This document shows positions 1 through 64,000 of a stretch of 64,000 nt of DNA, piece by piece. The position numbers and the translations under genes are program-made. The notes under the pieces were generated by a model, which worked only from the letters and a program-made list of their open reading frames with translations, did not search any database and was not told the origin of the DNA. Source of the DNA: Candidatus Nomurabacteria bacterium (GTDB lineage Bacteria; Patescibacteriota; Saccharimonadia; Saccharimonadales; JAGQNJ01); NCBI GenBank assembly GCA_023898625.1, contig CP060231.1, forward strand, positions 212,258 to 276,257, in the 5' to 3' direction. Each line of letters starts with the position of its first letter. The stretch's first letter is position 1.

Positions 1-1
1 A

Positions 2-148
2 AGAACCATTACTAACAAGATACTCGATAGGTCTCAGCCCGTAATCGAAATAGAAGATATTTCAGAAACCACTATAGCCACGCTAAAAAACTTTGATAAC
101 GTAGCGTCCGTACACTATTCGGCGTTTCATAGATCATCAAACGGATGA
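2..148 (+). CDS. 3' end of a CDS entering from the left edge; ATP-cone/NrdR-like C-terminus
   Basis: Frame 2 is open from the window edge to TGA at 146-148. The tail ...TLKNFDNVASVHYSAFHRSSNG resembles the NrdR/ATP-cone ending (E. coli NrdR LKKLDKVAYIRFASVYRSF). Only 48 codons are visible. Confidence 0.35.
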   Translation, partial: RTITNKILDRSQPVIEIEDISETTIATLKNFDNVASVHYSAFHRSSNG

Positions 149-1777
149 TTACTTGCCTGACGAATGTCCAATAACCGTTTTACCGGAGTCTGTTTTGACT
201 GCTTTTTCGGTCACATCAAACTTGTCTAAATATCGCCCAAACAATAATCGTGTCTGAGAATAAATTGCGGCGAACGAACTATATACAATACTGGTTAGAG
301 GTAGGTACACCCATTGAATCATCATCCATAAGTTTCGACGTTTTTTATATCTCTTTGGTCGTGGTGGTAAGGCTCGCATGCCAAGAAAGAATGTTATAAA
401 GATTCCTGCCATAGCAATTGTTTGAATACGACTTGCTAGTACTGGAAGTTGATTTGAGGCAAAATCATTTGGATTAAACCAAGCTGGTATAAACGCCGCA
501 AAAGTTAAAACTAGGGGCGCGGTTGACCAGCTAATATGACCCTCTAATAATCGCAAAAACTTCATAAGTTTATCTGCTTTAGGGATGTTGTTTGGAGTGA
601 ACCAAGCTTTTTCGGCAACATATGCAATATCTGATGCACCATATGCCCAACGTCGCATCTGGATAAACTGGGCCTTTAAGGTACGTCGATAATTCTTATC
701 CAAAACTGCATCCTGATAAATTGGCAAAAATATTGGGTAAACCTCGTGCTTACCATCGTATCGAAAATATGTCCGCCAAAATTGGTGACCATCCTCAACA
801 ATTGTACGAACGCTCCAAAAATCGGTGTCTATAAGGGCTTGCATATTCTGTGCATGAGAAGCAAAGTTACGTAAAGCGTGGGGTCTAAGAGAAAGAATAA
901 TATTCCAAAAAGAGTTACCCGTTGCTACAACTCGCATAGGGGCTGGTACATCCCAAATATTATTCGTAAAGATCGGTATCGGTTGATATGAAATATATTG
1001 TGGCTCTGGCGAGACTGCATAGGTATAAGTTAGTGCTGGTAGATAATTAACATGAGGACGATTATCGGAATCTAGGGTAGTAACAATGACGTTTATGGGG
1101 TCAATCCCCTCCTTCTTTAGATATTTTTGTAGCTCGCGCCCGGCATATGTAATGTTCCCCCCTTTGCCTACGACTTCATTAGGTAATCCATCAGGATGTT
1201 TTACTGCCATGGCGTGAGCAAATTCACTTTGATACTCAGTAACCAAAGCGTTAGCTTGCTCTTCTACCGTTTCCCCACCCCTTTCTTCGTAAGCCAAAAC
1301 AAAAATAACCTTATCCATATCATAATGAGATGATAAAACTGACTTAATTGTAGGCTCAAGAACGTCCCGACTTTCGTTATATGTTGCGATAATTATGGCA
1401 TGATAAATATCTTTTGGATCAACAGCTCTCTTCTCTCTAATGCGCAATAAATTATTAAAGTGCCACTTTGGTAAGTCTTTTGTTGGTTGGTAGTCCTTGG
1501 TTGGGTCTTCAATCTGGGCTAGCATTTTCGGCCAATTAAGCTTTTCATGAACCTTCATTGTCTTCCATCCCTGAATTACCCTAACATTCAAGCCTATCGC
1601 TCGAACAAACCAAATCAAGAAAAATGCAATTATCAGCAACGCTACTAGATGAGCCATAAAAATACTCAATACAAACGGCAAAATGATAATTGACCAAGTT
1701 ATTATTCCGGGTAGTTTCTCAAAAAAAATATAATGAGGCTTTTTCTCTGACTGTAGAGGTATTTCAATGTTCTTCAT
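149..1777 (-). CDS. membrane-embedded processive family-2 glycosyltransferase (cellulose/chitin-synthase-like)
   Basis: 542-aa ORF with an N-terminal TM pair. GT-A motifs are 'IIIATYNE' and D-x-D 'TLDSDNRP'. The processive-GT2 signature Q-x-x-R-W appears as 'FIQMRRWAYG'. C-terminal TM helices are present. Confidence 0.8.
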   Translation of the reverse strand: MKNIEIPLQSEKKPHYIFFEKLPGIITWSIIILPFVLSIFMAHLVALLIIAFFLIWFVRAIGLNVRVIQGWKTMKVHEKLNWPKMLAQIEDPTKDYQPTKDLPKWHFNNLLRIREKRAVDPKDIYHAIIIATYNESRDVLEPTIKSVLSSHYDMDKVIFVLAYEERGGETVEEQANALVTEYQSEFAHAMAVKHPDGLPNEVVGKGGNITYAGRELQKYLKKEGIDPINVIVTTLDSDNRPHVNYLPALTYTYAVSPEPQYISYQPIPIFTNNIWDVPAPMRVVATGNSFWNIILSLRPHALRNFASHAQNMQALIDTDFWSVRTIVEDGHQFWRTYFRYDGKHEVYPIFLPIYQDAVLDKNYRRTLKAQFIQMRRWAYGASDIAYVAEKAWFTPNNIPKADKLMKFLRLLEGHISWSTAPLVLTFAAFIPAWFNPNDFASNQLPVLASRIQTIAMAGIFITFFLGMRALPPRPKRYKKRRNLWMMIQWVYLPLTSIVYSSFAAIYSQTRLLFGRYLDKFDVTEKAVKTDSGKTVIGHSSGK

Positions 1778-2127
1778 CTTAACGCTAACAGTGAGTTACT
1801 TACAAGCAAGGTGAGCACTAATAACAGAAGGCAAAGTGCCGATATAACTATTGCGTATTGTCTATGCATTTTATACGCCCGTCTACTGAGTAAAATTTGA
1901 AATACAAAAATCATAATTCCAAAAATTATGAACAACCAAAATGTCGAGCTATCACCTGCCTTGTAGGCACCTAAACCAAGATTGTCACGATATTGCACAA
2001 TATAGCTACCACGGCTACTATCTAATCTTGAAAGTATCGCTAGTGTATTAAATACTGTAACAAAAAGGCTTGCGCTTAATAATAGCAATATCCATCTATC
2101 ATGAAAGAATTTTTTAATATCAGCCAT
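1774..2127 (-). CDS. small polytopic membrane protein, translationally coupled to the GT2 gene
   Basis: 117-aa ORF with 3-4 hydrophobic helices. Its stop overlaps the GT2 start by 4 nt (1774-1777). No recognisable family. Confidence 0.55.
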   Translation of the reverse strand: MADIKKFFHDRWILLLLSASLFVTVFNTLAILSRLDSSRGSYIVQYRDNLGLGAYKAGDSSTFWLFIIFGIMIFVFQILLSRRAYKMHRQYAIVISALCLLLLVLTLLVSNSLLALR

Positions 2128-2169
2128 TGCCTAAATTATAGTTGTTTGTATAAAAAAATGATAGAGACT

Positions 2170-2631
2170 TTAGCGCCCGCTTCTAGAATATATAGTCGAA
2201 TCGATCTCGGCATCTTGCGGTAAATCACCAAACACGGACTTAATCATATCTAGGAACATCTGTGAGGGAATCCTTATTGTATTATCGTACGGAAATGTGT
2301 AGTCTGTCATGTAGCTCTCTACGATGTGCAATCCTTCGACCTCATCGAGCCGTCTTTCTATAGTAGACACTTCTCTTGGTCCTTTTGTTTGAGGATACCA
2401 CTCCAGGGTAAATGCGTCCTTGTCTGCTCGTTTGAACACTTGTCTTGACAAACCAAACTCACCTGTCTGCCGATTTTCGGCGACTTCAAACCTGATAGCT
2501 TCATCAAGACCCATGGTATCCAGCAATAACTTGCCATATTTTTGAACGTGATCAAAAACCTCTAGATCTCTTTGTCTTAACTGTTCGTTTGAAGAGTTTG
2601 TTTCCTTCTCTCTACTCCATAATTTCTTCAT
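2170..2631 (-). CDS. hypothetical protein (153 aa)
   Basis: Long ORF in the dominant coding direction with no motif I recognise. The alternative-frame ORF 2358..2555 is nested inside it and was judged spurious. Confidence 0.5.
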   Translation of the reverse strand: MKKLWSREKETNSSNEQLRQRDLEVFDHVQKYGKLLLDTMGLDEAIRFEVAENRQTGEFGLSRQVFKRADKDAFTLEWYPQTKGPREVSTIERRLDEVEGLHIVESYMTDYTFPYDNTIRIPSQMFLDMIKSVFGDLPQDAEIDSTIYSRSGR

Positions 2632-2680
2632 AGTGTGTAATGATAGTTCATTAAAGTAACATAAGCAAGCATAGGTATTT

Positions 2681-2754
2681 TGGTGCGGGATACGAGAATC
2701 AAACTCGTACCTCTTGCTTGGGAAGCAAGCGTACTATCACTATACTAATCCCGC
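2681..2754 (-). tRNA. tRNA-Gly (anticodon CCC), CCA encoded
   Basis: The reverse complement reads GCGGGAT TA GTAT AGTGATA GTAC G CTTGC TTCCCAA GCAAG AGGT ACGAG TTTGATT CTCGT ATCCCGC A CCA. This is a full 74-nt cloverleaf with anticodon loop TTCCCAA. Confidence 0.9.
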
Positions 2755-2756
2755 AG

Positions 2757-2832
2757 TGGAGCCACCTAGCAGGATCGAACTGCTGACCTACGCGTTACGA
2801 ATGCGTCGCTCTACCGACTGAGCTAAGGTGGC
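2757..2832 (-). tRNA. tRNA-Thr (anticodon CGT), CCA encoded
   Basis: The reverse complement reads GCCACCT TA GCTC AGTCGGTA GAGC G ACGCA TTCGTAA CGCGT AGGTC AGCAG TTCGATC CTGCT AGGTGGC T CCA. There is one A-C mismatch at the base of the anticodon stem. It lies 2 nt from tRNA-Gly, so the two are probably co-transcribed. Confidence 0.85.
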
Positions 2833-2905
2833 AATAACTACACTATTGTAACAGATTGCAATACTAAACATATTCTGATAAACTGCTATGGTATTTATTG
2901 GCCTT

Positions 2906-2982
2906 GGGCTCGTGGTGTAGAGGCCTAACATGCCTCCCTGTCACGGAGGAGATCGCCGGTTCGAATCCGGTCGAGCCCGCCA
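2906..2982 (+). tRNA. tRNA-Asp (anticodon GTC), CCA encoded
   Basis: GGGCTCG TG GTGT AGAGGCCTA ACAT G CCTCC CTGTCAC GGAGG AGATC GCCGG TTCGAAT CCGGT CGAGCCC G CCA, a 77-nt cloverleaf. Confidence 0.9.
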
Positions 2983-2995
2983 ATATCGCAGAATG

Positions 2996-3023
2996 AATCA
3001 TCCGTCTTCTAGGATGATTTTTT
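2996..3023 (+). terminator. rho-independent terminator after tRNA-Asp
   Basis: An 8-bp stem AATCATCC/GGATGATT (2996-3003 / 3012-3019) with an 8-nt loop, followed by TTTT. Confidence 0.6.
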
Positions 3024-3600
3024 ATTGTTCATTGTCTGGACGACACGCATACACGTGCAACGAAGGGATTCTTTGTACCTCGCTACCTTTATGTAACTGA
3101 ATCTCTTGATTATACACATCAAGCTCTATTGGCTCCCCACCAATATTCCCTCGCCAAACAGTAAGTTCTGGGGTACTCCTAGCTTCGTCCTTAATGGCTT
3201 CGACTCCAGAAATTAGATCATCCAGTAGTTTCTTTGTTCGTTCTGGTACGGAACCCCTAATCGAATGCGGATTACCAAATTCGGGATCTTCACCTTGCTC
3301 CATCAGTTCTTGTCTTCTATCTGGCTGAAGATACAACAAAGACATAAAAGGCCTACCCTTAATAATTGATGGTGCGCTCGTCGTATCGATCTGACTATCA
3401 TTATTAATCTCGCCAATAATTTTAAACTCGCTATATTCGAGTCCTGCTATTTGATTAAGCAACCTCCTATTGTATTCCTCAATCTCTTGATAATCTTCTT
3501 CTAGTTGTTCCTTAGACTGCGCATCAATAACATCAAACTGTTCCCACATAGCAGAGCTATGAGGATCTGGCATATTATCTTTATTTGAGCCTGAATCCAT
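3022..3600 (-). CDS. hypothetical acidic protein (192 aa)
   Basis: Long ORF preceded by a purine-rich SD (AGAGGGG) about 8 nt upstream of the ATG. It starts 20 nt downstream of the small ORF 3621..3800, which looks like an operon. No recognisable domain. Confidence 0.55.
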   Translation of the reverse strand: MDSGSNKDNMPDPHSSAMWEQFDVIDAQSKEQLEEDYQEIEEYNRRLLNQIAGLEYSEFKIIGEINNDSQIDTTSAPSIIKGRPFMSLLYLQPDRRQELMEQGEDPEFGNPHSIRGSVPERTKKLLDDLISGVEAIKDEARSTPELTVWRGNIGGEPIELDVYNQEIQLHKGSEVQRIPSLHVYACRPDNEQ

Positions 3601-3620
3601 AAATTACCCCTCTTTCTTAG

Positions 3621-3800
3621 TTAGTGTTTGGCCTTTGATGATAAATGCCAGCCATTACAAACAAGACATTTATACACTCTTCTAGGCTTCCCTAGAGTTT
3701 TGTTTTGATTAATACGTTTTAATGCCTCTTGTGCTGACGCGTCGTTGGAATAGCGAGTTTTATTCTTGCAGTTCTTCTTCTCTATGGAATTATTCGACAT
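3621..3800 (-). CDS. small basic Cys/His protein (59 aa), possible zinc-ribbon
   Basis: Not in the supplied track because it is under 60 aa. My translation is MSNNSIEKKNCKNKTRYSNDASAQEALKRINQNKTLGKPRRVYKCLVCNGWHLSSKAKH. It has C11 plus a C-x2-C-x3-H cluster at the C-terminus. A TATAAT box ends 8 nt before the ATG. Confidence 0.4.
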   Translation of the reverse strand: MSNNSIEKKNCKNKTRYSNDASAQEALKRINQNKTLGKPRRVYKCLVCNGWHLSSKAKH

Positions 3801-3824
3801 CTACCCAGATTATATAATGAAGTT

Positions 3825-3858
3825 AAAAAATCCTCATGATGTACTCTGAGGATTTTTT
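3825..3858 (-). terminator. rho-independent (bidirectional-looking) terminator after the RRM-protein gene
   Basis: Stem TCCTCA/TGAGGA (3831-3836 / 3847-3852) flanked by A6 (3825-3830) and T6 (3853-3858). On the minus strand the hairpin is followed by a U-run. Confidence 0.65.
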
Positions 3859-3878
3859 ATTGACATCAATATATTCTA

Positions 3879-4202
3879 CTATCGTTGTCTAAAAGAAGAG
3901 CTCTGATTGAAGTCCCCATTACCAGGGCGAGATCGATCATTGCGAGGACGATCCTCACGTGGACGAGCCTCATTTACCACAATCTTGCGTCCTCCAAGTT
4001 CACTACCATCTAAAGCCTTAATCGCTTCCTTTGCTTCGTCTGCTGATTCAAATTCAACAAAACCAAAACCTTTTGAGCGACCAGTATCTCTATCGGTAAT
4101 TACGTTGGCATATGATACCGTACCGTGTGTTGCAAATAAATCTTGCAATTCTTGTGTAGTTGTAGAGTACGGCAAACCACCAACATATAACTTACTAGCC
4201 AT
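3879..4202 (-). CDS. RRM-type RNA-binding protein with Arg-rich tail
   Basis: RNP-2 'LYVGGL' and RNP-1 'KGFGFVEF' motifs, 107 aa, with a C-terminal RPREDRPRNDRSRPG tail. Confidence 0.9.
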   Translation of the reverse strand: MASKLYVGGLPYSTTTQELQDLFATHGTVSYANVITDRDTGRSKGFGFVEFESADEAKEAIKALDGSELGGRKIVVNEARPREDRPRNDRSRPGNGDFNQSSSFRQR

Positions 4203-4316
4203 TAAGATTAGTTCCTTTCTATTAATCTTTCAGGTCGACCATCTTTACTCACTCACTAAACTAATGGCTTGTTAAGAATCCTGTCTAAATATCATACACT
4301 ATTATTGATTAATTTA

Positions 4317-5414
4317 CTAGTTATCCGATGGAGATGCTTGTTGGTCTGTCTGGGGTTCTGGCAAGCTAATGTAAGCTCTTGTTTTAGTTTGGTCCTTCCT
4401 ATCGTTAAGATATTGATTAATATCTTTGAAGTTAAACACAATGTGAGCAACCTTTGCTTTATCGCCATCCTGAAGCTCGATCAACTTATAGATTTCAAGT
4501 GAATTGCCCGTATTAACTATTCCTGAAACCTGACCTGGTTGTAGTTTAAAGATAGCATCGATAGTTTGTGGAGAAATATCTCTGTTAGATTTCTCGATTA
4601 AGAATCCATATTCTCCACCCTTGTCTTTTGTTGTTACTTCATCGGAATAAGTTTTCGCAACCTCTGCAAAATCCTTTCCATTGTTGATTTCTGCCAAGGC
4701 TGAATTTGCTCGCCCTTGAGTATCTACGTCAAGTGACGCGAGGACTTTTTGTTGTAGTAAATTACCATGAACATACCGTTTAAAGTCAGCCTCATCCCAC
4801 CCGAAATATTCCTTCAAGACATCATCTAAAACATCCTTGCTGCTACCAAGACGTTCCTGGTTGCGTAATAAAGTAATCTGATCCTGAACTTCTTGGTCAC
4901 TAACTGTAATCTTCTTTTCTTTTGCAATCTGTTTAATATACGCATCGTTGATTACTTTAGTTAATGAGCGGTTTTTTGCAACTATCAGTTGTTGCTTGCC
5001 GTAGTCACTATTAAAATCTAGTTTTTGCTGGTTTTCGTAATAATGCTGATACCTCCTTAACTCAAAAAGATAATTCTCATAAGCTATAAACTTATCGCCT
5101 TGCCTTGCAATAGGAAACGGAATTACTTGAGTAGCTTTATAAATAAATGTCGAGGTTGAGTGGAAACGATACAACGCCGTTATACAGTACGTAAAAAATA
5201 CGACAAACGTAACTAATACAATAGTAATCGTAAGTATTACAATCTTATGCTTTGAATGTTGCAAAGGATATATATATTTACGTGCACTTGATAACACTTC
5301 CTCTCGATGTTCAGCGACAGTATCATTTGTAATCTTAGGGATTTCCGAAGTCGCCAAAGAACCTGCCTTCTTCTTTAGTCTTGGTCGCCTAAACTTCTTC
5401 GAGATCTTCTTCAT
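4317..5414 (-). CDS. membrane-anchored parvulin-type peptidyl-prolyl isomerase (PrsA/SurA-like)
   Basis: An N-terminal basic segment and a TM helix, a SurA-N-like helical region, and a C-terminal parvulin block '...FAEVAKTYSDE...GGEYGFL...QPGQVSGIVNTGNSLEIYKL'. Confidence 0.75.
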   Translation of the reverse strand: MKKISKKFRRPRLKKKAGSLATSEIPKITNDTVAEHREEVLSSARKYIYPLQHSKHKIVILTITIVLVTFVVFFTYCITALYRFHSTSTFIYKATQVIPFPIARQGDKFIAYENYLFELRRYQHYYENQQKLDFNSDYGKQQLIVAKNRSLTKVINDAYIKQIAKEKKITVSDQEVQDQITLLRNQERLGSSKDVLDDVLKEYFGWDEADFKRYVHGNLLQQKVLASLDVDTQGRANSALAEINNGKDFAEVAKTYSDEVTTKDKGGEYGFLIEKSNRDISPQTIDAIFKLQPGQVSGIVNTGNSLEIYKLIELQDGDKAKVAHIVFNFKDINQYLNDRKDQTKTRAYISLPEPQTDQQASPSDN

Positions 5415-5970
5415 TATACTCCTTGTCTTGTTTTATATCTGCTGGATCAACTTGTTCCGCTTCTATTCCTTCAGATCTAAGTACATCGGTTATGCATCTA
5501 ATTACTTCTGTTGGATGATGAACTTCATGGATCACCAAATCGCCCATGTAAGTCTGTATCATTATTGTACCAAATCCTAGTAAAGTTGCTTGTATGCCCT
5601 TCACCTCATAGCTAGTTGCTAGTATTTTTTTTAAGCCTATATCGACTACAGATCTATTAAAAAAACCTTTCTGAGTGATTTGTATTAAGCGTTGGTTGGT
5701 CACAATAAATACGCTATACCAATAAATTATCCATGAAGGAATAAACAAAATAATACCCAGCACCAGTCCACCAGCTAGGCCACCGTAAAAATAAGACATT
5801 TCAGGTTTTATTAACGCTGGTATTGAACCGGCTAGTATGGCTAACATTGATATAATTAAGCCTTTACGCATAACTATCGGATGTTTACGAAACAGGTACA
5901 AAACTTCCTCATCATCAAATTGATCAGCAAAATCCTTATTTTGCTTTTTAGGAGAACTACTCTTTGGCAT
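5389..5970 (-). CDS. membrane protein with bacterial PH (bPH_2/YdbT-like) domain
   Basis: 'EEVLYLFRKHPIVM', two TM helices, then 'FIVTNQRLIQI..' are typical of YdbS/YdbT-type PH proteins. It overlaps the downstream gene by 26 nt. Confidence 0.6.
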   Translation of the reverse strand: MPKSSSPKKQNKDFADQFDDEEVLYLFRKHPIVMRKGLIISMLAILAGSIPALIKPEMSYFYGGLAGGLVLGIILFIPSWIIYWYSVFIVTNQRLIQITQKGFFNRSVVDIGLKKILATSYEVKGIQATLLGFGTIMIQTYMGDLVIHEVHHPTEVIRCITDVLRSEGIEAEQVDPADIKQDKEYNEEDLEEV

Positions 5971-6059
5971 AACAATATTTTACATTAGTAAGTATAAGTA
6001 GTATAGGATAAAAATAACTGAACTCTAGTTATAATAAGATACATTAATCAAATTAATCA

Positions 6060-6135
6060 TGGTGACCCGGGAGGGATTCGAACCCCCAACACCCACCTTA
6101 GGACGGTGGTGTTCTATCCGTTGAACTACCGGGCC
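6060..6135 (-). tRNA. tRNA-Arg (anticodon CCT), CCA encoded
   Basis: The reverse complement reads GGCCCGG TA GTTC AACGGATA GAAC A CCACC GTCCTAA GGTGG GTGTT GGGGG TTCGAAT CCCTC CCGGGTC A CCA. The cloverleaf closes. G at position 32 is unusual. Confidence 0.75.
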
Positions 6136-6163
6136 AAGTATGCATTACAGCATACATTTAATA

Positions 6164-6724
6164 TTAGACTTGAGTTAGACCCTCGTGAACCGTCGTGTAT
6201 GTAAATAATTCTGATTCCTCAAACCACATTTTGATTTCATTTTCAGCCTCACTAACTGATCCGGAGGCATGAACTATGTTGGCGGCGCCTTTCTTCTTTA
6301 GTGATGCCCGTCCTAGGCTAAGATGCGCATAGTCGCCCCTAATCGTACCTGGCGCAGAATCTTTTGGCCCAGTCTTACCAACCATTTTTCTAACAATTTC
6401 TACGGCGTGCCCGCCTTCAAGAACCATAGCAACAACTGGAGCGCTTCTCATAAATTTACGTGTAGCATCCACTATCATATCACCGATTTCCTCGACAGTT
6501 TCACTGTACTCAACACCGTAAGCATCCCAATCCTCTTTAGTTTTATTACCTACAATTGGGATAAGGTCATCCGGATAATGTGACTTTAATAACTCCATCT
6601 CTGGTATCATCATTTTCATGCCAACAATCTTAAGGCCTGCCCTCTCAAAACGAGTAATAATCTCCCCAGCTATGGCCCGCTGAATTGTATCTGGCTTTAG
6701 TATCACCAAAGTTCTTTCCATCAA
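6164..6724 (-). CDS. ndk: nucleoside-diphosphate kinase (long form)
   Basis: 'ERTLVILKPD', 'GPKDSAPGTIRGDY' and the catalytic-His context 'NIVHASGS'. At 186 aa it is longer than classical ~140-150 aa NDKs, with an insertion after the first third. Confidence 0.85.
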   Translation of the reverse strand: MMERTLVILKPDTIQRAIAGEIITRFERAGLKIVGMKMMIPEMELLKSHYPDDLIPIVGNKTKEDWDAYGVEYSETVEEIGDMIVDATRKFMRSAPVVAMVLEGGHAVEIVRKMVGKTGPKDSAPGTIRGDYAHLSLGRASLKKKGAANIVHASGSVSEAENEIKMWFEESELFTYTTVHEGLTQV

Positions 6725-6802
6725 TATTCCTTTCGTATTATAGTTATTTTATTGTACAAAATATTGTATCTGTTGTCACCCTTAATGCCGTACAATATAA
6801 GT

Positions 6803-7726
6803 ATGAAATTCAGCAAAGCAAAAGATGAATTCCTAGAATACCTAGAGATTGAACAAGGACGTTCGTTAAAAACAATACACAATTACAACCATTATCTTAC
6901 GCGCATTGAAGATTATGCTGGAGATATTAATGTTAAAGATATAAATCCAGAATTTGTCCGTAAGTGGCGCTTGTGGCTAAATAGACTAGGCACAAATGTA
7001 AGTGATGAATTACAAAAAAACACCATTAATTACCACTTAATTGCGCTGAGAAGTTTTTTAAAATGGTGTACGAAACGCAATTATGATTCGATGCCAGCGG
7101 ATAAGATTGAACTTGCCAAAAGCAATAGAAACGAGGTTTCATTCTTATCAATCGATGAGTTGAATAAACTTTTTGCTCAGCCAAACACATCAACCCTACA
7201 GGGGTTGAGAGATCGTTCTATCCTAGAATTACTGTTTAGTAGTGGCTTACGCGTATCAGAACTCACAAACCTAAACAAGGAGCACATTAACCTTAAAACA
7301 AAAGAGTTTACTGTTCGAGGAAAAGGCCAGAAAGACCGACCAATATTTATTAGTGATAGCGCGTCAAGCTGGATAGACAAATACATAGAAACCAGGAATG
7401 ATACAATCCCTGCACTATTTATCGGGCACAGTAATAAAAAACCAAAGGTAGACAGAACTGGCGATTATTCTCGATTAACACCCAGAAGTATCCAAAGAAT
7501 GGTTTCTAAGTATGCTCTGCTGGCTGGAATAACCAAACATGTTTCACCGCACACTCTGAGACACAGCTTTGCTACGGACCTATTACGTAATGGCGCTGAT
7601 TTACGTAGCGTGCAAGCAATGTTAGGCCACAGCAATATTTCCACCACACAAATCTACACCCATGTAACAGATCCACACCTAAAGAATATTCATAAGAGAT
7701 TCCATTCTAAACAAAATAGACAGTAG
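6803..7726 (+). CDS. tyrosine recombinase, XerC/XerD family
   Basis: The catalytic region is 'HTLRHSFATDLLRNGADLRSVQAMLGHSNISTTQIYTHV'. I prefer the ATG at 6803 (MKFSKAKDEFLEYL...) over the TTG at 6752 used by the track. Confidence 0.85.
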   Translation: MKFSKAKDEFLEYLEIEQGRSLKTIHNYNHYLTRIEDYAGDINVKDINPEFVRKWRLWLNRLGTNVSDELQKNTINYHLIALRSFLKWCTKRNYDSMPADKIELAKSNRNEVSFLSIDELNKLFAQPNTSTLQGLRDRSILELLFSSGLRVSELTNLNKEHINLKTKEFTVRGKGQKDRPIFISDSASSWIDKYIETRNDTIPALFIGHSNKKPKVDRTGDYSRLTPRSIQRMVSKYALLAGITKHVSPHTLRHSFATDLLRNGADLRSVQAMLGHSNISTTQIYTHVTDPHLKNIHKRFHSKQNRQ

Positions 7727-7747
7727 TTATGGACGTTTAAATATACA

Positions 7748-9373
7748 TTATGGAGTATATAATCTGTATTTTCCAGTACAGTATCTTTTACCTTCAGTAC
7801 CGTACGGAACTTGTTCCCTATTATTAGTCTTAGAGGCAGGCCTTTTGCGAGTAGACGGCTTAAAATATACTGTTAGTGTTACGCTATACCTTCGGCAACC
7901 AATGGCACCATTTGTCCTGATAATATCATCTTGTAGATTTTGGTGTCCTGCACTGCTATAATCATGCACCATCTGATCATTATAATTGCAACCTTTTTGC
8001 CCACTAGTGAGCTCTGTTGTATGCCCGTCACCCCACGACCACACACACCTATCTACTTCTGATGCAGGATTATCAGACCAATTAGAATATGATTGAGTCC
8101 AGCCCCATAACTTAGGAGGGCCAGGATCATCACAAAAGCTAGGCTGTCTAGGAGAGCCATCGCACGATCCGATATCTGCATTACCACTTGGGTCAGGGTC
8201 TGGGTCTGGCGTAGGAGATGGCGGGGGTACTACTCCCGTAAGCGTAACAGAGGTGCTACTATCACATTGATCATTAAGGCTTGTTCCGGTTAGTACCAGC
8301 AATTTGCATAGATCGTCGGTTGTTGAGATGGCAGAGTCTGGGAATAGGCCATCAAAATCCCCAATACTTAGACCTCCGTCAACTGGAACTCGCACCTGAA
8401 TTCGCCTTAACACATCAGAGGCCTTGCCGGTTACGTCAATTTCTGCCTGTCCGCCAGATAAGTTAATAGTACTACCACTACTATCTTTGGGCGTCATTAT
8501 TATTTTAGCAGATTGATATAAAGGCTGAACCACCACAAAATACGATGTGCGACCCAAGCCTGTAATACTTACGTTACAAGCATATCTATCAGGATCTACA
8601 GTACTTGAATCACAGTTACCGTCAACAAACTGTCCTTGCCTAGGATAGGTTGAATTTATACCACCATCTGAACCTAAGTAAGTAATACTATTATCTCCCG
8701 TTGCTTCTGTATTAGGATATAAAAACATTGTATGTGATCCTTGATTAATATCGTTTTTTGAGAGTGGCTGCGTAATACCACTAACATCTTTTGTAAATCC
8801 TGGAAAAATCGTAACCCTCAACATCGGGCCACTCATGCCACTAACTAACGTATGATCAGTTGGGTTTGAGGTTATTTGGCCGTTATCATTTCTTTGCCAA
8901 CTAATATCCAATTGCCCAATATTAACACTCGAATCAATACTTGTGACATAAGAACCGTCGGATGGATTAAGGTTATCAACCCTGTAGTCCGGTAAGGTTT
9001 GATCAATAAGCACACAAGAGTAGCTTACGTTATTTGAAATTTCGCTTTTGTATATTGGGCTTGGTTTTGAAGGATCATTAATTGTTTCTGCTACTTTGCT
9101 AAAGCTTCCTGGCCCCGAACATTCGGTTATATCATCTGTTAAGCCTGCTTTTATTGCACTTTGGGCATCAGCAATACCAGCCTCTGCGGCGTAAAAGGCC
9201 TGCTGACTAAGTTGACGATCTAGAGTGCGACGCTGTTCGCGCCGAACAATCAACGCAAAGCTACTAACCACCAAGGTGATTATAATCATAATAATCAACG
9301 AAACCGTTATTGATACCAGGCCTTCTTGGTTATTCTGCAACCTACTCATCTTCTTAGCGCTCATGCTTACCAT
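7748..9373 (-). CDS. PilX-N-like pilus-associated protein with Pro/Asp linker and C-terminal Cys-rich PKD-like domain
   Basis: The N-terminal hydrophobic helix followed by 'RREQRRTLDRQLSQQAFYAAEAGIADA' matches the PilX N-terminal domain pattern. A 'PPPSPTPDPDPDPSG' linker follows. The C-terminus 'WSWGDGHTT...HDYS...YSVTLTVY' resembles a PKD domain. It is the last gene of the pilus cluster. Confidence 0.6.
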   Translation of the reverse strand: MVSMSAKKMSRLQNNQEGLVSITVSLIIMIIITLVVSSFALIVRREQRRTLDRQLSQQAFYAAEAGIADAQSAIKAGLTDDITECSGPGSFSKVAETINDPSKPSPIYKSEISNNVSYSCVLIDQTLPDYRVDNLNPSDGSYVTSIDSSVNIGQLDISWQRNDNGQITSNPTDHTLVSGMSGPMLRVTIFPGFTKDVSGITQPLSKNDINQGSHTMFLYPNTEATGDNSITYLGSDGGINSTYPRQGQFVDGNCDSSTVDPDRYACNVSITGLGRTSYFVVVQPLYQSAKIIMTPKDSSGSTINLSGGQAEIDVTGKASDVLRRIQVRVPVDGGLSIGDFDGLFPDSAISTTDDLCKLLVLTGTSLNDQCDSSTSVTLTGVVPPPSPTPDPDPDPSGNADIGSCDGSPRQPSFCDDPGPPKLWGWTQSYSNWSDNPASEVDRCVWSWGDGHTTELTSGQKGCNYNDQMVHDYSSAGHQNLQDDIIRTNGAIGCRRYSVTLTVYFKPSTRKRPASKTNNREQVPYGTEGKRYCTGKYRLYTP

Positions 9374-9385
9374 TAATATACACCA

Positions 9386-10039
9386 TTATTTTATTCTTTT
9401 AAATACTATTGTTGAATAATTTACCGCTGAACACCACTGACTACCAGCAACCTGACCTTTGCATTTGTCGCCATCTATCAAATCATCATCACCATATATC
9501 ACTGTTAGCTTAACCTCATACAGCCCTGTTTCATTACCGACAGAGTCTTTTAGAGCGTTTACCTCTAATTTAGATACTCGCATGTTGTCTGATAGCATGT
9601 CATGCCCTGCTGAAGGATCACTTTTAAGATCTGGTACGCCCGTACTACAAGCACCAGAATTATCAATTTTATCTCGCCACATCGCATGCTTAATATTATC
9701 TGTATCTGAGCCCTGCTTTACACCTTTAACGAAGGTGAATCGATTATTGCCAATACACACAACAGACACATCATGATTAGTAGTTGGGGCATCCCCCAGG
9801 GATACAGTACTAGCATCATCTTTACCCACGATGGTAGCGCTTTCGTACTGGATTGCTTGGGTTATTGAATCTAGTATTGCTTTTGCAGATGTTTGAGTAT
9901 TAGAAACAATAATACCTTTATAATAAAGCCGGCTAATCTGAATTATCGCCACACTGGCGCCCAAAATAACAAAAGAAAACACAGCCGACGCTATTAAGAG
10001 TTCTACTATAGTAAAGCCGTTTTGCTTATTGATTCTCAT
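9386..10039 (-). CDS. minor (pseudo)pilin with prepilin-type N-terminal signal
   Basis: 'MRINKQNG/FTIVELLIASAVFSF' has G-1, F+1 and E+5. The start was moved to the ATG at 10039, which forms an ATGA overlap with the upstream stop (10036-10039). Confidence 0.8.
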   Translation of the reverse strand: MRINKQNGFTIVELLIASAVFSFVILGASVAIIQISRLYYKGIIVSNTQTSAKAILDSITQAIQYESATIVGKDDASTVSLGDAPTTNHDVSVVCIGNNRFTFVKGVKQGSDTDNIKHAMWRDKIDNSGACSTGVPDLKSDPSAGHDMLSDNMRVSKLEVNALKDSVGNETGLYEVKLTVIYGDDDLIDGDKCKGQVAGSQWCSAVNYSTIVFKRIK

Positions 10040-10596
10040 ATAACAACATACCTGTCTGCAACTACAATACTTTCTTCTCCGCCACCACCTGCACGATCCC
10101 ACTTAACAGTAACTTTATAAGTAAGTTGCTTTTTGTCCAGCTTAGGATCGTTATCATAGTTCAAAAAGGTTAAATCGGTGGTAACTGATATTTTATATCG
10201 CCCGTCGATACCTTGACTACAATCGTTGGGCGCCGTTGTCGCCGTAATTCTTGAAACAGGAGGAGTTCCTTGAGTAGTTGTGGCAACACAAAATGAGACT
10301 TTATTCCAAGTAACCGAAGGAATGATTAAGCTATCCCATTCTGTACCTGTTGTATTAATAAAACCATTGTTATTTAACGATTCTAAATTAGGGTTATCCT
10401 GAACCTTCCAACGGATGGCCTCTAGCTGACCTTCGGCAATTTTGGTTGCCTCGCTTCGTTCTTGGGCAACCTGCACACCATTTAAGCTACGCGTTGCAAT
10501 TGAATACCCACCACCAATAATCAACATCAGTACCGTTAAGGCAATCATTACCTCAACAATAGTATCGCCTTTGTTAGTTAATTTTCTTATGAACAT
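10036..10596 (-). CDS. minor (pseudo)pilin with prepilin-type N-terminal signal
   Basis: 'MFIRKLTNKG/DTIVEVMIALTVLMLII' has E at +5. The ATG at 10596 is preferred over the TTG at 10608. Confidence 0.75.
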   Translation of the reverse strand: MFIRKLTNKGDTIVEVMIALTVLMLIIGGGYSIATRSLNGVQVAQERSEATKIAEGQLEAIRWKVQDNPNLESLNNNGFINTTGTEWDSLIIPSVTWNKVSFCVATTTQGTPPVSRITATTAPNDCSQGIDGRYKISVTTDLTFLNYDNDPKLDKKQLTYKVTVKWDRAGGGGEESIVVADRYVVI

Positions 10597-11387
10597 TTTG
10601 TGTCCCAATCACTCTTATTAACTATCTGCTTTTCTACGTTCATGGCGTTGCCGTTTGCACCAAGTGTCACTAGTGCATACTGATTGGTGGTTCCACTCTT
10701 TACGCACAACAAAATACCTTTATTTGTCACATTAAGACCCCTAAGATCGGGGTCTATAGTTGAGTTATTTACAGAACCTGAAACGGGGGCAATAGCGACT
10801 TGTGTTGCTCCATTTAGCGAACCACCGCCTAAGCTTGACCCAAAAGATTGTACATAAGCCACACCACCGTATTCAGTGCCATCTGAAACAACCTTCTCTA
10901 CACTTAAGCCAAAGCCATTAGTGTATTCTTGAGTGCCGAAGTCTGGGCTAATTTTTGCCTGAGCCTCACTTAGTGAACTAGCAATTTCTCCTGAGCTATC
11001 TAAGCGTCTACCAAAAATCGTATAAACCTTTAGTTTGTCGCATTCGTTCCCAGGATTAGTACACCCAACAGAGCCGAACTTTACGGCCTGCCCTATGAAA
11101 ATACAGCTCGCATTTTCGCCCTGATCCGCATTACCTGGGACAATACTACCATTATTGCATTTTGCTTTATTCGTATTAGGATAATACCCGGTCGCTACCT
11201 GGTTGCTAATATCGGTCATCTGCGATACCAGCTCGTTCAAAGATTTTTGAAACTGTGTTTTGGGTATTCTTTGCTGGAACAACAGCAAAGCACTAGCCAA
11301 CAAAGCTGACATCACTGTTAAAACAATGATTGTTTCTAAAATAGTGAACCCGCCCACATTACGACGAAGGTTACGAATCATAGGCAA
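10587..11387 (-). CDS. minor (pseudo)pilin with prepilin-type N-terminal signal
   Basis: 'MPMIRNLRRNVGG/FTILETIIVLTVMSAL' is a class III signal peptide with E+5. Confidence 0.8.
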   Translation of the reverse strand: MPMIRNLRRNVGGFTILETIIVLTVMSALLASALLLFQQRIPKTQFQKSLNELVSQMTDISNQVATGYYPNTNKAKCNNGSIVPGNADQGENASCIFIGQAVKFGSVGCTNPGNECDKLKVYTIFGRRLDSSGEIASSLSEAQAKISPDFGTQEYTNGFGLSVEKVVSDGTEYGGVAYVQSFGSSLGGGSLNGATQVAIAPVSGSVNNSTIDPDLRGLNVTNKGILLCVKSGTTNQYALVTLGANGNAMNVEKQIVNKSDWDTKCS

Positions 11388-11402
11388 ATTATAGCATAAG
11401 CA

Positions 11403-12200
11403 CTAACCCATGAACAAAAAGGTTTTGGTATACCAATCTATCATCTGACTGCCAAATAAAAAAACAATTATTGTTGCAATTATCAACAGTGGACCAAATG
11501 GGATTTTAGACCGTGCATTCAATTTTTTACTAACCAGTAGTGGCAATACTAAAAATGTACCGATAACCGATGCCAAAAAAATCAACAAGAAAACATTAAT
11601 AATAGACCCTGCTATAAGCCCTAGTGCGTAAGACATCTTAACATCACCCCCGCCAATCCACCTGCCATCTGAAAACTGAAACAATACCCAGAAAATAGCA
11701 AAAAACACCAAACCAGACACAACTGACCAAAATAACCCTAGCCAACTGCTGTTTAAGATTGCCAATAAGGTAACCAAAATGCTAGCCAAAATAGTTAAGG
11801 GCAAGACCATCTTGTTGGGTAGCAACTTCCATTTAAGGTCATAGACAAGTAGTGCCATAAAGACTACCAAACAGCCCAGCCACGATATAAAGGCCAGCCA
11901 GCCTAGCAATGTTAGTGAGTATGGCCAAAAAGCATAAGACAATGCAAACAATAGCGCAGTAAATAACTCAACAGCAGGATATTGAGCCGATATAGGTTTT
12001 TTACAATAACGGCACTTGCCCCTCAAACTCAACCAGCTAAGCACTGGCACTAAGTCTTTAGCCCGTAAAACATGTTTGCAATTTGGACAAATAGAACGCT
12101 CGCTCACCCAGTTTTTACGCTTTTTGAACCGCCAAACGTAGGCATTAACAAAGCTACCAAAAATAAGCCCAAAAACAAATAAGATAAGCACAATCATCAC
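11403..12200 (-). CDS. pilD: prepilin peptidase / N-methyltransferase (A24 family)
   Basis: Zinc-binding 'CPNCKH...CRYCKKPISAQYPAVE', multiple TM helices, and 'GGGDVKM' containing a catalytic Asp. Confidence 0.9.
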   Translation of the reverse strand: MMIVLILFVFGLIFGSFVNAYVWRFKKRKNWVSERSICPNCKHVLRAKDLVPVLSWLSLRGKCRYCKKPISAQYPAVELFTALLFALSYAFWPYSLTLLGWLAFISWLGCLVVFMALLVYDLKWKLLPNKMVLPLTILASILVTLLAILNSSWLGLFWSVVSGLVFFAIFWVLFQFSDGRWIGGGDVKMSYALGLIAGSIINVFLLIFLASVIGTFLVLPLLVSKKLNARSKIPFGPLLIIATIIVFLFGSQMIDWYTKTFLFMG

Positions 12201-12220
12201 TAATATAGTACACTAACTTA

Positions 12221-12252
12221 CCCTTTTAAGAGGACTGTCCTCATAAAAAGGG
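12221..12252. repeat. near-perfect 32-bp palindrome carrying the REP core
   Basis: CCCTTTTAAGAGGACTGTCCTCATAAAAAGGG. Its reverse complement contains TTTTATGAGGACAGTCCTC, which matches the repeats at 12910-13055. Confidence 0.75.
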
Positions 12253-12260
12253 TTTTTGTG

Positions 12261-12884
12261 TTATAGTATAGTATTTGCCAGTTCGTACTTTATTTCGTCA
12301 AGCTTGTCCTTGTAATCCACGTAGTCTGCTAGAAATTTTTTGTATTCTTCCCTATCGTTGTTAAACATAGCCAAAACAGCATCTGGATGAACCCACTCTG
12401 CTTTTTGACCAGATAAATAGTACCCGATGCTACTGTAGGGTGTAGTCTGCCATTGCTTACGGTTGAGGTGTATATAGCGCGAGATATGCTCTACATATTG
12501 TTGGCTAGCTATTAAAGAAGCCTTATAACGACTCTCAAACAATGATCCAGTTCTGTTGTATTTGTTATTAAAGTAACGTGAGTAGCTACCCATTACGCCT
12601 CGCATAAGCTTCTGCATTGCGCCTTCTTCGTGCTGATAAAGTAATAAGTGAAAATGATTACGCATCAGGCAGTAGCATAGTAAATCCAAACGACCATACA
12701 GATGTGGATATGATACCTGATGTTTATCGAGGGTTGGTTTTTTTGATAAGTAGCGCGCAAAAAGTTTTGTGAAATAATTGTAATCAGCGTCATCAATGAA
12801 AATTTCTGATTTGCTGTGCCCTCGCGCATAGACGTGATAGTAACCGTCAGCTATATCGATTTTAATAACGTTACGGCTTGGCAT
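12261..12884 (-). CDS. REP-associated tyrosine transposase (RAYT; IS200/IS605 Y1 family)
   Basis: 'YHVYARG', the HUH motif 'NHFHLLL', and 'GSLFESRYKA' carrying the catalytic-Tyr region. 207 aa. Confidence 0.8.
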   Translation of the reverse strand: MPSRNVIKIDIADGYYHVYARGHSKSEIFIDDADYNYFTKLFARYLSKKPTLDKHQVSYPHLYGRLDLLCYCLMRNHFHLLLYQHEEGAMQKLMRGVMGSYSRYFNNKYNRTGSLFESRYKASLIASQQYVEHISRYIHLNRKQWQTTPYSSIGYYLSGQKAEWVHPDAVLAMFNNDREEYKKFLADYVDYKDKLDEIKYELANTIL

Positions 12885-12909
12885 GTCAGTAATGATAGCT
12901 CAGTAAAAT

Positions 12910-13055
12910 ATATTATGCAATCTTTTGTACTTTTATGAGGAACGTCCTCCAGAAAGATATTATGCAATCTTTTGTACTTTTGTGAGGAACGTCCTCCTGA
13001 AATTTATCGATATTATGCAATCTTTTGTACTTTTATGAGGAACGTCCTCCAGAAA
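12910..13055. repeat. three tandem 46-bp REP-like units
   Basis: Units lie at 12910-12955, 12957-13002 and 13010-13055. Each reads ATATTATGCAATCTTTTGTACTTTT(A/G)TGAGGAACGTCCTCC(A/T)GAAA. Each carries the hairpin GAGGA-ACG-TCCTC. Spacers are 1 and 7 bp. Confidence 0.9.
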
Positions 13056-13096
13056 AGTATCATGGGTTTTGGTGGTGGTTTATAGGGGCAGTTTGT

Positions 13097-13139
13097 GTGA
13101 AGGGTGTAGCTATTTTGTGAAAGGTGTGGCTATTTTGTG
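13097..13139. repeat. tandem 20-bp direct repeat
   Basis: GTGAAGGGTGTAGCTATTTT / GTGAAAGGTGTGGCTATTTT, followed by a partial third GTGG. It lies between the pilA terminator and the REP array. Confidence 0.7.
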
Positions 13140-13144
13140 GCAAA

Positions 13145-13170
13145 GAAAAAACGGGGTTTCCCCCGTTTTC
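13145..13170 (-). terminator. rho-independent terminator of pilA
   Basis: Stem ACGGGG/CCCCGT (13151-13156 / 13160-13165) with loop TTT, flanked by an A-run and a T-run. On the minus strand the hairpin is followed by TTTTTT. It starts 18 nt downstream of the pilA stop. Confidence 0.85.
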
Positions 13171-13187
13171 TCAGAATACAATGAGCT

Positions 13188-13682
13188 TTAGCCTGCACTC
13201 ACACATTGCGTGGTCGAACCAGAACCTGAATTTTCAGAATTAAACAGCACTACACCACCTCTAGGAGCGTATGATACCATACCGGCCATATTTGTTGCAG
13301 AATATCCTAGAGTTGGATCACATTTTGCATTAACTATAACTACAACTGAATCAGTATCCGCGGGCGCAGCACCAGGATTAGCCGAAGAACTGGTTAACGA
13401 ACGGATTGTTACTCCTGACGTCTTATAAAAACCCAATTTAGCATTATCTGTTACATTTGCTGCCGTGGTAGGCGATGATCCACCGTGATTGTTGACATAC
13501 TCTGAGTACGCACTAGCCAATGCGGCAGAATCATTTTTTCGTTGCGTGTTGCGTGAGTTCCGTTGTAGTGCAGGTATTGCCAAGAACACTATTAGTAGTA
13601 TTAAACCTGCAATGGCAAGCACAATCAAAACTTCGATTATAGTGAAGCCTTCTTCTCTTTTAGTTTTATATTTTTGTAACAT
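13188..13682 (-). CDS. pilA: major type IV pilin
   Basis: 'MLQKYKTKREEG/FTIIEVLIVLAIAGLILLIVFLAIPALQRN' is a class III signal with E+5. The protein is 164 aa with a C-terminal Cys pair (C...C). An SD AAGGGGG precedes it, and it has its own promoter and terminator. Confidence 0.85.
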   Translation of the reverse strand: MLQKYKTKREEGFTIIEVLIVLAIAGLILLIVFLAIPALQRNSRNTQRKNDSAALASAYSEYVNNHGGSSPTTAANVTDNAKLGFYKTSGVTIRSLTSSSANPGAAPADTDSVVVIVNAKCDPTLGYSATNMAGMVSYAPRGGVVLFNSENSGSGSTTQCVSAG

Positions 13683-13735
13683 TACTTTGCCCCCTTTATA
13701 CGGTTATTACTTAAAGCTTAATGCTTATGGTTAAG

Positions 13736-13764
13736 ATATTAAGCTTTTGTAATACAAAATGCAA
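13736..13764 (-). promoter_or_regulatory. putative sigma-70-type promoter of pilA
   Basis: On the minus strand: TTGCAT (13764-13759), a 17-nt spacer, then TAATAT (13741-13736). This is about 50 nt upstream of the pilA ATG. Confidence 0.5.
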
Positions 13765-13779
13765 GCACTTTTGCACAAG

Positions 13780-15000
13780 TTAAACAATATTGGTTTGGTT
13801 AACCAAACCATACACTGGCAACAACACCGCGGCGACGATAGTAAACGCAACAATACCTAGTAGAACCATCAAAATAGGCTCAATAATTGTGGAGATGGTC
13901 TTAATTTGGTTATCTACCTCTTTTTCGTAATAGTCGGCGGTTTTGGCTAGCATATCCTCCAAAGAGCCAGATTCTTCGCCAATATGAATCATGTCTGGCA
14001 CCAAGCTTAAGAAGTTTGGATCGCCACGGAGAGCATCAGATAACGACTTACCACCCTTAACTTTGTCTATGGCCTTTCTGACAGACCGCTCAATATGCAC
14101 GTTATCTACCGCTCTAGCAACTATTTCGAGCATTTGAATAAGTGGCACGCCACTAGCTACCAATGTAGTACCTGTGCGCGTAATACGCGCCATGTATACC
14201 TTCATGAATAACGGCCCAAAAACTGGCAACTTCATCTTTGCTTTATCAATAGCCTCTTTGCCCCCCATGGTTCTTGCCCAACGGGTAGTAAAGAATATCG
14301 ACAACGCCAAAACAATTAAAACGATATACCAGTATTTAATTGTAAAATTAGATACTGCCAATAATATTTTGGTGATCAATGGCAGGTTAGCTCCCGGTAA
14401 GTCGGCGTAGATCTTTTCTACTTGAGGCATGACCGTTACAATCATAAAGCCTACAACCGCAATCATCACTACGATAACAATTGCTGGATAGACCATTGCC
14501 CCACGGATTTTACTGATGATTTCGGCATCTTTTTCTTGCTGGTTGGCAATACGCTCTAGCGCTTTATCTAGCGTACCAGATACTTCACCAGCCGCCACTA
14601 AGCTAACAAAAACTTCGTTAAATACTTTTGGATACTTGCTAAGTGCTACAGAAAATGCACTACCAGCCTCTATATCAACAATAATCTTGCCGATAATAGC
14701 TTGCAGAGCCTTGTTTTGAGTTTGGCTAGAAACATTGCGCAGAGACTGAACCAGTGGCAACCCAGCATTGATTAAAGTTGATAGTTGCCGAGAGAATAAA
14801 ACCTTGTCTTTGGTGGTAATTCGGTTAGTTATCCTGTTTAATATGCCGTTGCTGGATTCGCTACTTGGCGTGACGTCAATAACCGTCAGGCCTTGTTGTT
14901 TTATTAACCTTGAGGCCGATTGAATGCTATCTGCCTGAACCTCTGAGGATATTTTTTTGCCTGTAGCTGGGTCTCGCGCTTGATATTTAAAAGACTGCAC
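13780..15000 (-). CDS. pilC: type IV pilus platform protein (GspF/PilC family)
   Basis: 406 aa with two T2SS-F repeats ('...LSTLINAGLPLVQSL...', '...LVASGVPLIQML...') and three TM segments. Confidence 0.9.
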   Translation of the reverse strand: MQSFKYQARDPATGKKISSEVQADSIQSASRLIKQQGLTVIDVTPSSESSNGILNRITNRITTKDKVLFSRQLSTLINAGLPLVQSLRNVSSQTQNKALQAIIGKIIVDIEAGSAFSVALSKYPKVFNEVFVSLVAAGEVSGTLDKALERIANQQEKDAEIISKIRGAMVYPAIVIVVMIAVVGFMIVTVMPQVEKIYADLPGANLPLITKILLAVSNFTIKYWYIVLIVLALSIFFTTRWARTMGGKEAIDKAKMKLPVFGPLFMKVYMARITRTGTTLVASGVPLIQMLEIVARAVDNVHIERSVRKAIDKVKGGKSLSDALRGDPNFLSLVPDMIHIGEESGSLEDMLAKTADYYEKEVDNQIKTISTIIEPILMVLLGIVAFTIVAAVLLPVYGLVNQTNIV

Positions 15001-15004
15001 TTAA

Positions 15005-16072
15005 TTAACTCCTCATTAACCTATCTAGTTCATCTAAATCAACAGCATAGTTACGTGCTTCGTCATAGGTAATTGTACCAGCATGAATTAAGCCAACAAG
15101 TGTTTTATCCATAGACTGCATACCAAATTCTGCCCCAGTTTGAATAACCGCCTCAAGTTGGTGAGTTTTGCCTTCTCGAATAATATTGCGTACTGCAGGA
15201 GTAGCCACCAACACCTCGGCGGCAGCCACCCGACCTCCACCAATAGACGGTATCAGACGCTGTGAACAAATGGCCATTAAAATATTTGATAGCTGAGCTC
15301 TAACCTGAGGCTGTTGATGTGGCGGAAAGACGTCTATCATACGATCGATACTCTGAGATGCTGAGTTAGTATGGAGCGTAGCAAAAACTAGGTGGCCGGT
15401 TTCGGCAATTGTAATTGCTGAGGCAATTGTTTCTAAGTCACGCATTTCTCCGATAAGCACAACATCAGGGTCTTCACGCAAAGCACTACGAAGAGCTGCC
15501 GAGAATGAATATGTATCGTAATGAACTTCTCTTTGAACAACCAATGATTTTTTTGACTTATGCGTAAACTCGATTGGGTCTTCAATGGTAATAATATGGT
15601 CTGCCCGCTCGGAGTTGATTTTATCAAGTAAGGCGGCGAGCGATGTTGATTTGCCTGATCCCGTTGGCCCTGTAACCAACACAAGACCTCTTGGATACTG
15701 CGCAAACTTGTTGACTACATTTGGTAATCCTAGTTGCTCGATAGTCAATATCTCATTCGGTATCAAACGCAAAGCAGAGGCTAGATTGCCTCTTTCGTGG
15801 AATGCATTAACACGGAAACGACCCAAATCGCCGAAGGCAAAGCTGAAATCAAACTCTTTGTCTTTAAGAAGAACTTGCTTTTGGTCGTCATCCAACATTG
15901 CAAAAACTAAGCCCTCCACAACCTCCTCAGACATAGGCTGAGTACCAGGAATAGGTGCAAGGTGACCATCAATACGAAGCATTGGTGGCATTCCTACTTG
16001 CAAATGTAAATCTGAAGCCTTCTTCTTGACGACTTCTTCTAGTAGTATTTCTATTCTTGGCTGTGCTTCCAT
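15005..16072 (-). CDS. pilT: twitching-motility retraction ATPase
   Basis: 355 aa. Motifs are 'ASDLHL..G.PP..RI.G', Walker A 'GPTGSGKST', an Asp box/Walker B 'VLIGEMRD' and a His box 'TGHLVFATLHT'. It lacks the long N-terminal domain of PilB. Confidence 0.9.
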   Translation of the reverse strand: MEAQPRIEILLEEVVKKKASDLHLQVGMPPMLRIDGHLAPIPGTQPMSEEVVEGLVFAMLDDDQKQVLLKDKEFDFSFAFGDLGRFRVNAFHERGNLASALRLIPNEILTIEQLGLPNVVNKFAQYPRGLVLVTGPTGSGKSTSLAALLDKINSERADHIITIEDPIEFTHKSKKSLVVQREVHYDTYSFSAALRSALREDPDVVLIGEMRDLETIASAITIAETGHLVFATLHTNSASQSIDRMIDVFPPHQQPQVRAQLSNILMAICSQRLIPSIGGGRVAAAEVLVATPAVRNIIREGKTHQLEAVIQTGAEFGMQSMDKTLVGLIHAGTITYDEARNYAVDLDELDRLMRS

Positions 16073-16096
16073 TATTTTATCCCACCTTTTCTTACT

Positions 16097-17926
16097 TTAG
16101 GCACTGTCCTCGGCTGCAACGCGATTAACTTCGTCTATTGTGGTTAGCCCGCTAAGAGCTTTTAGATAGCCATCTTGGCGCATACTAACCATACCTTGAG
16201 CAATAGCAACTTTTTGAATTTCGCTACTTGTAGCTCGCTTTAGAATAAGTTGTTGTATTTCTGGTGTCACATCAAACACTTCATACAAACCCATTCTTCC
16301 TTTATAACCGCCAGGTGCAGAGGCAGATTCTTTGCCTTTGTATAAAGTATAAGCGTTTTCGGTAACAAGTGGCAAGGTTTTATACCCAATATCTTCAGAA
16401 AACTTCTTAACTTCAGATGTATTTTTTGGTAAAAGACTACTTAATACTTGATGAATGGCTGTTGTTTCGGCAGTATTTGAACTATACGGTTCAGCACCAT
16501 CAGCCAAACGCCTTACCAGCCTTTGACCAATAACAGTACGTACTGTAGAGGCAATCAAGAAAGGCTCAATCCCCATATCTAGCAAACGTGGCAAAATACC
16601 GGCGGCAGAGTTAGTATGTAGAGTTGAAAACACAAGGTGTCCAGTTAAGGCGGCCTGTACGGCCAAAGTTGCTGTCTCTTTGTCTCGGATCTCTCCAACC
16701 ATCACCACGTCTGGGTCTTGTCGCAAAATAGAGCGTAAACCAGAAGCAAAAGTTAAGCCAACATCGGCATTAACTTGAATTTGATTAATACCTTGCATTT
16801 TGTACTCAACAGGATCTTCGAGCGTAACAATATTGATAGAGTCATTTTTGATCTCCTGGAGCAAAGCATACATTGATGTCGACTTTCCTGACCCTGTTGG
16901 TCCTGATGTTAAAACCATGCCGTTTGGATGCTCTAGGGCGCGTCTGATAGTGCGTAGCGCCCTACCTTTATACCCCATATCTTCTAACTTTAAGCTTGTT
17001 CCGGTTTTGTCTAGTAAACGAATCACCACTTGCTCACCCCACACCACTGGTGAGATAGCAATACGCAAGTCAATCTCCCTGCCAGTTACGCTCACCGTAA
17101 ATTGTCCATCTTGTGGCAGGCGATGTTCATCAATCTTTAAGCTTGAAAGTATCTTAACTCTAGACACCAACGGTGGCTCGGTAGCTTTTGGTAACTTCAT
17201 AACCTCGCGCAGTACGCCATCAATACGGCACCTAATCTGTAATTCCCTTTCTAATGGCTCGATATGAATATCACTGGCACCATTGTTGGCGGCGTATTCT
17301 AGAATTGCAGAAAGAATTTTACTAATTGGCGAATCTTGAGATATGGTTTTAATTGCTGAGTTCTGCATTAACCCGGGCGCAACATCTTCATCACCTTTAA
17401 AATCCTTAAGGTCACTTGACAAATCAATACCCCCACCTGGCGCCTGACCAGATGGATATGCACTAGTAATTTCTGCATTTGTAGCATTTTTGTATTGCTT
17501 TAGAACATTATGAATTCCTGTCTCACTTGCAGCAAAAACCTTAACTGGCCTACCAATCTTATTAGACAAATAATCTATGGCCTGAACATTATCAGGATCA
17601 AGCATTCCAACCACCAACCGATGTTGCATTTCACCTAACGGTACCGCCATATAACGTTCTGCAATTTCTTTTGGCAAAAGCCCCAAGACTTTTGAGCTGA
17701 TTATTGCCTCAGATAAATTAACATAAGGAATATTACCGACATGAGCAATGGTTTTCGTTAGTACCTCGTCAGGAATACCCCCTTCACTTACCAGTAAACT
17801 AAAAAAAGGTGTGTTGTCTTTTTTGGCCTTTTCTTTAAGTTGATTAATTTTAGATTGCAAGATTAAATTCTGCTCAACAAGAGCATTTTCAACTTTTTCT
17901 TGAGTTTCTACCGATAAGACACTCAT
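16097..17926 (-). CDS. pilB: type IV pilus assembly (extension) ATPase, GspE/PilB family
   Basis: 609 aa with an N-terminal T2SSE_N-like domain. Motifs are 'ASDIHIEP', Walker A 'GPTGSGKST', 'VMVGEIRD' and 'TGHLVFSTLHT'. Confidence 0.9.
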   Translation of the reverse strand: MSVLSVETQEKVENALVEQNLILQSKINQLKEKAKKDNTPFFSLLVSEGGIPDEVLTKTIAHVGNIPYVNLSEAIISSKVLGLLPKEIAERYMAVPLGEMQHRLVVGMLDPDNVQAIDYLSNKIGRPVKVFAASETGIHNVLKQYKNATNAEITSAYPSGQAPGGGIDLSSDLKDFKGDEDVAPGLMQNSAIKTISQDSPISKILSAILEYAANNGASDIHIEPLERELQIRCRIDGVLREVMKLPKATEPPLVSRVKILSSLKIDEHRLPQDGQFTVSVTGREIDLRIAISPVVWGEQVVIRLLDKTGTSLKLEDMGYKGRALRTIRRALEHPNGMVLTSGPTGSGKSTSMYALLQEIKNDSINIVTLEDPVEYKMQGINQIQVNADVGLTFASGLRSILRQDPDVVMVGEIRDKETATLAVQAALTGHLVFSTLHTNSAAGILPRLLDMGIEPFLIASTVRTVIGQRLVRRLADGAEPYSSNTAETTAIHQVLSSLLPKNTSEVKKFSEDIGYKTLPLVTENAYTLYKGKESASAPGGYKGRMGLYEVFDVTPEIQQLILKRATSSEIQKVAIAQGMVSMRQDGYLKALSGLTTIDEVNRVAAEDSA

Positions 17927-17951
17927 CTCTTATGTGCCCTCATTTCAGCCA

Positions 17952-18188
17952 TTAAAAAGGCTTCTGGTTATTTTGGTCGCCTATTTGGATTAATTGCGTT
18001 GAATCGATAGAGTCCTTATTAAAGTATCTTTGATCAACTTGAGGGAAATCAGCACTAATTGGCTCCACAACTTCAACCTGTGTTTTACGATCTGCCGGTT
18101 TGCCAAAAATCATCCCAGAAACAATAAATGAAAATATTCCAGCAATAATCATGATCACAACAATTAGAATTATGTCTTTTTGTTTCAT
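17952..18188 (-). CDS. small single-pass membrane protein in the pilus operon
   Basis: 78 aa with an N-terminal TM helix. Its ATG overlaps the upstream TAA by 1 nt (TAATG at 18186-18190). Confidence 0.5.
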   Translation of the reverse strand: MKQKDIILIVVIMIIAGIFSFIVSGMIFGKPADRKTQVEVVEPISADFPQVDQRYFNKDSIDSTQLIQIGDQNNQKPF

Positions 18189-18856
18189 TATTTAACTACC
18201 TCTTTGGTTATTGTTAGACCCTTAGCTCCCTGATAATACGAAACAGCATCTAGGCTTAACTGCATCTGGGCTCCATCACCGCCTGTAATTGTAAGTTTCT
18301 TTATTTTTATTGGTCTAATGGATTGTTCTGTCGATTTTAATAGCTCTTTAGCTCGCGCAAAGTCACCAGCATCTGTAGTAAGCTGAAACGGAATCTCAAC
18401 TGGCTTTGATTCTTTTGATTGACTTTGGGCAACCTCATCATCTGTACCAGAAATTGATTTTGGTGTAAATCCTTTTATTGAGAGCAACTTTTTTGTACTG
18501 GTAATAAATGCTGGGAAGTCATATTTGCTAGGCAGAGCATCCAAAACTATCTTTGAATTATTGCCATCTTTATCACCAGCTCCATTTGGATTACCACCGA
18601 TCACATTATCTGGAGTGCCTGTGAACGCCGTATAAGACACCTTTAGCTGATCGACAGATTTTTTGTTCTCGTTGAGTTGGTCTACTGCCTTTTCTTTCTT
18701 GGCTATAACCTTAGACTGGTAAGATTTTTGAGACCATAGTGCCTTGCTTGCGACTAACGAAAATACTATTAAGAAAGCACCTACTCCAGCTACTGCAACC
18801 ATAGTAGTATTTGCTTTTGATATTAACTCTCGTTTTCCTTTTTTGGGTGATTCCAT
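18188..18856 (-). CDS. PilO-like bitopic pilus alignment protein
   Basis: A short cytoplasmic N-terminus, one TM helix, a coiled-coil-like segment and a periplasmic-type domain. Its position is directly after pilN. Confidence 0.5.
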   Translation of the reverse strand: MESPKKGKRELISKANTTMVAVAGVGAFLIVFSLVASKALWSQKSYQSKVIAKKEKAVDQLNENKKSVDQLKVSYTAFTGTPDNVIGGNPNGAGDKDGNNSKIVLDALPSKYDFPAFITSTKKLLSIKGFTPKSISGTDDEVAQSQSKESKPVEIPFQLTTDAGDFARAKELLKSTEQSIRPIKIKKLTITGGDGAQMQLSLDAVSYYQGAKGLTITKEVVK

Positions 18857-18868
18857 ATACTTCCTTTA

Positions 18869-19558
18869 CTACTCCGGTTTCGTCTCTTGCTTCTTTTCAA
18901 ATAAATCAGTTGGTGCCTCTGTTACAGAGCGCGTCGAAATAATACTTGGTACTGATAGTTGAATATTTTTTGTATTGTCAAAAATGGCCGTATCAAACTT
19001 AAACTGCAATCCATAAGCTGTGCGTCCTCCATTTGCTGGCTGAACACCGAAATTTGACAAAACAACTTCTGAAAAAGCTTTCTTTGACTCGGAACCATTA
19101 ACCTCTTTATACTCTGTAAACTTTAAGATATCGGCATACCTGTTAACAGTTTCAATATTGGTTGCTGTTCCGTTAATAGTCATTGTTCCAGCGTCATAAT
19201 CTACGGTCACATCGGTAATTTTTGCGTCTGCTGGGGTTAGCTGAACGAGGTAATCTGTCAATCTACTTGTAGCTGGTTTTGTCTCGTGCAATCCCGGTAA
19301 AGCCTTTAGCTGGTTTTGAACTGTCAAAACCTTATCTAGATCTGGCACCGCTTTGAGCTCATCTGTTTTTGTCTCAATATTTTTATCCAGGTTTGCTAAA
19401 TGTTGCTTCTGGAAAACATTAACTATCAAAAATAGCAAGATAAAAATAAAAACTGCTAAAGCTGTTACTGATATTACGCCTAAAAGCACTGTGCGTTTTG
19501 TTTTTTGTGTCTTTAGATATTCTAGTTTTACATCTGGCAATAAATTAAACTGAACCAT
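18869..19558 (-). CDS. pilN: PilN-like fimbrial assembly protein
   Basis: The N-terminal 'FNLLPD' motif (canonical INLLP) is followed by a TM helix and a coiled coil. It starts 1 nt after the pilM stop. Confidence 0.7.
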   Translation of the reverse strand: MVQFNLLPDVKLEYLKTQKTKRTVLLGVISVTALAVFIFILLFLIVNVFQKQHLANLDKNIETKTDELKAVPDLDKVLTVQNQLKALPGLHETKPATSRLTDYLVQLTPADAKITDVTVDYDAGTMTINGTATNIETVNRYADILKFTEYKEVNGSESKKAFSEVVLSNFGVQPANGGRTAYGLQFKFDTAIFDNTKNIQLSVPSIISTRSVTEAPTDLFEKKQETKPE

Positions 19559-19559
19559 C

Positions 19560-20597
19560 TTATTCTTGCCTCTCTGCTAATCCCGCTGCGACTGCAAAAT
19601 AAGGCGATAACGCCATTAAATCAGACTCGCTTGCTGTACCAACGCTAACATTTCTCCAGGCATTACCAATCTCTACATTCAAACCAGTTTTGTTAGCAAC
19701 ATAAGCCGGCATGCCTGGGATTATCGCTCCAGCACCTGCTATTACTATCTTCTCGACACCTACTTGATATCTATTAGTGAAAAACTTAATCGATTTGTCA
19801 ATTTCTGCCATTAAGATATCGACAGTTGTGATAACAGCGTTGAATACTTGGCCTTCAAGTCGGTCTTTGCTGAGTCCAAATTTTGAAACAAACTGCTTGG
19901 CCTGTTGCTCGTCAATATTTAAATTCTGAACCGCAGCCTTAATAATTGAATTAGATCCAGTAGGTATCGAACGAGTGAGCCTTGGCGCGCCGTTGGCCAC
20001 CACAACAATGTCGCTACTATTTTCACCTACATCAACTATCATTTGTGGATTCACAGCATCAGGTGGCAAAAGTGCTCGCCCCAAAGCTAAATTATCTGGT
20101 TCAAGGGCAATCACGTTCAACCCAATAGACTCTAACAAATCAAGGCGTCCTTCGATATATTCATTAGGAACACTAGTTAAAAGCACCTCGACTTTCGATT
20201 GGTCTTTTGGTGAGTCACCTATTAGAGCCCAGTCAATTTTTGATTCTGCCACTGGTGTTGGGATAATAGAATCTGCTTGAAGCTTAATTGACTTGCCAAG
20301 TTCAGACGGAGAAAGCCGATCCACATCCACTAATGTTGTGAACACGCGTTGAGACTGAATACCAACCACAACATTCTTGCTTACAACCTTAGCTTGTAAT
20401 AGTAGATCTTTAATAATCTCGCCAACCTTTTGTTGATCTGGTTTTGCGTCGCTCATGGCAAGCTTTGCGTCTATTGGAACATAGCCAAATCGAACAAGCT
20501 GTTTGACTGGCCCGCCCCCTCTTAGTTCAACTAATCTGACTGCTGAGGTGCCGATGTCCAGTCCGAAAAAATCAGAGACGCCGGTTAGTAAACTCAT
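19560..20597 (-). CDS. pilM: type IV pilus assembly protein PilM (actin-like ATPase fold)
   Basis: 'FGLDIGTSAVRLVEL', '..VDVGENSSDIVV..' and 'IVIAGAGAIIPG' are phosphate-binding motifs of the actin/FtsA-like fold. 345 aa. Confidence 0.85.
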   Translation of the reverse strand: MSLLTGVSDFFGLDIGTSAVRLVELRGGGPVKQLVRFGYVPIDAKLAMSDAKPDQQKVGEIIKDLLLQAKVVSKNVVVGIQSQRVFTTLVDVDRLSPSELGKSIKLQADSIIPTPVAESKIDWALIGDSPKDQSKVEVLLTSVPNEYIEGRLDLLESIGLNVIALEPDNLALGRALLPPDAVNPQMIVDVGENSSDIVVVANGAPRLTRSIPTGSNSIIKAAVQNLNIDEQQAKQFVSKFGLSKDRLEGQVFNAVITTVDILMAEIDKSIKFFTNRYQVGVEKIVIAGAGAIIPGMPAYVANKTGLNVEIGNAWRNVSVGTASESDLMALSPYFAVAAGLAERQE

Positions 20598-20641
20598 TGC
20601 TGATAATTATAGCATAAGCACTATATTTTAAAGCAAGTTTT

Positions 20642-22771
20642 TTATAGCACTGGTGGCAAACCAACAATAGTGTCGTATTTTTTAGTGTTAGCTGTAGGAG
20701 TTTGTGGTTGGTTTATGTTGAACTTTAGGCCAAGATAGAATTCTGTTGGGAAATTGAAGACTTCGGCGATGTTAGAATTGTTACTTGTTTCATTTGGACT
20801 AGCGTTTGCTACATCACCGTTCAAGCGATTAAGCTTAACTTTTTTGGCGACAAAGGCGCCGTTAACTGTTAGCTTATTCACGCAACTCATTGATAGATCA
20901 GAGCAAGTATTTATTTCGCCACCAGTACCATCACTACCAAGAGCTACATATAATCCATCAACCCGTGATACATTTGATGCTATTTTGATATTACCCTTTA
21001 CGATAATGATAATAGGATTGATGTCTTCTATACTAGACCATGAAGCAGTATTATCTTTTATGTCGCCTGATATTGTTAGATCACCATTAACGTAGAGCCT
21101 GTGATTAGCAGGTATTGCAGTAGGAGTGAGTATAGTTACGTCACCAGGAGGTTGAGGAAATCCACCATCATTATTCACAAAGCTTTCATAATCAGGAACA
21201 CAACCAAGATATGCATTCTGATCATTACCAATTGGTGTCGATGGATCATTGCCTGAGTTCAAGAAGCTTAGTCCATTTTGTGGCTTTGGTACTTCATTTC
21301 CATCATTATTACCACTATGCATGCTAGCACTCATAAAGCCATCTATAACTCCTGTGGCACTAACAGCAAATTGCGATCCGGCACCAACCCAATTGGAACC
21401 ATCCTGTCTATTAAATGCTTTTACAGAAGCAGTATTCTTTGAACAATCGGTACTAGTCGGCGTTTTAAACTTACGACCAACCACTACATCATGGCCATAA
21501 ACCCGGAAGTAAGGGCTTGTTGATTGCACTTGGGATTCACAACTAGCAGAATTATCTGTAGTACTGTCGTCACCAGGAGATACGCTAACTGACATAGTAT
21601 ATTTTTGGCCAGGTTGTAAAGTAATGGGATCTGATGAATAGGTTACCTTAATGCCTGCCCCAAAATTGGAATTTCCAATAGTGCCTGGAACATTTGTAGC
21701 AACCGATCTTCCGTCACTAGTAGTGATACTACTCATAACTTTCTGATCCGCGATAGTACCGCTCTTGGTAAAAGTAAACACTGCTGTGTTTAGGTTCGTA
21801 CAGTCAACAGAGACAGAAATATCCCCACCCACCGGAGGAGGTGAGCAATTCCAAGAAGCGCTACCCTGTCCGATAGTCGATATACCTAACGGATTGCCGG
21901 GTGTTCCGGTTGCATTTGCTGCAATCACAATCCAGTCGTAACTACTACCATCCTTGAATTGGTCAGGAATTGGGACTGAAAATCCACGATCACCACCAAC
22001 ACCAAATGCTGCAAGCGCCCCTGTATCGAATGGTGGATTCGGTATTGGCTGATTGCCAGTAGTCCTAGTGCTATAGTTTGAGGAAGACCAAGTTTCGCTA
22101 GGTTTCTTTATAACGATTGCAATGCCAAGTTGTGCGAATAAGTTGTCTGCGTCCAGTGCCCAACCCTGAAACCCTCCATCACAACTCACTACAGCACTCC
22201 CAGTTGGATCATGTCTAGCTGGGTTTATACCCGTACAAAACCAAGCAACGTTACCATTAGATCCACCAAAAATATAACCTGATGTATCGACACCCTCGCT
22301 CGGTAATCTGTCAAACGCGGTTCTTGCCCAGCTTGATGGAACTACTGTGGCTCTTCCAAAATCAACAGAAGTTCCTGCTGGGTAAAGCCCAGTGCTATAA
22401 TCTTGAACATAATTATATCCCCTTATACTTCCTGCTCCATTTGCTATACCAAAAATCATAACATTACCGGCATTTGCTCCTCGACAAACACCTTGCACAC
22501 CCCCCCAGGTAGACCCACTCCTAAAACCCCCGCTTGGTCCTGGACCATTAATATCATAGACCATCCAGCCATGGCCATTCCGAGTACTATAACCTCCACC
22601 TCCAGATGGGCCACCAGAGGCATTACCACCCCCACCAATTCCACCTCCAGCAAAAACTTTACTAGATGTCAGCAAACTTATACTTAGTATAGATATTGCA
22701 ATAATAAGACTTGTAGTAATTACTTGCTTACGAGAATTAACCATTTTAACTATTGTGAGCTCAATATTCAT
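20642..22771 (-). CDS. large secreted protein of unknown function (Gly-rich N-terminus, Ig-like middle, beta-helix-like C-terminus?)
   Basis: 709 aa. A signal/anchor 'VITTSLIIAISILSISLLTSSKVFA' is followed by GGGIGGGGNASGGPSGGGGYS. It forms an ATGA overlap with the upstream 119-aa gene (22768-22771). It sits immediately upstream of pilM in the same operon. Confidence 0.6.
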   Translation of the reverse strand: MNIELTIVKMVNSRKQVITTSLIIAISILSISLLTSSKVFAGGGIGGGGNASGGPSGGGGYSTRNGHGWMVYDINGPGPSGGFRSGSTWGGVQGVCRGANAGNVMIFGIANGAGSIRGYNYVQDYSTGLYPAGTSVDFGRATVVPSSWARTAFDRLPSEGVDTSGYIFGGSNGNVAWFCTGINPARHDPTGSAVVSCDGGFQGWALDADNLFAQLGIAIVIKKPSETWSSSNYSTRTTGNQPIPNPPFDTGALAAFGVGGDRGFSVPIPDQFKDGSSYDWIVIAANATGTPGNPLGISTIGQGSASWNCSPPPVGGDISVSVDCTNLNTAVFTFTKSGTIADQKVMSSITTSDGRSVATNVPGTIGNSNFGAGIKVTYSSDPITLQPGQKYTMSVSVSPGDDSTTDNSASCESQVQSTSPYFRVYGHDVVVGRKFKTPTSTDCSKNTASVKAFNRQDGSNWVGAGSQFAVSATGVIDGFMSASMHSGNNDGNEVPKPQNGLSFLNSGNDPSTPIGNDQNAYLGCVPDYESFVNNDGGFPQPPGDVTILTPTAIPANHRLYVNGDLTISGDIKDNTASWSSIEDINPIIIIVKGNIKIASNVSRVDGLYVALGSDGTGGEINTCSDLSMSCVNKLTVNGAFVAKKVKLNRLNGDVANASPNETSNNSNIAEVFNFPTEFYLGLKFNINQPQTPTANTKKYDTIVGLPPVL

Positions 22772-23127
22772 TGTTGGTTGTTTCCCTTATTGCTCTTGTC
22801 TGTCATAAAATAATCCCCTTTTTCTGGCATAAATGTACCGGATGGTATTGAAGAAGGGTCTGATTGTAATTGATTGAGCGCCTTATCTACTGTATCTTGA
22901 TCTATCTCCTGCTTTTCCATAGGTATTACTGTGTTTGTTTGCAACTTATCTTTGCTAGCCTTATAAATTAAGACCCCTAAAATAGCGACGAACGCGCACA
23001 AGATCAAAAGATACAAAATTTTTTGCTTAGTAGTGCTCTTTTTGATTGCATTTAACAGACGTGCAAATATATTTTCTTTTTTGCGATTAAATCTGCTACT
23101 GCTTGTAGACTGCTGATCAGACACCAT
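22768..23127 (-). CDS. single-pass membrane protein, first gene of the pilus supercluster
   Basis: 119 aa with a basic N-terminus and one TM helix ('ILYLLILCAFVAILGVLIY'). No family recognised. Confidence 0.5.
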   Translation of the reverse strand: MVSDQQSTSSSRFNRKKENIFARLLNAIKKSTTKQKILYLLILCAFVAILGVLIYKASKDKLQTNTVIPMEKQEIDQDTVDKALNQLQSDPSSIPSGTFMPEKGDYFMTDKSNKGNNQQ

Positions 23128-23138
23128 GATTAATTAGT

Positions 23139-23166
23139 ATTGTACTACACTGCTTGTGTTTATCAA
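23139..23166 (-). promoter_or_regulatory. putative promoter at the head of the pilus supercluster
   Basis: On the minus strand: TTGATA (23166-23161), a 16-nt spacer, then TACAAT (23144-23139). The -10 box ends 11 nt before the ATG at 23127, so the leader would be very short. Confidence 0.4.
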
Positions 23167-23194
23167 ACATATTTTATTACTACTATTTTCTGTG

Positions 23195-23223
23195 TTAGTA
23201 AGTATTATTATCTCTGTTATAAT
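23195..23223 (+). promoter_or_regulatory. putative ychF promoter
   Basis: TTAGTA (23195-23200), a 17-nt spacer, then TATAAT (23218-23223). The -10 box ends 7 nt before the ATG at 23231, which suggests a leaderless or near-leaderless mRNA. Confidence 0.4.
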
Positions 23224-23230
23224 ATGAGTA

Positions 23231-24310
23231 ATGAGTTTATCCATTGGTATTGTTGGTTTGCCGAATGTCGGCAAAAGCACTCTTTTTAATGCCTTGACAA
23301 ACAGTAATATCTTGGCAGCAAACTACCCTTTTGCCACTATTGAACCAAATACTGGAATTGTACCCATCCCAGATGAAAGACTTAATAAACTGGCTGAGAT
23401 ATACCGATCATCAAATATCGTTCCAGCAACCGTAACATTTGTCGATATAGCTGGTCTTGTGGCTGGAGCAAGCAATGGCGAAGGACTGGGTAATCAATTT
23501 TTAGCAAATATTCGTAGTTGTAACGCCATTTGTCACGTTGTTCGCGCTTTTGAAGACAAGGACATACAACATGTTGACGGCACTCACTCACCAAAAAAGG
23601 ATATCGATATTATCAACACCGAGTTAGTGCTTGCAGATCTTCAGACAGTAGAAAAAAGATTACCAAAACTTACCAAAGAAGCTAAGGCTAATCCAAAACT
23701 AAAAAACCTGACAGATTGCTTAGAGAAAATTAAACAGTGCCTTAACGATAATCATCCAATAAATAGTCGGTTTAGTGATGAGCAGTTAAAGGAATTCGAA
23801 GATCTGCATTTATTAACAGCAAAGCCAGTTATTTATGTTTACAATGTTGATGAAGAAACCCTAGCCAATAAAGCAAAGTTAGCCGAGCTTAAAAATTTAG
23901 TTCCTCATGCAAAGGTAATATTTGTCTGCGCTAAGCTAGAAGAAGAAGTTAAAAGCCTAGATCCCATAGATAAACAAGAGTTACTAGCAAGCTATGATAT
24001 TACGTCTTCTGGCCTAGAACAACTTATTCATATAGCCTACGATACTTTAGGTCTGCAAAGTTATCTGACCGCTGGAGAAAAAGAAGTTCGTGCGTGGACA
24101 ATCAAAAAAGGTTCAACCGCACCACAAGCGGCAGGTGTTATCCACGGAGATTTTGAACGTGGATTTATAGTCGCGCAAATTATCAATTTTCACGATCTTG
24201 TTAAGTATGGCAGTGAGCAGAACGCAAAGTCCACTGGAAAGGTTCGCACAGAGGGAAAAACCTATATAATGCAACCAGACGACGTAGTTGAGTTTAGATT
24301 TAATGTGTAG
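23231..24310 (+). CDS. ychF: ribosome-binding ATPase YchF
   Basis: G1 motif 'GIVGLPNVGKSTLFNALT', then 'ANYPFATIEPN', with a C-terminal TGS-like 'RAWTIKKGSTAPQAAGVIHGDFERGFI'. Confidence 0.95.
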   Translation: MSLSIGIVGLPNVGKSTLFNALTNSNILAANYPFATIEPNTGIVPIPDERLNKLAEIYRSSNIVPATVTFVDIAGLVAGASNGEGLGNQFLANIRSCNAICHVVRAFEDKDIQHVDGTHSPKKDIDIINTELVLADLQTVEKRLPKLTKEAKANPKLKNLTDCLEKIKQCLNDNHPINSRFSDEQLKEFEDLHLLTAKPVIYVYNVDEETLANKAKLAELKNLVPHAKVIFVCAKLEEEVKSLDPIDKQELLASYDITSSGLEQLIHIAYDTLGLQSYLTAGEKEVRAWTIKKGSTAPQAAGVIHGDFERGFIVAQIINFHDLVKYGSEQNAKSTGKVRTEGKTYIMQPDDVVEFRFNV

Positions 24311-24971
24311 TAGTCGGCTTAGGTGTGAATCCGCTATGTTTATACTTGGCAATCAAAGACGGTCTCAGATATAAAGGTTTTACGAAAGGTCGCGGATTCA
24401 AAAATTCATCCGTCGCCATCTTGCCGGCTACGTGCGCCAAGGAATGTACCTGAATTTGCCTTTTGTAGCTACTTGCAAAATCATCCTGTATGCTAGGCTG
24501 AATCGTGCTTGAGAAAGACGAATAACTTTGCGCGGGCAAGTTCTGGGGCAATTCGTTAGGCTGAGACCATCCATCATCAATATGTCGAAGTTCCATAACT
24601 CGATGCTGAATATACTTAACTAGATCTCGTAATCTTGTCTTGCGCCAACTAGTAAAGGCTAATGTTTTATTTATCGTAATTATAGATAATGTTGCATCCA
24701 ACATACGGGCACAATAATCGACCTCTGAAATCATGTCATATCGAATATCCTCCATTGTTAGGAACCAAGGTTTTTTATCTATCAACAAAGCACGACGATC
24801 AGTTGCAACCATTAATGCAAATCCACCTTCGTACTGCCCTACTACAGCGTGATTAATCATCTCGTTTGGGGCCAAAATATGACATAACTCCTTAACCTCA
24901 GGCCTAGCAAAGAAACGATTTCGCATACCTACGTTAAATAGTTGTGCATCAACTTTTTTCAAATCAATCAT
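24300..24971 (-). CDS. hypothetical protein with N-terminal bacterial PH-like (YokE-like) domain
   Basis: '...EMINHAVVGQYEGGFALMVATDRRALLIDKKPW...MEDIRYDMISEVDY' fits the bacterial PH-like pattern. It converges on ychF with an 11-nt overlap. Confidence 0.5.
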   Translation of the reverse strand: MIDLKKVDAQLFNVGMRNRFFARPEVKELCHILAPNEMINHAVVGQYEGGFALMVATDRRALLIDKKPWFLTMEDIRYDMISEVDYCARMLDATLSIITINKTLAFTSWRKTRLRDLVKYIQHRVMELRHIDDGWSQPNELPQNLPAQSYSSFSSTIQPSIQDDFASSYKRQIQVHSLAHVAGKMATDEFLNPRPFVKPLYLRPSLIAKYKHSGFTPKPTTTH

Positions 24972-25094
24972 ATCCGTACCCCTCCTTACACATATATATT
25001 CTCACTTGGGTTCAATAAATACAGTTAAGAAAGGCACAGCCTTAATGCGAGATTTATCACAAATACTACAAAATATTGCTCTTTGTGTCATAAT

Positions 25095-25748
25095 ATGTCT
25101 ATGTTGGGTAATGATAGTCAACTAGAACTATTTCTTAGCCTTTTTAAGCACGGCAAGTTACTATCCTACAATAAAGGAGAGTACATAATTCGCCCTGGCG
25201 AATCACCGGAATATGTTTTCTATATTGAAAGCGGTCTTGTTAAGGCATTCAACATTAGTAAATACGGTGAAGAAAACCTCCTTATCATCAGAAAACCTCA
25301 CGAAATATTTCCACTAATCTGGGCCGTTACCGGACAAGGACGGAGTATCATATACCAAGCCTTGTCTCCGACTACTGTATATAAAGTTAACCGTGAAGAA
25401 TTTACCAAATTCTTGACCAGTAATACTGACGTTCTCTACCCCTTTATTGATCTTATAGTCAAACAGTACAGAATTCATTCAGAAAGAATATTAAATCTTG
25501 AGTATAGAAGCGTAAGAGAAAGACTTGTGTCGTTTATTTTAACTATGGCTATGAGATTTGGCAAAGATTGCCCTGAGGGTGTATTAATAAATGTACCCCT
25601 AAAACAACAGGATATAGCGAGCTCCATAAATGCAACACGCGAGACAACTAGTCGAGAGCTTGGTGTTCTTGAACGAAAAGGGCTAATAACCACTACTCAG
25701 GGTTATATTACTATTATTGATAAGTCAGCCCTCAAAAAGTTACTTTAG
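25095..25748 (+). CDS. Crp/Fnr-family transcriptional regulator
   Basis: An N-terminal cNMP-binding-like beta-roll ('YNKGEYIIRPGESPEYVFYIESGLVKA') and a C-terminal HTH ('QQDIASSINATRETTSRELGVLERKGLI'). The ATG at 25095 is preferred over the TTG at 25083. Confidence 0.85.
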   Translation: MSMLGNDSQLELFLSLFKHGKLLSYNKGEYIIRPGESPEYVFYIESGLVKAFNISKYGEENLLIIRKPHEIFPLIWAVTGQGRSIIYQALSPTTVYKVNREEFTKFLTSNTDVLYPFIDLIVKQYRIHSERILNLEYRSVRERLVSFILTMAMRFGKDCPEGVLINVPLKQQDIASSINATRETTSRELGVLERKGLITTTQGYITIIDKSALKKLL

Positions 25749-26645
25749 TAAAGCCTGTTCGATCTTTGCGCCTAGCTGGGCAATCGTTTTATATCCAACG
25801 CCTGTAGTAAGTATAGCGACTACAATCTTTTGGCCATTTGGCAGTTCAATTATCGCTGTATCGTGCCACTCTTTATCTTCATTCCAACCAACTTTGTTGT
25901 ATACTATTGATTTTGTAAACCCAGCTGGCAAGCCTATGCGAAACTTTGAATCTTGAGATTTCATAGAATCCAGGTAAGACTTCTTTGAATTCACGCTAAG
26001 CCCCTCACCTTTCGCAATCTTTTGTAACATTATTGCTGAGTCGTTAGCAGAAGTATATAAGCCAGTTAAAGAGGTATTGATGAGTCCATAAGATTTCATC
26101 TGTTCGGTAATGGATTCTTTGCCTAATTCAGCCCACATTTTTTCTGCACATGGACTGTAAGACGCACGAATCATAGCATCTAGGCACTCGCCTCTTGTAT
26201 ATCCAGTAATATAAGGTTCATTAAGATCATAAGTCCCGTCATCTATCTTTTGATAACCCACGTATGCTACAAATAATTTGTATATACTTGCTGTGAAAAA
26301 TTGTTGATCCCCGTTAACTTCTGCCAGCGATCGACCATTGATATCTGTTATTTTAATTGCATAGGTACCGGGATTATTTTTTATGAATTCATCGATTGTT
26401 GATTGAATATTGGGTAGCGTCTTTTCTTGACTTGATGATTCATTAGTATTACTGGTAGGTTGTTGATTAGTTGACTGATTTGTTGGCGTTGACGGACTGT
26501 GCGCCTTCTTCTTGGCTAAAAGTAACCAAGCCACTACAGCTATCATCAGTATAGCCATAAACAATACAGTACCTGAGCGAAGATGCCTTGATTTGGTGGG
26601 TTTCTGAGGCGATTCTGTATGCCGTCGATAACTTGTTTGTGGCAT
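25740..26645 (-). CDS. membrane-anchored serine hydrolase of the class-A beta-lactamase / PBP-like fold
   Basis: S-x-x-K 'ASIYK', S-x-N 'SAND', and a K-T/V-G variant 'NKVGW'. An N-terminal TM helix is followed by a Ser/Thr/Gln/Pro-rich linker. Confidence 0.6.
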   Translation of the reverse strand: MPQTSYRRHTESPQKPTKSRHLRSGTVLFMAILMIAVVAWLLLAKKKAHSPSTPTNQSTNQQPTSNTNESSSQEKTLPNIQSTIDEFIKNNPGTYAIKITDINGRSLAEVNGDQQFFTASIYKLFVAYVGYQKIDDGTYDLNEPYITGYTRGECLDAMIRASYSPCAEKMWAELGKESITEQMKSYGLINTSLTGLYTSANDSAIMLQKIAKGEGLSVNSKKSYLDSMKSQDSKFRIGLPAGFTKSIVYNKVGWNEDKEWHDTAIIELPNGQKIVVAILTTGVGYKTIAQLGAKIEQALLK

Positions 26646-26675
26646 GTTATCTAGTATACGACAACTACACTATAG

Positions 26676-27398
26676 TCACAGGACAGATTTAGCTTTTAAT
26701 AGATAAAAGCGTTCAAGATTGCCTTTTGCGCCACTTACTTTGCTATCGGACTTGTTAGCAATAACGAACAAATCTTTTACCCATAATTCAAAATCTTTAA
26801 GAATTTCTCTGCGCACCTTTTCGTTTTTGATGACACCTTTATTCTTAAGATTTGCGCCAGTTTCAAACTGTGGCTTAACCATAGCGACTATTGTCGCCCG
26901 TGGTGCAATTCTTTTAATATATGGTAATACCTCTCTTAGACTAATAAAGCTTACATCCATAACCACCATATCAATATTTTGTTTCGTAGAAAAACTACGT
27001 ATATCGGTTTGTTCGTGTAGCTCAACCCTTTCGTTGTGACGAAGTTTTGTGTGAAGCTGATTAGTGCCAACATCAACCGCAATAACCTTTTTTGCACCAT
27101 GTTGCAAAGCAAAATCCGTAAAACCCCCTGTTGAAGAGCCAACATCTAAGACTACTTTATTATTAAAGTCCAGATCAAATATCTTAGAAACAGATGCCAA
27201 CTTTAAACCAGCCCTTGATACATATCGTTCATTCGCTGTAACAACCACGTTGTCGCTAGGGCTAACATAATAACTAGGTTTTATAATAATCTTCCCGTTT
27301 ACCTGAACCTCTCCAAGCTTGATAAGGCTTTCGGCTTGGCTCCTTGTGGCTACCAACTTCTGCGCAACCAATGTTTGATCTAAGCGAAATTTTGTCAT
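26676..27398 (-). CDS. tlyA: TlyA-family rRNA 2'-O-methyltransferase
   Basis: S4 domain 'RLDQTLVAQKLVATRSQAESLIKLGEVQVNGK' and SAM motif 'LDVGSSTGGFTD'. The ATG at 27398 forms a TAATG overlap with the upstream stop. The track start at 27428 is rejected. Confidence 0.85.
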   Translation of the reverse strand: MTKFRLDQTLVAQKLVATRSQAESLIKLGEVQVNGKIIIKPSYYVSPSDNVVVTANERYVSRAGLKLASVSKIFDLDFNNKVVLDVGSSTGGFTDFALQHGAKKVIAVDVGTNQLHTKLRHNERVELHEQTDIRSFSTKQNIDMVVMDVSFISLREVLPYIKRIAPRATIVAMVKPQFETGANLKNKGVIKNEKVRREILKDFELWVKDLFVIANKSDSKVSGAKGNLERFYLLKAKSVL

Positions 27399-28078
27399 TA
27401 CAAATCCAGTACTTTCTCCGGTGGCCAATCTAGAAGTTCGTTTATAGTATTACCTTCGGCAAGTCGCCGATTCACCTCTATAATCCCAAAAACCGAACCT
27501 TCGTCTAAATACGGTGAACTCCAGTTAAACCATCTGTCCATCATAATATCCGCAAGCTCTTCGGAACCATTAGCTTCTTCTATCTGCGTAACAAGTTCAG
27601 ACTTAGTCTGATGATGATTGCTATAACCGCAACTCTCTAAATCCATGAAAAAAGATTGCTCAGTTAAACCAAGTTCGGAAGATGCAATATCTTCTGCGAC
27701 ATGCGCCAAACCCTCACTAGCAATCTCTTCTATCAAATTCCAGCCAGCGAACCTTTCGTATCTTGCGGCATGCGTCAATTCGTGAACCGATGCCACTACG
27801 TAGGCACCAAACTTTTTCTCAACCTTCCTTCGCCGATAATCGTCAACTCGAATAAACAAACTAAAGCCAGTTGCATCCTCATTCTCGGCAACTGCAGGAT
27901 AACTATTACCACAGCGCTTTATTTGCGCAATCTTAGGCTGACTATAGTCAATGCCAATATACTCTGCCGTCTGATGAGCGAGTTCAATTGCACCTTCTAC
28001 AAATGGCCTCACTAAACGTCGATGGCTTCGACGCCAGAAACAACTCTTCCAGGAAATATCTATTTCTGGGTTTGACAT
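27398..28078 (-). CDS. putative zinc metalloprotease-like protein (HExxH)
   Basis: 'VASVHELTHAARYE' contains HExxH, with 'EGLAHVAE' downstream. 226 aa. The family was not identified with confidence. Confidence 0.45.
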   Translation of the reverse strand: MSNPEIDISWKSCFWRRSHRRLVRPFVEGAIELAHQTAEYIGIDYSQPKIAQIKRCGNSYPAVAENEDATGFSLFIRVDDYRRRKVEKKFGAYVVASVHELTHAARYERFAGWNLIEEIASEGLAHVAEDIASSELGLTEQSFFMDLESCGYSNHHQTKSELVTQIEEANGSEELADIMMDRWFNWSSPYLDEGSVFGIIEVNRRLAEGNTINELLDWPPEKVLDL

Positions 28079-28086
28079 GCAATTAT

Positions 28087-28653
28087 TTAATCTTTTTTAC
28101 GTTCACGATATGCACCAGTTGCTGTATCGACACTAATAACGTCGCCAACCTTAATAAATGCCGGAACCTTCACCTTAACACCAGTTTCAAGCTCGGCGTC
28201 TTTCAAAACACTACTGGTCGTATCACCCTTAACTACATCCTCTGCATACGTGACTTTTAAATAAACATTCTTGGGTAGCTCCACGTTAATAATACGGCCA
28301 TCAAAAAGCTGAACAATAACTTTGTCTCCTTCTTTTAGATACCCCGATTGATCACCGATCAGTTCCGAAGATACTTCAAATTGTTCATAAGTTTCATCTT
28401 CCATAAAAAAGTATATTGAACCATCACTGTACAGGTATTGGACGTTCTTATTAACGACTTCAGCGGGATCTAACTGTTCATTGCCTTTGAAGGTCTTTTC
28501 AAGAACCTTACCATCAAGCAAACTTTTTATTCGAACATTAACGATCGAACCTCCACGACCCATAACTTTCTGCGAATAGTCAATAACCTTAAAAGGCTCG
28601 CCATTAAATTGAAATAATGTTCCCTTCTTTAGGTCTGTGATTCCAAATGCCAT
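28087..28653 (-). CDS. efp: elongation factor P
   Basis: 188 aa. The sequence 'LKKGTLFQFNGEPFKVIDYSQKVMGRGGSIVNVRIKSLLDGK' aligns to the EF-P domain I loop. The tip residue is Arg33. Confidence 0.9.
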   Translation of the reverse strand: MAFGITDLKKGTLFQFNGEPFKVIDYSQKVMGRGGSIVNVRIKSLLDGKVLEKTFKGNEQLDPAEVVNKNVQYLYSDGSIYFFMEDETYEQFEVSSELIGDQSGYLKEGDKVIVQLFDGRIINVELPKNVYLKVTYAEDVVKGDTTSSVLKDAELETGVKVKVPAFIKVGDVISVDTATGAYRERKKD

Positions 28654-28656
28654 TAT

Positions 28657-28860
28657 TTAACCCTTTGCTACAAATGGTAATAGCGCAAGATGTCGGGCAC
28701 GCTTGATTGCTCGTGCAAGATGTCGTTGCTGACTTTCGGTTAATCCAGATTTTTTCCGACCTTCAATTTGTCCATAAACATTTACATATCGCTGTAACGT
28801 CTTAAAGTCTTTGTAGTCGAAAAATGCAACTTCTTCTTTTTTTCTAAAAATTTTTGCCAT
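28657..28860 (-). CDS. rpsR: 30S ribosomal protein S18
   Basis: 'FFDYKDFKTLQRYVNVYGQIEGRKKSGLTESQQRHLARAIKRARHLALLPF'. Confidence 0.95.
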   Translation of the reverse strand: MAKIFRKKEEVAFFDYKDFKTLQRYVNVYGQIEGRKKSGLTESQQRHLARAIKRARHLALLPFVAKG

Positions 28861-28941
28861 TATATAAATCTCCTTACTTCTCGAATCTACCTAGATAGAT
28901 ATCTATTGCTGTGCGCAGTATATGTCTTTAAAATATGCCCC

Positions 28942-29397
28942 CTAAAATGGAATGTCGTCGAGGTTGATTGCCTCATCACTAACGTCATCCACTTCTACTG
29001 CGTCGTTATTTTTACTTGAACTATTACTTGAGCTACGTGATGACTCGTTTCCGTTAAAGTCACCAGAACCACCGCCAACAAAGTTAAAGTCTTCAACAAC
29101 AACCTCTACTTTGCTTCGCTTTTGGCCATCTTGTTCCCAACTTCGTTGATCTAGACGTCCAGAAACTAAAATTGGTCGACCTTTTTGCATATATTGAGCA
29201 ATAACCTCACCAGTTCTACCCCATGCCACACAGTCGATATAGCTAACTGAATCTTGCTGACTGCCATCCGAACCCTTCCAGGTGCGATTCACGGCAATCG
29301 AAAAGTTTGCTACACTCTGACCATTTGGCGTAGTCCGCACCTCTGGATCCCGTGTTAGATTGCCCATTAATATTACTTTGTTAAAACCTTTTGCCAT
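28942..29397 (-). CDS. ssb: single-stranded DNA-binding protein
   Basis: OB fold 'NKVILMGNLTRDPEVRTTPNGQSVANFSIAVNR', an acidic tail ending 'DDIPF', and rpsF-ssb-rpsR synteny. Confidence 0.95.
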   Translation of the reverse strand: MAKGFNKVILMGNLTRDPEVRTTPNGQSVANFSIAVNRTWKGSDGSQQDSVSYIDCVAWGRTGEVIAQYMQKGRPILVSGRLDQRSWEQDGQKRSKVEVVVEDFNFVGGGSGDFNGNESSRSSSNSSSKNNDAVEVDDVSDEAINLDDIPF

Positions 29398-29432
29398 AGC
29401 ACTTCTCCCTTATACCTATTAGTGTAGTATAT

Positions 29433-29816
29433 TTACTCCTCTGTTTCTTCTTGTGCTTGTGTATTTTCAGTTACTTGCTGAGCTTTTTTCTTTTCAGCAG
29501 TTTCTTTAAGCTCTTTTATCTTTGCTTGCTCTTTTTCGTCAATCTTAACAATTAAATATCGGATTACTTCATCTGTGATATTAAGTGTCGCTTCTATCTT
29601 TGCAAGAACTGTTGGATTAAGCTCAACTGTATAAAAAACATATACAGCTGACTCTAGTTTATTTATTGGATAGGCAAGCTTTTTTTTGCCCCAAATATCG
29701 GTGTCAACAATCTTTCCCATATTGTCATCGATAATTTTCTTGACGCGCATTTCACCCTTATCAAGATCTACTTCAAGATCCGGATGGTATAGCACAGCTA
29801 GTTCGTACTTATTCAA
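29433..29816 (-). CDS. rpsF: 30S ribosomal protein S6
   Basis: 'NKYELAVLYHPDLE...' is a typical S6 N-terminus. I place the start at the TTG at 29816, 5 nt after AAGGAGAGG. The ATG at 29846 used by the track would add 10 non-conserved residues. The acidic/Lys-rich C-terminal tail is retained. Confidence 0.85.
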   Translation of the reverse strand: MNKYELAVLYHPDLEVDLDKGEMRVKKIIDDNMGKIVDTDIWGKKKLAYPINKLESAVYVFYTVELNPTVLAKIEATLNITDEVIRYLIVKIDEKEQAKIKELKETAEKKKAQQVTENTQAQEETEE

Positions 29817-29886
29817 AACCTCTCCTTTCTTTGGGTTTGCCCACATGTCTTAAGGAACCGTGAGCAGAAAAGTTACTAACTCGTTT

Positions 29887-29915
29887 AGTGTACCAAACTG
29901 ACCTCTGTTTGTCAA
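29887..29915 (-). promoter_or_regulatory. putative promoter of the rpsF-ssb-rpsR-efp operon
   Basis: On the minus strand: TTGACA (29915-29910), a 17-nt spacer, then TACACT (29892-29887). Confidence 0.5.
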
Positions 29916-29925
29916 AATTAAACAG

Positions 29926-31377
29926 ATGCTATATCATGCTGTAATGAGCCTCGTAAGCAGAAAATCAACCAAGGTTAAAAGCAGTAACAAACGAACAGTC
30001 ATACTTACTCAGAAAAGAATTGCCTACATCATCGTAGGAATAGTTGGAGTATTGTTAGTGACGAATGTAATGATACACCAGATGTACAAAAACAAAACCT
30101 ATCCCAAAACAATGCTAAACAATCAATTAATCGGATCACAAAATTACACAGAAATAAAATCCAAAACCAAACAGATTGTCGATCCACCTCAAAAAATAAC
30201 CCTAAAGCTAGGCGATAAGTCCAAAGAGTCTACACCACACGACTTAGGGATATCAATAAACTATGATTCGATTATTAATCAAATTATACAAAATCGTGCA
30301 ATTATCCCCATGATCAACCTACTAAAAACAAACAAAACATCCGCTTCTTTTAGCGCCAATACCGAAACTACAAATAAGTATCTCGAGTCAGTTCGAAAAG
30401 AACTAGAGACAAACGCCGTACCTGCTCATGTAGAGCTAGAAAACACAAAGTTCAAAGCTGTCTCAGCCAAAGCACCAATAACCCTAGATATCGATGCATC
30501 AACAAAAGCAATCACCGAGCAACTCCATAACAACAAAACCACCGTTGACTTGCAACAAAAAAAAGAAGATCCACCTCAATCAAATTTCAACCCAGAAGAA
30601 GAAACGGCTAAGCTTAATGACAGCCTAAATACAGTAATAACCATCAAATTTGATAGTCAATCAAAATCAGTCACCAAAGCCCAGATTGCTAGCCTATATG
30701 AGCCTAAAGATAATACTTATGTCTTATCTCTAACAAGAATTAGTGAACTAATCATGAGTATTGCGAAACAGCTCAACGTATCCCCCGGAAACAAACAACA
30801 GCTTATAGACCAGATGGCCAAATCACTTCAGTCATCAAAAAATACTGAGCTATCCATTCAATCAGCGCCAAAAAAACAGATTACCTACACATATTGTGTA
30901 TCTGCAAAAGGCGTAGACTCGTCATATCTTGGAACTTTCAGGAGTAAATTGCAAGAGGTTTACGCAGACGCTAGAGGATGGTCAGTTGGTGGTCAAATAA
31001 GGTTCGTAGAAGTTACTAGTGGATGCAACTATACCGCGTGGCTAACAAGAGCTGATCTGGTTCCCAGCTTTAGTTCAACTATCTGTGACAGTATATGGAG
31101 TTGTCGGGTTGGTAATAACGTAATTATAAATTTTGATAGATGGTCCGGTGCTAGCCCAGCCTGGAACAATGCAGGTGGATCGCTAGATAGGTATCGCACA
31201 ATGGTAATCAACCACGAAACGGGTCATTGGTTAGGCTTTTCTCATCGATATTGTGGTGGGATTGGACAGCCCGCCCCCGTTATGCAACAGCAATCAATTA
31301 GCTTGCAAGGTTGCGCCTTCAACTCTTGGCCAACCGCTTCCGAAATTCAGTCCTTAAAGAGCTCTGAAGGGCTCTAG
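29926..31377 (+). CDS. membrane-anchored protein with C-terminal DUF3152-like zinc-metalloprotease-like domain
   Basis: An N-terminal TM helix ('IAYIIVGIVGVLLVTNVMI'). The C-terminus 'RGWSVGG.IRFVEV...WSCRVGNNVIINFDRW....MVINHETGHWLGFSH' matches my recollection of DUF3152. Confidence 0.55.
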   Translation: MLYHAVMSLVSRKSTKVKSSNKRTVILTQKRIAYIIVGIVGVLLVTNVMIHQMYKNKTYPKTMLNNQLIGSQNYTEIKSKTKQIVDPPQKITLKLGDKSKESTPHDLGISINYDSIINQIIQNRAIIPMINLLKTNKTSASFSANTETTNKYLESVRKELETNAVPAHVELENTKFKAVSAKAPITLDIDASTKAITEQLHNNKTTVDLQQKKEDPPQSNFNPEEETAKLNDSLNTVITIKFDSQSKSVTKAQIASLYEPKDNTYVLSLTRISELIMSIAKQLNVSPGNKQQLIDQMAKSLQSSKNTELSIQSAPKKQITYTYCVSAKGVDSSYLGTFRSKLQEVYADARGWSVGGQIRFVEVTSGCNYTAWLTRADLVPSFSSTICDSIWSCRVGNNVIINFDRWSGASPAWNNAGGSLDRYRTMVINHETGHWLGFSHRYCGGIGQPAPVMQQQSISLQGCAFNSWPTASEIQSLKSSEGL

Positions 31378-31379
31378 AC

Positions 31380-31433
31380 AAAAAAGAACCGGTCAAAGGT
31401 AAATAGTATATAAAATCTACCCTCAGCCGGCTC
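31380..31433 (-). terminator. probable terminator between convergent genes (ftsK side)
   Basis: An imperfect long hairpin GAACCGG...CCGGCTC (31386-31392 / 31427-31433) with inner AGGGTA/TACCTT pairing. On the minus strand it is followed by TTTTTT (31380-31385). Confidence 0.45.
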
Positions 31434-31507
31434 TAATTTGTTGAACCGTTTTTGTTTCTATCTAATCGTAAGCAATTTTTGTTAACTATGCAAGTCAATT
31501 ATTGACA

Positions 31508-33655
31508 TTACGATTCTTCTGACTCTGGCTCGTAAGATTCCTCTTGCCCCGATACGCTATCCATAGAATCAATCAAAACATCTCTTGGTCTAGAGCCTTT
31601 GGCTGGACCAACTATCCCTTGCTCTTCCATCGTGTCGATAAATCGTGAGGCTCGCCCGTAACCTACTTGTAGTCTCCTCTGCAAGTAACTTGTGCTTGCC
31701 TTGCGACTTTCTACAACAACGCTAACCGCCTCTTTATACATAGGATCGTCCACTGCACTTCCTCCATCACTTACGACACCTCCGCGACCATTTAGCTGAA
31801 CTGGTTGACTCACAACCTCATCATCATAGTTCGGCTCTCTTTGATCGCGAATAAAATCAGTAACCTTGTTTGTCTCTTCGTCAGTAATCAAAGCACCTTG
31901 AACACGTTTAGCCTTAGGCATATCTGCAGTCAAGAGCAACATATCACCTTGCCCAAGTAGCTTTTCGGCACCAGCCTTATCAATAATAGTCTTTGAGTCC
32001 ACCTGGCTAGCCACAGTGAATGCAATCCTAGCTGGAACATTAGCCTTAATGAGTCCGGTAATAACATCGACACTTGGTCGTTGTGTTGCCAAAATCAAGT
32101 GAATACCGACTGCTCGAGCCTTTTGAGCGATCCTCACAATAAGAGCCTCTACATCGCGCGCCGCTACCATCATTAGGTCCGCCAATTCGTCTATCACAAC
32201 AACGATATATGGCATTCCTTCCTCTTTCTTTTTATTGTTATACTCAACAATATTGCGTACACGTATTTCGCTCATCGCTTTATATCGACGTTCCATCTCT
32301 GCTACAGTCCATTTTAGAGCACTAATACACTTTTCTGGTTCGGTAATCACCTCTGTTAACAGATGAGGTATATCATCGTAAGGCTTAAGTTCTACCTGCT
32401 TTGGATCAACTAGAACCAACTTAAGATCACTAGGACTGTTTCGATACAGCAAACTCGTAAGAATCGTATTAATCATAACCGACTTACCAGAACCAGTCTG
32501 CCCTGCTACAAGTAGGTGAGGCATCTTGGCTAAATCTGCTGTTACAGGTAAGCCTGATATATCTTTTCCAATAACAAAGCCTAATGGCCCACTCAATTTC
32601 TTCCACTCTGGTGATTGCAAAACGCTACTAATGCGAACTGTCGCCGATCTTTTGTTTGGAATCTCGATACCTACCGCCCTTTTTCCTGGTATTGGCGCTT
32701 CAATCCTTATTGATGTGGCCTCTAAGTCATAGGCCAAATTATCGGCATACCCAGCGAGTTTACTCAATTTTACGCCGTTACCAGGCTTCAATGTGTATTG
32801 AGTTACCCTAGGCCCAACATTTGCGCCCTCCATTTCAACATTAATATTAAAATTAGCAAATGAATCACTAATCAATTGCGCCTTAGCCTCAACATCACCA
32901 GGATCTGCCTTGTCTTGCTCCTGGTTTAGCAAGCTAATACTCGGCAATTTCCACGATGGATCACTCTTAACGGTCAATGCTTCGTGGTTCTCTTCGGCAG
33001 TGAGTTTCTGAACACTATTTTTTAAAGCCCTTGATTTAGTGCCACTATGCTCTACTGGAACACCCTCATTTAACACAAATCCTGAATTCTTTTTTAGATC
33101 AGCAAGCTCAGAATCCTCTTCTTTGTCTCGCTTAAATATAGCGCCAAATTTCAGGAATATATCTGGTGATATATTAAAAGCAAAGAAAAATGCCAGTAGT
33201 GAAAATATGAAAAACATTATTGATGCAGGGATTTGTGTAATTGCACCGAGAGTCGTGTTGCCTATTAACGCACCAACCTTCCCCCCAAATCCACCACTAA
33301 AACCACTGACTGCATCTCCTGATACAAACGCTACATGAAGCCAGGTGGCAAATAGTATAAGAAATGCAAGCATGCTAACTGCTTTGCTTAGCGGAATACG
33401 GTGATCTTCAGACGTAAACTTAATTACACCAAAGAATATCAGAGCAATAGGCACCATGTAAGCGCCAAGACCAAAAATTGTATATGCAACCTTGAAAAGA
33501 CCCTCTGGCAAAGGACCGCCAGCACCAAACCCACCAAGTAATGTAAATAATGCCAGCAAAATCATTAATACACCACCGGCCATAGCCCAGAACGGTGAGC
33601 GCTCTACTACTTCGGCCTGTTTCTTTCTTGCTTGTCTTTTTCTTTTTCTTGCCAT
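31508..33655 (-). CDS. ftsK: DNA translocase FtsK/SpoIIIE
   Basis: An N-terminal 4-TM region, Walker A 'GQTGSGKSV', 'VVVIDELADLMM', and a C-terminal gamma winged-helix 'ASTSYLQRRLQVGYGRASRFID'. Confidence 0.95.
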   Translation of the reverse strand: MARKRKRQARKKQAEVVERSPFWAMAGGVLMILLALFTLLGGFGAGGPLPEGLFKVAYTIFGLGAYMVPIALIFFGVIKFTSEDHRIPLSKAVSMLAFLILFATWLHVAFVSGDAVSGFSGGFGGKVGALIGNTTLGAITQIPASIMFFIFSLLAFFFAFNISPDIFLKFGAIFKRDKEEDSELADLKKNSGFVLNEGVPVEHSGTKSRALKNSVQKLTAEENHEALTVKSDPSWKLPSISLLNQEQDKADPGDVEAKAQLISDSFANFNINVEMEGANVGPRVTQYTLKPGNGVKLSKLAGYADNLAYDLEATSIRIEAPIPGKRAVGIEIPNKRSATVRISSVLQSPEWKKLSGPLGFVIGKDISGLPVTADLAKMPHLLVAGQTGSGKSVMINTILTSLLYRNSPSDLKLVLVDPKQVELKPYDDIPHLLTEVITEPEKCISALKWTVAEMERRYKAMSEIRVRNIVEYNNKKKEEGMPYIVVVIDELADLMMVAARDVEALIVRIAQKARAVGIHLILATQRPSVDVITGLIKANVPARIAFTVASQVDSKTIIDKAGAEKLLGQGDMLLLTADMPKAKRVQGALITDEETNKVTDFIRDQREPNYDDEVVSQPVQLNGRGGVVSDGGSAVDDPMYKEAVSVVVESRKASTSYLQRRLQVGYGRASRFIDTMEEQGIVGPAKGSRPRDVLIDSMDSVSGQEESYEPESEES

Positions 33656-33717
33656 AACTGATTAATTATATCATTACTGTTTTGGTTATTGTTGCATAAA
33701 GCATTAACAATAACTCT

Positions 33718-33746
33718 ATTATAGCAAATTTTACAACGTATGTCAA
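33718..33746 (-). promoter_or_regulatory. consensus sigma-70 promoter upstream of ftsK
   Basis: On the minus strand: TTGACA (33746-33741), a 17-nt spacer, then TATAAT (33723-33718). Both hexamers are perfect. Confidence 0.65.
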
Positions 33747-33764
33747 TATTGTTGTGTTTTTACA

Positions 33765-33795
33765 CAAAAAATGAGAGCCTAGCAGGACTCTCATT
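33765..33795 (-). terminator. rho-independent terminator of the 105-aa gene
   Basis: An 8-bp stem AATGAGAG/CTCTCATT (33770-33777 / 33788-33795) with a 10-nt loop. On the minus strand it is followed by TTTTTT. Confidence 0.8.
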
Positions 33796-33815
33796 AATGA
33801 TTAACACAGTTTGTA

Positions 33816-34133
33816 TTAACTTGCCTGGTTTAAGTGTTGAGTTGTAGCTTCAACTGCCGTTTCGCCAAGTTGTTTAGTTGTAGGGTCTACATTCTCGGGT
33901 TGAGGCAATATTTCGTTTAATGCCCCTTCATTCTCCTGCTTAGCCGGTTCACCATTTGCAAATCGATTCCATGTTTCTTGGTCTTCTTTGCCAGGATTTT
34001 CTAACTCTTGTTTAGCCTGTTCTTGAGTTTTACCCTCTGTTGAAGAAGCATGCTCTGCAATCAATTCTTCAATTCTGCCTGCACTTAATTGTGGTGTTTC
34101 TTTTTCTGGTTTTTGTAGTACATCTGTACTCAT
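33816..34133 (-). CDS. small acidic, probably disordered protein (105 aa)
   Basis: An ORF rich in E/Q/K/T/P with no hydrophobic core. It is framed by a near-consensus promoter and a strong terminator, so it is monocistronic. Confidence 0.55.
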   Translation of the reverse strand: MSTDVLQKPEKETPQLSAGRIEELIAEHASSTEGKTQEQAKQELENPGKEDQETWNRFANGEPAKQENEGALNEILPQPENVDPTTKQLGETAVEATTQHLNQAS

Positions 34134-34187
34134 TTTTTTGTTCCTTTTTTAGTTTTATAGGTTTTTGTTTGTCAGTCGATAGTAATC

Positions 34188-34216
34188 ATATTACCACGCT
34201 TATGCTTTTTTGTCAA
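34188..34216 (-). promoter_or_regulatory. near-consensus sigma-70 promoter of the 105-aa gene
   Basis: On the minus strand: TTGACA (34216-34211), a 17-nt spacer, then TAATAT (34193-34188). Confidence 0.6.
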
Positions 34217-34227
34217 GACTGATCTAG

Positions 34228-34324
34228 TGGGTTCACTGAACTAAAACGGAACAAGCCGTTAAAGTAAGTAGTGTCAACTAACTTACGGAAGGAGGGCTTG
34301 TTCCGTTTTAGTTCAGTGAACCCA
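34228..34324. repeat. 30-bp perfect inverted repeat with structured 37-nt spacer
   Basis: The left arm TGGGTTCACTGAACTAAAACGGAACAAGCC (34228-34257) is exactly complementary to the right arm GGCTTGTTCCGTTTTAGTTCAGTGAACCCA (34295-34324). The spacer itself contains GTAAGTAGT/ACT(A)ACTTAC pairing. Confidence 0.9.
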
Positions 34325-34544
34325 ATTCCCCAATCTATTGCCATCAGTGACACTGTATGATATTCTGTCTATTTTTACTGTTATTGAGTTTAAACTCATG
34401 TATGACCCTCTCGTTTATTCAAACTTAAGCAGTATTATACATGTTTATTCAAATACAATGCAATATATTTTACAATACACTTTAACTATTTTTGATAGGC
34501 CCTATCTTTGCCACCTAACACCTTCATCACCCTGGTATTTATAT

Positions 34545-36602
34545 TTATTTTGAATTCAGTAATTTTGCACGTAATGCCGCAAAACGTTCTTGTTGGTCTT
34601 TTTCAATTTGTTCTGGAGTTTTTTCTGCAGATTTTTTGTTAGGGTTGTTCTGTTTTTCATTGTTGCCACCTTGTTTACCGCCAACAACATTAACAACCGG
34701 TATCACAATTGGCGAACGCTGAGTCTGATCATATAAATAGTGAGTGACGTGGTCTTTGAGCTCTTGTTTGAATCTATCGAGATCTACCCTCTTAAATCGC
34801 TGAACAACGGCTCGTCTTAATTCTGTGCGCAAACCATTCATTAACTCTTCTGAATCGCGAATATAGATGAACCCTCGTGTCAAGATGTCAGGGCTTGTTA
34901 GTAGTGTTCCGGTCTTGCGGTCAACGGTTAATACAACAGCCATCATTCCCTCACCAGCTAATATTATTCTATCCTTTACAACAATATTACTGACAACGGA
35001 ACCTGTTTGGTCAACAAGCAAACTGCCGTGAGGCACTTGTCCAACAGGCTCAACTTTATTTTCAGAAATCAAAAAACTATCACCATTATTTGCCAAGACT
35101 GTAGACTCACGCTTCCAACCTTCCTCAATAGCCAGTTCAGCATGGTATCGTCGCCTTAGCATACCGCCATGAACTGGAATAATGAACTTAGGACGCACAA
35201 GGTTAATCATATCTCTCATCTCATCTCGTCGAGCGTGCCCCGATACGTGCAATGGGCCACAGCCATCCACCTCGTGGGTTGGGTGACGATATAAATGTAC
35301 TCCAAGCTTTGCAAGATTATTTCCAATGGCGTCATATCTAACCTCGTTACCAGGAATTGGCGAAGAACTTACCACTACTGTATCTCCAGGCTTAAGTTTA
35401 ATGTATTGATGATTGCCTTCGCTCATCCGCTGTAAGGCAGCGTTTGGCTCGCCCTGACCACCGGTACACATTACCAATAGTTGCTCATCAGGCACATTTG
35501 TAGCATCTTTCATAGCCATAATAGTACCTTTTGGTACCTTTAAAATACCTTGACGGACAGCAATTTCAGCATAGGCCATCATGCTTCGTCCATCTAGGGC
35601 AACCTTACGCCCTGACTCAACCGCCGAGTTAATAATCATTTGGATACGGTTCATATTGCTTGAAAAAACTGCACAAAATATACGCCCTTGAGTATTTTTA
35701 ATGATATCGTGAAAACTCTGTTGTAAAGTATGTTCGGTCGGTGTTCGTCCTTCGGCATCTGAATAACTACTCTCTGTTAGAAGCAGTAAAACGCCTTCAT
35801 CGCCCAACTGTTTAAGTCTCTCTGTGTCACTTGGTTTGTTATCTAATGGTTCTGGGTCTAGTCTAAAATCGCCAGTTGCAATAATTCGCCCAACTGGAGA
35901 ATCAATCACCACAGAACTAGCATCGGGTATAGAGTGTGTGATTCTTAATAATTCTACAAAAAAGTTTCCTATCTTTAATCTTTCATGACCATCCATATTC
36001 ATTACCACAGTTTTTGGCTCAAAATGCTCTTGACCGGCCGGCACATCATCAAATGTCTTTTCTACAATTCCGATAGAGTATCGAGATCCATATATAGGGG
36101 CTGGGAACTTCGGCACGATGTGCTTCAATCCACCAATATGATCCAGATGTCCATGAGTTATTACATAAGCTTTTATTTTATGCCTGATGCCCTCTAGGTA
36201 TGTTGGGTCAACAATTTCATAATTAATACCTGGCAAATCAACCCCTAGGTTATTTCCACAATCTAGAATGATTGCGTCGTTTTGATACTCAATGATGGTG
36301 CAGTTTTTTTCGCCAACGTCCTCAAGCCCACCCAAAAATGTTATCTTCAACTTGTCAAAATCATCAACTATAGTGTTAGCTCTTGGCTTTAAGCCTGGCT
36401 TTTGAGACGCAGAGGTATATTGATCTATCATTTTTTGCGCATCATCAAGACTACGTTTTTGGGCGCGTATTGCGGCGCCCCTTGATGTACTGCGCCCTCC
36501 ATTCGTTGGTTTATTTGATTGTTTTGGGTTTCTTTTAGGATTATTATTTATAGTTGGTCTCGTTTTGTTATTTTGTTTATTATTTGGTTGATTTTGGTTC
36601 AT
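34545..36602 (-). CDS. rnj: ribonuclease J (beta-CASP metallo-beta-lactamase) with basic low-complexity N- and C-terminal extensions
   Basis: 'VITHGHLDHIGG', 'GDFR.D', '..HVSGHA..' and a beta-CASP layout. The first ~50 aa are N/K/P/Q-rich. Confidence 0.9.
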   Translation of the reverse strand: MNQNQPNNKQNNKTRPTINNNPKRNPKQSNKPTNGGRSTSRGAAIRAQKRSLDDAQKMIDQYTSASQKPGLKPRANTIVDDFDKLKITFLGGLEDVGEKNCTIIEYQNDAIILDCGNNLGVDLPGINYEIVDPTYLEGIRHKIKAYVITHGHLDHIGGLKHIVPKFPAPIYGSRYSIGIVEKTFDDVPAGQEHFEPKTVVMNMDGHERLKIGNFFVELLRITHSIPDASSVVIDSPVGRIIATGDFRLDPEPLDNKPSDTERLKQLGDEGVLLLLTESSYSDAEGRTPTEHTLQQSFHDIIKNTQGRIFCAVFSSNMNRIQMIINSAVESGRKVALDGRSMMAYAEIAVRQGILKVPKGTIMAMKDATNVPDEQLLVMCTGGQGEPNAALQRMSEGNHQYIKLKPGDTVVVSSSPIPGNEVRYDAIGNNLAKLGVHLYRHPTHEVDGCGPLHVSGHARRDEMRDMINLVRPKFIIPVHGGMLRRRYHAELAIEEGWKRESTVLANNGDSFLISENKVEPVGQVPHGSLLVDQTGSVVSNIVVKDRIILAGEGMMAVVLTVDRKTGTLLTSPDILTRGFIYIRDSEELMNGLRTELRRAVVQRFKRVDLDRFKQELKDHVTHYLYDQTQRSPIVIPVVNVVGGKQGGNNEKQNNPNKKSAEKTPEQIEKDQQERFAALRAKLLNSK

Positions 36603-36631
36603 TAACTTCTTCTCCTTTTTTAAAAATGAAA

Positions 36632-37237
36632 TTAAACTTCTAGTAAAACTTTTAGGATATGTCTAAAGTCGTCAAAAAGAACACTTTGCATACTCCTGTT
36701 ATATAAGGCCATCGCTGGATGATATAAAGGCAAGACTGTTATATTAATACCTTTTTCTTCGCCAGTGTCGGCTGTGATCGGCCAAAAAATACGATGAGCC
36801 TGACCGTGAACTTTGCCTATCTGCAAATCTGGTAAGAAGCAATTCATACTATGTCTACCTAGTGGGATGACTATTTTGGGATGAATTACCTCTATTTGGG
36901 CTTGCAAATATGGTAAGAAGGCTCGTTTTTCTGCTGGTAAAGGATCGCGATTATTAGGTGGTCGATACTTAACGATGTTGGTTATATAAACATCCTCTCT
37001 TGAAAGACTTATTGAGTCTAGCATCTCATCAAGAAGCTTACCTGATGCTCCGACAAATGGCTTGCCTTGTAAATCTTCGTTTTTGCCAGGTGCTTCACCA
37101 ACAAAAACCAAATCAGCATCTGGATTACCACTTCCGAACACTAGCTGAGTCGCCCCTTTTGCTAATTCCGGACATATATTATCGTCAACAATTGACGAGG
37201 CAATATTATTTAAGCCTTGCTGTTTGTTTTGTGCCAT
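36632..37237 (-). CDS. uracil-DNA glycosylase, family 4/5 type
   Basis: '[31 protein letters not shown]' (GEAPG motif), '[10 protein letters not shown]' and 'LYHPA'. Confidence 0.85.
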
Positions 37238-37458
37238 AACTTTTTAACGAACAATCTGATAGCTTGTACCAGATGATAAATCCCATAAAATAAACTAAAG
37301 ATAACTAGAAGCCATTGTAATGTACTGCCAGTATCCACCGCAACCCAAAAAAAGCTATAACCAACAACCCAAACAATCATCATTAGAACTAGATGCCCCA
37401 CAGAGCTATCATAAAATCGGAAAGCTCTGTTATATTTTGAATATTGCTTAGTGGACAT
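37210..37458 (-). CDS. small two-TM membrane protein
   Basis: 82 aa with two hydrophobic helices. It lies between pnp and the UDG gene and overlaps the UDG start by 28 nt. Confidence 0.45.
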   Translation of the reverse strand: MSTKQYSKYNRAFRFYDSSVGHLVLMMIVWVVGYSFFWVAVDTGSTLQWLLVIFSLFYGIYHLVQAIRLFVKKLWHKTNSKA

Positions 37459-37467
37459 ATACTTCTT

Positions 37468-39600
37468 TTATTTCTTCTTTTCTCGAGCAACTGCCTTCAT
37501 ACTTAATTGTAACCGACCACGGTCATCAATTGCCACTAATTTAACGTCTACCTCATCGCCTTCTTTAACGACGTCACTGGGTTTATTAACCCGCTCTTCC
37601 TTCATTTCGCTAACATGAACTAGGCCCTCGTGTCCTGGCATGATCTCTACGAAAGCACCAAACTCTAATACGCTAACTACTCGACAGTTTTGATAGATCT
37701 TTCCAACTTCTGGCTCAGCGGTTAAACTTTTAACCCAAGCTACCGCAGAATCTATGGATTGTTTATCTGGGCTGGCAATCATTACAGTACCATCATCTTT
37801 GATATCAATTTCGGCACCAGTCTCGGCAATTATTTTATTTATTGTTTCTCCACCCTTTCCAATAACATCACGAATTTTATCTGGATTAATCTTGATTGCT
37901 TCTACACGAGGTGCATATTTACTCATCTCTTTTGGACTGTTAATGGTTTCTAGCATATGTTTTAGGATGTGGCTTCGGCCGACTTTTGCCTGCTCCAGCG
38001 CACTAGCTAGTACCTTAACAGATAAGCCATGAACCTTCATATCCATCTGAAGTGCCGTTATACCCTTTTCTGTTCCGGTAACCTTAAAATCCATATCTCC
38101 CGCAAAATCCTCAGCATCAGCAATATCACTCAATATAACCGGCTTATCACCATCCATCATTAGCCCCATGGCAATACCGCTAACTGGTCGCTTTAGTGGA
38201 ACACCAGCATCTAGCAAGGCCAAGCAACTAGAACAAGTAGCCGCCATTGAAGTAGAGCCGTTCTGGCTCATAATTTCGGAAACCGAACGAATGGCATATG
38301 GGAATGTAGCCTCGTCTGGCAAAACCGCAACCAAAGCCCTTTCGGCAAGTGCACTGTGTCCAATTTCTCTACGCCCTGGACTACCTAACCTACGAACCTC
38401 ACCAACTGTATATCCAGGTGCGTTATAGTGATGCATGTAACGCTTTTCTTCGTCCTTTTCCATGGTGTCAATCAACTGAGCATAGCTAAGAGGAGCCAGG
38501 GTCACGATATTCATAGCCTGAGTTAATCCACGCGTAAATAAACTTGAACCGTGAGCTCTAGGCAAAATTCCAGTTTCGCTAGACAAAGTCCTAACTTCGG
38601 TTAATGCACGACCATCCGGACGAATTCCTTCTTTAATAATTCCTTCGCGTACGTCTTTATGAATCGCCAATATAAAAGCATCATCATATTCTTGACGCTG
38701 TTCCGCAAAAACTTCTTCTCCAATTTCTGCGATAAAATGCTCACGCATTTGATCCCGTAAATCATTTACTAGATCATTTCTCTCTGGATATGGTGCGCGA
38801 AGCTGAGCCCCTAACCTTCCTTCTAGCCAAGTTGCTACACGTTCTTGTATGTCGCTATCTGGTAAACTTAGCTCAAATTCTTGAGCAACTACACCCACCT
38901 TCTTTGCTAACTCCTCTTGAAGTTCAATAGCTGGCTTAATAACCTTGCTGGCGTACTCCAGGGCACTTAATAGTTCTTCTTCGGTGACCTCGTTCGCTCC
39001 AGCTTCAACCATCATAACAGTATCTTTTTTGCCCGCCACAACCAAATCTAGTTTATTATTCTCTAGCTCTTTAGCACTCAAAAAGGCCTCAGGTTTACCA
39101 TTTTTAAAACCAACTCTCACACCCGCAACTGGACCATCAAATGGCGCACCAGTTAACATAAATGCTGAACTTATAGCTAACATTGCTATCATATCTGGCC
39201 TAAAGCTAGGATCCATACTCAAGACAGTAGCCACACCCTGAACCTCGTGTCTGTAACCCTTTGGCCATAACGGGCGAATCGGTCTATCTATTAATCGACC
39301 GATCAGAATTGCATCTTCGCTTGGGCGTCCTTCTCTTTTTATAAATCGTGAGCCACTGATCTTTCCTGATGCATACATTTTTTCTTCGTAGTCAATACTT
39401 AAAGGAAAGTAGTCAAAACCTTCAAGTGGCTTATCACCGACCATTGCTGAAGCAAGAACTACGGTATCACCATAACGAGCAATGACAGAAGCAGTAGTTC
39501 TAAACCCAACTCTGCCTACCTCCAGGCTAAGCTTTCGGCCACAAAACTCTGTTTCTACTTTTATTATTTTCTTTCCTGTTGGGTTAATTGTTTGTCCCAT
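37468..39600 (-). CDS. pnp: polyribonucleotide nucleotidyltransferase (PNPase)
   Basis: 710 aa with two RNase PH domains, a KH domain ('IRDVIGKGGETINKI') and an S1 domain ('GKIYQNCRVVSVLEFGAFVEIMPGHEGLVHVSE'). Confidence 0.95.
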   Translation of the reverse strand: MGQTINPTGKKIIKVETEFCGRKLSLEVGRVGFRTTASVIARYGDTVVLASAMVGDKPLEGFDYFPLSIDYEEKMYASGKISGSRFIKREGRPSEDAILIGRLIDRPIRPLWPKGYRHEVQGVATVLSMDPSFRPDMIAMLAISSAFMLTGAPFDGPVAGVRVGFKNGKPEAFLSAKELENNKLDLVVAGKKDTVMMVEAGANEVTEEELLSALEYASKVIKPAIELQEELAKKVGVVAQEFELSLPDSDIQERVATWLEGRLGAQLRAPYPERNDLVNDLRDQMREHFIAEIGEEVFAEQRQEYDDAFILAIHKDVREGIIKEGIRPDGRALTEVRTLSSETGILPRAHGSSLFTRGLTQAMNIVTLAPLSYAQLIDTMEKDEEKRYMHHYNAPGYTVGEVRRLGSPGRREIGHSALAERALVAVLPDEATFPYAIRSVSEIMSQNGSTSMAATCSSCLALLDAGVPLKRPVSGIAMGLMMDGDKPVILSDIADAEDFAGDMDFKVTGTEKGITALQMDMKVHGLSVKVLASALEQAKVGRSHILKHMLETINSPKEMSKYAPRVEAIKINPDKIRDVIGKGGETINKIIAETGAEIDIKDDGTVMIASPDKQSIDSAVAWVKSLTAEPEVGKIYQNCRVVSVLEFGAFVEIMPGHEGLVHVSEMKEERVNKPSDVVKEGDEVDVKLVAIDDRGRLQLSMKAVAREKKK

Positions 39601-39784
39601 GATTAATTATTTCTCCTTAATCACCCTGTTTGATGCATTGTGCAAATATACGCGCTCTTGTGCAACTGAATACTGCATATATCTGATGCAACACATCAAA
39701 CTGTATTTAGATTATTGAATTTATTTTGATATTAATGTGCACAAGCTCCTTCGCTCAGTTATAGCGAAGCAAAGTCTATGCAAA
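39601..39784 (-). promoter_or_regulatory. structured rpsO-pnp intergenic leader (possible processing/autoregulation site)
   Basis: A 7-bp hairpin CTTCGCT/AGCGAAG (39749-39755 / 39763-39769) sits just after the rpsO stop and lacks a U-run. An outer 8-bp stem GTTTGATG/CATCAAAC (39628-39635 / 39694-39701) encloses ~58 nt that carry four TGCA repeats. An SD AAGGAG lies before the pnp ATG. Confidence 0.4.
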
Positions 39785-40051
39785 TTAGCGTCTTAATCCT
39801 AATTTTTTAATCAAAGCAAGATACTCAGCGCTATCCTTTTTAGCAATATAAGCCAAATGACGCTTGCGCTTACCTACCATCTGCAGTAGTCCACGACGTG
39901 CCATATGATCTTTTTTATTAGTTTTTAGGTGCTCAGTAATTTCTTCTATTCGTTTAGTAAGTATTCCAACCTGCACAGCTGAACTACCAACGTCACTTTT
40001 ACTTTTTTGCAAATCCTTAATAATCTTTTGCTTATTATCTGATGTAATCAT
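39785..40051 (-). CDS. rpsO: 30S ribosomal protein S15
   Basis: 'GSSAVQVGILTKRIEEITEHLKTNKKDHMARRGLLQMVGKRKRHLAYI'. Confidence 0.95.
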   Translation of the reverse strand: MITSDNKQKIIKDLQKSKSDVGSSAVQVGILTKRIEEITEHLKTNKKDHMARRGLLQMVGKRKRHLAYIAKKDSAEYLALIKKLGLRR

Positions 40052-40088
40052 AAATTCCTTATTTAACTTATTAGAACGATGGCGTTAC

Positions 40089-41210
40089 CTAAGATAATAC
40101 CATACTCTCATCTGTAAAGCAAGATAATGTATCCGTCCATAACATTCTGGACTCCTGTTGGCTTAATTGTAACACTTCTAGTAAGTACTGCATTGGACTT
40201 TTTAAACCAAGTCCATAATGTGGTCTTTTTGTGTTATACCATATACACCAGTCCATCAATGAATTATTGAAATCCTCAAGGTCATAGGCTAGATTATCTA
40301 GGTTCCAGTCTATAAACTCTTCTTGGATGCTACGGTTAAATCTTTCAACCATTCCGTTATTCTTAGGTCTTTTGGGATAGTTCCAGAGCTGTTCAATGTT
40401 TCGTTCATCACAGGCTCTTATGAAGTGTTTGTAGAACTCACTACCATTGTCATGATGCACTCGTCTGATCTCAAATGGGGTAACAGCTTGCAGTTTGTTC
40501 AGGAAGTCTGCTGCGTTGGTACTACTGGGGCTAGTATAGCCATAGGCAAAGCCGAATCTACCTTTGTAATCTACTGCTGTAAGTACATAACGGCGTATAC
40601 CGTTTATAAACTTAACAATAGTGTCTATCTGTAGCATATCTCCTGGTTGCTCAGGCTGATAACCATTCCTGCGTTGTTTATTGAGTCTTGGCTTACGACT
40701 TTGTTTCTCAAGTAGTTTGCCGGTAGCACCTGAAACGGTTAACCTGGTATATTTTGGTAATAGGCCTTGAAACTTAAGGTCTTTGAGGATTCTACCTACG
40801 GTAGATGCCGAAGGTGGTTTTAGATTCCAAGCTGTACACTCATCTTTGAGTAATACGGCTAGCTTATCTTTACTTAGCTTAGGGTGTAAGCTTCTTTGTT
40901 CTAGAATAAAGTTAGTAATACGCATATCTACCATTCGCTTGCGTTTGTGTTTTGGTGCAGTGCTCTTTGGAGCTAAACATCTGAGTGAGCCATTGTTATC
41001 CTTTAGACGCCTCTTCCAGCTGAACACAGTGCTCCTACTTACGCTAAAAGCTTGTCTGGTGGCTTGTTCCCCGAAATCATCATAGAACTGAATTATCTTG
41101 AGTCTTTGCTCAATTACATGTTTATATGGGTGTTGGGTTATGTCTTGTATAGATCTCATAGTCTTACGAGCATAACCCCTCAAGAATGATTCAGTATATA
41201 TCTGTTGCAT
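40089..41210 (-). CDS. DDE (rve/integrase-core) transposase, IS481-family-like, single ORF
   Basis: An N-terminal HTH region, then the catalytic triad context 'LQIDT..', 'HHDNGSEF' and 'NGMVERFNRSIQEEF'. 373 aa. I could not identify the terminal inverted repeats by eye. Confidence 0.8.
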   Translation of the reverse strand: MQQIYTESFLRGYARKTMRSIQDITQHPYKHVIEQRLKIIQFYDDFGEQATRQAFSVSRSTVFSWKRRLKDNNGSLRCLAPKSTAPKHKRKRMVDMRITNFILEQRSLHPKLSKDKLAVLLKDECTAWNLKPPSASTVGRILKDLKFQGLLPKYTRLTVSGATGKLLEKQSRKPRLNKQRRNGYQPEQPGDMLQIDTIVKFINGIRRYVLTAVDYKGRFGFAYGYTSPSSTNAADFLNKLQAVTPFEIRRVHHDNGSEFYKHFIRACDERNIEQLWNYPKRPKNNGMVERFNRSIQEEFIDWNLDNLAYDLEDFNNSLMDWCIWYNTKRPHYGLGLKSPMQYLLEVLQLSQQESRMLWTDTLSCFTDESMVLS

Positions 41211-41215
41211 AAAAA

Positions 41216-41254
41216 GACTCCTTCCCAGCTAGCTATCGCTAGCCTTCAGGAGTC
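41216..41254 (-). promoter_or_regulatory. hairpin sequestering the transposase Shine-Dalgarno
   Basis: The minus strand reads GGACTCCT-GAAG-GCTAGC-GATA-GCTAGC-TGGG-AAGGAGTC-TTTTT-ATG. The 3' arm contains the SD AAGGAG and the T-run abuts the start codon. Confidence 0.55.
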
Positions 41255-41363
41255 CAATATGTTTCTGAACTTATGCAGATAATTATTAGTATTCGACGCT
41301 CCAAGACTAATACTTGTTTAAGTTTATGATGCCCGGCAATACAAGCTTGTAAATGAAATAATG

Positions 41364-41990
41364 TCAGCCAATTTGATATCGGATGATAACAATCCCTGAA
41401 GCCCCGGCACCACCAGATAGATTAAGTCCTCCGCCCGACCCACCTGATCCTGGAGTAGCTCCATCGATACCAGAAGAACCGGAACCACCGGCACGACCAC
41501 CATTTCCTCCTACGGCGTAGGTTACATTATTTCCGTTAATCAAAATCGTCAATCCTGAACCACCAATTCCGCCCGACCCATTTGTTGCATTGCCACCTAC
41601 AGAACCAGCTCCACCACCGCCGGATGCCCCATTATTGCCTGAGCCGGCATTTGATGCACCGCCTCTACCCCCACCTCCACCAACAATTAGATATTCTACG
41701 GTAAGATTATTCTGCAGGACTTCGAACGACCCTGAAGATGTAAAAGTATGTACGCGCCACATTACGCCACTGACATCTATATCCGTGATCGTTCCACCTG
41801 TTGCCCAAACTACTGGTTGCCAGAGCTGATTGCCACCAACCATGATTTTTTGTACCAGTCTTTGATTTATACGAAAAGATTGTGCGTCATTATTACCGCC
41901 TGTGTTGTCGATAATCATATACATGGTAGCGGGGTCAGGAGAGCCAATATCCACCCATTGTGTTCCGTTCCATATTTTTCAAGTACTCAT
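41364..41990 (-). pseudogene. glycine-rich tail-fibre-like protein, paralogue 2, interrupted by in-frame TGA at codon 4
   Basis: ATG AGT ACT TGA AAA ATA TGG AAC GGA ACA CAA TGG GTG translates as [12 protein letters not shown]. It aligns codon-for-codon with paralogue 1 ([13 protein letters not shown]). The rest (track ORF 41364..41954 from a GTG) shares 'WRVHTFTSSGSFEV..VEYLIVGGGG' and the C-terminal 'GIVIIRY'. Confidence 0.55.
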
Positions 41991-41998
41991 TTGAAATA

Positions 41999-42907
41999 TT
42001 ATGCTAGAGGGTATCTTATAATAATCACTCCCGCTGCTCCTGGGCCAGGCGAGCCGCCTTCCCATCCACCACGTCCTCCTCCACCCCCACCGCGATTGGC
42101 AATTGCGGGTGTCCAAGAATGACCGCCATTTCCAGCACCAGAACCACCACTGCCCCCAGCACCCGATCCACTCCAGGTTCCGCCACCTCCACCAGAGCCA
42201 TAGACCACAGTTGCCCCTGATATACTAGAAGAGGTCCCAGCTGCGCCATTTCCTCCCGTGCCTCCAGATGCCGGTGAGCCTGCGGTCGCTCCAGCACCTC
42301 CTCCACCCCCACCCGATGGTGCGCCACCAGAAGCCGTTGAGTTGGATCCGCCACCACCACCGTTATCAGTCCCAGAAACAGCTCCATCACCACCTTTCAA
42401 TGACGTATGAATTGTATCGAATACTGTATTTGAAGCCACTGCAACGGAACAATTATATATTCCAACATTTAATATTGTAGTTGAAGAGTACACATCGCCA
42501 CCAGAACCTCCACCAGCGCCACGGCCAGCAGAAGAACCTCCACCATTACCTCCTCCACCTACACAAAGATATTCCACGTTAAGGCTTGGTATGAGAACTT
42601 CGAAATCTCCAGATGTAGTAAAGGTATGGACTCTATATGGTGTACCAGCTACGTCTATGATGGTCTCTGTACCGCCAGTTGCTTGCTGGGTAGGTGTCCA
42701 TAATTCATTTCCACCAAACCATACACCAGAACCAAGCTTGCCATTGACCCGAAAGGTCACTAAATCGCCAGGAGTTGCGTCATTTGCTACAAAATAGAGC
42801 TTACTGGGGTCAACTGCACCAGCAGAACTAGTCACAATCTCGATGTCATTAATAGATGCCCCGATTTGCACCCATTGTGTGCCATTCCAAATCTTGCGGG
42901 TGCTCAT
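41999..42907 (-). CDS. glycine-rich domain protein (phage tail-fibre-like), paralogue 1
   Basis: 302 aa. The N-terminus is '[16 protein letters not shown]' and the core is '[14 protein letters not shown]...[16 protein letters not shown]'. Long G/S/A tracts follow, and it ends '[10 protein letters not shown]'. It forms an ATGA overlap with the upstream gene. Confidence 0.65.
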
Positions 42908-43305
42908 GGACTTGTATCTTCCCAGATATCACCGTCAACTAGGGTAAAGCCTTCGGTTACTGGGTCTACTGATCCTACAAAAATTCGTGCATTTGGTTTC
43001 TCGACATAATCCCCACCTTCGTAAAACCATACACGCGAAGTTCCGCTGTCTCCGGTTGCGCCTGTAGCTCCAGTAGCGCCAGCTCCAGTAGCGCCTTGTG
43101 GTCCAGCCGGTCCGGTTGCCCCAGTATCTCCTGCAATACCCTGTGGTCCAGTTGCTCCCACAGGACCTGTAGCTCCTGTGACTAACATAGGGGAAATCGC
43201 CCCCGGTTTTATGCTTCCATCAGAATCGTGTGATACCGCTAAATACTCGTTGAGGATATCACCCCATTTACCACGATCTTGGCCTGGTATTGGTAATCTT
43301 GGCAT
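42904..43305 (-). CDS. collagen-like (G-X-Y repeat) protein
   Basis: 133 aa. The N-terminus is '[22 protein letters not shown]'. Then come 10 uninterrupted G-X-Y triplets ([30 protein letters not shown]), a GA interruption and four more triplets, followed by a ~45-aa C-terminal globular part. Confidence 0.7.
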
Positions 43306-43352
43306 TAGTTTACGTTTACAAAATTAGGTATTTGCACTCTGCTATTCATGTT

Positions 43353-43574
43353 CTACTTCCACAACCCCATATTTGATTTATCACTGGTTCCGCCATAAGC
43401 ATCACCACCATACCCTAATGTGCTCACCTTAGAGCTTGATTTGCTAAAAATATCACTAAGATTTTTTAATAATGACGTTACTCCAACAACAGAAAGTATT
43501 CCAGCACCAACCAATCCCAAAAACTCAGTTCTGGTCATTTCTTTTTGTAAAATATCTTCTACGTTTATTTTCAT
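43353..43574 (-). CDS. small membrane-anchored protein, first gene of the fibre-like operon
   Basis: 73 aa. 'TRTEFLGLVGAGILSVVGVTSLL' forms one hydrophobic helix, and the tail is Gly/Ser-rich. An SD AAGGA lies upstream. Confidence 0.45.
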   Translation of the reverse strand: MKINVEDILQKEMTRTEFLGLVGAGILSVVGVTSLLKNLSDIFSKSSSKVSTLGYGGDAYGGTSDKSNMGLWK

Positions 43575-43634
43575 ATACTATCCTTATGCTTATGCTACAA
43601 TAGACTGTATACTAGTTAATAGAATTTGTAAATA

Positions 43635-43907
43635 ATGATGCCTTCTATAAACACAATTACTACAGTAAGTCACTTCAACAACGTAGTGTCCTTTAGTTAC
43701 TTTGCCGAATCTAGTACCAGAAATTACGGTGATGATGCCTACAACAGCACCCTGTACAACGGTGAAGATTATCAAAAAGCTGGCATTAATCAATTAGTGA
43801 ACTCTGGAACCGTAGTTTCATTAACCCTTATAGTTGGTGCAGTTCTAATAATAACCGCCATACTCATGAGAGTTCGCAAGCGATCATCCAAATCAAGTAA
43901 ACATTAA
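43635..43907 (+). CDS. possible tail-anchored small protein (90 aa)
   Basis: A C-terminal TM helix with a basic tail ('VVSLTLIVGAVLIITAILMRVRKRSSKSSKH'). There is no SD or signal peptide. It converges on truB with a 15-nt overlap. Coding status is uncertain. Confidence 0.3.
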   Translation: MMPSINTITTVSHFNNVVSFSYFAESSTRNYGDDAYNSTLYNGEDYQKAGINQLVNSGTVVSLTLIVGAVLIITAILMRVRKRSSKSSKH

Positions 43908-44567
43908 GTAATTCAGTAGGTTATCGTCAGTTATAGATCTAGCATCTTTTAGGTAGTATTTACCTACGTGCGTTCGTTGTAGTTCGGTCATATATGCACC
44001 AGTTCCTAGTTGACCACCAATATCTTCTACTAATGACCGGATATATGTACCACTACTAACAGTTGTACCAAATTTAACAATTGGATAGTGATAGTCGATA
44101 TCGTTTATTTCGTATATTGTTACTCTTCGTGACTCTAATTTAAAATCCTTACCTGCCCTAGCTAATTTATATGCCCTCTGGCCGTTCACCTTAACCGCCG
44201 AATAAGCAGGCGGGATTTGGTCTATGTCACCAATAAAACCTCTTATTACTTCTTCAACCTCTTGTTTGGTGGGTTGATTGTCAGATATATACTCTTTTTC
44301 TCCCTCTTCATCTCCGGTTGAACTTGTTTCCCCTAACTTCATAGAAACTTGATACGTTTTATCCTTCTTTGATAGTTCAGATGCTTTTTTTGTGTAACTG
44401 CCAATGACAATTATTAATAGACCGGTAGCTAGCGGGTCTAACGTGCCACAGTGCCCAACTTTTGGCTTCTTCTGGCCTGTTGATTGACGAATCAAGCCCC
44501 TAACCTTGGCTACAACATCAAAACTTGTCCAATCCTTTGGTTTGTCTATTAATAAAATTCCATCCAT
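43893..44567 (-). CDS. truB: tRNA pseudouridine(55) synthase
   Basis: 'GILLIDKPKDWTSFDVV' and 'GHCGTLDPLATGLLII' carrying the catalytic Asp. This is a short form without the PUA domain. Confidence 0.9.
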   Translation of the reverse strand: MDGILLIDKPKDWTSFDVVAKVRGLIRQSTGQKKPKVGHCGTLDPLATGLLIIVIGSYTKKASELSKKDKTYQVSMKLGETSSTGDEEGEKEYISDNQPTKQEVEEVIRGFIGDIDQIPPAYSAVKVNGQRAYKLARAGKDFKLESRRVTIYEINDIDYHYPIVKFGTTVSSGTYIRSLVEDIGGQLGTGAYMTELQRTHVGKYYLKDARSITDDNLLNYLMFT

Positions 44568-44603
44568 TGTTAGGATTGTACAATATAAGTTAGTGCATAC
44601 CTA

Positions 44604-46304
44604 TTAGCTCATCGGAGGCATCATTGGTGGCGGAACCGGAGGTGGTGGAGTCGGTGGCTGGTCGGTTCCTGATTGTTCTGGTAGTAAATCATTACTTTGA
44701 GGTACAAATCCAGGATAATTATTTTGGATTTGAGCAGGATCGGTAGTTGTCTGAGTTATATTTGATTCTGAGGAATGAATATTATCATCTAAAAACTGAG
44801 CGCCTACACTCTGGAGAGGATTAGGTTTTAGCTCCGACGACGAAGACGCCTCCTCTACTGCTAATCGTGCTGTTTCTAAGTTATCGATTGGGTTGATATC
44901 ATCTACTGGCTGCTCATTTAAGCTTTGTATTTTAGGGGGTTCAACCTCACTTACATTACCCTGCACACTAGAGTCAGCCATATTTTGAGGCTTCAGCTCT
45001 TCGTTACTTAGAGTAGTTTCACTGGGGTTAGGAATGCTAGATTGATCTATGCTAGGATTACTGCTTAAATTTGATAATGTTGCGTGAGGACTACCAACTT
45101 GTTCTTCTATTGAACTCAATGTCTGTGATGTAGTTGGCTTAATGTCGACACCCTTAGAGGAAACCGTGTCTGATGATGGCATCACCGCGGGTTTATCGCG
45201 CGTAATAATAGCATCGTTGGGCGACCTTCCGCTTAGTGGGTCAACACTAGGATCAAGATGATTGGCTTCAGTGTTGGCAGTAAGCGCACTACCTAGAGTT
45301 GGTGGCTCTAACGCTAAACGACCAGACTTTTCTTTTTTGTCATCTTCTTTTGGTTGATCTTGTAACCCTGTCTTAAAATTACCCTGCTCATCTATATGAA
45401 TTTCACCCTCTTTACCAACTGCTCCATCATCAGCAGGTAATGGTAATTCAGTAGATGTTGATTCTTCTTTTTGTTCAGCTTTGGGGTGATCAATCTCTAG
45501 AGCTCCATCATCTTTTTTCTTTTCTTTTTTGTCATCTTCTTTTGGTTGCTCAACCTTCACGGGCTCTTCAAGTTTTGTAGCTACTAGCTGTTGGTTTGCC
45601 CCAGCTGTCATTAATTTTGAGCTAATACTCATAGTAGCAGGCGTGGTCTTTGTATTACTAAATCGTTGGGTTTCAGCTACGATACCCGTCAAAAATGCAG
45701 TTGCCATTTGTGAATCCAGTTGGTTCGGTTGAAGTAAGTCTGCCAAACTCGCAATCATTTCTGATAAACTACTGGCTTTAGGATCGTTCCAATTTAACGC
45801 CCCTAAATCTGCAGGTTTAGTGTTATTGATAGATATTACCGTTGCATCGTGCAGAATACGTCCGTGAGCCATAATTGCTTGGTCAAGTTCTTCTCGAACA
45901 TGTACCCCAATTGCCATAACAACATCAACATTGAAATCTCCTTGGCTAAAATCTAGGTCAGCTTCACTTAAACTCGTCCTATAAGGAGTGATGAAGATTC
46001 TCACTACTTGATCTTCAACCTTATAACGCAACTTATCTGCCTTACTTTTATCTAGTGAAATAATAAAATCACGCAATGAATTAGTATCCTTCTCTAGAGT
46101 CTTGTCAGGCTTAAGAAACTCTATTGTAGAAGGAACCTCACCACTAAACACAGCAGTTGCATGCTTTCCTAGCTTGTTCAAAAACAATGTTAGCCCAATG
46201 CAGGCAGATAGCTGATCTACATTTGGATCCTTCTTAACAGTAACCAGAACATTATTAGTCTGCTTTAGCCTATCAACTATACTTTGCTTTATATTTGGAT
46301 CCAT
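44604..46304 (-). CDS. DHH-family-like N-terminal domain (catalytic motifs not evident) fused to a ~320-aa low-complexity tail
   Basis: The N-terminal ~240 aa resemble NrnA-type DHH proteins in layout and in synteny next to truB. I cannot find a DHH triad ('VVMAIGVH' sits at the expected place). The tail is K/E/D/P/S-rich, contains QPKEDDKKEK twice and ends 'PPTPPPPVPPPMMPPMS'. Confidence 0.4.
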   Translation of the reverse strand: MDPNIKQSIVDRLKQTNNVLVTVKKDPNVDQLSACIGLTLFLNKLGKHATAVFSGEVPSTIEFLKPDKTLEKDTNSLRDFIISLDKSKADKLRYKVEDQVVRIFITPYRTSLSEADLDFSQGDFNVDVVMAIGVHVREELDQAIMAHGRILHDATVISINNTKPADLGALNWNDPKASSLSEMIASLADLLQPNQLDSQMATAFLTGIVAETQRFSNTKTTPATMSISSKLMTAGANQQLVATKLEEPVKVEQPKEDDKKEKKKDDGALEIDHPKAEQKEESTSTELPLPADDGAVGKEGEIHIDEQGNFKTGLQDQPKEDDKKEKSGRLALEPPTLGSALTANTEANHLDPSVDPLSGRSPNDAIITRDKPAVMPSSDTVSSKGVDIKPTTSQTLSSIEEQVGSPHATLSNLSSNPSIDQSSIPNPSETTLSNEELKPQNMADSSVQGNVSEVEPPKIQSLNEQPVDDINPIDNLETARLAVEEASSSSELKPNPLQSVGAQFLDDNIHSSESNITQTTTDPAQIQNNYPGFVPQSNDLLPEQSGTDQPPTPPPPVPPPMMPPMS

Positions 46305-46470
46305 ATTTTTACTTTTCGTTACTAACTATTGTCAGAGTACCATAACCATTTTGTATTGTCTATACATATCAACAATAAATAAACCATCTTACTATTTACA
46401 AAACAGAGGTTATGCGCTATAGTTACACAAATCAAGTTATATAATAATTAAACAAGGATTAATTTTACTA

Positions 46471-46854
46471 ATGCCAATCATTAAGTCTGCAAAGAAAAGA
46501 GTAAGAATTGCTGATAAAGCAACTGCTCGAAATCGCAAAACCAAGCGTAACGTAAAGAGCTCTATCAAGGCTCTGATGTCTAGTATTTCAGGTGATAAAA
46601 AGCAAGCTTCCGAACTACTATCAAAAGCTCAAAGAGAAATTGACGTTGCCGTAAAAAAAGGCGTACTACACAAAAACAAAGGCGCTAGAAAAAAATCCCA
46701 ATTAGCAAAATTATCAAAAGAAGCAGGGATAAATCCATCCTCCTCTAAAGAGAAAACTGCCAAGAAACCAGCAACAAAAAAAGCTACTACAACTAAATCA
46801 ACCGCCAAGAAACCAGCCAAAAAACCAGCCAAAAAAGCTACCCCAAAAAGCTAA
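46471..46854 (+). CDS. rpsT: 30S ribosomal protein S20 with Lys/Ala/Thr/Pro-rich C-terminal extension
   Basis: 'MPIIKSAKKRVRIADKATARNRKTKRNVKSSIK' is a canonical S20 N-terminus. The last ~40 aa read 'KEKTAKKPATKKATTTKSTAKKPAKKPAKKATPKS'. Confidence 0.9.
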   Translation: MPIIKSAKKRVRIADKATARNRKTKRNVKSSIKALMSSISGDKKQASELLSKAQREIDVAVKKGVLHKNKGARKKSQLAKLSKEAGINPSSSKEKTAKKPATKKATTTKSTAKKPAKKPAKKATPKS

Positions 46855-47755
46855 TACGATTCATGAATAGTAGTATTGCTTGATCGGCATCAACTTTGCT
46901 ATTTTTTATAGAAAGATCAAGTTCATGAGCGACTTTAACTAACTTTTTGATTTGATGCATCGAAAGTTTTTGGGCTAACGTCATAGATTTTTGAATACTA
47001 TAGGCTTTTATCTTTGATTGCGAAGCAATTTCTTGAGATGTTTTGCCTCTTGCCAACTTAACCATTGCCAGTAAATGCAATTGCCAGCCAATCAATCCAA
47101 TAATTACCTGTGGTTCAACTTTTTGAAGTCTTTGCTCTTTATATAGTCGTTCGGTTTTTTCTCTATATCCTAAAAATGCAGACTCTAACAAATCAAAGGT
47201 GGAGCTTTGTGGTCTAGATTCTACCAACATCTCAATGGTTTGTTGTGAAATTTTTGAGTCGTAAATGATCAGCTTGTCAATTTCACTTTTCAGTAGCATC
47301 TGGTTCTCGCCAACTTTATCAATCAGCAGGCGTGCATCAGTTGATGAAATCGTTCCCCTACTCGCTTTGGCATAGTTTTGTATCCATTTTGGTAAATTGT
47401 AAGTGGGCAAATTTTCAAAAGATTCGAAATTAGGCTTTGATTTTAGTTTCTTGTAGTAACTTGCACGCTTATCAATCTTTGATAATAGAACAACCACGGT
47501 ATTCTGTTCTGGTACATCGACTTCTAATAGCCTTTCTATAAGTTCCTTATCTGCTACGCCTTTTAGTATTACTAATTTTGAAGGGCTTAAAAAGCTCAAA
47601 TTACCAACAGCATCGATAACACTCGCGACAGATACACCATCCACATCAACCCTTTCGACTGCTAAATTGCCATATTTGCTTACAAAGGTGTTTGTTATCT
47701 CATTGAGCTTTTGTTGCAATTCAAAGGCATTATCGCCAGACAAATAATGTATCAT
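46838..47755 (-). CDS. holA: DNA polymerase III delta subunit
   Basis: 'MIHYLSGDNAFELQQKL...' with HolA-like length and helical C-terminus. The ATG at 47755 forms an ATGA overlap with the mutM stop (47752-47755). Confidence 0.7.
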   Translation of the reverse strand: MIHYLSGDNAFELQQKLNEITNTFVSKYGNLAVERVDVDGVSVASVIDAVGNLSFLSPSKLVILKGVADKELIERLLEVDVPEQNTVVVLLSKIDKRASYYKKLKSKPNFESFENLPTYNLPKWIQNYAKASRGTISSTDARLLIDKVGENQMLLKSEIDKLIIYDSKISQQTIEMLVESRPQSSTFDLLESAFLGYREKTERLYKEQRLQKVEPQVIIGLIGWQLHLLAMVKLARGKTSQEIASQSKIKAYSIQKSMTLAQKLSMHQIKKLVKVAHELDLSIKNSKVDADQAILLFMNRISFLG

Positions 47756-48633
47756 TTGTATCCTTTCGGAAGCTTCTGTTCGTGTGGGCAAATATGCGTG
47801 CCACGTCCAGCTACACGTAATTTAATGATTGTAGTACCACATTTTGGGCACGGCAACCCTTCTCGTCTAAAAACCTTTGCAAAACCTAGATAGCTACCTT
47901 TATTGCCGTGTGCATCAACATAATTCCTGTCGCTCGACCCACCATTATCAATACTCAATTGCAACACTTCTTGGATTGCATTAAATAATTCTATTTTCTT
48001 CGATGTAGCAATATCTCTGATTCGTAAACTAGGATGAATACCTGATAAAAATAGAGCTTCATCCGCATAAATATTGCCAATTCCAGCAACTATTGACTGA
48101 TCTAGTAATACCGATTTTACGCCAGAGTTTTGGCGTTTATTTAATTGTTCAATAAATAAACTAGAAGTTATTTTATTCCCTAATGGTTCGGGTCCAAGCC
48201 TTTTAATAAAATCAAAACTATTCACATTGGCAGTGAGTAATAATTTTATCCAACCAAACTTTCTCTGGTCATTGAAAAACAACCGAGATCCATCATCAAA
48301 AACAAATACTACTCTAGTAGATTTATCTGGTAATTCTCCCACCAAACTGTCTGTAGGGTGTCCTGCCCCGAAATTATCTTCGCCACGAAACACCAACTGT
48401 CCAGTCATTTTTAAGTGAATAAGCAAACTATGCTTTGAATCTAGCTCGATTATTAGTAATTTGCCGCGACGCGTAACTTTAGTAACTTTAGATCCTAATA
48501 CATAATTCTTTAAATCTTTGTTATTAACTAAAAAGCTTTTATTCCAACTGATGTCAACTTGTTTAATGCAGTGCTTTGGTAATAATCGTTGGAGTCCTCT
48601 TTTAACAGTTTCTACCTCTGGTAACTCTGGCAT
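47752..48633 (-). CDS. mutM: formamidopyrimidine-DNA glycosylase
   Basis: 'MPELPEVETVKRGL' carries the catalytic P2/E3. There is an H2TH region, and a C-terminal zinc finger 'CPKCGTTIIKLRVAGRGTHICPHEQ' in which the last ligand looks like a C3H-type variant. Confidence 0.9.
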   Translation of the reverse strand: MPELPEVETVKRGLQRLLPKHCIKQVDISWNKSFLVNNKDLKNYVLGSKVTKVTRRGKLLIIELDSKHSLLIHLKMTGQLVFRGEDNFGAGHPTDSLVGELPDKSTRVVFVFDDGSRLFFNDQRKFGWIKLLLTANVNSFDFIKRLGPEPLGNKITSSLFIEQLNKRQNSGVKSVLLDQSIVAGIGNIYADEALFLSGIHPSLRIRDIATSKKIELFNAIQEVLQLSIDNGGSSDRNYVDAHGNKGSYLGFAKVFRREGLPCPKCGTTIIKLRVAGRGTHICPHEQKLPKGYK

Positions 48634-48705
48634 AAATTAATTGTACCAGTGATTCACACGTCGTATTATTAGATTTTAAATATTACTACAATGTATAATT
48701 AGCAA

Positions 48706-48951
48706 ATGGCAGATAAGCTAGGTGACTTGCTACAGCGAAGAGACGCGCAAAATGAACCTGATGAGTTCTCAATTATTCGCAAATATGTTCAAGACAGATT
48801 CGAAGTTACACCCAAATTAAGTATCACGAAAAGTGGTATATCTATTGGTGTGCCTAATTCAGCAATTGCAAGCAACTTACGTTTTGAGCTTTTTGAGCTT
48901 GGCCAAAAACTAAAATCAAAGAAAAGATTATTTATCAGAATCCTCAGGTAA
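48706..48951 (+). CDS. small DUF721/DciA-like protein
   Basis: 81 aa. '...KLSITKSGISIGVPNSAIASNLRFELFELGQKL' resembles the DUF721 pattern (L.I.V.S...A.EL......L). This is a weak, by-eye assignment. Confidence 0.4.
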   Translation: MADKLGDLLQRRDAQNEPDEFSIIRKYVQDRFEVTPKLSITKSGISIGVPNSAIASNLRFELFELGQKLKSKKRLFIRILR

Positions 48952-49113
48952 TTCACTAAGTTCAGGAAATTCTTCAACATCAGCGCCAATCACGAGCATG
49001 CCAGCAAAATCTACTACTGGCTTGTGGGTTTGGCCAATATTTACAAAATTGACTTCTGTTTTATCATTTGGTTCTTTGTCATATTTTTCAGGCACAGAAT
49101 TATATACTATCAC
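48928..49113 (-). CDS. small acidic protein (61 aa)
   Basis: A GTG start immediately follows the stop of the HAD-like gene. The C-terminus 'EEFPELSELPEDSDK' is acidic. It overlaps the convergent 81-aa ORF by 24 nt, so coding status is uncertain. Confidence 0.35.
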   Translation of the reverse strand: MIVYNSVPEKYDKEPNDKTEVNFVNIGQTHKPVVDFAGMLVIGADVEEFPELSELPEDSDK

Positions 49114-49527
49114 TCAAGCTTTATTATTCAATATTGAGTTTATTGTAATTTTTAAATTCGAAAAGCGTGTGTAATGTACGATATAAAAACCAAGGTTGCT
49201 TGCTATAGAGCAATTCATTTCTGAATCATCTATAAGTAGACATTCCTCAGGACTAACGCTTAATTGATCGCATACGTACAAAAATGATCTTGGGTCAGGT
49301 TTTGTAAACCCAATATCGCCACTAGTAAATATATTCTTAAAAATACCCCTGTCTCCAACATCTGAATATTGAGATATTTTGTCACCTATACTAGGAATAT
49401 TTGAAAGAATTACGCAGTGATATTTGCTAGATAACCGTTTAGCCAGGGATAATACCTTCTCGTCCAAGTCCTGGGTTTTAGGTCTATACAACACACCATA
49501 ATAATCAAAGACTATAACTTTAATCAT
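49114..49527 (-). CDS. HAD-superfamily-like small hydrolase (atypical motif I)
   Basis: 'VIVFDYYGVLY' shows motif I as D-x-Y rather than D-x-D. 'ILSN' is motif II-like, and 'KPDPRSF...LLIDDSEMN' covers motifs III/IV. Confidence 0.5.
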   Translation of the reverse strand: MIKVIVFDYYGVLYRPKTQDLDEKVLSLAKRLSSKYHCVILSNIPSIGDKISQYSDVGDRGIFKNIFTSGDIGFTKPDPRSFLYVCDQLSVSPEECLLIDDSEMNCSIASNLGFYIVHYTRFSNLKITINSILNNKA

Positions 49528-49545
49528 TTAAAATGTTACTTATAT

Positions 49546-50115
49546 TTAAAAACTAACCCCTTGTATAAAGGTGCTATAGTCGGGAATTTGATTCTGGAAA
49601 AGTGTCTGAACATTACTTACGTTTCCGCCGAAAGTTCCACGTGCCGAATTACACGAGGTAGACCACAAAGATTGTTTTGTATCTGAGCCGTTAATTATAT
49701 CGTAATGGTATCTCTTTCCGTTTGGGCAAGCTCCAAGTGGCACCACATTCCGTGTAGCTACCTTAGGCTTGGTAAATCCACTATTCTGTAATCCTGCTAA
49801 AAATGCTTTGTATGCATCTCTATCGTTTAATAAAGTTTGACTTTTTAGTACATTACCTTGATATCCATCATAAATAACTGCTGTTCTTTCGGTTTGACCT
49901 ATGGTAATCTGCAAAACTCTGTGCTCTTCTCTGGCGTTTATCTTTCCTTCTTGCGTAAACCGAACAACAGTGTTAGTGTCTGCATAGTTCGTGATGTTTG
50001 TTTCTCTATTAACTCCTACTTGCTGTTTGGGTTTATCTCCACTACGAGCAAAAAACCAAATAACAGAAATAAAGATCAATAAAACTACAGCTCCAGCAAC
50101 AATAAATTGTCTCAT
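49546..50115 (-). CDS. membrane-anchored/exported hypothetical protein (189 aa)
   Basis: An N-terminal hydrophobic helix 'FIVAGAVVLLIFISVIWFF', and two Cys pairs in the C-terminal half. No family recognised. Confidence 0.55.
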   Translation of the reverse strand: MRQFIVAGAVVLLIFISVIWFFARSGDKPKQQVGVNRETNITNYADTNTVVRFTQEGKINAREEHRVLQITIGQTERTAVIYDGYQGNVLKSQTLLNDRDAYKAFLAGLQNSGFTKPKVATRNVVPLGACPNGKRYHYDIINGSDTKQSLWSTSCNSARGTFGGNVSNVQTLFQNQIPDYSTFIQGVSF

Positions 50116-50170
50116 GATTAGATATTATACCACTTTTAATACACTAGTGCAAAATATTACGTTAGCTATG

Positions 50171-52798
50171 TTAAAGCTCGCCCCAAGTGTTTCCCACAGA
50201 AACATCGACTGTTAGTTTTACTGGTAACTTATAGACGTTTTCCATTGTTGTCTTGAGTATACTCTCGACTTTTTTTGATTTTTTGGTTGGACATTCAACT
50301 AGTATTGAATCATGAATTTGAAGTAATTGTTTGCAATCTTCGTCTAGGATCTTATCCACCTCAACCATTGCCATCTTCATTAAATCCGCTTCTGTCCCTT
50401 GAATAGGCATATTGATTGCAGCCCTCTCGGCAGAGGCTCTAACCATAAAATTACTTGAATGTATATCTGGAACCGGACGTCTGCGACCAAACATTGTCTC
50501 TACATATCCTAGCTCTTTCGCTTTGACCTTAACATCGTCCATATACTTAAGCAATGGCTTCCTGAGCTCAAAATATCTTTCAATAAAATGATTTGCTTGC
50601 TCAAATGTCATGCCGGTTGCAACACTCAACCCATGTGGACTCATTCCGTATAGAATACCAAAATTAACCACCTTAGCATCGCGTCGCATATTTTTGGTAA
50701 CATCTTCTGGATTACGCCCATATATCTGTGAAGCTGTAGCTGTATGTATATCAACACCTTGATTGAACATATCGATGAGCTCTTCGTCTTTGGCTAAAAC
50801 CGATACTAATCGAAGTTCGAATTGCGAATAGTCGGCACTGACCAATACCTTACCTTCACCGGCAACAAACGCTTCTCGAATACGATTACCAAGCTCTGTT
50901 CTTACAGGAATGTTTTGCAAATTAGGATCATTAGAGCTTAATCTTCCCGTTTGTGCTACGGTTAATGCGAAAGTTGTGTGTAATCGATTACGTTCATCCA
51001 CCATGGTAGGTAAGGTGTCAATGTAAGTATTCTTCAGCTTTGTAACCTCTCGGTAGCTTGATATTAAATCTATGATCTCATGTTTTCCGCGCAATTTATC
51101 CAGCTCTCTTACCGCAGTAGAATACCCTGTTTTACCCTTTTTTATTCCTTGTGTCGGCAACTTCAAGTCAACAAATAAAACCTCAGCCAGCTGAGACGGA
51201 CTGCCAATATTAAACTCTTTGTCGGCAAGCCCATAAACTGTTTGTTCAATGTCAGAAATTTGATCTTCAATTTCTATAGCAAAAGTTTCAAGATATTTAG
51301 TATCTAGCTCTATTCCTTCAAACTCCATACTTGATAGAACTGGAATGACTGGCCACTCAATATTTTTTGCCAATTCTGCAACCTTTGGCATAGACTTTAA
51401 TTGATTCTGTTGCATTTCATATAGCAACCATATACTCTTAGTAACCTCGCCTGCCCGTTCCACTAGCTCTTCGTTACTAAGGATATCGAGTTGCGCACCA
51501 TAATGTAAATCCGCTTCAATTAGTTCACTTAATGATTGCTCACGTCTCAGGCTATTTATCAAAAAGGCTCCAACCATTACGTCGTGATTAATATCAGAAA
51601 GTCTAACGCCAATCGACATACAAGCCTGAAGGGTGGATTTTAAATCATACCCTATCAGTGCAGGTAGCTTGCTTATAAACTGTACTATTTTTTTTGAAGA
51701 TAGTTTGTTTAGTTCAAGTGTATAGGTTAGAGACTTTGATGGACTAACTATAAATACTATAGGGTCTTTACCGTGCTTACCTAGACACCGAGAATGTACG
51801 ACGACTTCTTTAACTTTATCAAAGTTAATATCATCTAAAGCTCGATCACTAGAGATAACTATATTTTTTGACCCAGAAACTGAATGTGTTTCTGGTGGGG
51901 CAATGTCTTGATTCCATATCTCGGCACTCACACGAAGTAGTGACTTGAATTCTAATTTTTGCAACACCTTTCTAACTTCTTCTGGATTGCATTTACTACC
52001 ATCAACTTCACTAATATTTAACTCTATCGGGGCATCTAGCCAAATCGAAGCTAACTTCTTACTCAAGTATGCTAAGTCTTTGCCAGCCACCAACTTTTTT
52101 TTCGTACTCTCACGTATTAGCTCAATATTGTCATAAATTCCATCTAGCGTTTTGTATTGCTTGAGTAGATCAATTGCTCCCTTCTCACCGATTCCTGGCA
52201 CCCCCGGAATATTGTCAGAACTATCGCCCTTTAAAGCTTTTAGGTCAAGAAATTGTTCTGGTAGCAAACCATATTTTTCATAAAAGCTTCCTGGGTGATA
52301 CAACTCAATATTGCTTAATCCCTTTTTCAGTGCGTATACGCTTACATTAGGGTTTATTAGCTGGAGCATATCCAGGTCGCTTGTTATCAACATGGTATCA
52401 ATATCTTTTTTTGTCGCCTGAACAGCTAAAGTACCCATTATGTCATCTGCTTCAAAATCATCTAGTTCGTAGAGAGGCCAGCCAAATGCCTTCAGTAGGT
52501 CATGGAGTATTGGAATTTGCTCATAGAAGTCGGGAGGTGGTGGTTTGCGACCAGCTTTATATTCTGGATACATTTCAAGCCTCTTCCGGATATTAGTTTT
52601 TGGTTTATCCCACGCCACGCATACATAATCTGGCTGTAGTTTACGAATAACCTCAAGCGCCATCGATGCGAAACCAAAGACACCTCCAGTTGGTGTGCCA
52701 TCTTTGGTGCTCAAATTCGGCATTGCAAAATAGCCTCGATAAAAAACACTTTTTCCATCGATTATAGCTAGTTTTTTTCTAGCATTTTGCTCCTTCAT
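50171..52798 (-). CDS. polA: DNA polymerase I
   Basis: 5' nuclease 'LAIIDGKSVFYRGYF', a middle exonuclease-like domain, and polymerase motifs 'DYSQFELRL', 'RRDAKVVNFGILYG' and 'QIHDSILVE'. The ATG at 52798 (MKEQNARKKLAII) is preferred to the track start at 52876. Confidence 0.95.
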   Translation of the reverse strand: MKEQNARKKLAIIDGKSVFYRGYFAMPNLSTKDGTPTGGVFGFASMALEVIRKLQPDYVCVAWDKPKTNIRKRLEMYPEYKAGRKPPPPDFYEQIPILHDLLKAFGWPLYELDDFEADDIMGTLAVQATKKDIDTMLITSDLDMLQLINPNVSVYALKKGLSNIELYHPGSFYEKYGLLPEQFLDLKALKGDSSDNIPGVPGIGEKGAIDLLKQYKTLDGIYDNIELIRESTKKKLVAGKDLAYLSKKLASIWLDAPIELNISEVDGSKCNPEEVRKVLQKLEFKSLLRVSAEIWNQDIAPPETHSVSGSKNIVISSDRALDDINFDKVKEVVVHSRCLGKHGKDPIVFIVSPSKSLTYTLELNKLSSKKIVQFISKLPALIGYDLKSTLQACMSIGVRLSDINHDVMVGAFLINSLRREQSLSELIEADLHYGAQLDILSNEELVERAGEVTKSIWLLYEMQQNQLKSMPKVAELAKNIEWPVIPVLSSMEFEGIELDTKYLETFAIEIEDQISDIEQTVYGLADKEFNIGSPSQLAEVLFVDLKLPTQGIKKGKTGYSTAVRELDKLRGKHEIIDLISSYREVTKLKNTYIDTLPTMVDERNRLHTTFALTVAQTGRLSSNDPNLQNIPVRTELGNRIREAFVAGEGKVLVSADYSQFELRLVSVLAKDEELIDMFNQGVDIHTATASQIYGRNPEDVTKNMRRDAKVVNFGILYGMSPHGLSVATGMTFEQANHFIERYFELRKPLLKYMDDVKVKAKELGYVETMFGRRRPVPDIHSSNFMVRASAERAAINMPIQGTEADLMKMAMVEVDKILDEDCKQLLQIHDSILVECPTKKSKKVESILKTTMENVYKLPVKLTVDVSVGNTWGEL

Positions 52799-52843
52799 AA
52801 CTACAGTATACGCCAATTTTACTTTATACTTAGCTTTAGTATT

Positions 52844-55627
52844 ATGAACGACAGCAAACATACCCCAGAATACCAAATTGATGCAACTCAGGTTTTAAAA
52901 AAACTTCAATCTTCAAAAGATGGACTTGCTAAAGTAGTTGCCGAAGAAAGGCTTGGCCGTTTTGGCTCTAATACCTTAGCCGAATCACACAAAACACCCT
53001 GGATTGTTCGATATCTAAAACAATTCCTAGATTTTATGATCTTACTACTATTAGTTAGTAGTGTTATTTCATACTTTTTAGGAGATAAGCGCACGGCTTT
53101 TGTTCTGCTAGCCCTAATAGCTTTCAATACAGTTATCGGTTTTACTCAAGAATTTAAGGCTGAAAAGGTTATGGAGTCGTTAGTAAAACTTATTGTCCCG
53201 GAAGCAAAAGTTCGCCGTGATAGTAAGTTAGAACTAATCCCATCGAGTGAGATTGTTCCGGGAGATATTGTTTACATTGAAGAAGGTGATTCTGTTCCGG
53301 CAGATATTCGTTTGTTTGAAGAATCAGAATTATCGACTAATGATTTTGCGCTAACCGGCGAATCAAATCCTTCACGCAAGTTTATTCACGCCATTTCGGT
53401 CATCACAACCCTAGGGCGTCGCAATAATCTCTGCTTTTTAGGAACTACCGTTGCTACCGGACATGGCTACGGTGTTGTTATTGGCACTGGCATGAATACT
53501 GAATTGGGTCGTATTGCAAACCTTAGTCAAGATACTACATCAGATATTAGCCCACTACAAAAGGAGATAAATAACATTGCGAAGTATGTTACTGTTGGCA
53601 CGGTAATATTGTGTGCTGTACTGCTTCCTATTGCAATTCATGCTAGCCTTTCAGTGAAAGATGCTTTTCTTTTTGCTATCGGAATTGCTAGTTCGATTAT
53701 TCCACAAGGACTACCGGCTGAGATAAACACCTCACTTGCACAGGCCGCTAATAAACTTGCAAAAGCCCGTGCTTTAGTGAAAAAACTATCTGCAGTTGAG
53801 ACACTGGGAGCTACTAGTATTATTTGCACCGACAAAACAGGAACTCTAACTAAGAATCAGATGACCGTTGAGCAAATAATCGTAGGGCGCGATACATATC
53901 AAGTAACTGGATCTGGCTACGAAGCCAATGGAGTAATTCAACAATCTGGAGTTAATCTGACCGACAAACAACTTGAAGCATTGCAGTTATTCTTTGTAGC
54001 AGGAGTATCGGCTAGCAACGCTCAAGTTGAAGCACCCGACGACCAACACCCAATTTGGTATGCAATCGGTGACCCAACAGAAGCATCCTTGGTTACACTA
54101 GCCCGTAAAGCTAAAATCGACACGGACGAGCTACAAAAAAACTCACCCGAACTTAAAGAATTCTCTTTTGATTCAGGAAGAAAGCGCATGTCCTCAATAC
54201 GTAACTGGGGAGAAGACAACAAGCCATACGTATTTGTAAAGGGTGCACCCGAAAGCGTTATAGAAAAGTGTAGTTTTATCCTGATTAATGGAAAGCAAGT
54301 CAAACTTTCTGCAAAAGAAAAACAAAACATTCTAGCAACAGCAGAAAATCTAGCTGAGTCAGCTATGCGAAACCTATCCATTGCATTTAAAGTTTTGCCG
54401 AATAATTCCAAAATAGATAATCTAACTATGGATCAAGTTGAGAGTAACTTAACCTATCTAGGGTTAGCGTCAATGATCGATCCTTTACGTGATGAAGTTC
54501 CAGATGCCATGCAAAGCGCACATCAAGCAAACATTGCTGTGTCAATAATTACTGGCGATAATGCAATCACAGCCCAAGCCATTGCTCTAAAAGCGGGTCT
54601 AGCAAAAAGTCGAGATGATATTAAGTTAGTTCGAGGCGAAGAAGTTAACTCACTTTCAGATCAAGCAGTCATCGAAATGACAGCTAAAGGAAGTGTAATA
54701 TTCTCTCGAGTTAGTCCAGAAGATAAACTTCGTATTGTTGGATTGATTAAGGATAGCGGAAGAATTGTAGCCGTTACTGGCGATGGAATTAACGACGCGC
54801 CCGCGTTAAAACGCGCTGATATTGGTGTAGCTATGGGCAAAACAGGAACTGATGTTGCTAAACAGTCTGCCGACATCGTACTACTTGACGACAGTTTTCA
54901 TACCTTAGTTAGTGCAGTTCAACAAGGTCGTATTGTTTTTCAAAATATTAAAAAAGGTACCCTGAGCTGTTTTACTTCAAACTTTGCTGAGTTAGTTGTT
55001 AACCTTACAAGTTTGACCGCAGCCAGCCTCCTGGGAATACCCTTAGCATTAACAGTCATGCAGATATTAGCAATTGACCTTATTGCGGAATTGTTCCCTA
55101 TCGCGGCACTTGGTTGGGATAAAGCTGATACTGATTTGATGTCTAATCAACCCAGGAATCCTAAATCTCACATTATTAATCGTAGTAGCTTCTCTGACTT
55201 AATGATGTGTGGTCTTTTAATTGGTGGCTTAGCATTCATGAACTACCTGTGGTTCTTTGGTAGGCATGGATACGATGCTAGCTCGGTTCAATCAGGAAGC
55301 ACAATCCATATGCAAGCAACTGCCTTAACCTATCTGACTATCGTACTCTGTCAGCTGGGCAATATTATTCAACGTCGTAGTCATTTAGGAATTTTTACGA
55401 GGTACCAACTCCATAACAAACAATTCTGGGTAGCAATATTCATTTCAATATTCTGCGTTTTGAACGTTATATACAACCCCTGGATTTCATCATATTTTGG
55501 TTCCGCATCGCTATCATTATCAGACTGGTGTTTCGCCGTTGGCGCCTTAGTAATATTTTTAGGAATCAGAGAATTTGAAAGAATTCATGCTATGAGACAA
55601 TCAAAACCAGAAGTTACTAAAATCTAG
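52844..55627 (+). CDS. P-type cation-transporting ATPase (P2-type, Ca2+/Mg2+-like)
   Basis: 'TGES' in the actuator domain, phosphorylation site 'ICTDKTGTLT', 'TGDN' and 'VTGDGINDAPALK', with ten TM-like segments. The ATG at 52844 is preferred over the track start at 52787. Confidence 0.9.
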   Translation: MNDSKHTPEYQIDATQVLKKLQSSKDGLAKVVAEERLGRFGSNTLAESHKTPWIVRYLKQFLDFMILLLLVSSVISYFLGDKRTAFVLLALIAFNTVIGFTQEFKAEKVMESLVKLIVPEAKVRRDSKLELIPSSEIVPGDIVYIEEGDSVPADIRLFEESELSTNDFALTGESNPSRKFIHAISVITTLGRRNNLCFLGTTVATGHGYGVVIGTGMNTELGRIANLSQDTTSDISPLQKEINNIAKYVTVGTVILCAVLLPIAIHASLSVKDAFLFAIGIASSIIPQGLPAEINTSLAQAANKLAKARALVKKLSAVETLGATSIICTDKTGTLTKNQMTVEQIIVGRDTYQVTGSGYEANGVIQQSGVNLTDKQLEALQLFFVAGVSASNAQVEAPDDQHPIWYAIGDPTEASLVTLARKAKIDTDELQKNSPELKEFSFDSGRKRMSSIRNWGEDNKPYVFVKGAPESVIEKCSFILINGKQVKLSAKEKQNILATAENLAESAMRNLSIAFKVLPNNSKIDNLTMDQVESNLTYLGLASMIDPLRDEVPDAMQSAHQANIAVSIITGDNAITAQAIALKAGLAKSRDDIKLVRGEEVNSLSDQAVIEMTAKGSVIFSRVSPEDKLRIVGLIKDSGRIVAVTGDGINDAPALKRADIGVAMGKTGTDVAKQSADIVLLDDSFHTLVSAVQQGRIVFQNIKKGTLSCFTSNFAELVVNLTSLTAASLLGIPLALTVMQILAIDLIAELFPIAALGWDKADTDLMSNQPRNPKSHIINRSSFSDLMMCGLLIGGLAFMNYLWFFGRHGYDASSVQSGSTIHMQATALTYLTIVLCQLGNIIQRRSHLGIFTRYQLHNKQFWVAIFISIFCVLNVIYNPWISSYFGSASLSLSDWCFAVGALVIFLGIREFERIHAMRQSKPEVTKI

Positions 55628-55629
55628 TG

Positions 55630-56643
55630 CTATTCTTCGATTTCTATATATTTATCTTTTAATTCTTTAGCCTTCTCTTTAGCAACACTTGGAGCTTGCT
55701 TAATCTTCGGTATCGTTGCTTTTGTAGCTGGCTTTACCTTTTTAACACCAGCTTTGACCTGTTTTGTTGTTCGTACTGTAACTCGAGCAGTACCTTTAGC
55801 AGAGTTTTGTATGATCTTTCGAATAATCTGTCTCTTGCGAGGAACAAGCTTTTTATCAAAAACCATTAATGGGTCTGCTTCAATTTCGTCAATTATCCAA
55901 GAATAGATACTAATAGTTGTCCGAATTGGCACCTGATAACGCTCCGGAACATAAGTAATCCCCTTATCTGCATCATTCTGCCATTTACGAAACTGTTTAA
56001 TTTGTGAAAATATGAACTTTTCATATTCCTTATGATTAGCCTTAGCTTCTTCCTCGGCTAAGTTTTTTAATCCATATTTTTTTAGTTCACTAGCAGGAAA
56101 GTATTGCCTGCTATTACTTGCGTCATCACCTATACTCCTAAGTAGATCTGCCCATTTTATGGCTCTAGCCTGTAATTGCACTGCAGGATTAGACTCTTCA
56201 GGTAAATTCAAAATCTTTGCTAGCATCAATCCAACAGTCTCAGAAGAACCATAAATATACGTTAATAATTCATCTATTGAAGAATACTTCTTTGAATCAA
56301 TATCCATCTTCATAGATTTAAAGAAACTCGCCACCCAGGCAGTATCAAACTTATACTTGTGCTGTAAACGAACAATATGTTTTATTATTCTAGTGTCAGT
56401 ATCATCCCATTGGTGCGCAATCGCATCAAAACTATTATTCGAAATAGCGCTCTCATAAGATTTTTCTAATGCTAGTACTTTCTTATGGTTATCCTTGGTG
56501 TCTGCATACATTTTGACCGTCCCAACAAAACCATACAACCTAGCTACATCCTCCCTAACCTTTTTAGGGAAAAACTTACTAGTAATGTAGAAAGTTTTAT
56601 CGATATTTTTGGTAATACTAGAGACTTCTTCCATTGTCAACAT
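55630..56643 (-). CDS. squalene/phytoene-synthase-family protein with Lys-rich C-terminal tail
   Basis: 'FYITSKFFPKKVREDVARLYGF' and '...ADLLRSIGDDASNSRQYFPASEL' fit the SQS_PSY family. The first Asp-rich motif is not recognisable ('VGTVKMYADTKD'). The start is uncertain (ATG at 56643 or 56634; the track uses the TTG at 56679). Confidence 0.6.
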   Translation of the reverse strand: MLTMEEVSSITKNIDKTFYITSKFFPKKVREDVARLYGFVGTVKMYADTKDNHKKVLALEKSYESAISNNSFDAIAHQWDDTDTRIIKHIVRLQHKYKFDTAWVASFFKSMKMDIDSKKYSSIDELLTYIYGSSETVGLMLAKILNLPEESNPAVQLQARAIKWADLLRSIGDDASNSRQYFPASELKKYGLKNLAEEEAKANHKEYEKFIFSQIKQFRKWQNDADKGITYVPERYQVPIRTTISIYSWIIDEIEADPLMVFDKKLVPRKRQIIRKIIQNSAKGTARVTVRTTKQVKAGVKKVKPATKATIPKIKQAPSVAKEKAKELKDKYIEIEE

Positions 56644-56662
56644 TATACCACTATTACATAAC

Positions 56663-57760
56663 CTAAGCTCTACGATCAACGAGTGTATCTGCTAGACCCT
56701 CTAAGAAATCAACCCCTTCTCTATTCCAATCTATAGTTTGTTTACGAATAGATTTTTTGGCATATTCGATACACCGTGTTGCTTCTTTTTTAGCATACTC
56801 TAACGATCCAGAGTCAACGATAATATCCCTACATCGTTCGAATTCAGACATCGTTAAATCTTTATTGCCTAGCATCTGGATTAAAAAGTTCTTATCTGCT
56901 TTATCTGTATTCTGAAGCGCATATAAAGATAACAATGTCTTTTTTCCCTCTTTAATGTCATCCATAGGACTTTTGCCACTCTCAAACTCGCTCCCAAATA
57001 TACCCAATATATCATCTGTAATTTGAAAAGCTCTGCCTGCGCTCAGGCAATAATCTCGTACTGCATCTGTCGCACGGCAATCTGCACCAGCCAACACCAT
57101 CCCGAAAGTTAAGGGGTTCAGAAACGTGTAGTAAGCAGTTTTCCACTCTAAGACATTATCGATATCCTTCATCTGAACATCAGAATTAACTTCATTCATG
57201 ATGTCATTGGTTTGACCGTGCGCCGTAGTAACCATAGACTGGTTCAATATACTTGAAGCCTTTATTCTAAGCTCTTCGTCCACATCAAGATTTAGTACAA
57301 TAACTTGTGAAGCATGATTGCCTATGCCCATAGCATTTAAGGCTTGTGAAATGCCAAAATGTTCTGAATCACCAGATAAGTAGTGTTTACGATGATAGTC
57401 TGCCAAAGCAACATGTGCTGTTGGACCACCCCTACGCACTAAGCTGTTATCCTGAATATCATCCATTATTAAGATGTATGCGTGAATCATCTCTATGGCA
57501 CGACTAGCCTGGACTATCATTTTACGATTTTCTCCACCCATCATTTCATAGCCGGTAATAACTAGCGAGCCCCTAATTCGTTTTCCACCTCTCTTTAAGA
57601 TATCAATGAATGCATCTGTTGCAACCCTAGAATAGGCTCCGTAATTTGATAGTGTACTTCTTTGAATATTTTTTGAATACAACTCAATATCCGCATCAAT
57701 AAGCTTCTTGTACTTTGCTAATTTTTTTGCAAACAATTGTATTTCAACCTTCTGGTTCAT
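56663..57760 (-). CDS. polyprenyl diphosphate synthase (trans-IPPS family)
   Basis: The first Asp-rich motif is 'ILIMDDIQDNSLVRRG'. The second reads 'FQITDDILGIFG', i.e. DDxxG rather than DDxxD. 'GKRIRG' lies upstream. Confidence 0.8.
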   Translation of the reverse strand: MNQKVEIQLFAKKLAKYKKLIDADIELYSKNIQRSTLSNYGAYSRVATDAFIDILKRGGKRIRGSLVITGYEMMGGENRKMIVQASRAIEMIHAYILIMDDIQDNSLVRRGGPTAHVALADYHRKHYLSGDSEHFGISQALNAMGIGNHASQVIVLNLDVDEELRIKASSILNQSMVTTAHGQTNDIMNEVNSDVQMKDIDNVLEWKTAYYTFLNPLTFGMVLAGADCRATDAVRDYCLSAGRAFQITDDILGIFGSEFESGKSPMDDIKEGKKTLLSLYALQNTDKADKNFLIQMLGNKDLTMSEFERCRDIIVDSGSLEYAKKEATRCIEYAKKSIRKQTIDWNREGVDFLEGLADTLVDRRA

Positions 57761-57868
57761 TTATTCAAGTATACACTTATCTGTGTAATTATGAACTTAT
57801 ACGTAGAATAAATAGCCTAGACATGTCTCAGCAATCAATACCGCCAAAGTATTGAGGCGAGGAGCAAA

Positions 57869-58831
57869 TTAAGCTTCTAACCTAGAAAGTTGTTGACTAG
57901 CTTTATAAGCTTCACCTGCAAGCTGGTTCAGTGCAGGTGGCTCAGGCATAGACTCTTGCTTAACAATTGCAAGCTCTGCCGTACCATAAGTCGGAACTTT
58001 TATCACTACATCTGTAGCTTTGCTTGCACGTATGGCGTCTATCTCATTTGACGGCTGATACGTTGAGCTAGTTACGAATCCAATCGAATCTACTCCATCA
58101 ACTTCCGAAATAATACACATTTTTGCAAAGTTATCTGGACGTTTAAAACTACGGTTGCCTGCCTCATCTTCATGCCATTCACGATCAATTCGCATTACAA
58201 CTGCCGGCACATCACCAACCATTCCGATTTGACGAAATTGGCCAGTTGATTCATGCGTTAGCTTACCGTCAATTGTATAACCATAAGGTAAAACAACTTC
58301 TTCTTGTGCAACAAAATCATGGTGAGCCCTAAATACCTGTTCAGCAACTTCATACTCTGTTGTGCCAACATCTTCTACGGATAATCCAAGTACCTTAGCT
58401 GTTAATGTCTGCTCTTTGTCAGATATAGCTCGCTCAGAGTCACCAGACATAATAATTACACCTGGCTTTACAACTGACTCAGAAGTTATATTTAGCTCGG
58501 CTAGCATCTTATGGCTTTGACCTCCTTCAAGAAGCGCCAAGTACCCCTCCTCCAGACCAACCGTTGCGGCATCGCGGTTTGTTTCACGACCAATACCAAT
58601 TTCTGACATTGCATCACGAAACGCAACCTCTTGATCTTCACTTAGCTCGACGCCAAATTCAATATCCTGTCGACGTTCCTTGTCAGCCGGATTTGGAAAA
58701 ACTTCGATAGGGTTCTGTGTCGCATCACCCGTAATTGATTCGACAGCACGAGCCAAACCTTCCTTTAACCGCTCTTCTATCTCTTTCGCTGAAAGTTGTG
58801 GCTCTTTTAAATTTCTATCCTTATCTACCAT
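57869..58831 (-). CDS. hypothetical acidic protein (320 aa)
   Basis: A long ORF 17 nt downstream of the 123-aa ORF, so probably an operon. No motif recognised. Confidence 0.55.
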   Translation of the reverse strand: MVDKDRNLKEPQLSAKEIEERLKEGLARAVESITGDATQNPIEVFPNPADKERRQDIEFGVELSEDQEVAFRDAMSEIGIGRETNRDAATVGLEEGYLALLEGGQSHKMLAELNITSESVVKPGVIIMSGDSERAISDKEQTLTAKVLGLSVEDVGTTEYEVAEQVFRAHHDFVAQEEVVLPYGYTIDGKLTHESTGQFRQIGMVGDVPAVVMRIDREWHEDEAGNRSFKRPDNFAKMCIISEVDGVDSIGFVTSSTYQPSNEIDAIRASKATDVVIKVPTYGTAELAIVKQESMPEPPALNQLAGEAYKASQQLSRLEA

Positions 58832-58848
58832 AATAATCCTTTCCTTAT

Positions 58849-59220
58849 TTACTCTAAACCGCCTTCGCCATAGTCAATTTCAAGCGCCTGAAGCCATTCG
58901 CTATTGTTGCCCTGACAAACAAACCTGTCGGCTACAAAACCGCCACAACCATCTTGACATTCGGCAATTGCACTTCTAGCCATCAACCTTAACGAGTCTG
59001 CGCCCGAACTAATAGTGTCGGCCTGTTCGTTCAACAATTGATATGCTGTAACAAATCTGTCATCAGGCGTATGGTATTCAATCGTATTATCCGCTTCCAA
59101 AGCCTGTTCTCTTAAAACCTCAACATACTCAGACAATTCATCTGCCTTTAATAAGGCTTTTTTTGGAAGTGCCATTCTTGGACATTCAGCACATTCTGGT
59201 TTTATATCTACTATGGTCAT
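58849..59220 (-). CDS. hypothetical Cys-containing protein (123 aa)
   Basis: An N-terminal 'CAEC' and a C-terminal 'CQDGCGG...VCQG' suggest possible metal binding or disulfides. It is divergent from the TrmB-like regulator gene. Confidence 0.5.
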   Translation of the reverse strand: MTIVDIKPECAECPRMALPKKALLKADELSEYVEVLREQALEADNTIEYHTPDDRFVTAYQLLNEQADTISSGADSLRLMARSAIAECQDGCGGFVADRFVCQGNNSEWLQALEIDYGEGGLE

Positions 59221-59321
59221 AATTCTCTACCTCATTAGGATATTTGATATTTTACTGGTTTTTTAATTTTTGTCAACTCTTTTTCACACAATACAGCATT
59301 ATTATATCTGTTAATTTTCTT

Positions 59322-59342
59322 TTGTGAATACGTGTTTCACAA
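59322..59342. promoter_or_regulatory. palindromic candidate operator in the divergent promoter region
   Basis: TTGTGAA-N7-TTCACAA (59322-59328 / 59336-59342), about 30 nt upstream of the TrmB-like gene start. A related half-site TTTCACACAA lies at about 59283-59292. A possible extended -10 TGTTAGAAT follows at 59356-59364. Confidence 0.45.
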
Positions 59343-59370
59343 CTTATATTTATTGTGTTAGAATAAAACT

Positions 59371-60162
59371 ATGGTCATAAACGATTTAATCACGGCCGGG
59401 CTAAATACTACACAAGCAGAAACCTATACCCTGTTGCTTAAGCATGGATCCGTCTCCCCGCCACTACTTGCCAAAGAACTACATCTAACCCGATCAAATA
59501 CATACAAGGTATTAGATCAATTAACAGAACTTGGCTTGGTACGCCGAGAGGTAAATTTGAAAAAATACATCTACTACCCTGATAATCCCTTAGCGCTAAC
59601 AAACCTTGTAGCCGAACAGCGTAATGTTGCCACTGCCCGAGAAGAAGCCGTTAAACGAGTCATGAACGATCTACTGTCAACTTATCATAAGCATAACGAG
59701 CAGCCTAATATAACGGTGGTAACCGGGCATGATGCAGTTGTAGAGGCATATCATGCGCAGATTCACCTACTCAAACCAATATTTTTCTTGCGTTCGCAGT
59801 CAGATATTGCCTCAATTGGATTTGATGATATGCACGAAATCCGCACCAAGCCGAGTCGACATAACGTTCAACGACACGGCATAACTCCAGACATGTCGAC
59901 TACCCCAGTGAATCCCGAGATAGATACACGTAGTAATCTTGAACGGACATGGATTAAAAACGAGGATTACAACGCACCGGTGGAATGGAGTGTTAGCGGG
60001 TCAACCTTGCTAATTGTGCTGTTTGGCACCGAACCTCATGCTATAACAATTACCAATCCAATTATTGCTGGTGCTTTCTTGCAAATCTGGAAACTACTCA
60101 ACAATACCCTTAAGGCTATGCCATACTACAAGCAACTACCAAGAGCTAATCATAAAGTCTAA
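59371..60162 (+). CDS. TrmB-family HTH transcriptional regulator
   Basis: The N-terminal winged helix 'LITAGLNTTQAETYTLLLKHGSVSPPLLAKELHLTRSNTYKVLDQLTELGLVRRE' is typical of TrmB. Confidence 0.75.
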   Translation: MVINDLITAGLNTTQAETYTLLLKHGSVSPPLLAKELHLTRSNTYKVLDQLTELGLVRREVNLKKYIYYPDNPLALTNLVAEQRNVATAREEAVKRVMNDLLSTYHKHNEQPNITVVTGHDAVVEAYHAQIHLLKPIFFLRSQSDIASIGFDDMHEIRTKPSRHNVQRHGITPDMSTTPVNPEIDTRSNLERTWIKNEDYNAPVEWSVSGSTLLIVLFGTEPHAITITNPIIAGAFLQIWKLLNNTLKAMPYYKQLPRANHKV

Positions 60163-60739
60163 AAGTTTTTATTGCCAAGTTTTTAAACTCTTCAAAGCTA
60201 CTACCATTATTTTCGAATATATCAGTTGCCTGACGCTTTACATAGCTAGTATCCATTTGTACATCAGCCGGCAAGCCATCTTGGGGAGTTTCTTGTAGCT
60301 TTTCTTGATCTAGCATTTCTTTTAAGGTCTGTTCAGCTTCACCTTGGCGACGAGCAGACTGCGAACGCCTGAAACGCACCTCATTACTTGCTTCAACCCA
60401 AATCAGCTTACCTTTGTTCTGTTTGATAAAATCTACCTCTATCGGGGCTCGTACACTGAATATAACCAGCCCCTTGTATTGTTGACTTGCTTCAGCCTTA
60501 GCAAAGCGCGATAAAGCCTGCTTTAATGCAAAATCTGCCCCAAAATTTGTCCTTAAATAATTTGATGTCTCTGTCATGTTCTTGACGGATATTGGATCTT
60601 TCTCGTTAGCATGTCGCCTCCTTGATTCATCACGGACAATATCACCTAAAGACACCCCAAAATATCCATGCGATATAAATAATTCAGCTAGTGAATCCTT
60701 ACCACTACGAGGTAGACCTGCTATTCCAATAATGTTCAT
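60146..60739 (-). CDS. P-loop nucleoside/nucleotide-kinase-like protein
   Basis: Walker A 'GIAGLPRSGKDS' at the extreme N-terminus and ~200 aa with dNMP-kinase/DPCK-like architecture. The substrate is unknown. Confidence 0.55.
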   Translation of the reverse strand: MNIIGIAGLPRSGKDSLAELFISHGYFGVSLGDIVRDESRRRHANEKDPISVKNMTETSNYLRTNFGADFALKQALSRFAKAEASQQYKGLVIFSVRAPIEVDFIKQNKGKLIWVEASNEVRFRRSQSARRQGEAEQTLKEMLDQEKLQETPQDGLPADVQMDTSYVKRQATDIFENNGSSFEEFKNLAIKTFRLYD

Positions 60740-60840
60740 TGTTTATTCCTTCTCCTTTTGAAGTAAATATATGGTAATAATACTGCACAGGCAATAATGC
60801 TTGGTAAAAATATCCAGATTATTAAATTCGCAAATTGCAT
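60736..60840 (-). CDS. 34-codon micro-ORF encoding a TM helix plus basic tail, coupled to rpoD and the kinase-like gene
   Basis: My translation is [34 protein letters not shown]. Its ATG overlaps the rpoD TAA (TAATG at 60838-60842). Its TGA overlaps the next ATG (ATGA at 60736-60739). It was missed by the track's length cut-off. Confidence 0.4.
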   Translation of the reverse strand: MQFANLIIWIFLPSIIACAVLLPYIYFKRRRNKQ

Positions 60841-61952
60841 TAGCTTATATAGTCATGTATTTTCTTACTGTCTTTGTGCTTTCGTAATTTTGCTAGTGCT
60901 TTTGCTTCAATTTGCCTAATTCGTTCACGAGTCACATTAAATTCTTGCCCTACTTCTTCAAGAGTATGAGATCTTCCGTCTTCTAAGCCAAATCGTAGTT
61001 TTAAGATTTTTTGTTCACGTTCCGACAAAACACCCAACATATCTTTAACATGTTCTTTTAGTAATTGATTAGTTGCTGAATCCTCAGGACTAATAGTGTC
61101 TTCGTCTTCGATAAAATCACCTAGTACGCTATCCTCTTCATCGTCACGTACACTAGCATCAAGTGAGCTAATATCTTGTTTGATTTTCATGATGTGTTCA
61201 ACCTTATCAACATCTATTTCCATCGCCTGGGCAATTTCTTCGTTTGTTGGTTCACGATTTAAGTCTTGAGTTAATCGACGTTGTGTCCTGAGTAATTTAT
61301 TTATGGTTTCAACCATGTGAACAGGAATACGAATTGTTCTAGCCTGGTCTGCAATTGCTCGCGTAATTGCTTGACGAATCCACCAGGTTGCATATGTACT
61401 AAACTTAAAACCTTTATCTGGATCAAACTTTTCAACCGCTCGCAATAAACCTGTATTTCCTTCTTGAATAAGATCAAGCAAATCAAGGCCTCGTCCAACA
61501 TAACGCTTCGCAATAGACACCACTAGACGCATGTTAGCTTCAGCCATTTTATCTTTAGCACGTTTATCTCCAGCTACTACTTTGTATGCTAATTCTAGCT
61601 CTTCCTCTGGTTTAAGTAGAGGGATCTTACCAATCTCTCTTAAATATAAACGTACAGAGTCATCAGAAATATCATCTGCATAAATCTGTTCTTCAACCAC
61701 AACCTCCTCTTCTTCTGAAACCCATTCATCAGAAAAGTCTTCTGCATTTGGTTCGGTGGCTTCAATAATCTCAACTCCAGCATCTGTTAACTCGGCATGC
61801 AGTTTATCTAGTAAGTCAATATTATCTGGAGTATCAGGAATCTGTTTAAAAATCTCACGCTGTTCGATTTTACCATCTTTCTTAGCCTTTTCTAGTATTT
61901 TAAGTTTTGAATTTTCTAATGCCTTCTTGTCTTTATCATTACCCACGCACAC
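60840..61952 (-). CDS. rpoD: primary RNA polymerase sigma factor
   Basis: Region 2 '[19 protein letters not shown]', region 3, and region 4 '[24 protein letters not shown]'. The start is ambiguous (GTG at 61952 or GTG at 61946, the latter 7 nt after AAGGAG). It overlaps the dnaG stop. Confidence 0.95.
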
Positions 61953-63705
61953 TCTCCTTCGCGTTCTTTAATAAATAATCTAGTTGTTTTGCTTCTTCAA
62001 GTAGCTTTGCTTCATTCACCGATGAAACACCAGCTTTGAGTTGAGCAATAATGGTTCGCTTTTGTTCTTTTACGTAATGTTCTATTACACGCACCTGCAG
62101 TCGAGCGGCTTCATATTCAAGCTCAATAAACTCGAGGTTGGCATAGAGTTCCTCATACAATAATGAAACTACTTTACCATAATCACTCAATTTTTGCACA
62201 TCATTTATTTTATCCATCAATTCTTTCGCCTTTAAAGACTTGTTTTTTGAGATAAATTCAAACATTTCTTTTGGTAAATCACCAAACAACATTTGCGAAG
62301 TAGCTACATTCATATAATGACGCAGACTAGGTTGCATTAATAACAAACCTATATATTGGTTTTCAGTTTTTAATATATCGGCTTGTCGCTTGTCTACTTG
62401 CTCGACCTCTCGCCCCCGTTTTAATGGGCGTTTTTGTGTAGGTGAACCCTGTTGCATCTTCACCGCAGTAACACTAACTCCAAGTTTATTAGCTACTACG
62501 TTTTGGTAGTGTTCTCTTTCCACCGAGTCAGTTAGTTTATTAATTATTGGGATAATCTTCTTAGTATATGTCTTTTTTCCTTCTCCAGAATTCATGTCGA
62601 TATCTTTTGAGTAATATTCGATTAACCAATCCAACGAATAGGTTGATCTCTGAATGACATCCTTCCAGGCTTGCTCATCAGATTTTATTAGCTCATCTGG
62701 ATCTTTGCCAGATTGTATACTTACCACACCAAGTTTTATATCCGATCCAGTTGCCAGAATAACTGTACGTTCTGTCGCGTTCTGGCCAGCTATATCTTTA
62801 TCAAAACTAAGTCGAATATCAGGAGAAAAGCGCGAAATCTCCTTTAAATGTTGCAGAGTCATTGCCGTTCCGGCTGTTGCTACAACATTTTTAACATTAA
62901 CTTGGTGGCTCATTATCACATCCATGTTACCTTCTACCACGACAACAAAATCATTTTTTCTTATTGAATCTTTAGCGAGGTGTAGCCCAAAAACATGCCT
63001 ACTTTTATCATATAAAAGTGTTTGTGGCGTATTGATATACTTTGGACTATTTTTATCATCCTCTATTTGACGTGCCGTAAACCCAATAACCCTTCCCTGT
63101 GAGTCCATTAATGCTATCATCATCCGCCCCCTAAACATATCCTTTAACCGTCCACCATAGACATTGCCTAAACCAGCCTTCTTTATTTCATCCGGCGTGT
63201 ATTGTTTATCTAACAAAAAATCACACAACGCCTGCCCACTTGCGGGTGCATAACCTATCTTAAACTCAATAATTGTTTCTTTGGTTAGTTCGCGCTCATT
63301 AATAACATAATTAAGTACTGTTTTATTGTTCTTCAGTTGTACTTGGTAGAACTTCGACGCAAGATCAAGCGCACCATACAAACGCTCTTTTAATTTTGAA
63401 TTTTTGGCATAATTTTCACTACGATATTGAGATAAATCAACACCAGCCTTGCGCGCTAATAGCTCTAATGCGCCCTTAAAATCAAGCCCCTCCATCTCCA
63501 TCACAAAACTAAACATGTTTCCACCTTTTCCTGATGAAAAATCATGCCAAATTTGCTTTTCGGGGCTAACCATAAAACTAGGTGTTTTCTCTGAATTAAA
63601 AGGGCTGAGTCCCCGAAAGTTCCTACCAGCACGTTTTAATTCAACGTATTCACCAATGACATCCTCAATAGCTAAACGTTGCTTAATATCCTCAACAGCA
63701 TCCAT
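61939..63705 (-). CDS. dnaG: DNA primase
   Basis: N-terminal ZBD-like '[30 protein letters not shown]', TOPRIM '[10 protein letters not shown]' and '..[10 protein letters not shown]'. It has dnaG-rpoD operon synteny. The zinc ligands are all substituted (see findings). Confidence 0.9.
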
Positions 63706-63916
63706 AACGTACTACTATTGTACGCTACTCATCGCCAATAATTGGTTTAGTTATTAGACTTCCGTTAATCTTGAGTCAATAATATTCATCAAAAAACTCA
63801 TGCTAGTATTTTTTACTTTTTTAACAGCGAATAATCTTGGGTGAGCAATTTTGTACCTTAGGACCCGTATTAACGAATAGCCCATATCACTAAAACCTAC
63901 CGCAACTGTGTACTAC

Positions 63917-64000
63917 TTACAGCTGATATGCCTGATTGGTAGGGATATTATCTGGATTTGAAATAACCAAATATCTATCCACCACAGGAAGTCCTGCTGC
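63917..64000 (-). CDS. 3' end of an unidentified CDS entering from the right edge
   Basis: The minus-strand frame is open from the window edge to TAA at 63917-63919 (...AAGLPVVDRYLVISNPDNIPTNQAYQL*). It is too short to identify. Confidence 0.3.
   Translation of the reverse strand, partial: AAGLPVVDRYLVISNPDNIPTNQAYQL

Follow-up and report, generated by a model that had tools for sequence, protein, structure and literature searches.

A probable TIRtron-type Y1 transposase cassette with paired palindromes in the pilA–pilD spacer of a Saccharibacteria-like genome

The TIRYT genes and the TIRtrons they form, described by Di Nocera et al. (2013, PMC3733652), correspond to subclass 2.1 of the TnpA_Y1 proteins of Quentin et al. 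(2018, PMC6006769) and to Group 1 of the RAYT proteins of Bertels et al. (2017, PMC5581495). In a TIRtron, the gene lies between inverted repeats that are partly self-complementary and stand at fixed distances from it, and those repeats are usually undispersed and of low copy number. The consensus GGGGWSAS is common to only "some" of the TIRs (PMC3733652). Class 2 of the Y1 proteins is defined by the tyrosine motif "Y---NP" (PMC6006769, Table 1), and subclass 2.1 was reported without REP-like structures (Quentin et al., PMC6006769). Two further systems have to be considered next to the TIRtrons. The first is the E. coli-type REP/RAYT (TnpA_REP, PDB 4ER8; subclasses 2.2 and 2.5), in which a single gene is bracketed by palindromic units with two-tier "stem-bulge-stem" hairpins and local unit clusters, and which is accompanied by a REP population of tens to hundreds of copies spread over the genome and by a GTAG head. 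The second is the TnpA of the IS200/IS605 elements (IS608, ISDra2), which has the HUH and tyrosine catalytic core, the class-1 motif Y---Q, and subterminal hairpins as presumed recognition sites, and which is often associated with tnpB and present in multiple, nearly identical copies. In the literature, no paper on RAYT-like genes in Patescibacteria was found.

The window analyzed here, that is the whole stretch of 64,000 nucleotides, probably carries a cassette of the TIRtron type. It would consist of a single-copy class-2 Y1 HUH enzyme of the TIRYT branch (TnpA_Y1 subclass 2.1-like), placed between two copies of its own palindromic site, of which the upstream one is amplified to three units here. 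The cassette is located in a type IV pilus (T4P) locus with the order pilB-pilT-pilC-pilA-[Y1]-pilD-minor-pilin. The pilin gene (pilA, with the N_methyl motif, 13188-13682) adjoins the upstream array, and the gene of the A24 prepilin peptidase (pilD, 11403-12200) adjoins the downstream palindrome, which agrees with the position between pilA and pilD given in the initial annotation of this DNA.

The Y1 gene (12261..12884, minus strand) encodes the 207-aa HUH tyrosine transposase-like protein that had been recognized earlier, and its Pfam match is Y1_Tnp with an E value of 1.1e-10. The HUH motif is N76-H77-F78-H79 (NHFH), the catalytic tyrosine is Y137 within RYIHLN, and the YSS serine motif occupies residues 150-152. 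The stretch SLFESRYKA, cited in the initial annotation beside the HUH motif, is the region of the W/F-[EQ] motif and does not contain the catalytic tyrosine. In the alignments of 25 and 78 homologs, H77, H79, Y137, H139, and N141 are invariant, and N76 and F78 are nearly so. The string YIHLN is invariant in the family, and the next residue is proline in most homologs and arginine in the lineage of the window. In a weak profile alignment, Y137 corresponds to the catalytic Y132 of the ISDra2 TnpA. The protein ends 70 aa past the catalytic tyrosine, and Pfam gives Y1_Tnp alone; in the AF2 model (pLDDT 92.9), this tail consists of short helices and one long helix, 178-204. The gene encodes a catalytically intact enzyme and is subject to strong purifying selection (dN/dS 0.08). 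An identical protein, annotated "transposase", is deposited as USN95752.1 from a Ca. Nomurabacteria MAG (contig of 939,581 bp) and also as MCA9343578.1 from a Ca. Saccharibacteria MAG. Both deposits and the genome size of ~0.94 Mb bear out the CPR-like character of the source genome. No TnpB gene adjoins the Y1 gene, its neighbors being pilA and pilD.

The placement of the protein was approached by profile and structure comparison. The homolog search returned 2873 sequences, and the best 120 of those 2873 are 55–77% identical outside the window's own cluster. A family HMM (A2) was built from the 78-sequence alignment and applied to TIRYT proteins taken from Additional file 5 of PMC3733652. The TIRYTs tkm_1558, cps_4446, sml_4509, pca_3049, gbm_2474, and dau_2153 score 72–91 bits (E about 1e-21 to 6e-27, -Z 1000), while the classical RAYTs of E. 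coli (b228), S. maltophilia, and P. fluorescens reach 3.1, 12, and 28 bits, respectively. The NCBIfam model REP_Tyr_transpos (NF047646) assigns the Y1 protein 33.7 bits, with a cutoff of 80. The alignment with the TIRYTs extends from the N-terminal MP.R..(Y)HV..RG, through CLM.NH.HLL, G.L(W/F)E.RYK, and Y-I-x-L-N-P, to (W/Y)SS, and the family shares its motif set, NH[YF]H / F[EQ] / Y[IV]HLNP / SS, with subclass 2.1. The family also differs from the described TIRYTs. The Y1 protein is shorter and is devoid of the long distal C-terminal HTH/DnaA_C-like domain (DnaA_C / HTH_23 / HTH_28), an insertion of ~15 aa follows helix A, and arginine replaces the proline of Y---NP in the window's lineage. 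The hosts are different as well, since the CPR/Saccharibacteria were unsampled in the TIRYT surveys. Such a placement extends the TIRYT/RAYT Group 1 branch to ultra-small CPR genomes, in the form of a large and well-conserved subfamily.

In the structural comparison, the Y1 model is nearest among PDB folds to the E. coli RAYT-REP complex (4er8_A, E 7e-7), and the TnpA structures of ISDra2 and IS608 come next. The Y1 HUH fold is shared with TnpA_REP; the sequence similarity to it is not significant. In the PDB sequence searches, the family profile A1 found nothing at E<=1, and the profile A2 found ISDra2 alone, with E 0.5.

The gene is flanked by palindromes on both sides. The downstream palindrome (12221..12252, no strand assigned) is the 32-nt near-perfect palindrome CCCTTTTAAGAGGACTGTCCTCATAAAAAGGG already noted on the 3′ side of the gene. 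It has a two-tier stem, CCCTTTT / GAGGAC-N-GTCCTC / AAAAGGG, starts 9 nt after the stop codon of Y1, with its center at 25 nt, and is predicted to fold as ssDNA with -7.5 to -7.9 kcal/mol (z about -3). The upstream tandem array (12905..13064, no strand assigned) consists of three units, described by TRF as a period of 47 with 3.3 copies and 84% matches. The initial annotation counted three tandem units of 46 bp; the number holds, and the uniform length has to be replaced by start-to-start spacings of 47 and 53 nt. The hairpin GAGGA-ACG-TCCTC ascribed to each unit is found at 12937-12949, 12984-12996, and 13037-13049, and each unit joins such a palindrome to a -10-like CATAAT box. As ssDNA, the palindromes of the locus form two-tier hairpins, in which an internal loop separates the A/T outer stem from the GAGGA inner stem, similar to those of the E. 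coli REP units, and all of them fold at -4 to -8 kcal/mol (z -2.2 to -3.9). The 19-mer TTTTATGAGGAMMGTCCTC is found in the downstream palindrome with 0 mismatches on the minus strand and 2 on the plus strand. The inverted orientation claimed for the downstream core thus holds, although the nearly complete symmetry of the element leaves it poorly defined. In the 64-kb window, this shared 19-mer has five matches, compared with 0.06 expected, and 5/5 are at the Y1 gene. The region matches no RNA family in Rfam.

The arrangement of the window recurs throughout the Y1 family, for which 80 homologous loci were fetched from metagenomes and more were added by exact-protein look-ups. In about 75 loci, the Y1 gene is bracketed by palindromes with the common core RRGGWC-N-GWCCYY, among them the variants GAGGACAGTCCTC, GAAGGACGGACCTTC, GAGAACGGTTCTC, and CAAGGTCCGTCCTTG. 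The palindrome centers lie near -40 from the ATG (-59 in the window's lineage) and near +25 after the stop. In the 28 loci where both copies are present, the upstream and downstream ones agree at 18.2/19 positions within a locus and at 12.4/19 between loci; 20 of these pairs are inverted, and 8 are direct. The stems vary among lineages through paired changes, and the two copies of each locus still match. Hence, the palindromes stand at fixed offsets from the gene, evolve in concert within each locus, and diverge between loci. Such concerted evolution of both copies is expected if a single protein must recognize both sites, and, on the basis of sequence, the palindromes look like the cognate sites of the Y1 protein. 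The perfect odd-centered palindromes could equally be explained as operator sites in dsDNA. The matched pairs from many lineages form a ready covariation set for the recognition of hairpins by the protein.

The core of these palindromes, RRGGWC-N-GWCCYY, does not correspond exactly to the TIR consensus GGGGWSAS. Among 81 family palindromes, the consensus has 0 exact matches and is found with one mismatch in 22/81, compared with 4% of shuffles; the downstream arm of the window, GAGGACAG, agrees with it at 7/8 positions. Unlike the description of subclass 2.1 by Quentin et al., apparently cognate palindromes are present here, in the form of a local pair and not of a genomic population.

The initial annotation described the locus as a classical REP/RAYT element, which is correct in part. 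In such a system (REPtron), the Y1 protein would maintain REP/REPIN hairpins genome-wide, and the flanking units would be the local members of that population. The intact Y1 HUH enzyme and the REPtron-like layout, in which one Y1 gene stands between palindromes, mostly inverted, and units form local clusters, fit this description; E. coli RAYT is the best fold match, and some homologs are named "REP element-mobilizing transposase RayT" by JGI. However, the core search suggested there found no palindrome copies away from the Y1 gene in the 64-kb window. The only 14-mers with at least 3 copies in the window belong to the array, and the core with one mismatch has one chance match elsewhere, in coding sequence, at 3944. 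In the relatives, each locus was scanned for its own core with up to 1 mismatch, over ~434 kb of flanks lying >400 nt from the gene, and distant copies occur in two loci only, namely L060 and L028, the latter with a pair of copies 1.2 kb upstream. The window is 6.8% of the source genome, and 0 extra copies in ~63 kb set a 95% Poisson bound of ~45 copies genome-wide; the family-wide density of dispersed copies is far below that single-strain bound. The scan of the contigs of GTDB representatives, the source genome not being among them, for TTTTATGAGGAMMGTCCTC gave three unrelated chance matches only. The GT[AG]G head is absent next to the hairpin stems, both in the window units and in the 81 family palindromes. 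The palindromes are not dispersed in the sequence available, as is usual for TIRtron repeats. Together with the missing head, the 3 bits of E. coli RAYT compared with the 72–91 bits of the TIRYTs, and the NCBIfam score under its cutoff, this makes the REPtron explanation quite improbable.

The history of the cassette can be followed at the pilA–pilD junction, the comparison of which in related genomes had been recommended. The order pilA-Y1-pilD is also found in L103 (PilC 86% identical to the window), L020 (80%), and L016 and L025 (65%). The cassette is absent from L102, which is the closest non-conspecific relative (PilC 96%, PilD 86%), and from L104 and L105. In these three genomes, the pilA terminator is followed by pilD within 76–149 nt, and the palindromes are missing as well. 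The cassette is thus optional at this spacer. The global alignment with L102 revealed no cassette remnant: the homology comprises the terminator with CTTTGCCATAA and begins again from the -10 box of pilD. The ~80 nt between the homologous parts are unrelated, and a clean excision footprint is thus not evident in L102.

The divergence of the Y1 gene is discordant with that of its surroundings. The Y1 protein of the window is 77% identical to that of L016 and 66% to that of L020, yet PilC, PilT, and PilD are all nearer to L020. Between the window and L103, the Y1 gene has a dS of 0.39 and a third-position identity of 0.83, whereas pilT, pilC, pilD, and a minor pilin have a dS of 2.2–2.8 and a third-position identity of about 0.5. 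Elevated identity begins at the pilA terminator, extends across the spacer (about 88% bar an indel), the Y1 gene, and the downstream palindrome, and declines within pilD codons 1-40. Since the dS of Y1 is far below that of the flanking pil genes, the exchange is more recent than the divergence of the genomes. Judged from these alignments, the cassette has evidently been swapped between lineages far more recently than the genomes diverged, as a ~1-kb tract reaching from the pilA terminator into pilD codons 20-40. Such a tract is longer than TIR-gene-TIR and is most simply explained by homologous recombination via the flanking pil DNA; accordingly, the window–L103 exchange gives no direct sign of transposition, its tract exceeding TIR-gene-TIR.

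The same comparison bears on the possibility that a conventional IS200/IS605 element of the tnpA-only IS200 type, or its fragment, was recently inserted between pilA and pilD. The presence/absence polymorphism among relatives is what such an insertion would produce, and the Pfam Y1_Tnp match, the HUH and tyrosine core, the subterminal hairpins at each end, and the ~20 genomic contexts of the family point the same way. The exchanged tract, however, reaches past the hairpins into pilD, and the identical position is filled in lineages down to 65% PilC identity. The protein itself has the class-2 motif Y---N(P) in place of the class-1 Y---Q, and an extra C-terminal tail. The gene is present in one copy in the window with no adjacent TnpB, and the hairpins of the family are mostly inverted, not direct. 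An origin from a virus or a defence system was also considered and rejected, as no relatives of Y1 were found among viral contigs, in PHROGs, or in PADLOC. A conventional insertion sequence is therefore very unlikely, and the TIRtron-type cassette remains the favored description.

The neighboring pilin gene is a separate case of exchange. The 3′ half of pilA (13169-13509) forms an allelic block of its own, which differs between strains with an identical Y1 protein, and the homology between strains resumes at 13168. The hairpin array was considered as the boundary of the pilA alleles and was ruled out, as the boundary is the terminator, at 13168. The allelic 3′ half of pilA, the cassette present or absent among relatives, and the dS of Y1 discordant with its flanks all support the earlier suspicion of a recombination-prone site. 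The pilA–pilD spacer of Saccharibacteria is a recombination mosaic of two blocks, one with the pilin allele and one with the Y1 cassette, both subject to gain, loss, and exchange.

The palindromes also overlap elements of transcription. A putative Y1 promoter was read from the sequence in the gene-proximal unit (12912..12939, minus strand), with the -35-like CTCATA at 12939..12934, overlapping the 3′ arm of the hairpin, and the -10 CATAAT at 12917..12912. The promoter scan found the same layout in the middle unit, CTCACA-16-CATAAT, and L103, L016, and L020 share the (T/C)ATAAT box. The pilA intrinsic terminator (AAAACGGGGGAAACCCCGTTTTTT; an inverted repeat at 13145..13172, minus strand) lies outside the cassette, is conserved in strains with and without it, and constitutes the left end of the exchanged tract. 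On the pilD side (12195..12210, minus strand), the -10-like box TACTAT (12210..12205) lies 7 nt before the ATG (12197), and a TAYTAT box has the same spacing in L102, L104, and L105, which have no cassette, and in L103, which has one. Such conservation suggests that the pilD mRNA is leaderless and independent of the cassette. The idea that the cassette acts as an insulator between the two genes is unneeded, because the pilA terminator and the pilD -10 box are present with or without it; neither the separation of pilA from pilD nor the architecture of the pilus operon depends on the cassette. The -35 zone of the putative pilD promoter coincides in part with the downstream palindrome, and this overlap, like that with the putative Y1 promoter, may have an effect.

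These positions could indicate that the palindromes serve the pil operons as common regulatory or terminator elements and have no relation to the Y1 protein, and the A/T-rich outer stems together with the promoter and terminator locations are in accordance with this. But the pair travels with the Y1 gene in every context at fixed offsets, changes in its two copies are correlated, both mutually and with the lineage of the protein, and cassette-free relatives are devoid of it. Such an explanation is extremely improbable, and the palindromes are treated here as part of the TIRtron-type cassette.

The clustering of neighboring genes revealed about 20 different genomic contexts for the Y1 family. 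A second T4P-adjacent context, found in at least 12 contigs, has the Y1 gene in divergent orientation to a paralogous pilB-pilC-pilA operon, with recA and recX after it. In a further common context, an ATP-cone protein / pyridine-nucleotide-disulphide oxidoreductase is located upstream and TilS downstream. T4P adjacency thus occurs in 2 of ~20 contexts, which gives P of roughly 0.06 under our own estimate that ~2% of sites are T4P-adjacent, the contexts being phylogenetically non-independent. The association is suggestive and not significant.

The two T4P-adjacent layouts, pilA-Y1-pilD and pilB<- ->Y1->recA-recX, raise the idea of a domesticated ssDNA nuclease with a host function linked to the T4P, to DNA uptake, or to recombination; it might nick hairpins and so promote the exchange of pilin alleles, or take part in processing incoming ssDNA. 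The invariant catalytic residues, the dN/dS of 0.08, and the contact of the cassette with the hypervariable 3′ half of pilA would suit such a role. On the other hand, the closest relative has the whole T4P locus without the cassette, most contexts are unrelated to pili, as in the ATP-cone/oxidoreductase/TilS arrangement, the adjacency has the P value given above, and the variation of pilA ends at the terminator and not at the hairpins. Domestication of this kind is unlikely. Its more specific form, with a functional link to DNA transactions mediated by the pilus or RecA, is somewhat less likely still: a host-recruited ssDNA nickase that acts at its own palindromes and, at pilus and recombination loci, stimulates recombination or the processing of transforming DNA. 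If it were true, it would explain why the gene is repeatedly located beside pilA/pilD and pilB/recA/recX in Saccharibacteria-like genomes, and why the pilin allele next to it is exchanged as a mosaic.

For the TIRtron-type cassette, the following course of events can be proposed. The Y1 protein would bind the palindromes as ssDNA hairpins and would cut and rejoin DNA there, in the manner of RAYT and IS608 TnpA. The upstream palindrome would lie over the -35 element of the Y1 promoter, and binding to it would therefore autoregulate the Y1 gene. The spread among related genomes would take place mainly through homologous recombination of the flanking pil DNA, and relocation to new sites would be rare, with ~20 contexts in the whole family. 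The unit of "hairpin + promoter" may be duplicated locally by slippage or by HUH cut-and-join, which would create a strain-variable array of 1–3 copies; in the second case, the candidate cleavage would be near the ...CATAATAT|C junction. The number of array units indeed varies by strain, with 1 unit in L013, L014, L015, and L103, ~2.3 in L006 and L007, and 3 in the window. Extra tandem units beside the gene also recur in unrelated members of the family (L027, L032, L046/L050, L066, L080, and L101). The Logan contigs end 55 nt upstream of the Y1 gene, and these breaks reflect the tandem array with its variable number of copies; dispersed repeats are not their cause.

Six independent Logan contigs (L004, L005, L008-L011) stop at one identical base within the repeat unit of the hairpin array, 55 nt upstream of the ATG of the Y1 HUH transposase gene. 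This common end is an assembly artefact of the tandem array, whose copy number varies, and does not point to dispersed repeats. The spacer that separates the hairpin array from the pilA terminator contains a second strain-specific tandem duplication, at 13096-13139, where the 20-nt unit TGTGAAAGGTGTAGCTATTT occurs in 2.2 copies; other strains carry a single copy.

The palindromes flanking the Y1 gene also vary. Their asymmetric centre switches between ACGGA and TCCGT in close relatives, mostly in both flanking copies jointly, as seen when L043 and L056 are compared with L052, L061 and L070, all from one shared genomic context, and also in L053 and L068. A plain inversion of the gene segment cannot yield such a change. 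In two loci, the gene itself is present as two diverged Y1 paralogs in tandem, with extra palindrome copies in each region: L037 (2612-4376; 48% identity to the window Y1 protein) and L060 (401-1292; 32% identity).

In another lineage, a homologous Y1 cassette lies between a paralogous, divergently transcribed pilB-pilC-pilA operon and recA-recX (L047, L053, L069, L079, L083, L085, L086, L088, L091, L092, L094 and L097). An example of this arrangement is L092, at 2520-6618 and downstream. In these loci, the upstream palindrome lies in the promoter region of approximately 100 nt that the two divergent units share.

The major pilin has an allelic block as its C-terminal domain, encoded in the window by the 3′ half of pilA (13169-13509). 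Homology between strains is lost at around codon 58 and regained at the terminator (13168), and the pilin is 161, 164 or 196 aa long among strains sharing an identical Y1 protein. In the relative of 76% identity, a gene for a 74-aa 23S_rRNA_IVP protein (PF05635) is inserted between pilC and pilA (L016, 4689-4913; L018, 4378-4602), and L016 has an extra copy of the upstream palindrome about 330 nt farther up. The pilC-pilA-pilD stretch seems to accumulate accessory inserts.

A -10-like box precedes pilD at 12195-12210 (minus strand) and recurs just upstream of the gene in every relative, whether it carries the cassette (L103) or lacks it (L102, L104, L105), in the variants TACTAT, TATTAT and TATGAT. 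Its position, 7-8 nt ahead of the ATG, suggests a leaderless pilD mRNA, and the start is probably this ATG (12197) and not the GTG at 12200.

A XerC/D-like tyrosine recombinase with Phage_integrase and SAM domains, probably the housekeeping Xer, is conserved at the distal end of the locus (approximately 6800-7730 in the window, plus strand, mapped from L004 5214-6137) in every relative, regardless of whether the Y1 cassette is present.
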